Made by a program: the position numbers and the translations under genes
Assembly: GCF_057098645.1 (NCBI RefSeq)
Contig: NZ_JBXSPU010000007.1
DNA: 3,133 bases
Source: a plasmid
Direction: 5' to 3' (one strand)
The notes under the pieces: model-generated
Told to the model about the DNA's origin: nothing
What the model saw: only the letters and a program-made list of their open reading frames with translations
The model's database searches: none
Part shown: in pieces, positions 1 through 3,133 of the stretch
Position numbering within the stretch: the stretch's first letter is position 1
Layout of the letters: each line of letters begins with the position of its first letter

Positions 1-300
1 GATTGTATTGTTTATCGCATTACGCAGAGCAACCTCAATCATCTGGACAAGACAAAAAAAATCGCCAGACAGATCTTGGTAGGCAACGTATGCCCCAACC
101 TTTTCTTGATCAGTAGCGCACCCAAGAAATGTTTCATAGAAAGATAATCTTGGTACAGAAATTGAGCTAATTAAACTTGTTGTATCCATGAAAACTCACT
201 TATCTCTTTACTATGAATATTTTTCAGACTACCATTACAACATTCGAGGAGCAGGCGAACTACCGTTTTTCTGTGTACCTCTAGAGCGTAAAATATAACA

Positions 301-331
301 AAAAAGCCCACTACAGAGTGGGCTTTTTTGT
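301..331. terminator. Bidirectional intrinsic terminator (A-tract / GC hairpin / T-tract)
   Basis: Seen in sequence: A-run 301-306, 8-bp stem agcccact (306-313) pairing with agtgggct (318-325), 4-nt loop acag, T-run 325-330. A-tract upstream and T-tract downstream mean it can terminate on either strand; it would end a minus-strand transcript coming from mobC/cer. Confidence 0.65.
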
Positions 332-430
332 TATATTTATCTATATGAAACAACCAGTTATAGTTATTGTTTCATAATAAGAATTGAATACTCTTCACAA
401 TCCACAACATCAGAAAATACTTTGCTGCCA

Positions 431-458
431 ATTTACCATAACTCCCCTTACGCGCACC
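431..458 (-). other. XerC/XerD site-specific recombination core (cer/dif-like multimer resolution site)
   Basis: Reverse complement of 431..458 reads GGTGCGCGTAA-GGGGAG-TTATGGTAAAT, i.e. 11-bp XerC arm, 6-bp central region, 11-bp XerD arm. The XerD arm is identical to the one I recall for ColE1 cer, and the XerC arm is one mismatch from E. coli dif as I recall it. It sits in a roughly 290-bp non-coding gap of a ColE1-type plasmid. Confidence 0.75.
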
Positions 459-558
459 GCTAAAACGCGCTGAACGCGATTCTGCCGCAAACACCGCAAA
501 AAGAGATGTTTTACCCAGTGAAAACCGGAAAAATGCGTCAGGACCGTTTTCAGCTCAC

Positions 559-572
559 TGCATAGCTATGCA
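559..572. repeat. Perfect 14-bp palindrome TGCATAGCTATGCA; candidate accessory (ArgR-box-like) element of the cer-like site
   Basis: Perfect palindrome seen in sequence, centred about 100 bp on the XerC-arm side of the core. This is where cer-type sites carry accessory sequences bound by ArgR/PepA. Assignment as an ARG box is inference; the half-sites (TGCAT) differ from the TGAAT consensus. Confidence 0.35.
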
Positions 573-647
573 TGAAAGTGAATGGCGATCGGTTTGGGGC
601 CTTACGGCGTTCATACCGTCTGTTTTCGACAGTTTCTCTCCGGGAAG

Positions 648-971
648 CTAATCTGCCATAAGCCTGGATAACAGGGCCCGGTGATACTCCGTAATAGCGA
701 TCAGCACCTCCGCATACTCTCTGTCCCCGACACGCTTGCCGTCGATAAAGAGTTTTTTCTGTAACGCCCCCAGTCTCATAACTTCTTTCAGTACCCGATC
801 ATCAGTCAGTGAGTTAACTTTCTTACCGAGAGCTGCCGCCCGTAAAAAACCGGAAACGGTCTTGCCGCATTCAGCAGCCCTTTTTCTGATTTCCTGGTCT
901 TCTTCTGCCGTCAGACGAACAGGGCGACTGATAGCCCGCCTGCGCGTATTACTTCCACTTCGTTTTGTCAT
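648..971 (-). CDS. mobC: MobC-family relaxosome accessory protein (ribbon-helix-helix N-terminus), 107 aa
   Basis: From track ORF 648..1061 (-). Preferred start is the internal ATG at 969..971 (MTKRSGSNTRRR...), preceded by GGAG 9 nt upstream on the minus strand. The stretch RPVRLTAEEDQEIRKRAAECGKTVSGFLRAAALGKK, followed by DDRVLKEVMRLGALQKKL, fits the MobC pattern (RHH beta-strand plus two helices, then the conserved leucine-rich helix) as I recall it. The track start at 1061 would lie inside the oriT inverted repeat. Confidence 0.7.
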   Translation of the reverse strand: MTKRSGSNTRRRAISRPVRLTAEEDQEIRKRAAECGKTVSGFLRAAALGKKVNSLTDDRVLKEVMRLGALQKKLFIDGKRVGDREYAEVLIAITEYHRALLSRLMAD

Positions 972-990
972 AAAACATGGCTCCGTATCT

Positions 991-1075
991 GACATGGGGT
1001 GTCGGGGCGAAGCCCTGACCAGGGTAATTGTAATAGCGCGCATGTATGCGCGGTATAACAATTACACATCCTGTC
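991..1075 (+). other. Candidate origin of transfer (oriT/bom-like)
   Basis: Directly upstream of mobC and divergent from rom. 996..1023 (GGGTGTCGGGGCGAAGCCCTGACCAG) closely resembles the pBR322 bom-region string GGGTGTCGGGGCGCAGCCATGACCCAG as I recall it. It is followed by a 20-bp imperfect inverted repeat (1024..1065) and then ATCCTG (1068..1073), which resembles MOB_P-type nick cores. Confidence 0.55.
1024..1065. repeat. Imperfect inverted repeat in candidate oriT (arms 1024..1043 and 1046..1065, 17 of 20 positions complementary)
   Basis: Left arm gtaattgtaatagcgcgcat; reverse complement of right arm gtaattgttataccgcgcat; centre at 1044/1045. Seen directly in sequence. Confidence 0.85.
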
Positions 1076-1185
1076 CTGTCAGCAAGTTCGAATTACCGAC
1101 AAAGGCACGGCAGTTTTTTGGCAGTGACAGTATTGTCAGGCAGAAATGCCCGTCAAAGAGTCAGACGACAGAATACCGGCGGCAA

Positions 1186-1214
1186 AACTGTCGAAAAGTG
1201 GTACGCGATATAAT
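1186..1214 (+). promoter_or_regulatory. Possible rom promoter (perfect -10 TATAAT at 1209..1214, weak -35)
   Basis: TATAAT at 1209..1214 lies about 40 nt upstream of the rom ATG. The -35 candidate 17 bp upstream (aactgt) is poor, so this is tentative. Confidence 0.3.
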
Positions 1215-1255
1215 CACACGACGCAGATGACAGACAGAACGGAGAAAACAGAAAG

Positions 1256-1450
1256 ATGAACAAGCAGCAGCAAACCGCACTTAACATGGCAAAATTCATA
1301 AAAAGCCAGAGCCTGACGCTGCTCGAAAAACTGGACTCACTCGATGCTGATGCACAGGCCGCCATGTGTGAGAAACTGCACGAACTCGCAGAAGAACTCC
1401 AGAACAGCATACAGACACGCTTTGAATCGGAAAGTGGCACCGGGGAATAA
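1256..1450 (+). CDS. rom: Rom/Rop (RNA one modulator), 64 aa, ColE1 copy-number control protein
   Basis: Track ORF MNKQQQTALNMAKFIKSQSLTLLEKLDSLDADAQAAMCEKLHELAEELQNSIQTRFESESGTGE aligns along its length with pBR322 Rop as I recall it (MTKQEKTALNMARFIRSQTLTLLEKLNELDADEQADICESLHDHADELYRSCLARFGDDGENL). GGAG lies 11 nt upstream of the ATG; size and position next to a ColE1 origin are as expected. Confidence 0.93.
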   Translation: MNKQQQTALNMAKFIKSQSLTLLEKLDSLDADAQAAMCEKLHELAEELQNSIQTRFESESGTGE

Positions 1451-1684
1451 CAGTGTTCCTACACCAGACAGGATGCAGAACGATATACCGGTGCGTAAGG
1501 AGAAAATACCACATAAGGCGCTCTTCCGCTTCCTCGCTCACTAACTCGCTACGCTCGGTCGTTCGGCTGCGGCGAGCGGTATCAGCTCACTCAAAGACGG
1601 TAATGAGGTTATCCACAGAATCAGGGGATAACGCCAAAAGAAACATGTGAGCAAAAAACAAGAACCCGAAAAAGGCCGCGCCGG

Positions 1685-1700
1685 TGGCGTTTTTCCATAG
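1685..1700 (-). other. Approximate RNA-DNA transition point of the ColE1-type origin (oriV)
   Basis: GGCGTTTTTCCATAGGCTCCGCCCCCCTGAC is conserved with pBR322/p15A; in pBR322 the origin maps in the T-run of this motif (here 1690..1694). Leading-strand synthesis would proceed toward lower coordinates. Confidence 0.6.
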
Positions 1701-2056
1701 GCTCCGCCCCCCTGACGAGCATCACAAAAATCGACGCTCAAGTCAGAGGTGGCGAAACCCGACAGGACTATAAAGATACCAGGCGTTTCCCCCTGATGGC
1801 TCCCTCGTGCGCTCTCCTGTTCCTGCCTTTCGGTTTACCGGTGTCATTCCGCTGTTATGGCCGCGTTATCTCATTCCACGCCTGACACTCAGTTCCGGGT
1901 AGGCAGTTCGCTCCAAGCTGGACTGTATGCACGAACCCCCCGTTCAGTCCGACTACTGCGCCTTATCCGGTAACTATCGTCTTGAGTCCAACCCGGAAAG
2001 GCACGACTTATCGCCATTGGCAGCAGCCACTGGTAACTGATTTAGAGGAGTTAGTC

Positions 2057-2086
2057 TTGAAGTTACGTGCCAGTTAAGGCTAAACT
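2057..2086 (+). promoter_or_regulatory. RNA I promoter (-35 TTGAAG 2057..2062, 17-bp spacer, -10 CTAAACT 2080..2086)
   Basis: Same layout as the pBR322 RNA I promoter as I recall it (TTGAAG, 17 bp, CTACACT); the transcript start falls at about 2093. Confidence 0.65.
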
Positions 2087-2092
2087 GGAAGA

Positions 2093-2196
2093 ACAAGTTT
2101 TGGTGACTGCGCTCCTCTTAAGCCAGTTACCGAGGTTCAGAAACTTGCCGGTTGCTGAACCTTCGAAAAACCACCTTGCCGGGTGGTTTTTTCGTT
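2093..2196 (+). ncRNA. RNAI: RNA I antisense replication inhibitor
   Basis: ACAAGTTTTGGTGACTGCGCTCCTCTTAAGCCAGTTACC... parallels pBR322 RNA I (ACAGTATTTGGTATCTGCGCTCTGCTGAAGCCAGTTACC...). It ends in the hairpin plus U-tract at 2166..2192 and is fully complementary to the 5' part of RNA II. Confidence 0.8.
2166..2192 (+). terminator. RNA I intrinsic terminator
   Basis: aaaaa-CCACC-ttgccg-GGTGG-tttttt: GC stem with U-tract, homologous in position to the ColE1 RNA I terminator. Confidence 0.7.
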
Positions 2197-2200
2197 TTTA

Positions 2201-2229
2201 AGATTACGATGGGCGCGATATGAACTCAA
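2201..2229 (-). promoter_or_regulatory. RNA II (primer) promoter: -35 TTGAGT (complement of 2224..2229), 17-bp spacer, -10 TAATCT (complement of 2201..2206)
   Basis: Minus strand reads cTTGAGTtcatatcgcgcccatcgTAATCTtaaaaacgaaaaaacc, matching the pBR322 RNA II promoter arrangement (TTGAGA, 17 bp, TAATCT) as I recall it. Confidence 0.65.
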
Positions 2230-2299
2230 GGAAATCCGCAATTAAATTATAAAAGTTTGTGGATTAATGGAAAAACTGATGTGAATCAGCTATTTATCC

Positions 2300-2328
2300 T
2301 TAAGATTTGATGTCAGATATGGTATAAT
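2300..2328 (+). promoter_or_regulatory. Candidate sigma70 promoter with extended -10 (TGgTATAAT 2320..2328; -35 TTAAGA 2300..2305, 17-bp spacer)
   Basis: Perfect TATAAT with TG at the extended -10 position, seen in sequence, in an AT-rich intergenic block. Predicted start at about 2335, pointing rightward at the small ORF and palindrome. Confidence 0.45.
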
Positions 2329-2401
2329 TAACCATTCAAATAGATGGAATAAAAAGTCAACGCTGCCATTAGAACGGCATAAGAAATAGAGGATTATGAA
2401 A

Positions 2402-2545
2402 ATGAATACTAAAGTTCTTTTTGTGAAAAAAGCCTTGAAATCAATTACTTGCGCAATTCTTTCGCTCTTACCGGCTTTAAGTCGCGCAGTAACAGAGTTA
2501 CGTAGCCTTTCGGCTGCGCGACTTAAAGCCGGTAAGAGCTTTTGA
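2402..2545 (+). CDS. Hypothetical small basic protein, 47 aa (49 aa if started at ATG 2396); not on the ORF track
   Basis: Shine-Dalgarno AGAGGA (2388..2393) is 8 nt before ATG 2402. Translation MNTKVLFVKKALKSITCAILSLLPALSRAVTELRSLSAARLKAGKSF, TGA at 2543..2545. Both arms of the perfect 26-bp inverted repeat lie inside the ORF, so it may instead be the 5' part of a structured non-coding RNA. No homolog recognised. Confidence 0.3.
   Translation: MNTKVLFVKKALKSITCAILSLLPALSRAVTELRSLSAARLKAGKSF
2464..2539. repeat. Perfect 26-bp inverted repeat (arms 2464..2489 and 2514..2539) with 24-nt spacer, followed by TTTTG
   Basis: Left arm gctcttaccggctttaagtcgcgcag; the right arm is its exact reverse complement. 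The spacer contains a small secondary hairpin (agcc-tttc-ggct, 2504..2515). Seen directly in sequence. Confidence 0.9.
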
Positions 2546-2569
2546 TTGTATCACATTTTTCCTTAAAAG

Positions 2570-3133
2570 TCAACCGGCTACCTTAAGCTCCCTGCACTTA
2601 ATCCTCCCTATAATCCCCATAACATACTCTATCGTGCAGCGTTCATAAAAGCGCCTATCGTGCCCAATAAACTCAATAAGTTCCTTTTTCTCGTTAGAGA
2701 CGATACTCAAGGCATTCATTAAAAAATTGAACTCTTTCAACATATTATTTATGGCTTGACTATGCGACTTGCAGTGGTGTTTTTTCCAAATAGGCTCATG
2801 GTGAAAAAGTCGATTCCTAAACAAAAGAACTTTATGAAACTCGTCAAACAACGCTTTAACCTTCATATCCCCCCCACCCAAAGGATTCTTCGCATGAGGA
2901 AATGTTTTTGCCTTGTTCTCTGGAGTCCAGATGTAGCACGGCCTTTGCGTATCCCTATATGGGGCATCTAACATATAAACCCAAAAGCCAAAGGTTAGAC
3001 GGCAAATAACATCATCATCCGTATACCTTACGCCACACTCATCTAGCGCTTTTTGTTTCGCATTTAAAACAAGATCCTGAGATTTCTTTGTTTGAGGTAT
3101 AGAGTCGTACCAAGCAGGCCCATGATTAGCTTT
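2570..3133 (-). CDS. Abi_2 (AbiD/AbiF-like) abortive-infection family protein with HEPN-type Rx4H motif; C-terminal 187 aa, N-terminus beyond the window
   Basis: Minus-strand frame is open from the window edge (3133) to TGA at 2570..2572; the track ORF 2570..2974 is its internally initiated part. Motifs: LTFGFWVYML, and FRNRLFHHEPIW matching the Abi_2 hallmark R-N-x-x-x-H-H-x-x-(L/I)-W, which contains the HEPN Rx4-6H signature. AT-rich codon usage differs from the backbone. Family call is from motif memory. Confidence 0.65.
   Translation of the reverse strand, partial: KANHGPAWYDSIPQTKKSQDLVLNAKQKALDECGVRYTDDDVICRLTFGFWVYMLDAPYRDTQRPCYIWTPENKAKTFPHAKNPLGGGDMKVKALFDEFHKVLLFRNRLFHHEPIWKKHHCKSHSQAINNMLKEFNFLMNALSIVSNEKKELIEFIGHDRRFYERCTIEYVMGIIGRIKCRELKVAG

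Follow-up and report, generated by a model that had tools for sequence, protein, structure and literature searches.

How a small plasmid without genes for a relaxase, a coupling protein or a mating channel could be transferred between cells is the question raised by this locus. The window, meaning the whole stretch of DNA analysed (3,133 nt), represents an entire replicon, as shown by 12 PLSDB entries that have a length of exactly 3133 bp and match it at 99.9% identity or more; it is a complete circular ColE1-type E. coli plasmid of 3133 bp. When the whole circle was covered, no relaxase gene was present, as the initial annotation had proposed. No relaxase-sized open reading frame (ORF) occurs anywhere on the circularised 3133-bp sequence, where the largest ORF encodes 250 aa and matches PD-T4-5/Abi_2 rather than a relaxase. 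In ColE1, by comparison, an open frame of 537 codons starts at nt 2120. A tblastn search with IncI NikB against the circular sequence gave a best E of 0.14, revealing no nikB remnant, and the arrangement of I-complex loci, in which nikB always follows nikA and starts 10 nt after it, is not found in the window. The label 'relaxase MOBF' attached to these plasmids in PLSDB/MOB-suite is backed by no ORF. As the relaxase is absent from the plasmid, it must be borrowed in trans, and this dependence, also claimed earlier, stands with an oriT and an accessory gene present. The idea that a relaxase gene had been lost fared less well: a deletion endpoint marked by a nikB remnant was sought by tblastn of NikB and none was found, which makes loss indistinguishable from acquisition without nikB, and PMC11389934 interprets the module as an oriT region acquired from an R64-like plasmid.

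The region is very probably the NikA-oriT mobilisation module of the group of plasmids that includes pCERC7, NTP16, pU302S and pMUT1, in which the relaxase of an IncI-complex helper would be used. The elements of the module are the following, with a slash marking the predicted cut.

648..971, minus strand: nikA ('mobC' in the initial annotation, 'MobA' in PGAP), encoding a 107-aa ribbon-helix-helix relaxosome accessory protein
996..1076, plus strand: oriT of the R64/IncI type, upstream of nikA, alignable with the oriT that precedes nikA in IncI-gamma/K1 and IncI1/B/O plasmids
996..1022, plus strand: 27-nt block GGGGTGTCGGGGCGAAGCCCTGACCAG, identical in IncI-complex oriTs
1024-1043 and 1046-1065, plus strand: imperfect inverted repeat with 20-nt arms and 90% complementarity
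1065..1076, plus strand: nick region CACATCCTG/TCC, all 12 nt of which are the same in IncI-gamma/K1 and IncI1/B/O plasmids
Small plasmid's oriT: motif CATCCTGT

Identical records list the accessory gene as a CDS of 324 bp. Its product matches the Pfam NikA-like family PF21983 (4.4e-18), the NCBIfam MobA model NF041264 (113 bits; cutoff 80) and the R64 NikA structure PDB 2BA3 (2.4e-5), with an N-terminal ribbon-helix-helix domain. It is 53-55% identical to the NikA of IncI-complex conjugative plasmids, and about 53% identical to that of R64/IncI1. Of the NCBIfam models, the generic NF041264 captures the protein, and no IncI1-type NikA model is among the matches listed. A BLASTP comparison with ColE1 MbeC/MobC produced no alignment even at E<=100, and neither the Pfam MobC model nor the NCBIfam MobC-family models were matched. 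Thus, an accessory gene does lie at 648..971 on the minus strand, where it had been placed, while its assignment to mobC gives way to a NikA-like family.

The same protein accession, WP_000166966.1, is common to the record identical to the window, pCRP3, pMUT1, pST12 and pSA20082869.2; the product is matched at 99% identity or more by 329 PLSDB records, and the NikA of NTP16 differs from that of the window by one residue, a deletion. Among seven family members, 13 variable codons of nikA show synonymous changes only, as against three with amino-acid changes, and two pairs of genes differ by 9 and 11 synonymous changes and 0 non-synonymous ones. Strong purifying selection acts on the orphan nikA, and the earlier remark that the accessory gene is retained is borne out by a gene both real and selected. 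A divergent orphan nikA (P0032; 64% amino acid identity, pS 0.83, pN 0.21) was found on an unrelated 1.8-kb contig, beside an oriT core that is the same as that of the window. Another sequence (P0037), scored at 67%, proved to be a copy of the same gene carrying a frameshift. In searches of PLSDB and a 5.8-billion-protein set, every NikA match above 60% identity sits on a small relaxase-less contig.

The oriT is 74-89% identical over approximately 84 bp to those of about 1900 conjugative plasmids, of which the four inspected were all MOBP/MPF_I. The nick core CATCCTG/T at 1067-1075 is identical in NTP16, in the related locus L006 and in all relatives. The nick consensus of MOBP systems is YATCCTG/Y, which predicts a cut between G1073 and T1074; with the nick core on the plus strand, it is this strand of 996..1076 that is predicted to be cut and transferred. 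Within the inverted repeat, the arm ends vary in a compensatory way among relatives (T..A as against C..G), and 14 of 17 nick-proximal positions are identical to those of R64. The nick-proximal arm is presumed to be the NikA binding site, by analogy with the role assigned to it from R64 work (Furuya and Komano, 1997, as given in PMC6112013). A second, conserved copy of the nick core, GACAGGATG, occurs at 1467-1475 on the opposite strand. It was not adopted as a second oriT, as alignment with ColE1 suggests that it may be merely diverged ColE1 backbone.

When compared to the R64/IncI relaxosome (oriT-nikA-nikB, with a MOBP NikB and MPF_I), the nick core, the 27-nt block and the position of the repeat are the same, in both, nikA comes directly after oriT and points the same way, and the N-terminal ribbon-helix-helix domains match. 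The small plasmid differs in having no nikB or tra/trb genes, in its divergent NikA, and in the repeat, whose arms measure 17 nt in R64/IncI as opposed to 20 nt here, with a different inner repeat (PMC9282650).

The module is embedded in a ColE1-type replicon, the remaining features of which are listed below.

291..338, no strand assigned: bidirectional, intrinsic-type terminator-like hairpin made up of an A-run, a GC stem and a T-run
431..458, minus strand: XerC/XerD core of a cer-like multimer resolution site, GGTGCGCGTAA-GGGGAG-TTATGGTAAAT, with a 6-bp central region
459..647, minus strand: non-coding, putative accessory sequences for multimer resolution, conserved across seven plasmids
1256..1450, plus strand: rop, divergent from nikA; identical records annotate its product as a Rop family protein
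2095..2195, plus strand: RNAI (Rfam RF00106, 95.9 bits), at the other end of the shared backbone

RNAI was the sole match in an Rfam scan of the window, and the ori region is 84% identical to ColE1, consistent with an RNAI/RNAII-type replicon with rop. The backbone, in the order ori-rop-oriT-nikA-mrs, is common to sister plasmids from about 428/431 to 2197. The homology with sister plasmids ends exactly at the XerD arm of the Xer core, which separates the backbone from the variable cargo. In 200 shuffled sequences this core was never matched, and positions 431-480 are 79% identical to ColE1 cer. The sequences at 459..647 include an invariant palindrome, TGCATAGCTATGCA, at about 560-573, and by analogy may bind ArgR/PepA. 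No credible ORF was found at 339..647, downstream of the nikA stop, in agreement with the initial annotation of non-coding DNA with a cer-like site after the accessory gene. The terminator that it described likewise exists, as a hairpin with perfect 22-nt arms and flanking A/T runs, lying in the stretch that separates the Xer site from the cargo gene start. However, 300..430, together with this terminator, which had been placed in the mobilisation module, belongs to the cargo segment. The cargo consists here of the gene for the 250-aa PD-T4-5/Abi_2-like protein and a small ORF that contains the hairpin.

A mechanism can be proposed for the transfer of this plasmid, in which an IncI-complex conjugative plasmid (I1, I-gamma, B/O, K or Z) would share the cell with it. 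The NikA of the small plasmid would bind the nick-proximal arm of the 20-nt inverted repeat and may thereby recruit and position the relaxase of the helper, NikB, which would cut the conserved core on the plus strand. The strand would then be exported by the type IV secretion system of the helper, with nikA entering last. The adjacent Xer site would hold the high-copy plasmid monomeric, and it is here that the common backbone is joined to one cargo segment or another.

Based on the sequence and on published mating data (PMC8623487; PMC9282650), the relaxase is likely to come from an IncI-complex conjugative plasmid, in the form of NikB, and not from a ColE1 Mob+ plasmid. It has been reported that pU302S is mobilised by two IncI1 plasmids and not by IncX1 or IncX4 plasmids (PMC8623487), and that the IncP tra system does not mobilise it, while F does so only at about 1e-6 (PMC9282650). 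The relaxase-less NikA-oriT arrangement was described in 2017 (Moran and Hall, Plasmid 89:42-48), and according to the summary of that work in PMC9282650 the plasmids of the group share the same NikA, have no NikB, and include NTP16, which was mobilised by R64. The module of the window is closely related to these. NTP16 is 94.7% identical to positions 431-1396, and the module is 97-99% identical in pCRP3, pMUT1, pST12 and a 3208-bp Salmonella plasmid; the last has the same size as pU302S (AY333433), with no claim being made that the two are identical.

The same mechanism could operate with a main natural helper other than IncI1, either an undescribed I-complex-like lineage or several systems that include F at low efficiency, a reading which is possible although improbable. 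The closest NikA of a conjugative plasmid, of IncI1/B/O typing, is only 55% identical and the closest conjugative oriT reaches 89% over 82 nt; the low but measurable transfer of pU302S by F points the same way, and PMC9282650 raises the possibility explicitly. Moreover, the host RHBSTW-00180 of an identical plasmid carries an IncF plasmid and plasmids of 111 kb and 12.6 kb, and no I-complex plasmid, so a helper is not always co-resident. No co-resident I-complex helper was seen in the two host strains considered, a number too small for a statistic. Against this reading, no conjugative plasmid with a NikA above 55% identity was found in PLSDB (tblastn) or in a set of 5.8 billion proteins, and IncI1 helpers work experimentally. 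The moderate similarity of NikA and the repeat to those of R64 leaves room for a best natural helper other than IncI1 itself, a point also made in PMC9282650.

More tentatively, the orphan NikA and its co-diverged repeat could constitute a private adaptor that recruits the NikB proteins of several I-complex plasmids (I1, I-gamma, B/O, K, Z), or that of an undescribed helper, and escapes control by the NikA of the helper. Retention of the accessory gene would then be an adaptation for hijacking, not a leftover, and the nick-core copy at 1467-1475 might take part as well, perhaps as a further site of nicking or termination. This proposal is considered doubtful.

It is very unlikely that the module is a functionless relic, or that nikA owes its retention solely to a role as a transcriptional regulator or as a copy-number or stability factor, while the plasmid spreads vertically, by transformation or by transduction. 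In its favour, some hosts have no I-complex helper and frameshifted nikA copies exist (L005). In addition, deletion of nikA from pMUT1 lengthened segregational stability from 6.5 to 9 days (PMC10859263), which implies that nikA affects plasmid maintenance. Nevertheless, the selection on nikA and a near-invariant oriT extend over hundreds of plasmids with different cargo, and both NTP16 and pU302S have been mobilised by IncI1 helpers. The identical 3133-bp plasmid has also been found in E. coli and Salmonella from several continents, with humans, swine, chickens, a dog and river water as the sources, a range which suggests horizontal spread.

The initial annotation had assigned the module to the ColE1/MOB_P family with a ColE1-type helper, so that a mobC and bom of Mbe type, having lost their relaxase, would be nicked by MbeA/MobA of a co-resident ColE1 Mob+ plasmid and moved by any conjugative plasmid that mobilises ColE1. 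The module does share several traits with the ColE1 mbe/mob module (bom, MbeC/MobC and MbeA; MOBP5/HEN): the replicon is of ColE1 type, the module lies between rop and the cer-like site in the slot of the ColE1 mbe genes, 24 nt of the 27-nt block (997-1020) are 96% identical to part of the ColE1 bom region, and the accessory proteins MbeC and NikA both belong to the ribbon-helix-helix class (PMC9282650). This is nonetheless the least credible of the readings, given that the accessory proteins have no detectable sequence similarity, the oriT aligns with IncI/B/O, the ColE1 nick sequence (…TATACTGGCTTAAC…) is absent from the window even with up to three mismatches, the bom segment of approximately 170 bp is missing from the rop-ori junction and absent elsewhere in the window, and the helper range differs in published matings, where the IncP tra and IncX systems that left pU302S, with the same module, unmoved both mobilised a mobC-mobABD plasmid efficiently (PMC9282650; PMC8623487).

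The NikA-oriT module is already known and common, being present in 263 of 5426 complete E. coli genomes (approximately 5%), and the finding reported here is correct but ordinary, with nothing conceptually new. The window shares with the pCERC7/NTP16/pU302S/pMUT1/pCRP3 group the NikA WP_000166966.1, an R64-like oriT with a 20-nt repeat, the absence of nikB, the backbone order and cargo that abuts the Xer site. It differs in its cargo, which comprises resistance, toxin-antitoxin or HTH genes in the group and a PD-T4-5/Abi_2-like gene here, and from some relatives in the central region of the Xer site, 7-8 bp in these and 6 bp here. Related oriTs also occur on many tiny plasmids (PMC10123127; PMC11389934). 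Such hitchers (pOriT; pBuzz and other plasmids of 1.5-2.5 kb with I-complex-like oriTs) equally take the relaxase and type IV secretion system from a conjugative helper, but carry an oriT alone, whereas the NikA-oriT group keeps its own accessory protein. Relaxase-based typing mislabels this group, as 'MOBF' by PLSDB/MOB-suite, with 'MobA' as the PGAP name. In the present case the module carries a candidate anti-phage gene instead of a resistance gene. Plasmids with an oriT and no relaxase, with or without an accessory protein, explain the movement of many plasmids regarded as 'non-mobilisable', including small carriers of resistance and defence genes.

The window constitutes a complete small plasmid of 3133 bp, with twelve PLSDB records of exactly this length being 99.9-100% identical to it end to end. 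These records originate from E. coli and Salmonella of humans, swine, poultry and water, and further hosts, a dog isolate included, are found among complete E. coli genomes. By sequence, the replicon is of the ColE1 type, its origin region being 84% identical to that of ColE1. RefSeq annotates a 37-aa "replication initiation protein" within the RNAII/origin region (1927-2040, plus strand), which is probably an annotation artefact. All features listed in the initial annotation were recovered, namely the 107-codon gene, the repeat and nick-type motif upstream of it, the Xer core, the hairpin and the lack of a relaxase:

291-338: perfect hairpin, with A and T runs on its flanks
431-458: XerC/XerD core, GGTGCGCGTAA-GGGGAG-TTATGGTAAAT, in non-coding DNA downstream of nikA (matched in 0 of 200 shuffles)
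971 to 648, minus strand: nikA-like gene, 107 codons (324-bp CDS), from an ORF call and annotated as the same CDS in identical records
996-1022: 27-nt block identical to the oriT of IncI-type plasmids
1024-1043/1046-1065: 20-nt inverted repeat upstream of nikA
1065-1076: 12-nt nick region, GGACAGGATGTG (CACATCCTGTCC on the plus strand), identical to the oriT of IncI-type plasmids
1067-1075: nick-type motif upstream of nikA
1256-1450: rop, annotated in records identical to the window
2095-2195: RNAI (Rfam, 95.9 bits)

The absence of a relaxase has been established for the whole replicon, following the check that the initial annotation had proposed. No ORF exceeds 250 aa once the sequence is circularised; the one of that length (189 to 1, then 3133 to 2570, minus strand) is not a relaxase, its matches being to PD-T4-5, a PADLOC defence model (6.6e-30), and, at a weak level, to Abi_2. 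When the 899-aa NikB from an IncI plasmid was used as tblastn query against the window, the best E was 0.14.

The 107-aa protein had been attributed to the ColE1 mobC family, an identity that is ruled out by its matches to NikA-like proteins and by a series of negative results: no BLASTP alignment to ColE1 MbeC was obtained even at E<=100, and neither Pfam nor NCBIfam gave a MobC-family match. The protein matches the Pfam NikA-like family PF21983 (4.4e-18), NCBIfam NF041264 "MobA" (113 bits; cutoff 80) and 2BA3, the structure of the ribbon-helix-helix domain at the N terminus of R64 NikA. Its tblastn identity is 53% with NikA of IncI1/I-gamma-typed plasmids and 55% with that of one IncI1/B/O-typed plasmid, in all of which nikB, a 2.7-kb relaxase gene, starts 10 nt after nikA.

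The DNA upstream of nikA likewise aligns with the oriT of IncI1/I-gamma- and IncI1/B/O-typed plasmids, the inverted repeat being placed alike, with its outer bases conserved and its inner part diverged. An 84-nt oriT stretch is matched at 74-89% identity by approximately 1900 conjugative plasmids, and the four inspected were all typed as MOBP/MPF_I. The ColE1 nick sequence is absent from the window even with three mismatches allowed, and the bom segment (~170 bp) is missing from the rop-ori junction. The only part in common with the ColE1 bom region (1498-1521 in ColE1, 997-1020 in the window) is a 24-nt block, GGGTGTCGGGGCGAAGCCCTGAC, 96% identical, which may have led to the ColE1 assignment; despite this block, the nick sequences and accessory proteins of ColE1 and of the R64-type oriT are unrelated. 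A second exact nick core, GACAGGATG, lies in opposite orientation at 1467-1475 (plus strand), ~390 bp from oriT; shuffles would lead one to expect 0.04 copies per window. It is located where ColE1 has bom, has no adjoining repeat, and is conserved as GACAGGATGC(A/C)GAACG with variable flanks in six of seven relatives; it may represent diverged ColE1 backbone.

Mobilisation by a relaxase supplied in trans from an IncI-complex helper is the best-supported reading. The initial annotation thus stands as regards a relaxase in trans, while its predicted helper, a ColE1 Mob+ plasmid, is not supported. Anatomy, homology and lack of a relaxase were observed in the window itself, and published work on near-identical modules has demonstrated IncI1-dependent transfer. 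As related in PMC9282650, Moran and Hall (2017) describe a group whose NikA is identical between members and 53% identical to R64 NikA, whose oriT, with 20-bp repeats, is ~78% identical to that of R64, and for which no NikB homologue is reported; NTP16 is reported to have been mobilised by R64. pU302S was not mobilised by IncP tra and only at ~1e-6 by F (PMC9282650), and pCERC7 has been listed as a pOriT that acquired the R64 oriT region (PMC11389934). In the proposed process, the plasmid's NikA would bind the nick-proximal arm of the inverted repeat and recruit the helper's NikB, which would cut the conserved CATCCTG/T core on the plus strand (at 1073/1074, as predicted from the MOBP consensus), and the cut strand would be exported by the helper's MPF_I system. 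The helper's NikA might also bind this arm, since 14 of 17 positions agree between it and its IncI counterpart. Among conjugative plasmids, NikA identity reached 55% at most in the searches, so the most suitable helper in nature may be something other than classical IncI1. Host strains looked at were RHBSTW-00180 (CP056787-CP056790), MLI108K1 (NZ_CP116990-2) and ECCTRSRTH03 (NZ_CP041117/8). In RHBSTW-00180, a host of an identical plasmid, IncF and plasmids of 111 kb and 12.6 kb are present, but no plasmid of the I complex. The 3133-bp plasmid is accompanied by a mobilisable plasmid of 12,602 bp, matched by length alone, in one UK freshwater isolate and one Malian stool isolate, and two distinct NikA-oriT plasmids, of 3133 and 3005 bp, share one swine strain.

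Retention of the accessory gene, which had been remarked upon initially, proved to be real. Among seven family members, 13 variable nikA codons are synonymous-only and three are amino-acid-changing, each of the latter confined to a single plasmid; in two pairs, all of the 9 and 11 changes, respectively, are synonymous, although about three quarters of sites are non-synonymous. A divergent orphan nikA (896-1219) follows an R64-like oriT with the same core (~790-870) on L006, an unrelated 1789-bp contig (Logan SRR10527121) with iteron-like repeats at 1-230, which, unlike the window, is not ColE1-like and has no relaxase after nikA or elsewhere on its 1.8 kb. The two genes share 64% amino-acid identity, with pN at 0.21 and pS at 0.83 (synonymous sites saturated). 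These figures and the synonymous-only excess indicate that orphan nikA is maintained by selection. On another contig, L005, the standard nikA is present as a frameshifted copy adjoining an IS. Deletion of nikA from pMUT1 has been reported to lengthen segregational stability (PMC10859263), which indicates that nikA affects plasmid maintenance.

Sister plasmids have only 428/431 to 2197 in common with the window, and in the seven-plasmid alignment divergence starts right after the XerD arm, as would fit an exchange of cargo through Xer recombination. Their Xer sites have a central region of 6, 7 or 8 bp and either GGTGCGCGTAA or GGTGCGTACAA as XerC arm; the Xer cores of pMUT1 and pCRP3 match the ColE1 cer core exactly. 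The 250-aa gene, spanning the window ends (2570..3133 and 1..189, minus strand), is the sole sizeable gene of the plasmid and contains an RNRLFHH motif. Given its PD-T4-5 and Abi_2 matches, the cargo is a candidate phage-defence gene and not a resistance gene. About 30 nt past its stop codon, a convergent element at 2464-2539 comprises a perfect inverted repeat (26-nt arms, 24-nt loop) followed by TTTT, with a promoter-like site at 2300-2328. It falls within an annotated 47-49-aa "hypothetical protein" ORF (2396/2402-2545) and no Rfam family was found for it; its appearance suggests a small RNA or a terminator rather than coding sequence.

The oriT-nikA arrangement is already known and common. 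The segment (640-1090) occurs at >=95% identity in ~380 PLSDB records, nearly all plasmids among the matches listed being 1.7-8.3 kb (one is 28.7 kb), and in 263 of 5426 complete E. coli genomes. MOB-suite typing in PLSDB gives "relaxase MOBF" for records of the window and its relatives (L001, L002, L012-L017, L024), none of which has a relaxase-sized ORF, and PGAP labels the NikA-like protein "MobA". Members include pMUT1 (E. coli Nissle 1917), pCRP3 (Citrobacter rodentium), pST12 and NTP16, several with an identical NikA (WP_000166966.1). Mobility statistics based on relaxases will misclassify this group of small NikA-oriT plasmids.

What the first reader, a model, noticed from the sequence alone, without database searches (positions are those of the whole stretch)
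1..420. AT-rich left edge: possible gene ends, a bidirectional terminator and a 10-bp inverted repeat
The + strand frame 1 is open from the window edge to TAA at 145..147 (48 codons), which could be the C-terminus of a gene entering from the left. A competing minus-strand ATG at 40..42 reads MIEVALRNAINNTI out of the window. A 36-codon + strand ORF (188..298, no SD) ends 3 bp before the terminator hairpin. A perfect 10-bp inverted repeat (345..354 and 368..377, tatgaaacaa and ttgtttcata) sits just past the terminator and may be an operator. None can be resolved without flanking sequence, but the composition suggests this is cargo contiguous with the right-edge Abi block on a small circle.
Basis: seen in the sequence. 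Interest (0 to 1): 0.2.

Follow-up and report, generated by a model that had tools for sequence, protein, structure and literature searches.

The report
Abi toxin gene start plus small RNA
The AT-rich left edge of this small circular E. coli plasmid holds the first 63 codons of a phage-defence (AbiD/F-type, PD-T4-5-like) toxin gene that wraps around from the right edge, and next to it an unannotated, conserved small-RNA gene on the opposite strand that is probably the toxin's RNA partner.

Summary

The 36-codon ORF actually covers a conserved element (242–292, + strand) that folds into a covarying hairpin. A σ70-like promoter precedes it and the 291–338 terminator follows it. The element lies on the strand opposite the gene in all 12 distinct close-homologue loci examined, matches no Rfam family and is annotated in no public record. 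By analogy with AbiF and its ncRNA, it is probably the toxin's RNA antitoxin or regulator, here in an inverted orientation. That function is inferred, not shown.

The cargo ends at 430, next to a cer-type Xer site.

The parts
1..189 (-). Codons 1-63 (ATG 189..187) of the 250-aa PD-T4-5-like AbiD/F HEPN protein. It includes the invariant residues S11, R14, L15, Y18, E52, R56 and N57.
   Evidence: frame open and in phase across 1|3133. (annotated as WP_016249639.1, 753 nt). (PADLOC PD-T4-5 match covers residues 4-229). (invariant columns).
2570..3133 (-). Codons 64-250 plus the stop codon of the same gene. Contains the HEPN motif RNRLFHH (R169..H175).
190..241 (-). abi leader and promoter zone. 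The transcription start site is unknown. A possible extended -10 (TGtTGTAAT, about 242..234 on the minus strand) overlaps the -10 of the + strand RNA promoter. This is inferred by eye.
   Evidence: Read from the sequence. No site reached the scan threshold.
207..235 (+). Putative sigma-70 promoter of the small RNA: -35 TTTACT 207-212, a 17-nt spacer, and -10 TACCAT 230-235, which ends 6 nt before the conserved element.
   Evidence: It scores 8/12 here, which is weak taken alone. The same geometry recurs in the homologue loci, where the RNA-strand mean is 8.8/12 against 4.1 on the sense strand and 5.5 in shuffles.
242..292 (+). Conserved small-RNA element: stem-loop 246-281 (13 pairs, loop 261-264), followed by the conserved single-stranded linker from 282.
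   Evidence: -12.4 kcal/mol on this strand; -2.7 on the other strand; covariation; covariance model, 72.7 bits here.
291..338 (.). Intrinsic terminator extended into a perfect 22-bp palindrome. The GC core is 306-312/317-323 and the loop is 313-316. The T-run 324-329 ends the + strand RNA, and the A-run 300-305 gives a U-tract on the minus strand.
   Evidence: Rfam sub-threshold hits to terminator-containing leaders on both strands.
344..376 (.). Perfect 10-bp inverted repeat TATGAAACAA-N13-TTGTTTCATA. It is specific to this plasmid lineage and its function is unknown.
   Evidence: It forms an 11-bp hairpin in the minus-strand fold.
431..458 (-). cer-type XerC/XerD core GGTGCGCGTAA-GGGGAG-TTATGGTAAAT. 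The accessory sequence (ArgR-box-like TGCATAGCTATGCA) extends to about 640. This marks the backbone/cargo boundary.
   Evidence: homology with about 700 plasmids starts at 431. (comparison with ColE1).

Best explanation
Window 1-430 is the head of a two-part abortive-infection module carried as cargo on a 3,133-bp circular ColE1-type plasmid.

(1) Shown: positions 189->1 on the minus strand encode the first 63 residues of a 250-aa AbiD/F-type, PD-T4-5-like HEPN protein. The rest of the gene lies at 3133->2570.

(2) Shown from sequence comparison: the + strand carries a conserved small-RNA gene that points away from the abi gene. It consists of a sigma-70-like promoter (207-235), a covarying stem-loop (246-281), a conserved linker, and the intrinsic terminator (306-329). 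The RNA would be about 90 nt.

(3) Inferred by analogy with AbiF/AbiFr and RCd22: this RNA is the cognate antitoxin or regulator that keeps the HEPN RNase silent until phage infection. Because the two promoters overlap back to back, the RNA promoter may also limit abi transcription.

(4) Inferred: in this lineage the terminator is extended into a perfect palindrome. It should therefore also stop minus-strand read-through coming from cer, nikA and RNAII before it reaches the toxin gene.

(5) The 10-bp inverted repeat lies between cer and the terminator. It is specific to this lineage and its role is unknown.
For: Circularity and the CDS.

Protein identity:
- PADLOC PD-T4-5 E 6.6e-30 over residues 4-229.
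- 13 of 17 family members hit Pfam Abi_2 at E <= 0.01.
- The RNRLFHH motif and the N-terminal motifs are invariant.

RNA:
- DNA homology with loci whose protein is 67% identical starts at the hairpin, and the leader is 49/50 identical (by-eye comparison) against 74% for the CDS.
- The element is present on the strand opposite the gene in 12 of 12 distinct close-homologue loci. Four of these were not used to build the model.
- The consensus fold is -12.4 kcal/mol on the + strand against -2.7 on the gene strand.
- Across 14 distinct sequences, 98.4% of cells are paired and 5 pairs show compensatory changes. The covariation score is 0.297 against 0.141 in shuffles (0/500), and slid controls reach at most 68%.
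- Invariant G.U pairs exist only on the + strand.
- A promoter sits at a fixed distance on the RNA strand.
- A canonical hairpin lies 3-13 nt after the element on the RNA strand in all 10 abi-linked loci tabulated, with 6-8 T in the 8 nt after the stem where the count is not confounded by A/T arm extensions.

Precedent:
- In AbiD/F systems the upstream sequence is more conserved than the gene, and the RNA is required (PMC13064643).
- The AbiF ncRNA is a type III antitoxin of about 100 nt ending in an intrinsic terminator (PMC12373285, PMC12737573).
- PD-T4-5 is a plasmid-borne relative of AbiF/D with an abortive-infection phenotype (PMC9519451).
Against: - There are no expression data, so the RNA, its ends and its strand are all predictions.
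- The window's own RNA promoter is weak (8/12, reached by 23.5% of shuffles).
- In every characterised AbiF system the ncRNA is on the same strand as the toxin gene and is co-transcribed with it. Here it is inverted.
- No match to the Rfam abiF motif.
- Four copies of the element (L022, L024, L025, L026) have no abi-like gene beside them, so linkage is not absolute.
- The covariance model finds nothing next to 46 more distant relatives at 23-39% identity.
- The covariation rests on 14 related sequences. The enlarged alignment was fitted to the model, which biases pair counts towards the structure.
- PD-T4-5 itself was reported as a single-gene system.
Confidence: 0.68

Rival explanations
1. 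The conserved RNA is made on the gene-sense (minus) strand as the 5' leader of the abi mRNA, as with AbiFr, RCd22 and the abiD1 5'UTR. In that case the + strand signals are incidental.
For: In all characterised AbiD/F systems the ncRNA or structured leader is upstream on the same strand (PMC12373285, PMC13064643). On this strand the invariant unpaired A, C and U positions could be protein-contacting bulges like those described for AbiFr (PMC12737573). still finds 9 pairs, 2 of them with compensatory changes.
Against: - The sense-strand fold is only -2.7 kcal/mol.
- Three invariant G.U pairs and several G-C/G.U alternations become A.C mismatches on this strand.
- No promoter lies between the terminator and box 1: the sense-strand mean is 4.1/12 against 8.8 on the other strand.
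- On this strand the terminator precedes the element rather than following it, and its U-tract is missing in several lineages.
Confidence: 0.12
2. The + strand RNA exists but acts as a cis-antisense (type I-like) or transcription-interference regulator of abi expression. It is not a protein-binding antitoxin.
For: The RNA is encoded opposite the region upstream of abi, so any minus-strand read-through past the terminator would be fully complementary to it. In L076 the 5' end of the RNA is only 17 nt from the abi ATG, and its promoter overlaps the start codon. The -10 elements of the two promoters overlap (read from the sequence).
Against: - No conserved promoter was found that would place the complementary region inside the abi mRNA.
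- Predicted duplexes with the abi translation-initiation region are no better than shuffles.
- Strong sequence conservation of the unpaired linker and loop-flanking bases, together with orphan copies that have strong promoters, fits a trans-acting RNA better.
Confidence: 0.15
3. The two-box element is only a DNA-level promoter/operator of the abi gene, with TCTAGA as a palindromic operator. No functional RNA is involved.
For: The abi promoter must lie in or next to this stretch. Box 1 contains a CTCTAGAG palindrome. Many homologue loci carry an HTH_17 gene just upstream.
Against: - Compensatory changes at 5 pairs, with G.U intermediates.
- A loop of variable length (3-17 nt) between invariant halves.
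- The window plasmid has no HTH gene.
- The palindrome is broken in L014, L022 and L024 while the pairing is kept.
- A dedicated promoter and terminator flank the element.
Confidence: 0.05
4. One reading: the + strand ORFs (1..147 and 188..298) are real protein-coding genes.
For: Both ORFs exist. The second ends just before the terminator.
Against: - The first ORF is 70 codons stop-to-stop on the circle. It has no Pfam hit and lies antisense to a CDS whose encoded residues are conserved across the family.
- The second ORF is interrupted in the L007 lineage (by eye), and its frame is broken by spacer-length variation.
- Neither ORF is annotated in any of the records inspected.
Confidence: 0.01

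Closest known systems
AbiF/AbiFr (Prevotellaceae PbAbiF, PDB 8vz6) and C. difficile AbiFCd/RCd22: type III toxin-antitoxin systems of the AbiD/F (Abi_2) HEPN group
   Different: The RNA is on the opposite strand and points away from the toxin gene, so it cannot be co-transcribed with it. It has one hairpin rather than two abiF motifs. There is no match to Rfam RF03085. The protein is 21% identical and about 50 residues shorter. Antitoxin activity has not been tested.
PD-T4-5 (Vassallo et al. 2022, E. coli ECOR34 plasmid; PADLOC PDLC04038)
   Same: It is the best PADLOC model (E 6.6e-30, residues 4-229). It is plasmid-borne in E. coli and is described as a distant relative of AbiF/D with an abortive-infection phenotype (PMC9519451).
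   Different: The protein here is 250 aa against 314 aa. It scores 102 bits on a 309-position profile, so it is a relative rather than the same protein. PD-T4-5 was reported as a single gene, and no RNA partner was described.
Lactococcal AbiD, AbiD1 and AbiF
   Same: The same Pfam family at the family level (13 of 17 members). Weak native expression and dependence on the native upstream sequence are reported (PMC13064643).
   Different: The sequence similarity is marginal: Pfam 19.9 bits, below the 25.6-bit cut-off, and PADLOC AbiD E 0.003. The host phylum differs. The arrangement of the leader or RNA differs.
ColE1 cer / Xer multimer-resolution site
   Same: The core is GGTGCGCGTAA-GGGGAG-TTATGGTAAAT, against GGTGCGTACAA-TTAAGGGA-TTATGGTAAAT in ColE1. 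The accessory sequence and the ArgR-like box are similar. The orientation is the one in which RNAII read-through enters at the ArgR side (PMC2831885).
   Different: The central region is 6 nt rather than 8 nt. The site lies just outside the finding (431-458) and marks its boundary.

Membership tests
AbiD/F (Pfam Abi_2, PF07751) HEPN abortive-infection proteins | Match to the Abi_2 profile at or above Pfam's gathering score | tested here: inconclusive
   This protein scores 19.9 bits against a 25.6-bit cut-off, E 9.8e-4. However, 13 of 17 aligned family members match at E <= 0.01, best 1.4e-11. tblastn also hits annotated 'Abi family protein' genes, best E 5e-25.
AbiD/F (Pfam Abi_2, PF07751) HEPN abortive-infection proteins | HEPN Rx4-6H catalytic motif | tested here: met
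   R169-N-R-L-F-H174-H175 is invariant in all 17 aligned sequences. It corresponds in form to R202/H207 of AbiFCd (PMC12373285).
AbiD/F (Pfam Abi_2, PF07751) HEPN abortive-infection proteins | AbiF-like fold | tested here: met
AbiD/F (Pfam Abi_2, PF07751) HEPN abortive-infection proteins | RNase toxicity and abortive-infection phenotype | not testable with these tools
   Requires experiments.
PD-T4-5 (PADLOC PDLC04038) | Match to the PADLOC PD-T4-5 profile | tested here: met
   E 6.6e-30, 102.4 bits, residues 4-229 on profile positions 8-255 of 309. Relatives score 83-138 bits. The library has no curated cut-off.
PD-T4-5 (PADLOC PDLC04038) | Protection against T4 by abortive infection | not testable with these tools
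   Phenotype reported for the ECOR34 gene only (PMC9519451).
Type III toxin-antitoxin of the AbiF/AbiFr kind | Conserved structured ncRNA adjacent to the toxin gene | tested here: met
   The element is present in 12 of 12 distinct close-homologue loci. Covariation is supported.
Type III toxin-antitoxin of the AbiF/AbiFr kind | ncRNA upstream on the same strand and co-transcribed with the toxin gene | tested here: not met
   The fold, the G.U pairs, the promoter and the terminator U-tract all point to the opposite strand.
Type III toxin-antitoxin of the AbiF/AbiFr kind | Rfam abiF motif (RF03085) in the RNA | tested here: not met
   Not among the matches at the gathering threshold or at E <= 10 in window 1-700.
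Type III toxin-antitoxin of the AbiF/AbiFr kind | RNA binds and neutralises the toxin protein | not testable with these tools
   Inferred by analogy only.
Type I toxin-antitoxin (cis-antisense RNA) | Antisense RNA overlaps or base-pairs with the toxin mRNA | tested here: inconclusive
   The RNA is encoded opposite the region upstream of abi, but the abi transcription start is unknown. Predicted duplexes with the translation-initiation region are no better than shuffles.
Intrinsic (Rho-independent) terminator | GC-rich stem-loop followed by a U-tract | tested here: met
   7-bp GC core extended to 22 perfect pairs, with T6 on the + strand and A6 (U6 on the minus strand) flanking it. The hairpin and its RNA-strand T-rich tail are conserved in all 10 abi-linked loci tabulated.
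cer-type Xer site | 11-nt XerC arm, 6-8-nt central region and 11-nt XerD arm, with about 200 bp of accessory sequence, in a fixed orientation relative to the origin | tested here: met
   The XerD arm is identical to ColE1's, and the XerC arm matches at 8 of 11 positions. Orientation rule from PMC2831885.

The most novel reading that the evidence does not exclude
The ~90-nt + strand hairpin RNA is a previously undescribed class of RNA antitoxin for PD-T4-5-like AbiD/F toxins of Gammaproteobacteria. It is transcribed divergently from its toxin gene instead of being co-transcribed with it. If so, 'single-gene' PD-T4-5-type systems would really be two-component protein-RNA systems. The orphan copies of the RNA on chromosomes would be stand-alone antidotes, for example against addiction or against the defence itself.
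Probability: 0.35. Interest if true: 0.6.

Novelty: new variant of a known kind. Interest (0 to 1): 0.45.

Why it matters
This gene is annotated only as 'hypothetical protein' in 23 PLSDB plasmid records and in 27 of 5,426 complete E. coli genomes. The RNA beside it is not annotated anywhere.

Recognising the pair has three consequences:
- It turns a cryptic 3-kb plasmid into a mobile phage-defence cassette.
- It extends the recently established protein-plus-RNA logic of AbiD/F systems, the proposed ancestors of Cas13, to enterobacterial PD-T4-5-like genes.
- It shows an arrangement, RNA divergent from the toxin gene, that the characterised cases do not have. This affects how such RNAs should be searched for, and how these toxic genes can be cloned.

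Tried and rejected
- Small ORFs across the conserved element on either strand were rejected. The spacer length varies by non-multiples of three, and the 36-codon frame has an in-frame stop in L007.
- Rfam at gathering and at E <= 10 gave only RNAI in the origin, plus sub-threshold hits driven by the terminator. No abiF motif was found.
- NCBIfam gave no hit. PHROGs gave only a family of unknown function.
- A pattern scan of the species-representative genomes found nothing. A pattern scan of the viral contigs found nothing.
- The covariance model found no significant match next to 46 distant relatives.
- RNA-mRNA duplex prediction against the abi initiation region was no better than shuffles, and the long-duplex output was uninformative.
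- I considered an Rcd-like transcript from cer that would read through the inverted repeat into the terminator. The minus-strand fold is stable, but I could not place a Pcer promoter and the sequence beyond the XerD arm is unrelated to ColE1's, so this remains an untested idea.
- Variants within the lineage gave no information on the inverted repeat, because its arms are invariant.
- The L011 and L012 rows used wrongly guessed coordinates and should be ignored.
- H72 (a 342-aa Abi family protein on an IncI plasmid) is not the original PD-T4-5. I could not retrieve the ECOR34 locus to look for an RNA upstream of PD-T4-5 itself.

Full report
**1. What the window is.** The 3,133-base window carries a NikA-like gene (648..971, minus strand), an oriT-like inverted repeat (1024-1065) and rop (1256..1450). 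It also carries a ColE1 origin with RNAI at 2095-2195. A synthetic junction made from the last 600 and the first 600 bases is found unbroken at 100% identity in several 3,133-bp circular E. coli and Salmonella plasmid records that were opened at different positions. The window is therefore a complete small circular ColE1-type plasmid, and position 3133 is followed by position 1.

**2. The coding content of 1-189.**
- The minus-strand frame is open from ATG 189..187 down to position 1, with a TGA two codons upstream.
- It is in phase with the minus-strand frame that is open from 3133 to the stop at 2570.
- Joined, the two parts give a 250-aa protein. Public records annotate exactly this 753-nt CDS as WP_016249639.1, 'hypothetical protein'.
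- Homologues are 245-259 aa long and cover 90-100% of it.
- Seven of the 23 invariant alignment columns (S11, R14, L15, Y18, E52, R56, N57) fall in the 63 residues encoded by the finding's region.
It has no family match. It is the antisense shadow of the real gene.

**3. What the protein is.**
- Pfam Abi_2 matches below its cut-off (19.9 against 25.6 bits), but 13 of 17 family members match at E <= 0.01.
- PADLOC gives PD-T4-5 at E 6.6e-30 over residues 4-229. Relatives score 83-138 bits on the same model.
- The motif RNRLFHH (R169..H175, an Rx4H HEPN motif) is invariant.
- PD-T4-5 is described as a plasmid-borne distant relative of AbiF/D that gives abortive-infection defence against T4 (PMC9519451).
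- I file the protein as a PD-T4-5-like member of the AbiD/F HEPN group. It is not PD-T4-5 itself, which is 314 aa.

**4. The non-coding part, 190-340.**
- In loci whose protein is only 67% identical, DNA homology with the window (74% over 714 nt) begins exactly at the hairpin. By eye, about 50 nt of the leader are 49/50 identical there.
- Homologues that are 45-57% identical show the same layout: hairpin, then box 1 (TTTACRYTCTAGAGGTACACANNAAAAC), a variable spacer, then box 2 (GTTCGNNNGCTCCTCGR).
- The spacer is 3, 4, 5 or 11 nt long, so no reading frame is preserved across it. It is not a gene.
- Read on the window's + strand, the two boxes form a 13-pair stem-loop (246-281) with a consensus energy of -12.4 kcal/mol.
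- On the gene strand only 9 pairs form, at -2.7 kcal/mol. There the invariant G.U pairs become A.C mismatches.
- On the first 10 sequences, 97.7% of cells are paired against 91.8% in shuffles (0/500), and at most 68.5% when the partners are slid.

**5. Wider sample of the RNA element.**
- A covariance model finds the element at 51-74 bits, 72.7 bits in the window, where it occupies 242-292.
- It finds it at 55-70 bits in four further loci that were not used to build the model.
- That makes 12 of 12 distinct close-homologue loci. In all of them the element is on the strand opposite the gene; in the four new loci it lies 17-73 nt from the start codon.
- On 14 distinct sequences, 98.4% of cells are paired. 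Five pairs show compensatory changes (for example A-U/U-A, G-C/A-U/G.U, C-G/U-A). The covariation score is 0.297 against 0.141 in shuffles (0/500). This alignment was fitted to the model, which favours the structure somewhat.

**6. Two further tests of orientation.**
- A sigma-70-like promoter sits upstream of the element on the RNA strand in 13 of 14 copies. Its -10 usually ends 5-6 nt before the element. The mean score is 8.8/12, against 4.1 on the other strand and 5.5 in shuffles. The orphan copies L022 and L026 have TTGACT-18-TATAAT. The window's own site (TTTACT 207-212, TACCAT 230-235) scores only 8/12 and is not significant taken alone.
- A canonical hairpin lies 3-13 nt after the element on the RNA strand in all 10 abi-linked loci tabulated. 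In the six whose hairpins lack A/T arm extensions, the tail has 6-8 T in the 8 nt after the stem. By inspection, a contiguous U-tract on the gene strand is present only in some lineages, including the window's.
- The window's 236-346 + strand RNA folds into exactly these two hairpins at -43.9 kcal/mol, z = -8.4.
- The terminator's conserved job is therefore to end a ~90-nt + strand RNA. Its extension to a perfect 22-bp palindrome, which makes it bidirectional, is a feature of this lineage. It would also block minus-strand read-through from cer, nikA and RNAII into the toxin gene. That last point is inferred.

**7. What the RNA probably does.**
- Recent work shows that AbiD/F systems are protein-plus-RNA pairs. 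The sequence upstream of the gene is more conserved than the gene itself and is needed for function or to tolerate the toxicity (PMC13064643).
- AbiF is a type III toxin. Its ~100-nt upstream ncRNA ends in an intrinsic terminator, binds the HEPN dimer and blocks its active site (PMC12373285, PMC12737573).
- The window's module has the same parts: the protein fold, a hairpin RNA with its own promoter and terminator, and an upstream stretch more conserved than the CDS. The difference is that the RNA cassette is inverted relative to the gene.
- It also lacks the Rfam abiF motif. The C. difficile paper mentions no opposite-strand arrangement.
- My best reading is that the RNA is the cognate antitoxin or regulator. 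This is an inference.
- A cis-antisense or promoter-interference role is a serious alternative. In L076 the RNA's 5' end is 17 nt from the abi ATG. However, duplex predictions with the abi initiation region are no better than shuffles.

**8. Limits of the linkage.**
- Four copies of the element have no abi-like gene next to them (L022, L024, L025, L026).
- L025 lies beside a glycyl-radical (GrcA-like) gene and has a decayed terminator. L022 and L026 lie in a variable region with a CdiI-like gene. These could be remnants or stand-alone copies.
- The model finds nothing significant beside 46 more distant relatives at 23-39% identity.
- By eye, those distant loci also have a GC-rich hairpin about 120-160 nt upstream, followed by clade-specific conserved sequence. 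I did not analyse that further.

**9. The 10-bp inverted repeat.**
- A perfect repeat of this kind arises in 0.5% of shuffles of the 92-nt segment. At least one arises somewhere in 11% of shuffles of the whole window.
- The stretch 339-432 is found only in this plasmid lineage (23 records).
- The two SNPs seen in variants fall outside the arms, so there is no comparative evidence for or against function.
- The repeat is not part of the module shared with the homologue loci.
- Its function stays open. Possibilities are an extra hairpin in minus-strand read-through RNA, a protein-binding site, or nothing.

**10. The boundary of the cargo.**
- Homology with about 700 other ColE1-type plasmids starts sharply at 431.
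- At 458->431 on the minus strand lies a cer-type core, GGTGCGCGTAA-GGGGAG-TTATGGTAAAT. ColE1-like accessory sequence and an ArgR-box-like TGCATAGCTATGCA lie upstream of it.
- In each plasmid compared, the sequence becomes unrelated immediately after the XerD arm.
- The site's orientation matches the rule that RNAII read-through enters at the ArgR side (PMC2831885).
- The finding's region is thus the cer-proximal end of a ~1.35-kb AT-rich cargo block (about 2200-3133 plus 1-430; GC 0.33-0.41 in its sub-blocks against 0.51 for the backbone).

**11. Verdict.** Its + strand ORFs are not genes, and its minus-strand ATG is an internal codon. The repeat is real but unexplained. The most interesting content, a conserved and unannotated small-RNA gene paired with the toxin gene, was hidden under the 36-codon ORF. 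The plasmid and the CDS are already in databases, and the protein-plus-RNA principle is known. The RNA family and its divergent orientation appear to be new, as far as these tools and libraries show.

Noticed in passing
window 313-316; L003 2317-2320; L020; L021: The terminator's 4-nt loop occurs in both orientations among otherwise near-identical plasmids: ACAG in the window and L020, CTGT in L003 and L021. This looks like a flip of the loop between the perfect 22-nt arms.
   Followed up: partly
window 2300-2545: A sigma-70-like site (TTAAGA-17-TATAAT with TG, 2300-2328) precedes a small annotated ORF (2402..2545, 47 aa). That ORF contains a perfect 26-bp inverted repeat (2464-2489/2514-2539) followed by TTTTGATTG. 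It is convergent with the abi gene and is not shared with the homologue loci. It may be another small RNA or a terminator rather than a protein gene.
   Followed up: no
window 431-458 compared with L010, L011, L012, L013: In every ColE1-type plasmid compared, the plasmid-specific cargo starts immediately after the XerD arm of cer. The central region differs between plasmids (6, 7 or 8 nt). This is consistent with module exchange at cer.
   Followed up: partly
window 372-971: The mobilisation region is reduced to a NikA-like gene (annotated mobA or nikA) plus the oriT-like repeat. No relaxase gene is present, yet MOB-suite types the plasmid as mobilizable (MOBF).
   Followed up: no
window 1927-2040: RefSeq records annotate a 37-aa 'replication initiation protein' inside the RNAII/origin region. 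This is probably an annotation artefact.
   Followed up: no
L022 2399-2450; L026 6478-6529; L025 5787-5840; L024 212-262: Orphan copies of the RNA element occur with no abi-like gene beside them. L022 and L026 have near-consensus promoters and sit in a variable region with CdiI-like and HNH-like genes. L025 lies between a GrcA-like gene and a membrane-protein gene and has a decayed terminator.
   Followed up: partly
L028, L030, L031, L034 (Vibrio, Aliivibrio, Rheinheimera); L027, L050 (Burkholderiales), about 100-200 nt upstream of the gene: Distant relatives (34-39% identity) have their own clade-specific conserved stretch next to a GC-rich hairpin upstream of the gene. For example, UCGGCGAA-loop-UUCUCCGA in L050 against UCGGCGUU-loop-AACUCCGA in L027. 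This hints that a partner RNA is general in this family.
   Followed up: partly
L076 524-601 (Lonepinella chromosome): The 5' end of the RNA element is only 17 nt from the abi start codon, so the RNA promoter overlaps the start of the coding sequence. There is little room for an abi leader.
   Followed up: no
L004-L009, L018, L074, L077, L078: gene directly upstream of the hairpin: In most other contexts, a small HTH_17/AlpA-like gene lies just upstream, co-directional with abi and separated from it by the terminator. The window plasmid lacks this gene.
   Followed up: no
NZ_CM132959.1 3379909-3380338 and NZ_CM132951.1 (E. coli strain 44 chromosome): A 100% identical copy of window 1-430 is placed in a chromosome record in two assemblies of one strain. 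This is either an integrated plasmid or an assembly artefact.
   Followed up: no
L003 (NZ_CP148481.1, 4,750 bp): This variant of the plasmid carries a duplicated rop-origin segment: two rop genes and two copies of the origin-region ORFs.
   Followed up: no

Follow-up and report, generated by a model that had tools for sequence, protein, structure and literature searches.

A NikA-type ColE1-like plasmid with a GC-balanced maintenance core and an AT-rich abi segment in the variable slot of its family

Does the abrupt change in base composition along a small plasmid separate a maintenance core from accessory DNA, and where exactly do the two meet? We asked this of a stretch of 3,133 nt, hereafter the window, which was analysed over its whole length. 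An earlier note had proposed that a defence module was inserted into a ColE1-type backbone of balanced GC content. Twelve records of 3133 bp match the window at 99.9-100% identity, and more than 10 E. coli records are 100% identical to it. Because identical circular records of this length exist, the window is a closed circle, and thus a complete plasmid. The circle is opened within the abi gene, so that abi spans both window ends. The plasmid is a NikA-type ColE1-like plasmid with a GC-balanced maintenance core and an AT-rich accessory segment in the usual variable slot. We give a probability of about 80% to the fuller reading, that of a complete plasmid of this type in which a conserved core is joined to horizontally circulating AT-rich abi cargo in the family slot. 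The core, of ~1.8 kb (431-2229) and host-like GC (~51%), comprises the cer-like site, nikA, an R64-like oriT, rop and RNA II/RNA I. The cargo, of ~1.3 kb (2232-3133 joined to 1-430) and 37% GC, occupies the family's single accessory slot, with the XerD-binding arm of cer on one side and the RNA II promoter on the other.

Base composition and the limits of the core

GC content was 35.1% in 1-419, 50.8% in 420-2210 and 38.9% in 2211-3133. The flanks, which adjoin each other on the circle, have a joint GC content of 37.7%. An unconstrained circular two-breakpoint maximum-likelihood segmentation placed the steps at 442 and 2186 (51.4% versus 37.4% GC) with an LLR of 30.8, whereas the best LLR in 200 base shuffles had a mean of 5.5 (sd 1.6) and a maximum of 11.2. 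Both steps were visible in a 200-nt sliding profile. The contrast between a balanced block at 420-2210 and AT-rich flanks, as claimed in the earlier note, is therefore real, with a step change at both boundaries. The long A/T runs that it had described in the flanks are enriched there, though mildly (runs of at least 5: 11.7 per kb in the cargo versus 7.9 per kb in the backbone). At the codon level, GC3 was 40.6% in abi versus 50.9% in nikA and 56.9% in rop; since it is lower in abi than in either backbone gene, the difference in composition exists at synonymous sites too. The boundaries obtained by three approaches were as follows.

442 and 2186: compositional boundaries (segmentation)
431 and 2197-2214: homology boundaries (relatives with unrelated cargo)
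431 (XerD arm) and 2229 (RNA II -35 element): functional boundaries

The previously proposed limits, 420 and 2210, lie ~10-25 nt from these compositional, homology and functional boundaries. On the right-hand side the compositional edge falls ~40 nt inside the functional one, a shift due to the RNA II promoter being itself AT-rich. Such a displacement fits the idea that the step reflects functional constraint and not separate origin, GC-rich RNA I/II stems being set against AT-rich promoters, terminators and spacers, and so does the finding that the non-coding cargo is the most AT-rich part (GC 33.2% in 190-430 and 34.3% in 2232-2569). We nevertheless consider this explanation very improbable: the gap persists at third codon positions, the step lies at the same place where all homology to sister plasmids ends, and the cargo gene family is also found on unrelated replicons (Rep3, RepL-like). 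A reading by constraint only is contradicted by GC3 and the homology breakpoints together. The GC content of the abi family gene ranges from 30.5% (a Pasteurella plasmid) through 39.4% (the relative L013) to 42.3% (an Aeromonas plasmid). As the family is AT-rich wherever it is found, its low GC reflects a circulating cargo pool, not one donor genome.

The balanced block carries the following mobilisation and replication features.

648..971, minus strand: nikA-like relaxosome accessory gene, 107 aa (Pfam NikA-like PF21983, 2.8e-18)
1024..1075, plus strand: oriT, a 20-nt inverted repeat (1024-1043 / 1046-1065) and then the nick-region-like CATCCTGT (1068-1075)
1256..1450, plus strand: rop/rom, 64 aa (Pfam Rop 3e-33, full-length)
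1640..2193, minus strand: RNA II primer region and origin (limits approximate), with RNA I antisense to its 5' end
2095..2195, plus strand: RNA I antisense copy-number regulator (Rfam RF00106, full model)
2201..2229, minus strand: RNA II promoter, -35 TTGAGT (2229-2224), 17-nt spacer, -10 TAATCT (2206-2201)

The RF00106 match (95.9 bits, E 4.9e-18; gathering threshold 47), Rop, the oriT repeat and the cer-like core described below bear out the identification of this block as a ColE1-type core. No ORF with a Rep domain was found in the window, and the replicon thus has the ColE1-like set of RNA I, an RNA II promoter and primer without Rep, and Rop; Rop/Rom is present in many ColE1-like replicons, not in all. 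The RNA II region is 79-93% identical to that of other ColE1-like plasmids, among thousands of Col-type plasmids. The origin is placed inside this region by analogy with ColE1/pMB1, and the hexamers and spacing of the RNA II promoter equal those of the pMB1/ColE1 promoter. A 37-aa "replication initiation protein" annotated by RefSeq falls within the RNA II region. As the earlier note had it (~2230), on the right the backbone ends, in functional terms, at this promoter: its AGATTA and CTCAAG elements are kept in three relatives (L003, L005, L006) though the flanking homology is lost.

The mobilisation gene had been called mobC. Its product gave no Pfam match to MobC and is instead a NikA-like ribbon-helix-helix accessory protein; RefSeq labels the gene "mobA", and the same protein (WP_000166966.1) is encoded by an identical record and by the PLSDB relatives L002, L003 and L005. 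A relaxase gene (NikB) was sought in the backbone and is absent, with no further long ORF. The nick site CATCCTGT was assigned by the MOBP consensus "ATCCTG". The oriT of nikA plasmids is R64-like, with 20-bp inverted repeats (PMC9282650), and the nikA gene together with such an oriT would allow mobilisation by the relaxase of a helper plasmid.

The left limit of the core is a site for XerCD.

431..458, minus strand: cer-like XerCD core (read from the sequence), the left junction between cargo and backbone
431-441, minus strand: XerD arm TTATGGTAAAT, the same as the ColE1 cer arm tabulated in PMC2410131
442-447, minus strand: cer-like central region GGGGAG, 6 bp
448-458, minus strand: XerC arm GGTGCGCGTAA (read from the sequence)
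459..647, minus strand: presumed accessory region of cer, adjoining the XerC arm
341..430, minus strand: AT-rich spacer between a small-RNA terminator and the XerD arm

From 458 to 431 on the minus strand the core reads GGTGCGCGTAA-GGGGAG-TTATGGTAAAT, that is, 11-bp arms around a centre within the 6-8 bp range. ColE1 cer has the same XerD arm, but its central region is 8 bp long versus 6 bp in the window. The cer site had been placed at 300-430; its core is in fact at 431-458, and the remainder extends toward higher coordinates. In cer-type sites, accessory sequences of about 180 bp bind ArgR/PepA. By analogy with the architecture of cer (PMC5357621), the ~190-bp block at 459..647, which is 90-99% conserved with all relatives, is presumed to be the accessory region. 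No second XerCD-type site was found in the window.

The variable slot and the turnover of its cargo

Six relatives with unrelated cargo match the window only over 428/431/453..2197-2214, at 90-93% identity. To the left of the XerD arm they have no homology to the window at all, and on the right the similarity fades at the RNA II promoter (2201-2229). The XerD arm is invariant across seven related plasmids, and in all seven the homology is lost exactly at its outer edge. These comparisons give the cargo-slot junctions of the family at base precision, namely position 431 (XerD arm) and position 2229 (RNA II promoter). The cargos of the relatives have 34.5-39.2% GC versus 51.6-52.5% for their own backbones, and their proteins match the PADLOC models HEC-09, PDC-M12B and a retron CSD_V effector. 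With the PD-T4-5-like gene of the window, the slot of NikA-type mini-plasmids is thus largely filled with phage-defence-type genes, and these high-copy, helper-mobilised plasmids are a cheap vehicle for spreading them.

The earlier note had suggested comparing cargo-free relatives and had spoken of an inserted module. The comparison yielded the junctions (431 and ~2197-2231) and no cargo-free plasmid: the smallest relative, of 2677 bp, keeps 939 bp of AT-rich cargo. The word "inserted" found no support, as the window has no flanking repeats, no second Xer site and no transposase, and no insertion scar was found. The cargo interval is better described as the hypervariable replacement slot of the family. 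How the abi cargo arrived cannot be reconstructed, for the window contains a single Xer site and shows neither a recognisable site nor a repeat where the cargo meets the RNA II promoter.

The clearest trace of turnover came from close relatives. L013 and L014 differ from L015, all three being metagenome or read-archive assemblies, by the precise gain or loss of 854 bp. At either edge of this segment the cer central region and XerD arm recur as direct repeats, and a hybrid site is present in L015. Among relatives the central region is 6-8 bp long and varies independently of the XerC arm. In L023, a non-ColE1 plasmid, the exact XerD-arm 11-mer lies ~12 nt past the terminator of the abi module. 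The 854-bp change at Xer core repeats points to Xer-associated cargo turnover. Such turnover would most likely combine two processes, XerCD-associated recombination at the core of cer and, inside or beside the conserved replicon, homologous recombination or deletion; transposition would not be the route.

The same data also allow a reading that needs no Xer. In a minimal plasmid the stretch from cer to the RNA II promoter may simply be the sole dispensable place, where cargo comes and goes by illegitimate or short-homology exchange, while purifying selection on cer and the promoter mimics exact edges. Homology could then break off sharply at the XerD arm simply because a selected functional site ends there, and the 18-20-nt repeats could have given rise to the 854-bp change through slippage or through recombination not involving Xer. 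The single Xer site in the window, the fuzzy right junction (2197-2231) and the ordinary homologous-recombination patches between close variants in backbone 1000-1900 are in keeping with this, and the invariance of the XerD arm makes the true crossover point invisible. We find it unlikely all the same, since the L013/L015 change ends exactly at the Xer crossover region and leaves a clean hybrid site in L015, since the central region changes independently of the arms, and since the 11-mer recurs beyond the module terminator in L023. Delivery by a transposable element or integron-like cassette is extremely improbable. Mobile elements do reach the plasmid (IS26 at an integrated copy, an IS91 transposase in a 6.5-kb derivative), but neither a transposase or integrase ORF nor terminal inverted or flanking direct repeats occur in the window, and the junction is the Xer arm in every relative, which largely refutes such an insertion.

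Xer-associated turnover, which we prefer, has parallels in Xer-dependent modules (IMEX and the pdif modules of Acinetobacter), where accessory DNA abuts an XerC/XerD core as it does here. In those modules Xer sites lie on both sides, whereas the window cargo has a recognisable one on one side only; the 854-bp segment of L013, with two flanking Xer-type sites, precisely absent in L015, is closer to them. The qnrB19 ColE-like plasmids (Tran et al. 2012) reportedly also belong to the Xer-dependent mobile modules.

Small ColE1-like plasmids encoding NikA, the pCERC7 / NTP16 / pU302S group, were reportedly described by Moran & Hall (Plasmid, 2017). The window shares with them the RNA I/RNA II replicon with rop, NikA without a relaxase, an R64-like oriT and a variable segment adjoining a cer-like multimer-resolution site. 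NikA without NikB, the 20-bp-repeat oriT and the position of the variable segment place it in this group, membership being judged by the group description (PMC9282650). Antibiotic-resistance segments prevail among the members described; the window instead has an AbiF/PD-T4-5-like gene. ColE1 plasmids have been called "gene capture platforms", their conserved regions having 51.7-59.4% GC and their variable ones 32.4-52.5% in enterobacterial examples (Ares-Arroyo et al. 2018, PMC5864857). The window matches this pattern (51% conserved, 37% variable), but the conserved region, which usually has a MOB relaxase, is reduced here to nikA and oriT. The layout is ordinary, a two-compartment mosaic already known for ColE1-type plasmids (Ares-Arroyo 2018, PMC5864857; Moran & Hall 2017), and in a plasmid sequenced dozens of times the composition finding in itself has little weight. 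It is the cargo that merits a closer look, with its AbiF-like toxin gene and a small RNA that lacks annotation.

The abi gene and the DNA around it

The cargo adjoining the core on both sides contains the following features.

2570..3133, minus strand: abi 3' part, codons ~64-250 and stop, including the HEPN motif
1..189, minus strand: abi 5' part, ATG at 189-187, continuing at 3133
242..340 (approximate), plus strand: candidate small RNA, divergent from abi, with conserved structure
207-212 and 230-235, plus strand: putative small-RNA promoter, -35 TTTACT, 17 nt, -10 TACCAT (equivalent in 7/8 relatives)
246-281, plus strand: 5' imperfect hairpin of the small RNA, 36 nt
291-338, plus strand: Rho-independent terminator, 3' end of the candidate small RNA

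Rebuilt over the circular junction, the abi ORF encodes 250 aa. The PADLOC PD-T4-5 model PDLC04038 matched residues 4-229 of the protein (profile positions 8-255 of 309; 6.6e-30, 102 bits), in agreement with the earlier view of the AT-rich remainder as accessory DNA with a defence-type gene. Pfam Abi_2 stayed below its gathering cut-off (19.9 versus 25.6 bits, residues 33-102 only), and identity to Abi_2-annotated relatives is ~23-30%. A HEPN motif, R169-N170-R171-L-F-H174, is present, and its R169, N170, R171 and H174 do not vary among 34 homologues, of which several bear the annotation PF07751. The best PDB match to the AF2 model (pLDDT 95) was the PbAbiF-ncRNA complex 8vz6 (Foldseek TM 0.57, probability 1.0). 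The invariant Rx4-6H-type residues and the PbAbiF-like model agree with the Abi_2 (AbiD/AbiF) family. Judged by motif and predicted fold, the cargo gene is a putative HEPN ribonuclease-type abortive-infection gene, a relative of AbiF/AbiD closest to PD-T4-5.

PD-T4-5, a single plasmid-borne protein and distant AbiF/D relative, provides abortive-infection defence against T4 (Vassallo et al. 2022, PMC9519451); T4 protection was demonstrated only for the ECOR34 protein RCQ99930.1 (PMC9519451). PD-T4-5 has 314 aa, whereas the abi protein lacks the last ~55 profile positions and is of low sequence similarity. Given this length difference, the low identity and the sub-threshold Abi_2 score, anti-phage activity is an extrapolation.

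The cargo might also be mainly a plasmid-addiction (post-segregational killing) toxin-antitoxin module and not primarily phage defence. AbiF systems act as type III toxin-antitoxins (PMC12373285, PMC12737573), the abi gene family is almost confined to small plasmids, and PD-T4-5 was classed as TA-like by Vassallo et al. (PMC9519451). However, PD-T4-5 was recovered through T4-resistance selection (PMC9519451), and cer and a high-copy replicon already stabilise the plasmid. The two roles are moreover compatible, and addiction as the main one seems to us somewhat unlikely.

Beside abi, a 48-nt core of the candidate small RNA exceeds the abi coding sequence in conservation among enterobacterial, Aeromonas and Pasteurella plasmids. 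Pairing reaches 100% on the plus strand versus 90.4% on the other: what would be A.C on the minus strand is G.U on the plus strand. Compensatory changes are present in the predicted RNA (7 sequences), whose MFE is -42.9 kcal/mol (z -7.5). The terminator at 291-338, previously taken as a backbone edge, belongs to the cargo, as it is conserved together with abi on plasmids that have other replicons. A search for the Rfam abiF motif RF03085 found nothing in window positions 150-440 at a limit of E<=10, or in nine related loci at E<=1.

The RNA, which has no Rfam entry, is possibly an antitoxin for the abi protein; it would bind the protein (type III-like) or act as cis-antisense to the abi 5' UTR (type I-like). 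The HEPN protein would then be a toxic RNase restrained by the adjacent RNA and freed on phage infection or plasmid loss. More broadly, and tentatively, at rather less than even odds, the cargo may represent an unrecognised RNA-protein TA/abortive-infection module, a 250-aa HEPN RNase with a divergent ~95-nt RNA, circulating on small plasmids of Enterobacterales, Aeromonas and Pasteurellaceae. The type III AbiF systems (PbAbiF-AbiFr, 8vz6; C. difficile AbiF-RCd22) have a HEPN RNxxxH protein of the same fold and, as here, a hairpin of similar size (~36 nt) directly upstream of the gene, beside a Rho-independent terminator. They differ in the RF03085 motif, undetected in the window or its relatives, and in having two RNA motifs, whereas the RNA of the window is predicted as a single motif on the opposite strand, divergent from abi. 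A "hypothetical protein" of ~0.5% of complete E. coli genomes can now be tested as an AbiF-like toxin, with a candidate RNA as its partner, which is relevant to the control of AbiF/Cas13-ancestor systems.

In relatives an HTH_17 gene lies upstream of abi; it is missing from the window, and the module could therefore be deregulated or inactive. If the module is real, this plasmid, which lacks the HTH_17 gene, would show its minimal functional unit. Positions 398-413 may be a weakly supported remnant of the HTH_17 3' end, with 14/16 nt matching that of L013 at the equivalent position (4/500 shuffles were as good).

The abi cargo DNA is confined to its own plasmid lineage (24 PLSDB records; 27/5426 complete E. 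coli genomes). One chromosomally integrated copy of the plasmid is flanked by IS26, and a 6.5-kb derivative carries an IS91 transposase. A further unit separates the RNA II promoter from the abi 3' end.

2232..2569, plus strand: lineage-specific AT-rich unit
2300-2328, plus strand: sigma70-like promoter, TTAAGA-17-TGnTATAAT
2402-2545, plus strand: annotated 47-aa ORF
2464-2539, plus strand: hairpin with a 26-bp perfect stem, then TTTT, 25 nt from the abi stop codon

This unit is absent in L013, the closest abi relative, and was seen only in the lineage of the window. In L020 and L028 an inversion of the hairpin loop turns AVTELRSLSA, most of the loop-encoded stretch, into AAERLRNSVT and the stem is kept. 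The unit probably makes a small transcript and acts as a bidirectional terminator, and is probably not a protein gene.

Base composition and the ColE1-type backbone

Twelve 3133-bp plasmid records in PLSDB, belonging to E. coli and Salmonella isolates of humans, pigs, poultry and water, matched the window over its full length with 99.9-100% identity (megablast). The window is therefore a complete plasmid that has been cut open within a gene. The earlier note had described a GC-balanced core with AT-rich flanks, as consistent with a defence cargo inserted into a ColE1-type backbone. The GC content was 35.1% at 1-419, 50.8% at 420-2210 and 38.9% at 2211-3133; since the window is circular, the two AT-rich parts form a single segment with a GC content of 37.7%. 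When two breakpoints were fitted to the circle by likelihood, without constraint, the steps fell at 442 and 2186 (51.4% versus 37.4% GC) with an LLR of 30.8, whereas the best LLR in 200 shuffles had a mean of 5.5 (sd 1.6) and a maximum of 11.2. Both steps were visible in the sliding profile, and the step claimed at these edges is thus borne out, far beyond chance. The contrast also held at third codon positions, whose GC content was 40.6% in the cargo gene (abi) versus 50.9% in nikA and 56.9% in rop. The long A/T runs ascribed to the cargo were indeed enriched, but only moderately (11.7 versus 7.9 runs of at least 5 nt per kb).

Backbone features of the window
458-431, minus strand: Xer core, GGTGCGCGTAA-GGGGAG-TTATGGTAAAT
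971-648: NikA-like gene, 107 aa (PF21983, 2.8e-18)
1024-1065: oriT-type inverted repeat of 20 nt, followed by CATCCTGT
1256-1450: Rop (Pfam, 3e-33)
2095-2195, plus strand: RNA I (Rfam, 95.9 bits)
2229-2201, strand opposite to RNA I: RNA II promoter, TTGAGT-17-TAATCT, read from the sequence

The RNA II promoter has the layout of the pMB1/ColE1 promoter. The GC-defined right boundary (2186-2210) is pulled about 20-45 nt inward of the functional edge (2229) by the RNA I terminator tail and the RNA II promoter, both of which are AT-rich too. On the other side, cer had been placed at about 300-430; it actually starts at 431 and extends to higher coordinates. Its XerD arm is that of ColE1 cer (table in PMC2410131). 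The gene previously called mobC proved to be NikA-like, and no relaxase gene was found in the window. The 20-nt repeat fits the R64-like oriT described for nikA plasmids (PMC9282650), and, going by the summary of Moran & Hall 2017 in PMC9282650, the window has the characteristics of ColE1-like plasmids of the pCERC7/NTP16 "NikA group". In RefSeq, identical records carry a 37-aa "replication initiation protein" ORF at about 1927-2040, within the RNA II region, and PLSDB/MOB-suite typing assigns these plasmids to "relaxase MOBF", yet they are without a relaxase gene. Both the ORF and the typing look like annotation artefacts.

For enterobacterial ColE1 plasmids, Ares-Arroyo et al. gave 51.7-59.4% GC for the conserved region and 32.4-52.5% for the variable region (PMC5864857), and the window and its relatives show this pattern. 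The compositional mosaic is real; it has already been described for ColE1-type plasmids and for the NikA subgroup, and the plasmid is common in databases. Moran & Hall 2017 reportedly announce a variable-region pattern for NikA-type ColE1-like plasmids in their title. More interesting are the side results of the analysis, namely base-precise boundaries of the cargo slot, its defence-gene content across the family, an Xer-bounded indel in a close relative and a small RNA that is a candidate partner of a HEPN toxin of the PD-T4-5/AbiF type.

Boundaries and turnover of the cargo slot

Six relatives of 2.7-4.1 kb, with the same backbone and unrelated cargo, have in common with the window only the part from 428, 431 or 453 to 2197-2214, at 90-93% identity. 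In the junction alignment, ATTTACCATAA (431-441) was retained in all 7 of 7 plasmids, and leftward of it nothing aligned. A seventh relative, L013, the closest other abi-bearing plasmid, showed the same loss of homology at the XerD arm. The cer central region was 6, 7 or 8 bp long, with five sequences among the plasmids, and varied independently of the XerC-arm variant. On the right side, homology faded around the RNA I terminator and the start of RNA II; the promoter elements AGATTA and CTCAAG could still be seen in three relatives, within otherwise unalignable sequence. No recognisable site was found at this distal junction of the window cargo, at the RNA II promoter.

The cargos of the relatives were all AT-rich (34.5-39.2% GC versus 51.6-52.5% for the backbones), and several of them encode proteins that matched the PADLOC models HEC-09 (3.6e-48), PDC-M12B (1.3e-119) and a retron cold-shock-domain effector (3.4e-25). 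The slot acts like a defence island in miniature. The proposed division into backbone and defence cargo was essentially right, with maintenance genes in the core and a match to the PADLOC defence model PD-T4-5 (6.6e-30), given by the Abi protein, in the cargo. Among the slot contents of the six relatives are a NERD-domain protein, an NYN/HEC-09 protein paired with an HTH protein, a PDC-M12B protein and a cold-shock effector of the retron Se72 type. None of the relatives compared was cargo-free, the smallest (2677 bp) having 939 bp of cargo.

Two elements of the earlier description call for correction. The terminator at 291-338 is not an edge of the backbone; it travels with abi on Rep3, RepL-like and other ColE1-like plasmids. 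Insertion of the cargo found no support in the window, which has no second Xer site, terminal or flanking repeats, target duplication or recombinase gene.

A 30-nt terminal overlap and an RNA I match of 95.6 bits mark L013 as circular and ColE1-like; it carries an HTH-RNA-abi module in the same slot and orientation as in the window. In L013 and L014, the cer central region and XerD arm (TGCGACG followed by TTATGGTAAAT) occur twice, once in the true cer core and once 854 bp away; these direct repeats of central region plus XerD arm (TGCGACGTTATGGTAAAT; L013, 21-31 and 875-885) bound the segment. A third plasmid, L015, is 99.9% identical to these two minus exactly the 854-bp segment, with a hybrid site at about 1296-1316. 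This is what Xer-type recombination between the two sites would be expected to produce, and it looks like an Xer-mediated gain or loss of cargo. Taken with the breakpoints at the XerD arm and the variable central regions, the 854-bp indel makes Xer-associated exchange the most likely way for cargo to come and go at the cer end. The backbone is reshuffled by homologous recombination with other Col plasmids as well: two close variants of the window plasmid (L008 and L009) differ from it by about 1% in cargo, cer and nikA and by 4-10% across 1000-1900. This replaced patch spans oriT, rom and ori, and one of its edges lies close to oriT.

Further arrangements were observed in other records. The non-ColE1 plasmid L023 (RepL-like, Integrase_1), which carries an abi homologue, has the exact XerD-arm 11-mer TTATGGTAAAT at 2231-2241, about 12 nt past the small-RNA terminator, with no recognisable XerC arm. 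L028, a metagenome scaffold of 5129 nt, joins the window plasmid to a different ColE1-like segment exactly at the XerD arm and contains cer twice, as a direct repeat. The scaffold is a natural heterodimer/cointegrate or else an assembly chimera across the common cer-nikA repeat. In the chromosome of E. coli strain 44 (L011, NZ_CM132959.1, about 3.377-3.382 Mb), the entire 3.1-kb plasmid lies between two directly oriented IS26, with nfsB adjoining at one end and the wcaM pseudogene of the colanic-acid locus at the other. This integration looks like an IS26 cointegrate.

The abi gene and a candidate small RNA

Cargo features of the window
189-1 continued at 3133-2570, minus strand: abi ORF, 250 aa
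about 242-340, plus strand, divergent from abi: candidate small RNA of about 95 nt, predicted from hairpin, terminator and promoter
2300-2328, plus strand: promoter-like site
within 2232-2569: annotated 47-aa ORF
2464-2539: 26-bp perfect hairpin, followed by TTTT

The Abi protein scored below threshold against Pfam Abi_2 (19.9 versus 25.6 bits). Among 34 homologues, R169-N170-R171-x-x-H174 followed by E176-P177-x-W179 is invariant, and corresponds to the HEPN RNxxxH signature. An AlphaFold model built from the alignment of these homologues (pLDDT 95) gave a sole meaningful PDB match, 8vz6, "PbAbiF dimer bound to ncRNA" (TM 0.57, probability 1.0). The structural search was required, an HMM search of the PDB with the sequence giving only a marginal match to 8vz6 (E 0.43). 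PD-T4-5 has been described as a plasmid-borne distant AbiF/D relative that protects against T4 by abortive infection (PMC9519451), and AbiF proteins are now regarded as HEPN RNase toxins that an RNA encoded in cis neutralises (PMC12373285, PMC12737573).

The nearest non-self homologues (67-45% identity) are carried by small contigs or plasmids, among them a contig of Aeromonas hydrophila and a plasmid of Pasteurella multocida. Whatever the setting, the homologue genes are AT-rich (39.4%, 42.3% and 30.5% GC), so that the low GC content looks like a property of this mobile gene family rather than the mark of a single donor. The exact cargo DNA was limited to the window lineage (24 PLSDB records, 27 of 5426 complete E. 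coli genomes). Outside it, distant blastn against PLSDB and megablast against E. coli genomes found none, with two exceptions, a weak Abi gene match in Enterobacter and a chromosomal copy flanked by IS26.

Upstream of abi, a 48-nt core (245-292) and the adjoining terminator hairpin are conserved in Enterobacterial, Aeromonas and Pasteurella loci. Among plasmids of three bacterial orders, conservation of the core (79-85%) exceeded that of the abi coding sequence (66-74%). The core folds into an imperfect 36-nt hairpin whose length varies in the loop only. On the abi-sense strand, standard pairs occupied 90.4% of pair cells, and all 7 exceptions were A·C; on the plus strand of the window these seven become G·U and pairing reaches 100%, against at most 68% in slid controls. 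Of the 11 pairs, 3 had compensatory changes on both sides when read on the abi-sense strand, and two when read on the plus strand; the covariation score was reached by only 3 of 500 shuffles on either strand. A strong Rho-independent terminator comes after the hairpin on the plus strand (MFE -42.9 kcal/mol, z -7.5). A sigma70-like promoter, TTTACT-17-TACCAT (207-235), lies just upstream, and an equivalent one was present in 7 of 8 relatives, scoring 8-11 of 12, with the -10 element ending 8-14 nt before the core. Together, hairpin, terminator and promoter predict a small RNA of about 95 nt on the plus strand.

A different role for the conserved CUCCUCG, as an anti-Shine-Dalgarno sequence, was considered, but pairing to the ribosome-binding site of abi was seen in no more than 2 of 8 folds. 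This model was dropped, and the opposite-strand hairpin is preferred. By eye, no consistent -10 element of a sense-strand promoter was seen inside the core. We infer that the candidate small RNA controls the Abi toxin. It might bind the Abi protein, as in AbiF systems, or act as an antisense RNA to the abi leader.

The Rfam abiF motif RF03085 was not detected in the window or its relatives, and no Rfam family accounted for either cargo RNA element, the only matches being sub-threshold leader/miRNA ones driven by the terminators. In PLSDB, the conserved 105-nt leader was found in the window lineage only. A strict scan for the RNA motif gave 0 matches in genome contigs and 2 in metagenome contigs, both of the window lineage; the 46 genome matches and 1 viral match of a loose scan were all attributable to chance, none having an abi homologue nearby.

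In the relatives, an HTH_17/AlpA-like gene precedes the RNA-abi unit. The window is without that gene, the RNA and abi pair being the part kept, and a possible 16-nt remnant of it lies at 398-413 (14 of 16 nt identical; 4 of 500 shuffles were as good). A distant abi subfamily (about 40% identity) has a different conserved block upstream (L026, about 430-530; L027, about 2850-2960), consisting of a GC-rich hairpin (GACGGCCAGTCC/GGACTGGCCGTC) and then a conserved stretch of about 60 nt. Such a hairpin with a conserved non-coding element after it may commonly lie upstream of abi-type genes.

The hairpin unit at 2232-2569

This piece is absent from L013, in which only about 67 nt separate the end of abi and the RNA I/RNA II region. 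Its 47/49-aa ORF was rejected as a protein gene, with no Pfam or PADLOC match and homologues in the window lineage only. In two independent metagenomic assemblies of window plasmid variants (L020 and L028), the 24-nt hairpin loop is inverted and the stem unchanged. The inversion rewrites most loop-encoded residues (AVTELRSLSA to AAERLRNSVT) and leaves the reading frame intact; an apparent 81% variant of the ORF is this flipped loop. We read 2232-2569 as an RNA/terminator element rather than a protein gene. Of the two perfect-stem hairpins, at 2464-2539 and 291-338, both loops are flipped in L020 and the large one alone in L028.

Follow-up and report, generated by a model that had tools for sequence, protein, structure and literature searches.

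A predicted cer-like multimer resolution site of the NTP16 (nmr) subtype with a 6-bp central region in a 3.1-kb plasmid of Escherichia coli and Salmonella

The standard mechanism of cer has been reviewed in PMC5357621, in PMC11724359 and in a 2026 preprint by Provan et al. The central regions of plasmid Xer sites are defined as 6-8 bp (PMC2699498; PMC11724359), and in the list of Fournes et al. 2025 (PMC11724359, Sup. file 1) five out of eight characterised sites have a central region of 6 bp, namely dif, ColA (CGGATG), ColE3 (CGGGAG), CloDF13 (GGGATG) and pSC101 (GATCCA). The row for pJHCMW1 (CAGATG) in the same list also gives 6 bp, with an XerC arm misprinted with 10 bases. Longer spacers are listed for NTP16 (7 bp) and ColE1 (8 bp), and the 8-bp spacer of ColE1 is the outlier among the listed sites. 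According to the same authors, accessory-dependent recombination is possible for 28-, 29- and 30-bp sites alike, and all small-plasmid Xer sites of their survey are associated with an accessory sequence, that of NTP16 being counted among those previously characterised (PMC11724359). The potential ArgR site marked for NTP16 in Sup. file 1 is TGCATAGCTATGCAG; the other ArgR boxes marked there are TGCATAGGTATTCAT for ColE1, TGCATGGTTATGCAG for ColA and part of TGCATAGGCATGCAT for CloDF13. Two further features, phased A/T tracts in cer-like sites and, in ColE1-like plasmids, an ArgR-to-XerCD direction that is the direction of RNAII, have been described in PMC2831885. ColE1 cer also encodes the checkpoint RNA Rcd.

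The DNA analysed here, referred to as the window, is a stretch of 3133 bp that represents a complete small plasmid of the NikA-encoding pCERC7/pU302S/NTP16 group, and the presence of RNAI at 2095-2195 makes it a ColE1-type replicon. In PMC9282650, pCERC7, pU302S and NTP16 appear as members of the family of Moran & Hall 2017 with identical NikA and a conserved oriT and without a relaxase, and the cargo adjoining the multimer resolution site is reported to vary (Moran & Hall 2017, via PMC9282650). PLSDB holds 12 records from E. coli and Salmonella that match a query of positions 380-660 at 100%, each exactly 3133 bp in length (e.g. NZ_CP041117.1). Outside the Xer site, the plasmid carries the following features.

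189-1 continuing 3133-2571, minus strand: cargo ORF of 250 aa (WP_016249639.1, annotated as hypothetical), which spans the window ends
293-336: bidirectional terminator-like hairpin with a perfect 13-bp stem (AAAAAAGCCCACT / AGTGGGCTTTTTT) and a match in a terminator scan, in the interval that separates the Xer core from the cargo gene
344-376: second hairpin with a 10-bp stem, in the same interval
648-971, minus strand: mobA/nikA relaxosome accessory gene (Pfam NikA-like, E = 2.8e-18), directly upstream of the Xer site
1256-1450: Rop gene (Pfam, E = 3e-33)
2095-2195, plus strand: RNAI (Rfam, 95.9 bits)

The stop codon of mobA/nikA occupies 648-650. Its product is one residue apart from the MobA of NTP16, and the order of mobA followed by the site is common to both plasmids. 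Despite the NikA-like gene, no relaxase gene is annotated in the plasmid; an inverted repeat at about 1028-1067 was read by eye as a putative oriT, and the type returned by MOB-suite, 'MOBF relaxase', apparently represents a mis-typed NikA/oriT module (648-1070). The sole Pfam match of the cargo ORF is a weak one to Abi_2 (abortive-infection-like), with E = 1e-3 and thus under the curated cut-off. Just past the stop of the cargo gene, and within an annotated hypothetical ORF of 49 aa (2396-2545), lies a further, very strong hairpin at 2464-2539. Its 24-bp stem is perfect, its DNA fold amounts to -36.2 kcal/mol (z = -9.4), and TTTT comes after it. A 4750-bp relative carries a copy of this hairpin at 84.6% identity, and it might serve as a terminator or as a signal for single-strand initiation. 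When the whole window was scanned against Rfam, RNAI alone scored above threshold and there was no match at the position of Rcd. Leader and miRNA matches at 217-385 were rejected, as they remained under the gathering scores and reflect the terminator hairpins.

The Xer core of the window, GGTGCGCGTAA-GGGGAG-TTATGGTAAAT, occupies 431-458 of the minus strand and is a single match in the window, where shuffled sequences gave an expectation of 0. The core and the DNA beside its XerC arm are composed as follows.

431-441, minus strand: XerD-binding arm TTATGGTAAAT, identical to the XerD arm of ColE1 cer, CloDF13 parB and NTP16
442-447, minus strand: central region GGGGAG of 6 bp, the predicted place of strand exchange, to which ColE3 CGGGAG and CloDF13 GGGATG are the nearest listed
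448-458, minus strand: XerC-binding arm GGTGCGCGTAA, identical to the NTP16 arm and one mismatch away from that of dif (GGTGCGCATAA)
459-645, minus strand: accessory sequences of about 187 bp, the presumed PepA/ArgR wrapping region by homology to NTP16, ColE1 cer and CloDF13 parB
559-572, no strand assigned: predicted ARG box (ArgR-binding palindrome) TGCATAGCTATGCA, a perfect 14-bp palindrome with the bases and spacing of the potential ArgR site of NTP16

Taken together, we read 431-645 (minus strand), with a probability of roughly 0.88, as a cer-like multimer resolution site of the NTP16 (nmr) subtype and of the ArgR/PepA type. The reasons for this reading are the format of the core, the homology to NTP16, the spacing of the ARG box, the A/T tracts, the orientation of the site and its conservation across plasmids. 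A previous sequence-only reading of the window had already proposed a cer-like XerCD site at 431-640. Its proposal is borne out by arms and accessory DNA that match NTP16 and by alignment to cer and parB, and its span fits a core with about 180 bp of accessory DNA that fills the gap up to the mobA/nikA stop. The central region of 6 bp had been correctly read as well and had been contrasted with the 8 bp of ColE1 cer, but this spacing is not unusual, as it occurs in five of the eight listed characterised sites (PMC11724359). The exact core with GGGGAG was found in 23 PLSDB records and in 27 of 5426 complete E. coli genomes and is confined to the plasmid lineage of the window; it is absent from the supplementary files of Fournes et al. 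2025 (PMC11724359). A literature search for GGTGCGCGTAA produced nothing but irrelevant primer matches, and the Xer site carries no annotation in the public records examined. The spacer allele GGGGAG is the sole feature particular to this lineage, and the site is otherwise an ordinary member of its family.

Over the 187 bp next to the XerC arm, the window and NTP16 are identical at 177 positions (94.7%) without indels, and the site can be aligned over its whole length with ColE1 cer and CloDF13 parB, an alignment that the sequence-only reading had proposed as a check. A/T tracts between the ARG box and the core are located at -92, -75, -66, -54, -44 and -7 from the XerC arm, and four of the six (-92, -66, -44 and -7) coincide with tract positions of ColE1. 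The orientation is also that of ColE1-like plasmids: with RNAI on the plus strand at 2095-2195, RNAII is on the minus strand, as is the site.

A perfect 14-bp palindrome about 100 bp away on the XerC side, with half-sites that differ from TGAAT, had been described from the sequence, and it is indeed present at 559-572, exactly 100 bp from the XerC arm and with TGCAT half-sites. NTP16 has the same distance of 100 bp between the end of the ARG box and the XerC arm, and the distance is 99 bp for ColE1 cer and 101 bp for CloDF13 parB. By itself, the palindrome is only mildly to moderately improbable: for TGCAT-N4-ATGCA with at most one mismatch, 0.11 matches are expected per shuffled window, and 20 of 200 shuffles contained at least one. 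It is the placement relative to the XerC arm that lends it significance. The palindrome had also been regarded as unusual, a view that has to be abandoned, as NTP16 has the same 14 bases at the same spacing, marked there as its potential ArgR site. The comparison made at the time took in only the chromosomal ARG consensus and ColE1, and left aside the cer-like family at large.

A related suggestion was that the palindrome binds a protein other than ArgR and that the accessory requirement is unlike that of canonical cer. It could draw on the fact that both halves are TGCAT, not TGAAT, and on the five mismatches (hand count) to the 18-bp chromosomal ARG-box consensus. However, one half of the ColE1 cer box is TGCAT, and both halves are TGCAT in the boxes of ColA and NTP16 and in the corresponding CloDF13 sequence, at the same position, which indicates that TGCAT half-sites are normal for cer-like sites. 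The accessory DNA is moreover of the ArgR type and the XerD arm of the cer type, and a search of the window with an ArcA-box consensus, allowing at most three mismatches, gave no match. A binding protein other than ArgR therefore appears very improbable. A scan of the window with the 18-bp chromosomal ARG consensus, allowing at most three mismatches, did not find the palindrome at 559-572 because it has five. We discounted this result as evidence against ArgR, as the ColE1 cer box itself has four mismatches by hand count and the consensus is hence a poor test of cer-type boxes.

To what extent the site is conserved was assessed by a sensitive search with positions 425-645, which returned 2180 PLSDB records, 519 of them covering at least 80% of the query; the homologues stem mostly from Escherichia, Salmonella, Shigella and Klebsiella. 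Fourteen PLSDB homologues spread over the identity range were sampled together with ColE1, CloDF13 and NTP16. Fifteen of these 17 loci gave an Xer core, and the two missed by the core pattern have a variant XerD arm (L011) or a variant XerC arm (L013). All 15 cores share an invariant XerD arm. TGCATAGCTATGCA is found exactly 100 bp from the XerC arm in ten of the 15 loci, TGCATAG-type variants occur at 99-101 bp in four, and the remaining one (L006) has the single-base ARG box variant ACATAGCTATGCA. The sequence-only reading had made its case dependent on a core conserved in related plasmids. This applies to the presence of the core and to the XerD arm, but not to the spacer, as the same accessory sub-family occurs with GGGGAG (6 bp), TGAGACG (7 bp) or TTAAGGGA (8 bp), and its XerC arm is either GGTGCGCGTAA or GGTGCGTACAA.

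The variation on the other side of the core follows a sharp boundary. By blastn, the window is 94.7% identical to NTP16 at 431-1396 and 83.6% at 1392-2203. The homology begins exactly at 431, the outer edge of the XerD arm, and the remaining DNA, 2204-3133 and 1-430, consists of cargo specific to the lineage. Plasmid pMS6192D (L016) combines the accessory sequence and XerC arm of the window with the ColE1 spacer and different downstream DNA, and its breakpoint is the border between XerC arm and spacer. At the level of sequence, this breakpoint pattern suggests module exchange at the Xer core. The site marks the junction of a conserved backbone and variable cargo, and one accessory sequence found with 6-, 7- or 8-bp spacers and different cargo amounts to a natural dataset on which a role of Xer sites in the exchange of modules among small plasmids could be examined.

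Such mosaics might also be expected if a strong XerC arm and a 6-bp spacer made the site act like an engineered cer/parB 'type II hybrid' or like dif, with XerCD recombining in the absence of ArgR/PepA and with no selectivity for resolution. Exchange between separate plasmid molecules could in that case drive the swapping of cargo beside the core. The joining of the same accessory sequence to spacers of three lengths and to different downstream DNA and the breakpoint of pMS6192D would fit this idea, as would the XerC arm GGTGCGCGTAA, which has one mismatch each to dif and psi and is nearer to dif than the XerC arms of cer, psi, parB and mwr. The engineered derivatives of Summers 1989 and of Blakely & Sherratt 1996, in which the cer spacer is cut to 6 bp, are reportedly relaxed in their accessory dependence. 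Nevertheless, the site has kept a complete, well conserved accessory sequence and, at the usual distance, an ARG box, and this retention implies that accessory-dependent recombination is selected for. Sites that have a 6-bp spacer as well as accessory sequences also occur naturally and are listed as characterised (PMC11724359), and mosaics can likewise result from rare exchanges, by Xer or by homologous recombination, at sites with full accessory dependence. We thus regard a type II hybrid- or dif-like site as quite unlikely. It is likewise unlikely that ArgR/PepA dependence is relaxed such that XerC and XerD would complete both strand exchanges and occasional inter-plasmid Xer recombination would shuffle cargo and spacers among the NikA-encoding small plasmids.

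In E. coli strain 44, the chromosome (NZ_CM132959.1, 3377700-3382365; L019) contains the entire 3.1-kb plasmid between two directly oriented copies of IS26, adjoining a truncated wcaM, which looks like an IS26-mediated cointegrate. Xer-mediated chromosomal integration as the origin of the two chromosomal copies in this strain was rejected, as the whole plasmid lies between the two IS26 copies. In the 4750-bp relative (NZ_CP148481.1; L020), the replication/rop segment is duplicated, but the Xer site and the cargo gene are each present once, and this record may reflect either a partial dimer or an artefact of assembly.

We also compared the region that encodes Rcd in ColE1. At the position of the ColE1 Rcd stem, the window has a degenerate inverted repeat on the minus strand (469-554) with arms at 469-489 and 534-554 that are 76% complementary. 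RNA folding of the 87 nt upstream of the XerC arm (window 459-545, minus strand) yielded z = -1.0, no significant gain over shuffles, in contrast to -4.4 for ColE1, -3.5 for CloDF13 and -2.8 for NTP16, the weak fold of the window being due to substitutions in the outer and inner stems. A 15-nt motif common to ColE1 and CloDF13, GGGTGGTTTGTTGCC, is absent from the window, and a sigma-70 scan gave no minus-strand promoter-like match in the window, a scan that misses Pcer in ColE1 cer, too. Judged by folding and motif searches, an Rcd-like RNA in the window is doubtful. Possibly, the lineage has lost the Rcd checkpoint, and the checkpoint half of the ColE1 system may accordingly be missing. The degraded Rcd-type stem and the lack of annotation in the records examined might be taken to mean that the whole site is a non-functional relic, kept merely by its position between backbone and cargo. 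However, neither the Xer arms nor the ARG box are damaged or vary within the lineage, and plasmids of high copy number that lack active partition depend on dimer resolution, which renders a relic hardly credible.

For a cer-like site of the ArgR/PepA type, we infer protein binding and recombination as follows. After homologous recombination has produced a plasmid dimer, host ArgR would bind the TGCATAGCTATGCA box, and ArgR and PepA would interwrap the two directly repeated accessory sequences of about 190 bp about three times. The cores bound by XerC and XerD would thereby be brought together and would be activated only when both reside on one supercoiled molecule, and this condition would explain why dimers are resolved rather than made. 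XerC, and possibly XerD as well given the 6-bp spacer, would then exchange strands at GGGGAG to yield monomers, and the conversion of dimers to monomers would keep the multicopy plasmid stably inherited. Three features could count against the cer-like reading, namely the five mismatches of the ARG box to the 18-bp chromosomal consensus, the degraded Rcd-type hairpin, and the combination of a near-dif XerC arm with a 6-bp spacer, by which the need for accessory factors could be lowered. If correct, the cer-like site would account for the monomeric state and stable inheritance of a widespread 3.1-kb cryptic plasmid of E. coli and Salmonella, and its value lies mainly in annotation.

Among the named sites, nmr of NTP16 (Salmonella Typhimurium, NC_002090, 2141-2348) is most fully shared, with the same XerC arm, XerD arm, ARG box, 100-bp spacing and upstream mobA/nikA. 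Its entry in PMC11724359 reads TTCACTTTCAT-TGCATAGCTATGCAG-TGAGCTGAAAGCGATCC...GCGGTGCGCGTAA-TGAGACG-TTATGGTAAAT. NTP16 differs from the window in its 7-bp TGAGACG spacer as opposed to the 6-bp GGGGAG, in a stronger inner Rcd-type hairpin and in the unrelated DNA past the XerD arm. ColE1 cer has the same succession of ARG box, about 100 bp, XerC arm, spacer and XerD arm, an identical XerD arm and the same orientation relative to RNAII; the TGCATAG half of the ARG box and CGCGTTTTAGC just before the XerC arm are also common to both. In contrast, its spacer is the 8-bp TTAAGGGA, its XerC arm is GGTGCGTACAA, and the Rcd region in the middle of the accessory DNA is largely different in sequence. 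At E 1e-5, blastn of the window against ColE1 matched the replication and rop regions, not the site.

CloDF13 parB and ColE3 resemble the window in their G-rich 6-bp spacers, GGGATG and CGGGAG, respectively. The ARG box of CloDF13 is of the TGCATAG..ATGCA type and that of ColE3 is TGAATAGTTATGCAG, and the ColE3-type accessory sequence (TGACGCGTTTTT..CTTTTTGCG) falls into the same sub-family as that of the window, whereas the XerC arms of CloDF13 (GGTACCGATAA) and ColE3 (GGTGCGTACAA) differ from it. With psi of pSC101 and chromosomal dif, the window shares the 28-bp core with a 6-bp spacer. However, dif uses FtsK without accessory sequences (PMC11724359), and FtsK-dependent sites of this type belong to a chromosome or a replicon above about 250 kb, whereas the window has a full accessory sequence on a 3.1-kb plasmid. 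Likewise, psi relies on ArcA instead of ArgR (PMC11724359), together with PepA, whereas the accessory region of the window is homologous to ArgR-type sites and its XerD arm is of the cer type, not the psi type.

Follow-up and report, generated by a model that had tools for sequence, protein, structure and literature searches.

The plasmids closest to the one described here belong to the NTP16/pCERC7 group, which was defined by Moran and Hall (2017, as cited elsewhere) and which includes NTP16, pU302S, pCERC7, carriers of the pEC34A-type oriT and pMUT1 of Escherichia coli Nissle. A 20-bp inverted repeat has been described for pU302S (PMC9282650). This plasmid carries only an oriT and nikA; IncI1 plasmids mobilise it, and IncX plasmids do not (PMC8623487). 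With F it is mobilised at just ~1e-6, with the IncP tra genes of S17-1 lambda-pir it is not mobilised (<1e-7), and R64 mobilises NTP16; the same work suggests that a helper group yet to be recognised might be more effective (PMC9282650).

For R64, PMC5863519 states, citing Furuya and Komano (2000), that the inner arm of the repeat suffices for initiation and that the whole repeat is needed for termination. The R64 NikA-binding site is the 'repeat A' marked in Fig. 1C of PMC4743918. The nick consensus of the MOB_P relaxases, (C/T)ATCCTG(C/T), is shared widely among MOB_P systems and is not peculiar to IncP (PMC3772185).

We analysed a stretch of DNA of 3133 bp (the window), which is a complete circular plasmid with 100% full-length identity to more than ten deposited 3133-bp plasmids of E. 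coli and Salmonella. It is a ColE1-type plasmid that lacks a relaxase, and its oriT-nikA module is that of the NTP16/pCERC7 group, already described, genuine but ordinary. We are confident in reading positions 996-1080 as the R64 (IncI-complex)-type oriT of an NTP16/pCERC7-group ColE1-type plasmid, with the relaxase NikB supplied by an I-complex helper.

Architecture of the plasmid

The features used below are, with their strand where one applies:

996..1080, + (predicted to be the nicked and transferred strand): oriT of the R64/IncI-complex type, by homology to the oriT upstream of nikAB
1001..1019, +: small hairpin, the 8-bp inverted repeat GTCGGGGC-GAA-GCCCTGAC, a predicted fold with a near-invariant stem in 12 homologues
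1024..1043, +: distal (outer) arm of the large repeat, GTAATTGTAATAGCGCGCAT, from 18/20 complementarity and compensatory changes across homologues
1046..1065, +: proximal (inner) arm of the large repeat, ATGCGCGGTATAACAATTAC, the predicted NikA-binding site by homology with R64 'repeat A'
1065..1076, +: nick region, CACATCCTGTCC, invariant in 12/12 aligned homologues
1129..1156, -: weak promoter-like sequence TTGACG-16-AATACT, from a consensus scan only
648..971, -: nikA, encoding a ribbon-helix-helix relaxosome accessory protein of 107 aa and transcribed away from the oriT
1256-1450: Rop (Pfam PF01815)
2095-2195: RNAI of a ColE1-type replicon (Rfam RF00106, 95.9 bits)
431-502, core ~431-460, -: cer-like site for multimer resolution by XerCD, which aligns with ColE1 cer (ATTTACCATAA...CGCACCGCTAAAACGCG)
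189..1 joined to 3133..2570, -: cargo ORF of 250 aa, spanning the window ends

Neither a relaxase gene nor mbe genes are found among the ORFs or annotations of the 3133-bp plasmid. The first-pass annotation of the site had noticed neither this absence of a relaxase nor the adjacent nikA (648-971, -). The coordinates it gave were all correct.

The window has the characters of the NTP16/pCERC7 group, namely the NikA of the group without a relaxase, the conserved oriT with its 20-bp repeat, and the replicon with a resolution site. It shares with the group members the ColE1-type replicon, rop, and a cer-like site placed beside variable cargo; the position of the site at 431-502 fits the architecture of the pCERC7 group. 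Compared with pU302S (RefSeq NC_006815) and pMUT1, the oriT is 96% identical and has the same nick region: there are ~5 differences in 129 positions, which leave the nick region untouched and include one at the base of the repeat that is compensatory (series T-A / C-G / T-G). The repeat is most complete in the window copy, with 18/20 complementary positions against 16/20 in pU302S by our own count.

Records at least 95% identical number 375 for the oriT and 381 for NikA, and these near-equal counts suggest that oriT and nikA travel as one module. Of 5,426 complete E. coli genomes, 263 carry the full nikA-oriT module, which among the matches listed is located on plasmids of 2.7-5.9 kb.

The group members differ in their cargo. 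In place of aph(3')-Ia, the variable cargo of the window is the 250-aa ORF, possibly an abortive-infection-like gene. Its match to Pfam Abi_2 is weak and sub-threshold (E ~1e-3; 19.9 bits, cut-off 25.6), and it matches no NCBIfam model. Directly 3' of its stop, within an ORF of 49 aa (2396-2545), lies a perfect 26-bp inverted repeat (2464-2489 / 2514-2539, arms 24 nt apart); it has no Rfam family and could be a terminator, a small RNA or a toxin-antitoxin-like element. Between the cargo gene and the cer-like site there is also a perfect 22-bp inverted repeat at 291-338 (AAATATAACAAAAAAGCCCACT / AGTGGGCTTTTTTGTTATATTT), which looks like a bidirectional intrinsic terminator.

An oriT of the R64 type beside a diverged NikA

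The 84 bases at 996-1079 match, with 82-87% identity (blastn), sequence in ~1,600 conjugative plasmids, the matches including plasmids of the IncI1, I-gamma/K1 and K2/Z groups. We inspected seven large plasmids, covering IncI1/B/O, IncI-gamma/K1, IncK2/Z, a hybrid FIB + I-gamma/K1 and a Lelliottia plasmid. The oriT match lies directly upstream of nikA-nikB in 7/7 of them, with trbC adjoining in the IncI1-type ones, and those that are typed as conjugative have MOB_P / MPF_I systems. The IncI1 oriT reads GGGGTGTCGGGGCGAAGCCCTGACCAGATGGCAATTGTAATAGCGTCGCGTGTGACGGTATTACAATTGCACATCCTGTCCCG; the 8-bp hairpin that resembles bom and the nick region CATCCTGT are both native to it. Since all the sequence parts are found in the IncI oriT upstream of nikAB, the window site is not a hybrid. 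The earlier proposal of a ColE1 arm combined with an IncP motif thus has to be given up, both elements being native to the IncI (R64)-type oriT.

The window and the R64/IncI oriT share order and spacing, from the nikA start through the 8-bp hairpin and the large imperfect repeat to a nick in CATCCTG/T (slash, nick) 8 nt further on, with 82-91% identity over ~84 bp and an invariant nick region. Homology, a nick region that follows the repeat on its 3' side after ~8 nt, and a large repeat together with an upstream 8-bp repeat were the R64/IncI-type features that we looked for, and all were found. The general layout of an oriT proposed at first pass, an inverted repeat followed by a nick region, is upheld as the functional arrangement. 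The two differ in the length of the repeat, which is 20 bp in the window and 17 bp in R64/IncI, since the apex GCGCAT/ATGCGC pairs in the window. They also differ in nikB, which R64/IncI plasmids have in cis and the window does not have, and in NikA, the protein of the window being strongly diverged (53% identity).

In an alignment of 12 oriTs (the window, five conjugative plasmids and six small plasmids), three blocks are invariant: GGGTGTCGGGG, CCCTGA and CACATCCTGTCC. Among 14 loci compared, 13 have a single CACATCCTGTCC where the oriT lies, and ColE1 alone lacks it. The hexamer ATCCTG, whose conservation in homologous oriTs the first-pass annotation had made decisive, is likewise unchanged in 12/12.

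The large inverted repeat is real, with 2 nt between its arms, and only its count needs revision: the arms within 1024..1065 are complementary at 18/20 positions and not at 17/20. The inner arm (1046-1065) is better conserved than the outer arm (1024-1043) in the homologue alignment. Compensatory changes are seen in 6/12 pairs of the repeat across the 12 homologues, and the covariation score is 0.191 compared to 0.090 in shuffles (0/500 as high). In addition, 93% of cells are paired, a proportion that falls to 36-44% once the partner columns are slid. By this pattern of substitution, the large imperfect repeat appears to be maintained by selection on pairing. The small hairpin never varies, so covariation is uninformative for or against it. 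RNAalifold also proposed long-range pairs (columns 13-15/95-97 and 37-39/91-93) by which the nick region would be sequestered; these were not adopted because the columns never vary and so carry no evidence.

As single-stranded DNA, 991-1080 is predicted to fold at -25.9 kcal/mol (z = -6.3), a value equalled by 0/200 shuffles. The fold consists of two hairpins, the 8-bp one at 1001-1019, which is what had been called the ColE1 bom-like arm, and the large repeat.

ATCCTG lies at 1068-1073, 2 nt past the large repeat, exactly where it had been placed, and the 8-mer CATCCTGT (1067-1074) matches the MOB_P nick consensus. The hexamer alone is at chance level, occurring three times in the plasmid. 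The 8-mer consensus occurs twice against 0.27 expected, and the same consensus is frequent in unrelated loci. The significance of the oriT site is due to its position and conservation and not to the hexamer itself. We predict the nick at G1073/T1074, with 8 nt separating it from the repeat; this exact phosphodiester is presumed from what is known of RP4 and R64. The other copy of the 8-mer, CATCCTGT(C) at 1475..1468 (-), lies just past rop in the opposite orientation and was considered as a second, inverted oriT (cf. pBuzz). We rejected it: its similarity to the oriT extends over at most 9 nt, no repeat adjoins it, and the 8-mer recurs by chance elsewhere.

NikA of the window matches the Pfam NikA-like family PF21983 (E = 2.8e-18), the NCBIfam model NF041264 'MobA' (113 bits, cut-off 80) and the solved N-terminal ribbon-helix-helix domain of R64 NikA (2BA3), and it is 53% identical to IncI1 NikA over 102 residues. 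The same RefSeq protein, WP_000166966.1, is common to the window, pU302S and pMUT1 of E. coli Nissle 1917. It is also 99% identical to UniRef Q03449, listed as a '12 kDa protein' from Salmonella typhimurium, which we take to be the NTP16 protein.

Public annotation of this locus type is inconsistent. PGAP calls the NikA accessory protein 'plasmid mobilization protein MobA', a label (mobA) that arises because the NF041264 model carries the name 'MobA'. MOB-suite types sibling records variously as 'mobilizable' or 'non-mobilizable', and it gives pU302S a 'MOBF' relaxase despite the absence of a relaxase gene. For pSe-Kan, which has the same locus type, the oriT is 'ColE-type' in one paper and 'R64-type' in another (PMC9282650, PMC4743918).

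The divergence of NikA bears on the identity of the helper. A conjugative family yet to be recognised, with a closer NikA and NikB, could be the natural helper and mobilisation by IncI1 plasmids mere cross-reactivity, a possibility raised in PMC9282650. The identity spectrum lends this idea some weight. In a tblastn search of 72,556 plasmids, the closest NikA on conjugative plasmids, those of the I-complex, are just ~55% identical (53-55%), and no records fall at 80-95% and seven at 60-80%. Nevertheless, among the matches listed from the same search no large conjugative plasmid carries a close NikA. In a search of 5.8 billion proteins, the NikA clusters above 60% identity are all on contigs of at most 6.6 kb, which suggests that NikA of this lineage is restricted to small plasmids; a closer 'cognate' helper was found in neither search. 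Moreover, IncI1 helpers mobilise sibling plasmids (PMC8623487), and IncI1 oriT variants up to 91.5% identical to that of the window occur. We consider such a helper improbable. The 91.5% oriT belongs to the IncI1 plasmid pZJ3920-2, which was checked as a possible carrier of a close NikA and rejected, being an ordinary large IncI1 plasmid with standard NikA and NikB.

By proxy of its siblings pU302S and NTP16, the most likely relaxase for the window plasmid is IncI NikB. The first-pass reading of the nick core as RP4/MOB_P-like therefore stands for the MOB_P-like specificity and not for the helper, which would be IncI NikB and not IncP TraI, the IncP tra genes failing with pU302S.

Comparison with ColE1 and RP4

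The resemblance to ColE1 is confined to one arm. ColE1, whose relaxase MbeA belongs to MOB_P5/HEN, has the arm GGGTGTCGGGGCG(A/C)AGCCCTGACC, and GGGTGTCGGGGCGAAGCCCTGACC of the window (997-1020) matches it at 23 of 24 positions. The conserved ColE1 arm GGGTGTCGGGGCGCAGCCNTGACC is thus present, as the first-pass annotation had noted in calling this string bom-like. Together with the ColE1-type replicon of the plasmid, this arm could mean that the site is a ColE1-type bom, nicked by an MbeA-family (MOB_P5/HEN) relaxase of a co-resident ColE1-like plasmid. However, the similarity to ColE1 stops at the arm, and there is no further alignment of the ColE1 oriT with the window site beyond it. Because all the IncI-type oriTs examined also contain the arm, it is not diagnostic for a ColE1 bom.

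The ColE1 nick region, TATACTGG/CTTAA, has no match with up to two mismatches in the plasmid, and its two matches with three mismatches are located elsewhere, at chance level. The part downstream of the arm is thus indeed unlike the ColE1 nick region, and no mbe genes are on the plasmid. The ColE1 oriT, for its part, has no large repeat and a different nick region, its arm is ~29 nt from the nick compared to ~51 nt in the window, and it sits between rop and ori whereas the window site is on the other side of rop. Nicking by an MbeA-family relaxase is accordingly very improbable. The suggestion that the site is served by a relaxase with a specificity other than that of MbeA is upheld by the missing ColE1 nick sequence and by the IncI-type homology.

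RP4 (IncP) offers an analogous arrangement, in which an accessory protein of the RHH type occupies the inner arm of a repeat and ATCCTG is nicked a few nt downstream. An IncP-type oriT recognised by TraJ and TraI would account for the ATCCTG core, which is common to RP4 (PMC3772185), and for a weak, sub-threshold match of NikA to the model for TraJ of RP4 (34 bits, cut-off 134). Sequence homology between RP4 and the window is nevertheless limited to the 8-mer, with no similarity to the RP4 nick-region oligonucleotide beyond it (PMC3772185). The sequence homologues of the window site all adjoin nikAB of MPF_I plasmids, and the IncP tra genes fail to mobilise pU302S (<1e-7; PMC9282650), whose NikA is that of the window and whose oriT is nearly identical. 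Recognition by TraJ and TraI is hardly credible on these grounds, and the window oriT belongs to the R64-type family and is neither an IncP oriT nor a ColE1 bom.

The repeat as nothing more than an operator or terminator for nikA expression is equally hard to credit, for although ribbon-helix-helix proteins often autoregulate and the repeat lies between the promoter-like site (1156..1129, -) and nikA, this would leave unexplained why a nick region 8 nt away is invariant, why the site is homologous to functional oriTs and why siblings are mobilised in published work. Autoregulation of nikA may well exist alongside the oriT function, and the promoter-like site at 1129..1156 could drive nikA transcription through the oriT.

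Proposed transfer mechanism and its meaning

For the R64-type oriT with a helper of the I-complex, transfer of the window plasmid would proceed as follows. Its own NikA would bind the nick-proximal arm (1046-1065) of the 20-bp repeat and would recruit the MOB_P relaxase NikB, provided in trans from a co-resident IncI1, I-gamma, K, B/O or Z plasmid, through a presumed NikA-NikB contact. NikB would cut the + strand in CATCCTG/TCC, at the predicted position 1073/1074, and would remain bound to the 5' end. The coupling protein and the type IV secretion system of the helper would then export the + strand 5'->3', which means that rop and the replication origin would enter first and nikA last. Once again single-stranded, the full repeat and the 8-bp hairpin (1001-1019) would signal termination and recircularisation. 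For the hairpin, we infer this role from the R64 work of Furuya and Komano (2000), the title of which is cited in PMC5863519.

The inner arm also allows NikA and its predicted site to be compared across plasmids. That of the window differs from IncI1 at 1-2 positions, with the core TATAACA in place of TATTACA. Five small plasmids that have an R64-type oriT and no nikA all retain the IncI1 core TATTACA. The core is changed where nikA is in cis, to TATAACA in the window and to TATGACA in pF404-6, and IncK2/Z plasmids with their own NikA variant are also changed. pF404-6 (2182 bp) has a different, nikA-like gene of 141 aa and its own repeat variant. In this small sample, the pattern hints at co-evolution of NikA and its site. 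The existence of small plasmids with the same oriT type and no nikA suggests that NikA in cis may not be strictly required. More speculatively, the diverged NikA and the TATAACA arm could form a private, co-evolved adaptor pair that recruits NikB from several I-complex helpers or from an unrecognised helper, an idea that we regard as possible but doubtful.

For annotation, these results mean that R64-type sites can be called ColE1-type on account of the shared 'bom-like' arm, and that the 'MobA' of PGAP is here the NikA accessory protein and no relaxase. The window site leaves the current understanding unchanged, its type being already in the literature. The oriT-nikA module explains the spread of very common small ColE1-like plasmids that have no relaxase, and it is also carried by the kanamycin-resistance plasmids pU302S and NTP16 and by pMUT1 of the probiotic strain Nissle 1917.

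Follow-up and report, generated by a model that had tools for sequence, protein, structure and literature searches.

AbiF toxins are kept in check by a structured non-coding RNA that is encoded upstream, is co-transcribed with the gene and binds the protein, as described for RCd22 with abiF motifs (PMC12373285) and for AbiFr (PMC12737573). PD-T4-5 is a plasmid-borne, distant relative of AbiF/D that acts in abortive-infection defence (PMC9519451). In plastids, inverted repeats mediate small inversions through hairpins, by which loops of 4–50 bp are flipped between the repeat arms (Kelchner & Wendel 1996, and others; PMC12371153).

The DNA studied here contains a perfect 26-bp inverted repeat that sits 30 nt downstream of the stop codon of an AbiF-like HEPN gene. 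The arrangement is similar to that of AbiF, RCd22 and AbiFr in that a structured RNA, here a predicted one, would lie beside an AbiF-like HEPN gene; however, the known RNA is upstream, co-transcribed and conserved, whereas the repeat is downstream, specific to one lineage and without a match to the Rfam family RF03085. A second comparison is offered by the par locus of plasmid pAD1, in which two convergent RNAs (Fst RNA I and RNA II) have a terminator hairpin in common. Here too, two convergent units meet at one hairpin, and loop interactions between complementary 3′ ends are conceivable. The two loci differ in that the small open reading frame (ORF) found here is unlike a membrane toxin, there are no direct repeats for a 5′ interaction, and an abi mRNA ending in the repeat is only hypothetical.

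A ColE1-type plasmid whose only cargo is an AbiF-like gene

The window, by which we mean the whole stretch of 3,133 nucleotides that was analysed, is a complete circular ColE1-type mobilizable plasmid, and identical 3133-bp plasmids of E. coli and Salmonella are present in PLSDB/RefSeq (e.g. pCol4401, NZ_CP047017.1). Besides the Abi gene and a 47-aa ORF, it has only mobA, rop and a small ‘replication initiation protein’ ORF located in the origin; the original prediction was right that there is neither a reverse transcriptase nor a repeat array. A search of the window with the full Rfam library at E ≤ 1 returned RNAI of the ColE1-type origin at 2095–2195 (95.9 bits), terminator look-alikes at 291–338 and meaningless miRNA-precursor matches on the repeat. 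The features to which the following sections refer are:

1–189, minus strand: 5′ part of the AbiF-like gene (residues 1–63); RefSeq WP_016249639.1 spans the record origin
2300–2328, plus strand: predicted sigma-70 promoter TTAAGA-17-TGgTATAAT with an extended −10, 10/12 matches plus TG
2402–2545, plus strand: 47-aa ORF (49 aa from 2396), a hypothetical protein in the PGAP annotation (WP_152918943.1, WP_016249640.1 and others)
2464–2489, unstranded: left arm of the perfect 26-bp inverted repeat
2490–2513, unstranded: 24-nt spacer with two mini-hairpins, exactly inverted in some relatives
2514–2539, unstranded: right arm of the inverted repeat
2540–2547, plus strand: T-rich tail TTTTGATT, directly after the stem, as read from the sequence
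2545–2573, minus strand: promoter-like TTGACT-17-TGaTACAAT with an extended −10, overlapping the abi stop codon
2570–3133, minus strand: 3′ part of the AbiF-like gene (residues 64–250), crossing the circular junction

Read across the circular junction, the AbiF-like gene is an in-frame ORF of 250 aa on the minus strand (189 to 1, then 3133 to 2570), which a linear ORF scan cuts to 134 aa. The 250-aa protein is matched by the PADLOC PD-T4-5 model at 6.6e-30 and weakly by Pfam Abi_2 (0.017), and its HEPN-type motif, RNRLFHH, is invariant. The predicted structure has a pLDDT of 95.5, and its best fold match in the PDB is the complex of PbAbiF with its ncRNA (8vz6; probability 1.00, TM 0.54), with the next match at a TM of ~0.2. 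PbAbiF was recovered by the fold search only, a direct sequence search of the PDB with the Abi protein having returned no match. This AbiF-like HEPN defence gene is the only cargo of the 3.1-kb plasmid. Neither the circularity of the DNA nor the AbiF-like HEPN neighbour had been noticed in the original prediction, and these two elements of context weigh most in the interpretation of the repeat.

Sister plasmids that carry other cargo (RelE/ParE, NERD) are homologous to the window only over 428/431–2197. Because the backbone homology ends at 2197 and at 428–431, the repeat is placed ~270 bp inside the cargo, away from the backbone junction, and the suggestion that it might be the junction scar of an AT-rich cargo insertion does not hold. 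The homology to the sister plasmids (L068, L069) stops at 2197, which is the 3′ end of RNAI and the start of RNAII, so that the RNAII promoter lies outside the shared backbone; this promoter, TTGAGT ... TAATCT (~2232 to 2204 on the minus strand, as read from the sequence), is on the variable cargo side.

On the mobilization side of the plasmid, an oriT-like inverted repeat, GGTAATTGTAATAGCGCGCATGTATGCGCGGTATAACAATTAC (1024–1068), adjoins a small MobA/NikA-like gene (648–1061, minus strand). A relaxase ORF is absent from the ORF list of the 3.1-kb plasmid, yet MOB-suite assigns it to type MOBF.

Anatomy and folding of the inverted repeat

The perfect 26-bp inverted repeat with its 24-nt spacer was confirmed exactly where it had been predicted, with 26/26 complementarity between the arms at 2464–2489 (GCTCTTACCGGCTTTAAGTCGCGCAG) and 2514–2539. 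The flanking bases (CTTTC and TTTTG) are unpaired, so that the inverted repeat cannot be extended. By our own arithmetic (3133 positions × 58 spacer lengths × 4^-26), the chance expectation of such a repeat is ~4e-11. For the 96-nt region as RNA, the folding energy is −55.4 kcal/mol on the plus strand (shuffle mean −24; z = −9.4) and −55.9 kcal/mol on the minus strand (shuffle mean −22; z = −10.4), and none of 200 shuffles matched the RNA folding energy of the repeat. The fold of the repeat as DNA has an energy of approximately −36 kcal/mol (z ~ −10).

A mini-hairpin had been proposed within the spacer; hairpins are indeed present, in the number of two rather than one (GTAAC-AGA-GTTAC and (A)GCC-TTTC-GGC(T)). 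Each of them recruits 1–2 bases of the inner arm ends, which makes the apex of the repeat a small three-way junction. On the minus strand, the apex consists of one GAAA-looped and one UCU-looped hairpin.

The exact symmetry centre of the repeat is occupied by a 6-bp palindrome, TACGTA (2499–2504), the remainder of the spacer being asymmetric. A palindrome of this type at the symmetry centre has a chance of ~1 in 64, and it could be coincidental or what is left of a longer palindrome.

A putative terminator at the end of a predicted short plus-strand unit

On the plus strand, ~165 bp upstream of the repeat, lies the predicted promoter at 2300–2328 with its perfect TATAAT, from which a transcript of ~210 nt ending at the repeat is predicted on the basis of the sequence. 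Both hexamers of this promoter are unchanged in all variants aligned, and a single position between them, 2314, is either C or T. The 47-aa ORF is the only ORF in this short unit; it is encoded largely by the hairpin, through which it reads from end to end, and its stop codon lies in the T-run. Homologues of the ORF were confined to the plasmid lineage, PADLOC, NCBIfam and PHROG gave no match, and its variants are mostly non-synonymous. The encoded peptide is basic, with a hydrophobic stretch of only 13 residues, and matches no toxin family. In one relative (L037), a 13-nt deletion in the spacer shifts the frame of the ORF, yet a perfect stem, now of 31 bp around a 3-nt loop, remains and is followed by the same tail; what survives there is thus the stem and tail, not the reading frame. 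We consider the coding status of the 47-aa ORF doubtful.

The repeat has in common with intrinsic terminators a stable, G+C-containing stem (−55 kcal/mol, z = −9.4) with a T-rich tail immediately behind it, on the strand with a predicted upstream promoter; in common with both intrinsic terminators and 3′ stabilising stem-loops, it is positioned between convergent units. The tail, TTTTGATT, contains six T in eight positions and is U-rich on the plus strand only, the corresponding tail after the stem on the minus strand being GAAAGAAT. The differences are in proportions: the repeat has a perfect 26-bp stem where ~5–14 bp are usual, its apex is a 24-nt junction of two hairpins instead of a loop of 3–8 nt, and its U-tract is short, with only four residues before the interruption (UUUU, then GAUU), on one strand. 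A terminator scanning tool, which has limits on loop and stem, did not call the repeat, nor did it call the L037 version with its 3-nt loop and 31-bp stem. A textbook example of a terminator is present on the same plasmid at 291–338.

Taken together, we tentatively favour, at slightly less than an even chance, a reading in which the repeat is a factor-independent terminator and 3′ protective hairpin of a short plus-strand RNA, shielding abi from antisense transcription. The anatomy of the repeat, its context, its distribution and the flips are shown directly, whereas the promoter, the transcript ends and termination itself are what we infer here. According to this model, a short rightward unit, with its promoter at ~2300–2328, its start near 2335 and its end near 2543–2547, would be wedged between the ColE1 origin and the convergent AbiF-like HEPN gene, and the repeat would stop a strong predicted promoter, with a perfect extended −10, from reading antisense into abi. 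The long perfect arms, in turn, may occasionally allow the spacer to be inverted or deleted through hairpin or template-switch events, with no need for a dedicated recombinase.

Of the several roles suggested earlier, two are retained in part. A bidirectional terminator between convergent genes had been proposed; the T-rich TTTTGATT supports a terminator, and as such a tail is found on the plus strand only, with GAAAGAAT on the minus strand, we read it as one-way and not as bidirectional. A processing or stability element of a small transcript had also been considered, and this agrees in part with the position of the repeat at the 3′ end of a plus-strand unit with a predicted extended −10 promoter. 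A point against the terminator reading is that an equally good promoter-like site on the minus strand abuts the repeat.

Distribution of the repeat

A 358-bp segment containing the repeat was found in 23 PLSDB plasmids, all belonging to the same lineage, and 27 of 5426 complete E. coli genomes (~0.5%) carry a 3.1-kb mobilizable plasmid with the repeat. Phage records and viral contigs contained no copy of the segment. The inner-stem pattern had 23 matches in metagenomes, two of which are contigs of the same lineage and 21 of which are unrelated chance hairpins.

Recurrence in unrelated contexts, as would be expected of a MITE-like element, was searched for, and the repeat was found in this plasmid lineage only; a MITE or a dispersed repeat of the REP/ERIC kind was rejected, as plasmids, E. 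coli genomes, phages and metagenomes contained no copy outside the lineage. No target-site duplication is present at the ends of the repeat (flanks ...CTTTC / TTTTG...). An integron attC site was likewise rejected, and the earlier judgement that the repeat is too perfect for one was borne out: the pairing is perfect at 26/26, there is no GTTRRRY core at the ends, and the plasmid has no integrase. The 3133-bp circle contains no reverse transcriptase ORF that would go with a retron msr/msd and no repeat array that would go with a CRISPR element, and both of these were discarded.

The plasmid segment is also contained, at 100% identity, in two chromosome records of E. coli strain 44 (NZ_CM132959.1, at ~3,380,900, and NZ_CM132951.1, at ~3,381,600), which reflects either chromosomal integration or a scaffolding artefact.

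Downstream of Abi homologues, the repeat is absent at 67% protein identity (L021–L024) as well as at 53–57% identity (L025 from Aeromonas, and L032–L035); in L021, the stop codon of the homologue is located ~70 nt before the RNAI terminator. As these homologues occur without the repeat, the Abi gene does not need it. The repeat is outside the conserved Abi cassette and particular to one shallow plasmid lineage.

The spacer flips between intact arms

In six of the sequences collected, the arms are intact and the 24-nt spacer between them reads as its exact reverse complement: two from metagenomes (L036, L041), two full-circle Logan contigs (k=31; L064, L065) and two NCBI isolates (L066, L067). 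In the protein collection, the flipped orientation is represented by 17 contigs and the orientation of the window by ~1000, i.e. ~2% are flipped, and the flipped spacer occurs in six protein variants on at least three backgrounds. Apart from the flip itself, the common 1168 A>G polymorphism and at most one private SNP each, the four flipped contigs with the background of the window are identical to it; the linked 1168G and the small number of SNPs fit a real inversion that was inherited.

A second perfect repeat on the plasmid, the hairpin at 291–338 with 22-bp arms and a 4-nt loop, behaves in the same manner. Its loop (313–316) is changed from ACAG to CTGT in L041 and in the complete plasmid CP148472 (L063). 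CP148481, judged by its entry in the BLAST table, has the same four mismatches as CP148472. Since the loop of a terminator hairpin flips as well, flipping needs no dedicated site; it is a generic property of perfect hairpins on this plasmid and matches hairpin-mediated small inversion. As in plastids, there is an exact reverse-complement swap between intact arms, on several backgrounds and at a second hairpin; the difference is that it takes place here on a bacterial ColE1-type plasmid and in ~2% of contigs, where it may arise by template switching or by recombination.

Two other causes of the flips were considered. Assembly error as the sole cause is less likely, given the full-circle k=31 Logan contigs, the linked 1168G and the flipped loop in complete plasmids, and it may be a residual contributor. 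A site-specific invertible switch was rejected, as no recombinase gene is present on the plasmid, the flipped segment measures only 24 bp where one long enough to synapse would be expected, and a 4-nt loop flips too.

Two protein variants, P0068 and P0091, have C-terminal extensions that leave the plasmid sequence after the right arm, and both, judged from the proteins, were disregarded. The extension of P0068, in our own back-translation, reads as the reverse complement of the sequence to the left of the repeat, i.e. a probable fold-back, and P0091 looks like a fold-back or an otherwise rearranged contig.

Variation in the arms and competing readings of the repeat

Among six aligned plasmid variants, whose flanks diverge by ~2%, no arm position differs and the spacer differs once; with only ~1.2 changes expected in the 52 arm nucleotides among six variants, the invariance of the arms is not significant. 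The common change in the spacer is A>C at 2504. Rare variants have single changes in the left arm (2471 C>T and 2480 A>G) and uncompensated changes in the right arm at 2522, 2536 and 2537–2539, as inferred from protein variants, those at 2536 and 2537–2539 including transversions. A plus-strand RNA keeps a G·U pair with 2471 C>T, 2480 A>G and 2522 C>T, and with 2538 G>A, which 25 contigs carry, the pairing is kept in a minus-strand RNA alone. Of the single transitions in the arms, four in all, three thus favour the plus-strand RNA and one (2538) the minus-strand RNA, which gives weak support to the plus-strand reading. The common sub-lineages of the plasmid have no arm change except that at 2538, and a 484-nt draft contig (L039) has four changes in the right arm (2514, 2519, 2521 and 2522). 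No compensatory pair was seen in the arms among the variants of the lineage, whose divergence of at most 4% is too shallow to reveal structural selection.

In another reading, the repeat would have no selected function and would be a young palindrome, produced by inverted duplication or template switch and carried along in a recently expanded lineage, its perfection reflecting youth or correction of one arm by the other. We regard this as unlikely. In its favour, the element is confined to a lineage with at most 4% divergence, in which ~1 substitution expected in 52 arm bases means that perfection requires no selection; the uncompensated arm changes in rare variants are about as dense as changes in the rest of the ORF; the spacer flips and is deleted freely; and there are Abi homologues without the repeat. 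What speaks against it is the orderly placement of the repeat, after a promoter-driven unit, before a T-run and between convergent genes, along with the absence of arm changes, other than that at 2538, from the common sub-lineages.

The minus-strand promoter-like site suggests a different arrangement, in which the repeat would be the 5′ hairpin of a minus-strand RNA (from 2573–2545) fully antisense to the plus-strand unit, the two forming a pair like a type I toxin–antitoxin system or a regulator overlapping the 3′ end of abi, with the apex loops serving as kissing loops. The site, TTGACT-17-TGnTACAAT, scores 10/12 with an extended −10 and, as predicted from its sequence, would start the RNA at the first base of the stem; its −10, TACAAT, is changed to the consensus TATAAT in one plasmid (CP091670). 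The GAAA-looped and UCU-looped hairpins of the minus-strand apex and the 2538 G>A variant, which retains pairing in the minus-strand RNA only, point in the same direction. However, promoter-like matches of this stringency occur about five times per shuffled window, there is no convincing terminator on the minus strand, and three of the four arm transitions favour the plus-strand RNA. Of the features of type I toxin–antitoxin systems, convergent promoter-like sites are present; the 47-aa peptide is basic, with only the short hydrophobic stretch, and has no family match. Neither the plus-strand RNA, the minus-strand RNA nor the spacer loops showed complementarity to the 5′ region of abi above that of shuffles. 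On balance, this arrangement appears improbable.

A function of the repeat as DNA, either as a single-stranded hairpin, for example in complementary-strand priming after mobilization, or as a symmetric site for protein binding or recombination, would be in keeping with a mobilizable plasmid (MobA/NikA-like protein and oriT-like repeat), with the high stability of the DNA hairpin, with the 6-bp palindrome TACGTA at the symmetry centre and with the spacer inversions, in which the arms interact as DNA. It is nevertheless very unlikely, as the plasmid has no gene for a recombinase or partner protein, the element is missing from sister plasmids that share the backbone and the mobilization region, the 24-nt spacer disfavours cruciform extrusion in duplex DNA, and flipping is also seen in the loop of the plasmid's ordinary terminator hairpin.

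We assign a similarly small chance to a reading modelled on shared RNA ends, by which the repeat would be the common complementary end of two convergent RNAs, the abi mRNA or minus-strand RNA and the short plus-strand RNA, and would provide a lineage-specific, second RNA control of the AbiF-like HEPN toxin, as an antisense or as a protein-bound decoy. If this were true, flipping of the spacer would alter the loop sequences that mediate contact between the RNAs.

Conserved elements upstream of the AbiF-like gene

On the minus strand, ahead of the gene (240–345), the perfect 22-bp terminator-like hairpin at 291–338 is followed by an almost invariant motif of ~50 nt, TTTACGCTCTAGAGGTACACAGAAAAACGGTAGTTCGCCTGCTCCTCGA. 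Both the hairpin and the motif are kept in homologues at 53–67% protein identity and are not in Rfam. They were located at the following positions:

L021, 1975–2125: upstream hairpin plus motif
L025, 2850–3000: upstream hairpin plus motif
L032, 2350–2500: upstream hairpin plus motif
L033, 2250–2399: upstream hairpin plus motif

The motif being invariant, covariation in it is uninformative. RF03085 had no match in the window at E ≤ 1, and 19 related loci compared with Rfam yielded nothing at the gathering score. The upstream hairpin and motif are a candidate for an AbiFr-like RNA partner, or for a regulatory leader, of this Abi clade. As the non-coding element conserved across the family, they are placed on the same side of the gene as the RNA of AbiF.

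That the hairpin RNA of the repeat itself should serve the AbiF-like HEPN protein as an antitoxin or decoy, after the fashion of AbiFr or RCd22, is highly improbable, since, for all that the neighbour is AbiF-like with PbAbiF and its ncRNA as the best fold match and that the repeat always accompanies this abi allele in PLSDB, it is located downstream of the gene with promoters of its own, does not match the Rfam abiF family (RF03085) and is missing from homologues at 53–67% identity, for which the upstream motif is the better candidate.

A second, more distant Abi clade, from Vibrio, Aliivibrio, Rheinheimera, Thalassotalea and Alishewanella, has its own strongly conserved structured leader of ~150 nt upstream of the start of the Abi homologue. 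This leader (L002, L004–L008) begins with a hairpin, GAGCCACCCT-cgaa-AGGGTGGCTC, contains one compensatory pair and has no match in Rfam.

Discussion

The repeat itself is of little import, since it is most likely no more than a terminator hairpin of unusual size, restricted to a single plasmid lineage. Two by-products of its analysis are more interesting, namely the conserved element upstream of the AbiF-like gene and the flips of the hairpins. The flips of spacer and loop illustrate hairpin-mediated small inversion cleanly in bacteria. They also call for caution in annotation, as two 47-aa ‘alleles’ that are 81% identical in databases are one hairpin in two orientations. The upstream hairpin and motif, absent from Rfam, could be the AbiFr-like RNA partner of the PD-T4-5 clade represented on this plasmid.

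Follow-up and report, generated by a model that had tools for sequence, protein, structure and literature searches.

The stretch of DNA that we analysed (3133 bp in full, hereafter the window) raises the question of what the AT-rich gene carried by a ColE1-type mini-replicon encodes, and whether it acts with a partner. The first-pass annotation took the minus-strand open reading frame at 2570..3133 for an Abi_2/HEPN defence gene, cut short by the edge of the window, with its N-terminus and any upstream partner out of sight.

The truncation proved to be only apparent. The window is an entire circular E. coli ColE1-type plasmid and not a fragment of one: a megablast search returned at least 12 PLSDB records of exactly 3133 bp that are 99.9–100% identical to it from another start point, and each aligns to the window in two pieces, as one circle opened elsewhere. 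The records derive from E. coli and Salmonella isolated from humans, pigs, poultry and water, and NZ_CP116992.1 reproduces the window exactly after rotation, opening at window position 2577. The gene therefore looks truncated because the circular record was opened within it, a linearisation artefact that also splits the cargo gene at the record start in many database entries. Read around the circle, the abi reading frame runs on the minus strand from 189..1 into 3133..2570, in frame, and encodes 250 amino acids. Its 5' part (1..189) begins with an ATG start and supplies the N-terminal 63 residues (codons 1–63, MDTTSLISSISVPRLSFYE...EVALRNAINNTI), continuing across the junction at 3133; its 3' part (2570..3133) supplies codons 64–250 plus the stop. 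The junction is contiguous in rotated plasmid records, and NZ_CP019897.1 encodes the identical 250-aa protein without interruption, which rules out a truncated gene. With the N-terminus recovered, the full-length gene is undisrupted.

The description of the backbone as ori/rom/mob held up well. The replicon has the antisense-controlled RNAI/RNAII origin and Rop of a ColE1-type plasmid, with RNAI at 2095–2195 (95.9 bits in Rfam, gathering threshold 47), the RNAII primer promoter (TTGAGT-17-TAATCT) at 2201..2229 on the minus strand and an annotated Rop coding sequence at 1256–1450. A ribbon-helix-helix MobA lies at 648–971 (NCBIfam MobA, 6.8e-33), and a cer-like XerC/D core (GGTGCGCG-TAAGGGGAG-TTATGGTAAAT) at 431..458, minus strand. 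More than 5000 ColE1-like plasmids align to this backbone, but their homology ends at ~2197 and restarts at ~424–431, so that the RNAII promoter forms one edge of a variable cargo slot and the cer-like core the other. The contrast in composition that had been noted is also real: GC content is 40.4% in the abi coding sequence, 37.6% in the whole cargo (2230..3133 plus 1..430) and 50.8% in the backbone. On related ColE1 backbones the same slot holds NERD genes, NYN plus HTH genes, PD-T4-5 proper and a gene for a 220-aa Abi-like protein, and abi-like genes were listed in the ColE1 variable region by Ares-Arroyo et al. (PMC5864857). Here, the abi gene is the sole cargo of the plasmid. The segment at 2231–2569, which contains a 49-aa reading frame (no NCBIfam match) and a 27-bp perfect inverted repeat, was considered as a partner of abi and rejected, being absent from every homologue locus and restricted to this plasmid lineage. 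The plasmid module is present at ≥99% identity in 27 of 5,426 complete E. coli genomes, with the gene always annotated as hypothetical. Across plasmid variants whose backbones have diverged by 3–5%, the module remains ~99.7% identical and the Abi protein is 100% conserved.

The intact protein carries both of the motifs first noticed in the partial one, FRNRLFHHEPIW (residues 168–179, window 2786..2821, minus strand) and LTFGFW (residues 109–114, window 2981..2998, minus strand). The former includes the HEPN Rx4H catalytic motif, R169-N-R-L-F-H174 (2801..2818, minus strand), which is invariant in 48 homologues, as the HEPN superfamily Rx4-6H pattern demands of its arginine and histidine. Invariant columns of the 48-sequence alignment also include S11, Y18, E52, R56, N57, W71, G112, W114, W132, F141, N170, R171, P177 and W179 in addition to R169 and H174. 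Judged by this conservation, the two motifs are hallmarks of the family and not chance occurrences. A profile-to-PDB alignment sets RNRLFHHEPIW against RNSCCHHARVW of 8vz6 and places R169 and H174 on R210 and H215 of PbAbiF, the two residues whose double mutant was reported to be inactive (PMC12373285).

Profile and structure searches agree on the family, if not on the Pfam label initially proposed. The PADLOC PD-T4-5 profile matches the protein with E = 6.6e-30 and 102 bits, pairing residues 4–229 with positions 8–255 of 309 (~80% profile coverage), and the PADLOC AbiD profile gives E = 0.0029; profile searches thus did not place the protein in an unrelated family. Pfam Abi_2 (PF07751) matches the query alone only weakly and below threshold (i-E = 0.017, 15.8 bits), at residues 33–102, a stretch that does not cover the RNRLFHH motif. 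Among the 48 aligned relatives, however, 14 match Abi_2 at E ≤ 1e-3 and 30 at E ≤ 0.1 (best 2.5e-11), and an NCBIfam search with the Abi protein gave no match. The homologue search recovered 63 relatives, mostly of ~250 aa and on short contigs, among which the remoter sequences are annotated with PF07751 and named 'Abi family protein'. AlphaFold2, run on the 48-sequence alignment, returned an all-helical model (pLDDT 95.9, pTM 0.91) with the all-alpha core of a HEPN fold, and the top and sole strong fold match was the AbiF HEPN toxin 8vz6. Thus, the reading of the protein as one of Abi_2/HEPN type is supported, with the motif lying outside its own weak Abi_2 match. We consider it very probable that the protein is a HEPN protein of AbiF/PD-T4-5 type within the AbiD/F-PD-T4-5 group, from whose known members it has diverged. 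The family is known and this distant member of it is new, and the cargo gene of a widespread plasmid, everywhere called 'hypothetical protein', can now be named.

As for the upstream partner, no conserved protein neighbour of the 250-aa clade was found in the homologue loci, and the partner is apparently a gene for a small RNA, encoded on the strand opposite abi. When the window was compared with homologue loci by blastn, ~130 nt upstream of abi proved to share the conservation of the gene and even to exceed it; for an Aeromonas plasmid, identity is 79.5% over the upstream stretch and 66–71% over the coding sequence. In an alignment of 11 upstream regions, a block of ~55 nt is near-invariant even at 45–55% protein identity, and is preceded by a GC-rich hairpin with compensatory changes. 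These elements belong to a previously undescribed sRNA gene at ~242–334 on the plus strand, opposite abi, in which a promoter is followed by a 36-nt hairpin whose internal loops are invariant, then by a linker and finally by an intrinsic terminator. The predicted sRNA is ~90 nt long, begins ~55 nt ahead of the abi start codon and would be transcribed away from abi. The candidate sigma-70 promoter (score 8/12) has its -35 element TTTACT at 207–212 and its -10 element TACCAT at 230–235, with a 17-nt spacer. The hairpin (GAGG-AG-CAGG-CG-AAC-loop-GUU-UU-UCUG-UGUA-CCUC), defined by covariation and by the minimum free energy fold, occupies 246..281; the single-stranded linker UAGAGCGUAAAAU follows at 282..294 (family consensus from 280, UYUAGARYGUAAA), and the terminator stem-loop at 295..334, with its U-run at 326–331, is bidirectional in this plasmid.

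This layout is common to all 10 abi-linked copies, in which a sigma-70-like promoter, a gap of 8–14 nt, the hairpin, the linker and a terminator succeed one another. The shared hairpin pattern is C(G/A)AGGAGC-N3-CGAAY-loop(3–13 nt)-RUUUU-N3'-GUGUACC. The terminator hairpin is followed by at least five U on the sRNA strand in 10/10 abi-linked loci, and a U-run on the abi strand is not present in every locus. The promoter-like site, at its fixed distance, ranks within the top 0–11% of local background in all 10 loci and at ≤6% in eight of them; the 8/12 site of the window itself ranks at 6%.

The evidence for a structured RNA, and for its strand, comes from covariation. Across 16 distinct copies the 11-bp structure is 98.3% paired, compared with 87.6 ± 1.5% after shuffling (reached by 0 of 500 shuffles), and double changes affect five of the pairs, in 23 cells, a result likewise matched by 0 of 500 shuffles. 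Slid registers of the hairpin are only 35–67% paired. Each of the 14 strand-informative wobble cells reads as a G.U pair when taken on the plus strand and as A.C when taken on the abi strand, with no cell favouring the latter. The plus-strand fold of 243–334 consists of the hairpin and the terminator (ΔG = -37.9, z = -6.2), whereas the abi-sense leader is unstructured (z = +1.4). A structured RNA on the abi-sense strand, resembling the AbiF leader, is thus disfavoured, given that its mirror structure is 90.3% paired against 98.3%, with the wobbles opposed and no stability in the fold. Taken together, these results make it likely that the sRNA is a real, transcribed, structured RNA. It has no Rfam family; the sub-threshold hits, limited to Thr, Trp and Phe leaders and miscellaneous sRNAs, were all driven by the terminator hairpin and were rejected as identities. 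The abiF motif (RF03085) is absent at E ≤ 0.1 from the window, at E ≤ 10 from 150–450 and at E ≤ 1 from 16 related loci.

The sRNA co-occurs with the protein clade in every locus examined. A full sRNA gene is present in 10/10 close-homologue loci with complete upstream DNA, on plasmids, integrative elements and a chromosome, and two further loci cut by contig ends (L128 and L130) retain partial copies. Homologues lie on other small plasmids, some of them also with a ColE1-like origin, on an Aeromonas ParA plasmid, beside an IS, and after an AlpA-like gene in small integrase/primase elements; in a Lonepinella chromosome, the gene is inserted alone between djlA and dusC-like genes. Integrative and plasmid contexts repeatedly show an HTH_17/AlpA-like gene upstream, which is absent here and in L010–L012. 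All flanking genes differ, yet the orientation of the sRNA to abi is constant, with a spacer of 20–134 nt, and the linkage is kept down to ~45% protein identity. A covariance model built from the sRNA alignment found no matches near 100 loci of relatives at ≤39% identity (~330 kb); because it finds nothing there, the sRNA is, among the Abi relatives compared, specific to this protein clade. Higher conservation upstream than in the gene nevertheless recurs elsewhere: in another clade on ColE1 plasmids (L004 and L005), the coding sequences are 80% identical and the 128 nt upstream are 93% identical.

This pattern bears directly on whether the RNA has anything to do with abi. It might instead be a mobile sRNA or terminator module in its own right, which came to adjoin the ancestor of the clade by chance, as the distant Abi_2 relatives that do not have it would allow. 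Copies without any Abi relative are also found. Metagenome and viral collections, scanned with a degenerate DNA pattern, yielded the plasmid itself, another abi locus (L137) and several copies without a nearby Abi relative, beside which tblastn and profile searches detected no hidden one. In a bacterial chromosome, the RNA gene follows grcA (L146). Two copies with an 11/12 promoter (L136 and L147) have an eight-tRNA array ~750 nt downstream on the same strand, and another (L141) has a tRNA-Arg gene 13 nt downstream. Three more (L140, L144 and L148) lie on a 341-kb IMG/VR contig whose neighbouring reading frames match phage families (E = 1e-42 to 1e-69), and promoter scoring revealed no evident promoter for these three. 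These stand-alone copies speak against a role confined to abi and indicate that the RNA has, or had, an existence of its own. Nonetheless, a chance association sits poorly with the ten complete close-clade loci that all carry the full gene and the two contig-cut loci with partial copies, with an orientation that stays constant while the flanking genes all differ and the spacer varies, with a linkage that outlasts protein divergence, and with upstream-biased conservation in both the AbiD/F group and the L004/L005 pair. We consider an sRNA unrelated to abi function to be very unlikely and lean towards a functional link between the two.

Our results support a model in which the cargo is a two-part module, resembling abortive-infection and toxin-antitoxin systems, that combines a HEPN ribonuclease with an sRNA encoded on the opposite strand; we place the probability of this reading at roughly 60%. 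By homology, we infer that Abi would dimerise, with R169 and H174 at the dimer interface, and would cut RNA when unleashed, so that a phage-infected cell would stop growing. Carried by a multicopy plasmid, such a toxin would also penalise plasmid loss. The sRNA is probably an antitoxin or regulator of Abi, which would most likely keep the toxin in check. Several observations weigh against reading the cargo as a module: the promoter in this plasmid scores only 8/12, Abi-less copies of the RNA exist, RF03085 is unmatched, the RNA lies on the opposite strand, no abi promoter was identified, the RNA showed no complementarity in trans to the region around the abi start, and the Abi protein is only ~25% identical to PD-T4-5 proper and falls below the Pfam Abi_2 threshold.

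How the sRNA might act is a separate matter. We favour direct binding to the protein, as for the AbiF ncRNA, because the unpaired bases are near-invariant across distant hosts; we offer this mechanism tentatively, as a possibility somewhat short of probable. Alternatively or additionally, the sRNA could pair with abi transcripts produced when transcription of the co-directional upstream gene continues past the bidirectional terminator that it shares with the sRNA. In its strict form, this second mechanism would make the sRNA a cis-antisense regulator, similar to type I systems, with no protein-binding antitoxin involved: abi would be made only via terminator read-through, and its 5' untranslated region, fully complementary to an sRNA that would be abundant, would cause the mRNA to be degraded or silenced. 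The sRNA is indeed encoded opposite abi, and a co-directional gene followed by a hairpin precedes abi in every context (mobA here, and alpA-like genes, djlA and others elsewhere). A promoter scan with manual inspection also found no convincing sigma-70 promoter for abi itself. In one locus (L012), the -10 box of the sRNA lies ~10 nt from the abi ATG, so that the two genes physically overlap; because the sRNA promoter abuts the start codon, the abi mRNA there must start inside or beyond the sRNA gene and overlap it, which keeps the cis-antisense model alive. Trans pairing between the sRNA and the abi start or ribosome-binding region gave z ~0 in 9/10 loci, and the exception, L012, reflects this overlap. 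A pure antisense RNA, however, needs no near-invariant unpaired nucleotides across Escherichia, Aeromonas and Pasteurellaceae, the stand-alone copies have no overlapping target, and the structural homologue AbiF is neutralised by direct RNA binding. We therefore regard cis-antisense control in place of a protein-binding antitoxin as rather doubtful.

A further question is whether a toxin restrained by the sRNA would serve defence at all. The module could primarily be an addiction system that stabilises a partition-less multicopy plasmid by post-segregational killing, with defence absent or incidental. The nearest characterised relatives (PD-T4-5, AbiF and AbiD1) were all found via phage resistance, however, and close homologues also reside in chromosomes and integrative elements, where plasmid addiction is irrelevant. 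This plasmid, moreover, already combines a cer-like multimer-resolution site with high copy number. Although a toxin with a labile RNA follows the typical logic of a plasmid stabiliser, the plasmid carries nothing else of obvious benefit and the module is nearly identical on diverged backbones, we consider addiction as the primary function to be unlikely.

The phage-like copies invite a bolder proposal, to which we give little credence: that the RNA represents a new antitoxin class, with inverted geometry and a new motif, and that the copies in huge-phage-like DNA, some upstream of tRNA arrays, are mimics that disarm Abi. AbiF-like HEPN toxins are proposed ancestors of Cas13. If the proposal were true, the phage copies would be a second natural case of the pseudo-ToxI type, aimed at a lineage thought to be ancestral to Cas13. 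More generally, should the sRNA prove to be an antitoxin, phage-borne copies would be candidate anti-defence RNAs, and the ways in which AbiF-like HEPN toxins pair with RNAs would be widened.

Finally, our results can be set against the systems already described. PD-T4-5 was found on an E. coli plasmid as an ECOR34 gene and acts by abortive infection (PMC9519451, Vassallo et al. 2022); the protein (RCQ99930.1, 314 aa; PMC9519451 Table S2) is the product of a single-ORF system and a distant relative of AbiF/D (PMC9519451). Our protein is likewise a plasmid-borne AbiF/D relative encoded by a single reading frame, and it shares the PADLOC profile. PD-T4-5-proper genes occupy the same slot of related ColE1 plasmids (L003 and L006; PADLOC scores of 444 and 440 bits), and comparison with the first of these, not with RCQ99930.1, gave ~25% identity over 199 aa. 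Because it is shorter (250 compared with 314 aa), scores 102 instead of ~440 bits and is ~25% identical, our protein is not PD-T4-5 itself. It lacks the C-terminal extension of the 304–314-aa PD-T4-5 proteins and has the motif RNRLFHHEPIW in place of RNRLSHNDCIW, and the covariance model did not find the sRNA beside PD-T4-5-proper genes. Abi-like genes on ColE1 plasmids and a plasmid-borne PD-T4-5 have thus been published already, and the central idea of the first-pass annotation, that this plasmid carries an abortive-infection gene as cargo, is right but not new.

The closest structural parallel is AbiF, the toxin of a type III toxin-antitoxin system; its antitoxin, a hairpin RNA from immediately upstream of the toxin gene, attaches to the HEPN dimer and obstructs the active site (PMC12373285, PMC12737573, PMC13064643; our details of AbiFr are drawn from secondary sources). 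Like PbAbiF-AbiFr (PDB 8vz6) and C. difficile AbiF-RCd22, our module combines the same Rx4H catalytic residues with a conserved structured RNA of similar size directly upstream, in which unpaired bases are conserved and which closes with an intrinsic terminator. Sequence identity to AbiF is only ~15–20%, however, and the geometry differs. In AbiF, promoter, RNA, terminator and toxin all lie on one strand, whereas here the wobbles (14/14), the promoter and the U-run place the RNA on the plus strand, opposite abi and transcribed away from it; the RNA here has one hairpin instead of two, and RF03085 does not lie upstream of the gene. In the AbiD/F group, too, conservation is higher in the upstream DNA than in the genes, and this DNA was required for cloning (PMC12373285, PMC12737573, PMC13064643). 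The lactococcal AbiD, AbiD1 and AbiF proteins (Pfam Abi_2, PF07751) of that group are, like ours, HEPN Abi proteins that are often plasmid-borne; our protein differs from them in its sub-threshold Abi_2 match, its AbiD profile score of 0.0029 and its Gram-negative hosts. ToxIN shares the logic of an RNA antitoxin, and the stand-alone hairpin in a phage-like contig recalls phage antitoxin mimics of the pseudo-ToxI kind, but the toxin fold is unrelated and ToxI consists of a tandem repeat that the toxin processes. What is new, in comparison with all of these, is the conserved sRNA gene opposite abi, an arrangement unlike the type III layouts compared here; if the sRNA proves to be an antitoxin, it would provide a compact ~1 kb module for testing RNA-controlled RNase defence.

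Among variants of the plasmid (for example, NZ_CP067239.1), which diverge by 3–5% across their full length, the differences concentrate in the backbone. The 900-bp module formed by abi, the gene for the HEPN protein, and its small-RNA gene is 99.3–100% identical, and the Abi protein is 100% identical. This contrast between a diverging backbone and a near-identical module implies either that the abi–sRNA cassette spread recently or that the cargo is under stronger constraint than the backbone. A 100% match to the module also occurs in chromosome records of E. coli strain 44 (NZ_CM132959.1 and NZ_CM132951.1, at about 3.38 Mb), which reflects either integration of the plasmid into the chromosome or an assembly artefact.

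In other replicons that carry abi relatives, directly 5′ of the terminator–sRNA–abi unit, on its hairpin side, an HTH_17/AlpA/excisionase-like gene of 90–97 aa recurs in loci L007–L009, L127, L129, L131 and L132, whose carriers are small plasmids and integrase/primase elements. The window plasmid has no such gene, and its abi–sRNA module may have been captured from an element carrying the AlpA-like gene. Repeated CTATG(A/G) words lie directly 5′ of the abi start codon, between it and the sRNA promoter, in L132 (about 600–700), L129, L131 and L137; in L132 they include four tandem 11-mers, ACTATGAGCYA. In the window, only an inverted CATAG is present.

Copies of the sRNA hairpin also occur without a nearby Abi relative (L140/L144/L148, L136/L147, L141, L139 and L146). 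One of these (L140/L144/L148) lies within a 341-kb phage-like contig with PHROG matches, and two (L136/L147) lie 5′ of tRNA arrays, each with eight Pro/Thr tRNA genes. At L141, a tRNA-Arg gene begins 13 nt downstream of the hairpin, and the L146 copy follows grcA in a bacterial chromosome.

In the window plasmid, the abi stop codon is separated from the RNAII promoter by an AT-rich segment (2231–2569; 34.5% GC). This segment is confined to the present plasmid lineage (23 records) and is absent from all abi-homologue loci. It contains a perfect 27-bp inverted repeat (2464–2539; ΔG about −55; z = −9.6 and −11, one per strand) and, on the plus strand, a 49-aa ORF annotated as hypothetical (2396–2545), with a plus-strand promoter-like site (2300–2328) ahead of it.

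The backbone encodes MobA, a small RHH accessory protein (648–971), and has an oriT-like region (about 990–1070) containing an inverted repeat (1027–1068), but the relaxase gene is absent. Although PLSDB nonetheless types the plasmid as mobilizable, its mobilisation would need a relaxase in trans. The RefSeq annotation places a 37-aa ORF labelled "replication initiation protein" on the plus strand (1927–2040), inside the ColE1 RNAII/origin region; because ColE1 replication does not require a plasmid-encoded initiator, this ORF is probably an annotation artefact.

The cargo slot is limited exactly by the cer-like Xer core (431–458) and the RNAII promoter (2201–2229). In sister ColE1 backbones (loci L003–L006; database matches H24–H30), the same slot is filled by other defence-like genes, namely NERD, NYN with HTH, PD-T4-5 proper and a 220-aa Abi-like protein, which suggests that cassettes are exchanged there, possibly by an Xer-mediated mechanism. 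The 220-aa protein, found on ColE1-type plasmids L004 and L005, forms a separate Abi-like clade (PADLOC PD-T4-5, about 1e-16). Here too, the non-coding stretch ahead of the gene, which comprises a hairpin and about 85 nt more, is the better conserved part: it is 93% identical between the two plasmids (L004:1843–2142 and L005:1790–2089), compared with 80% for the gene, and this clade may have an RNA partner of its own.
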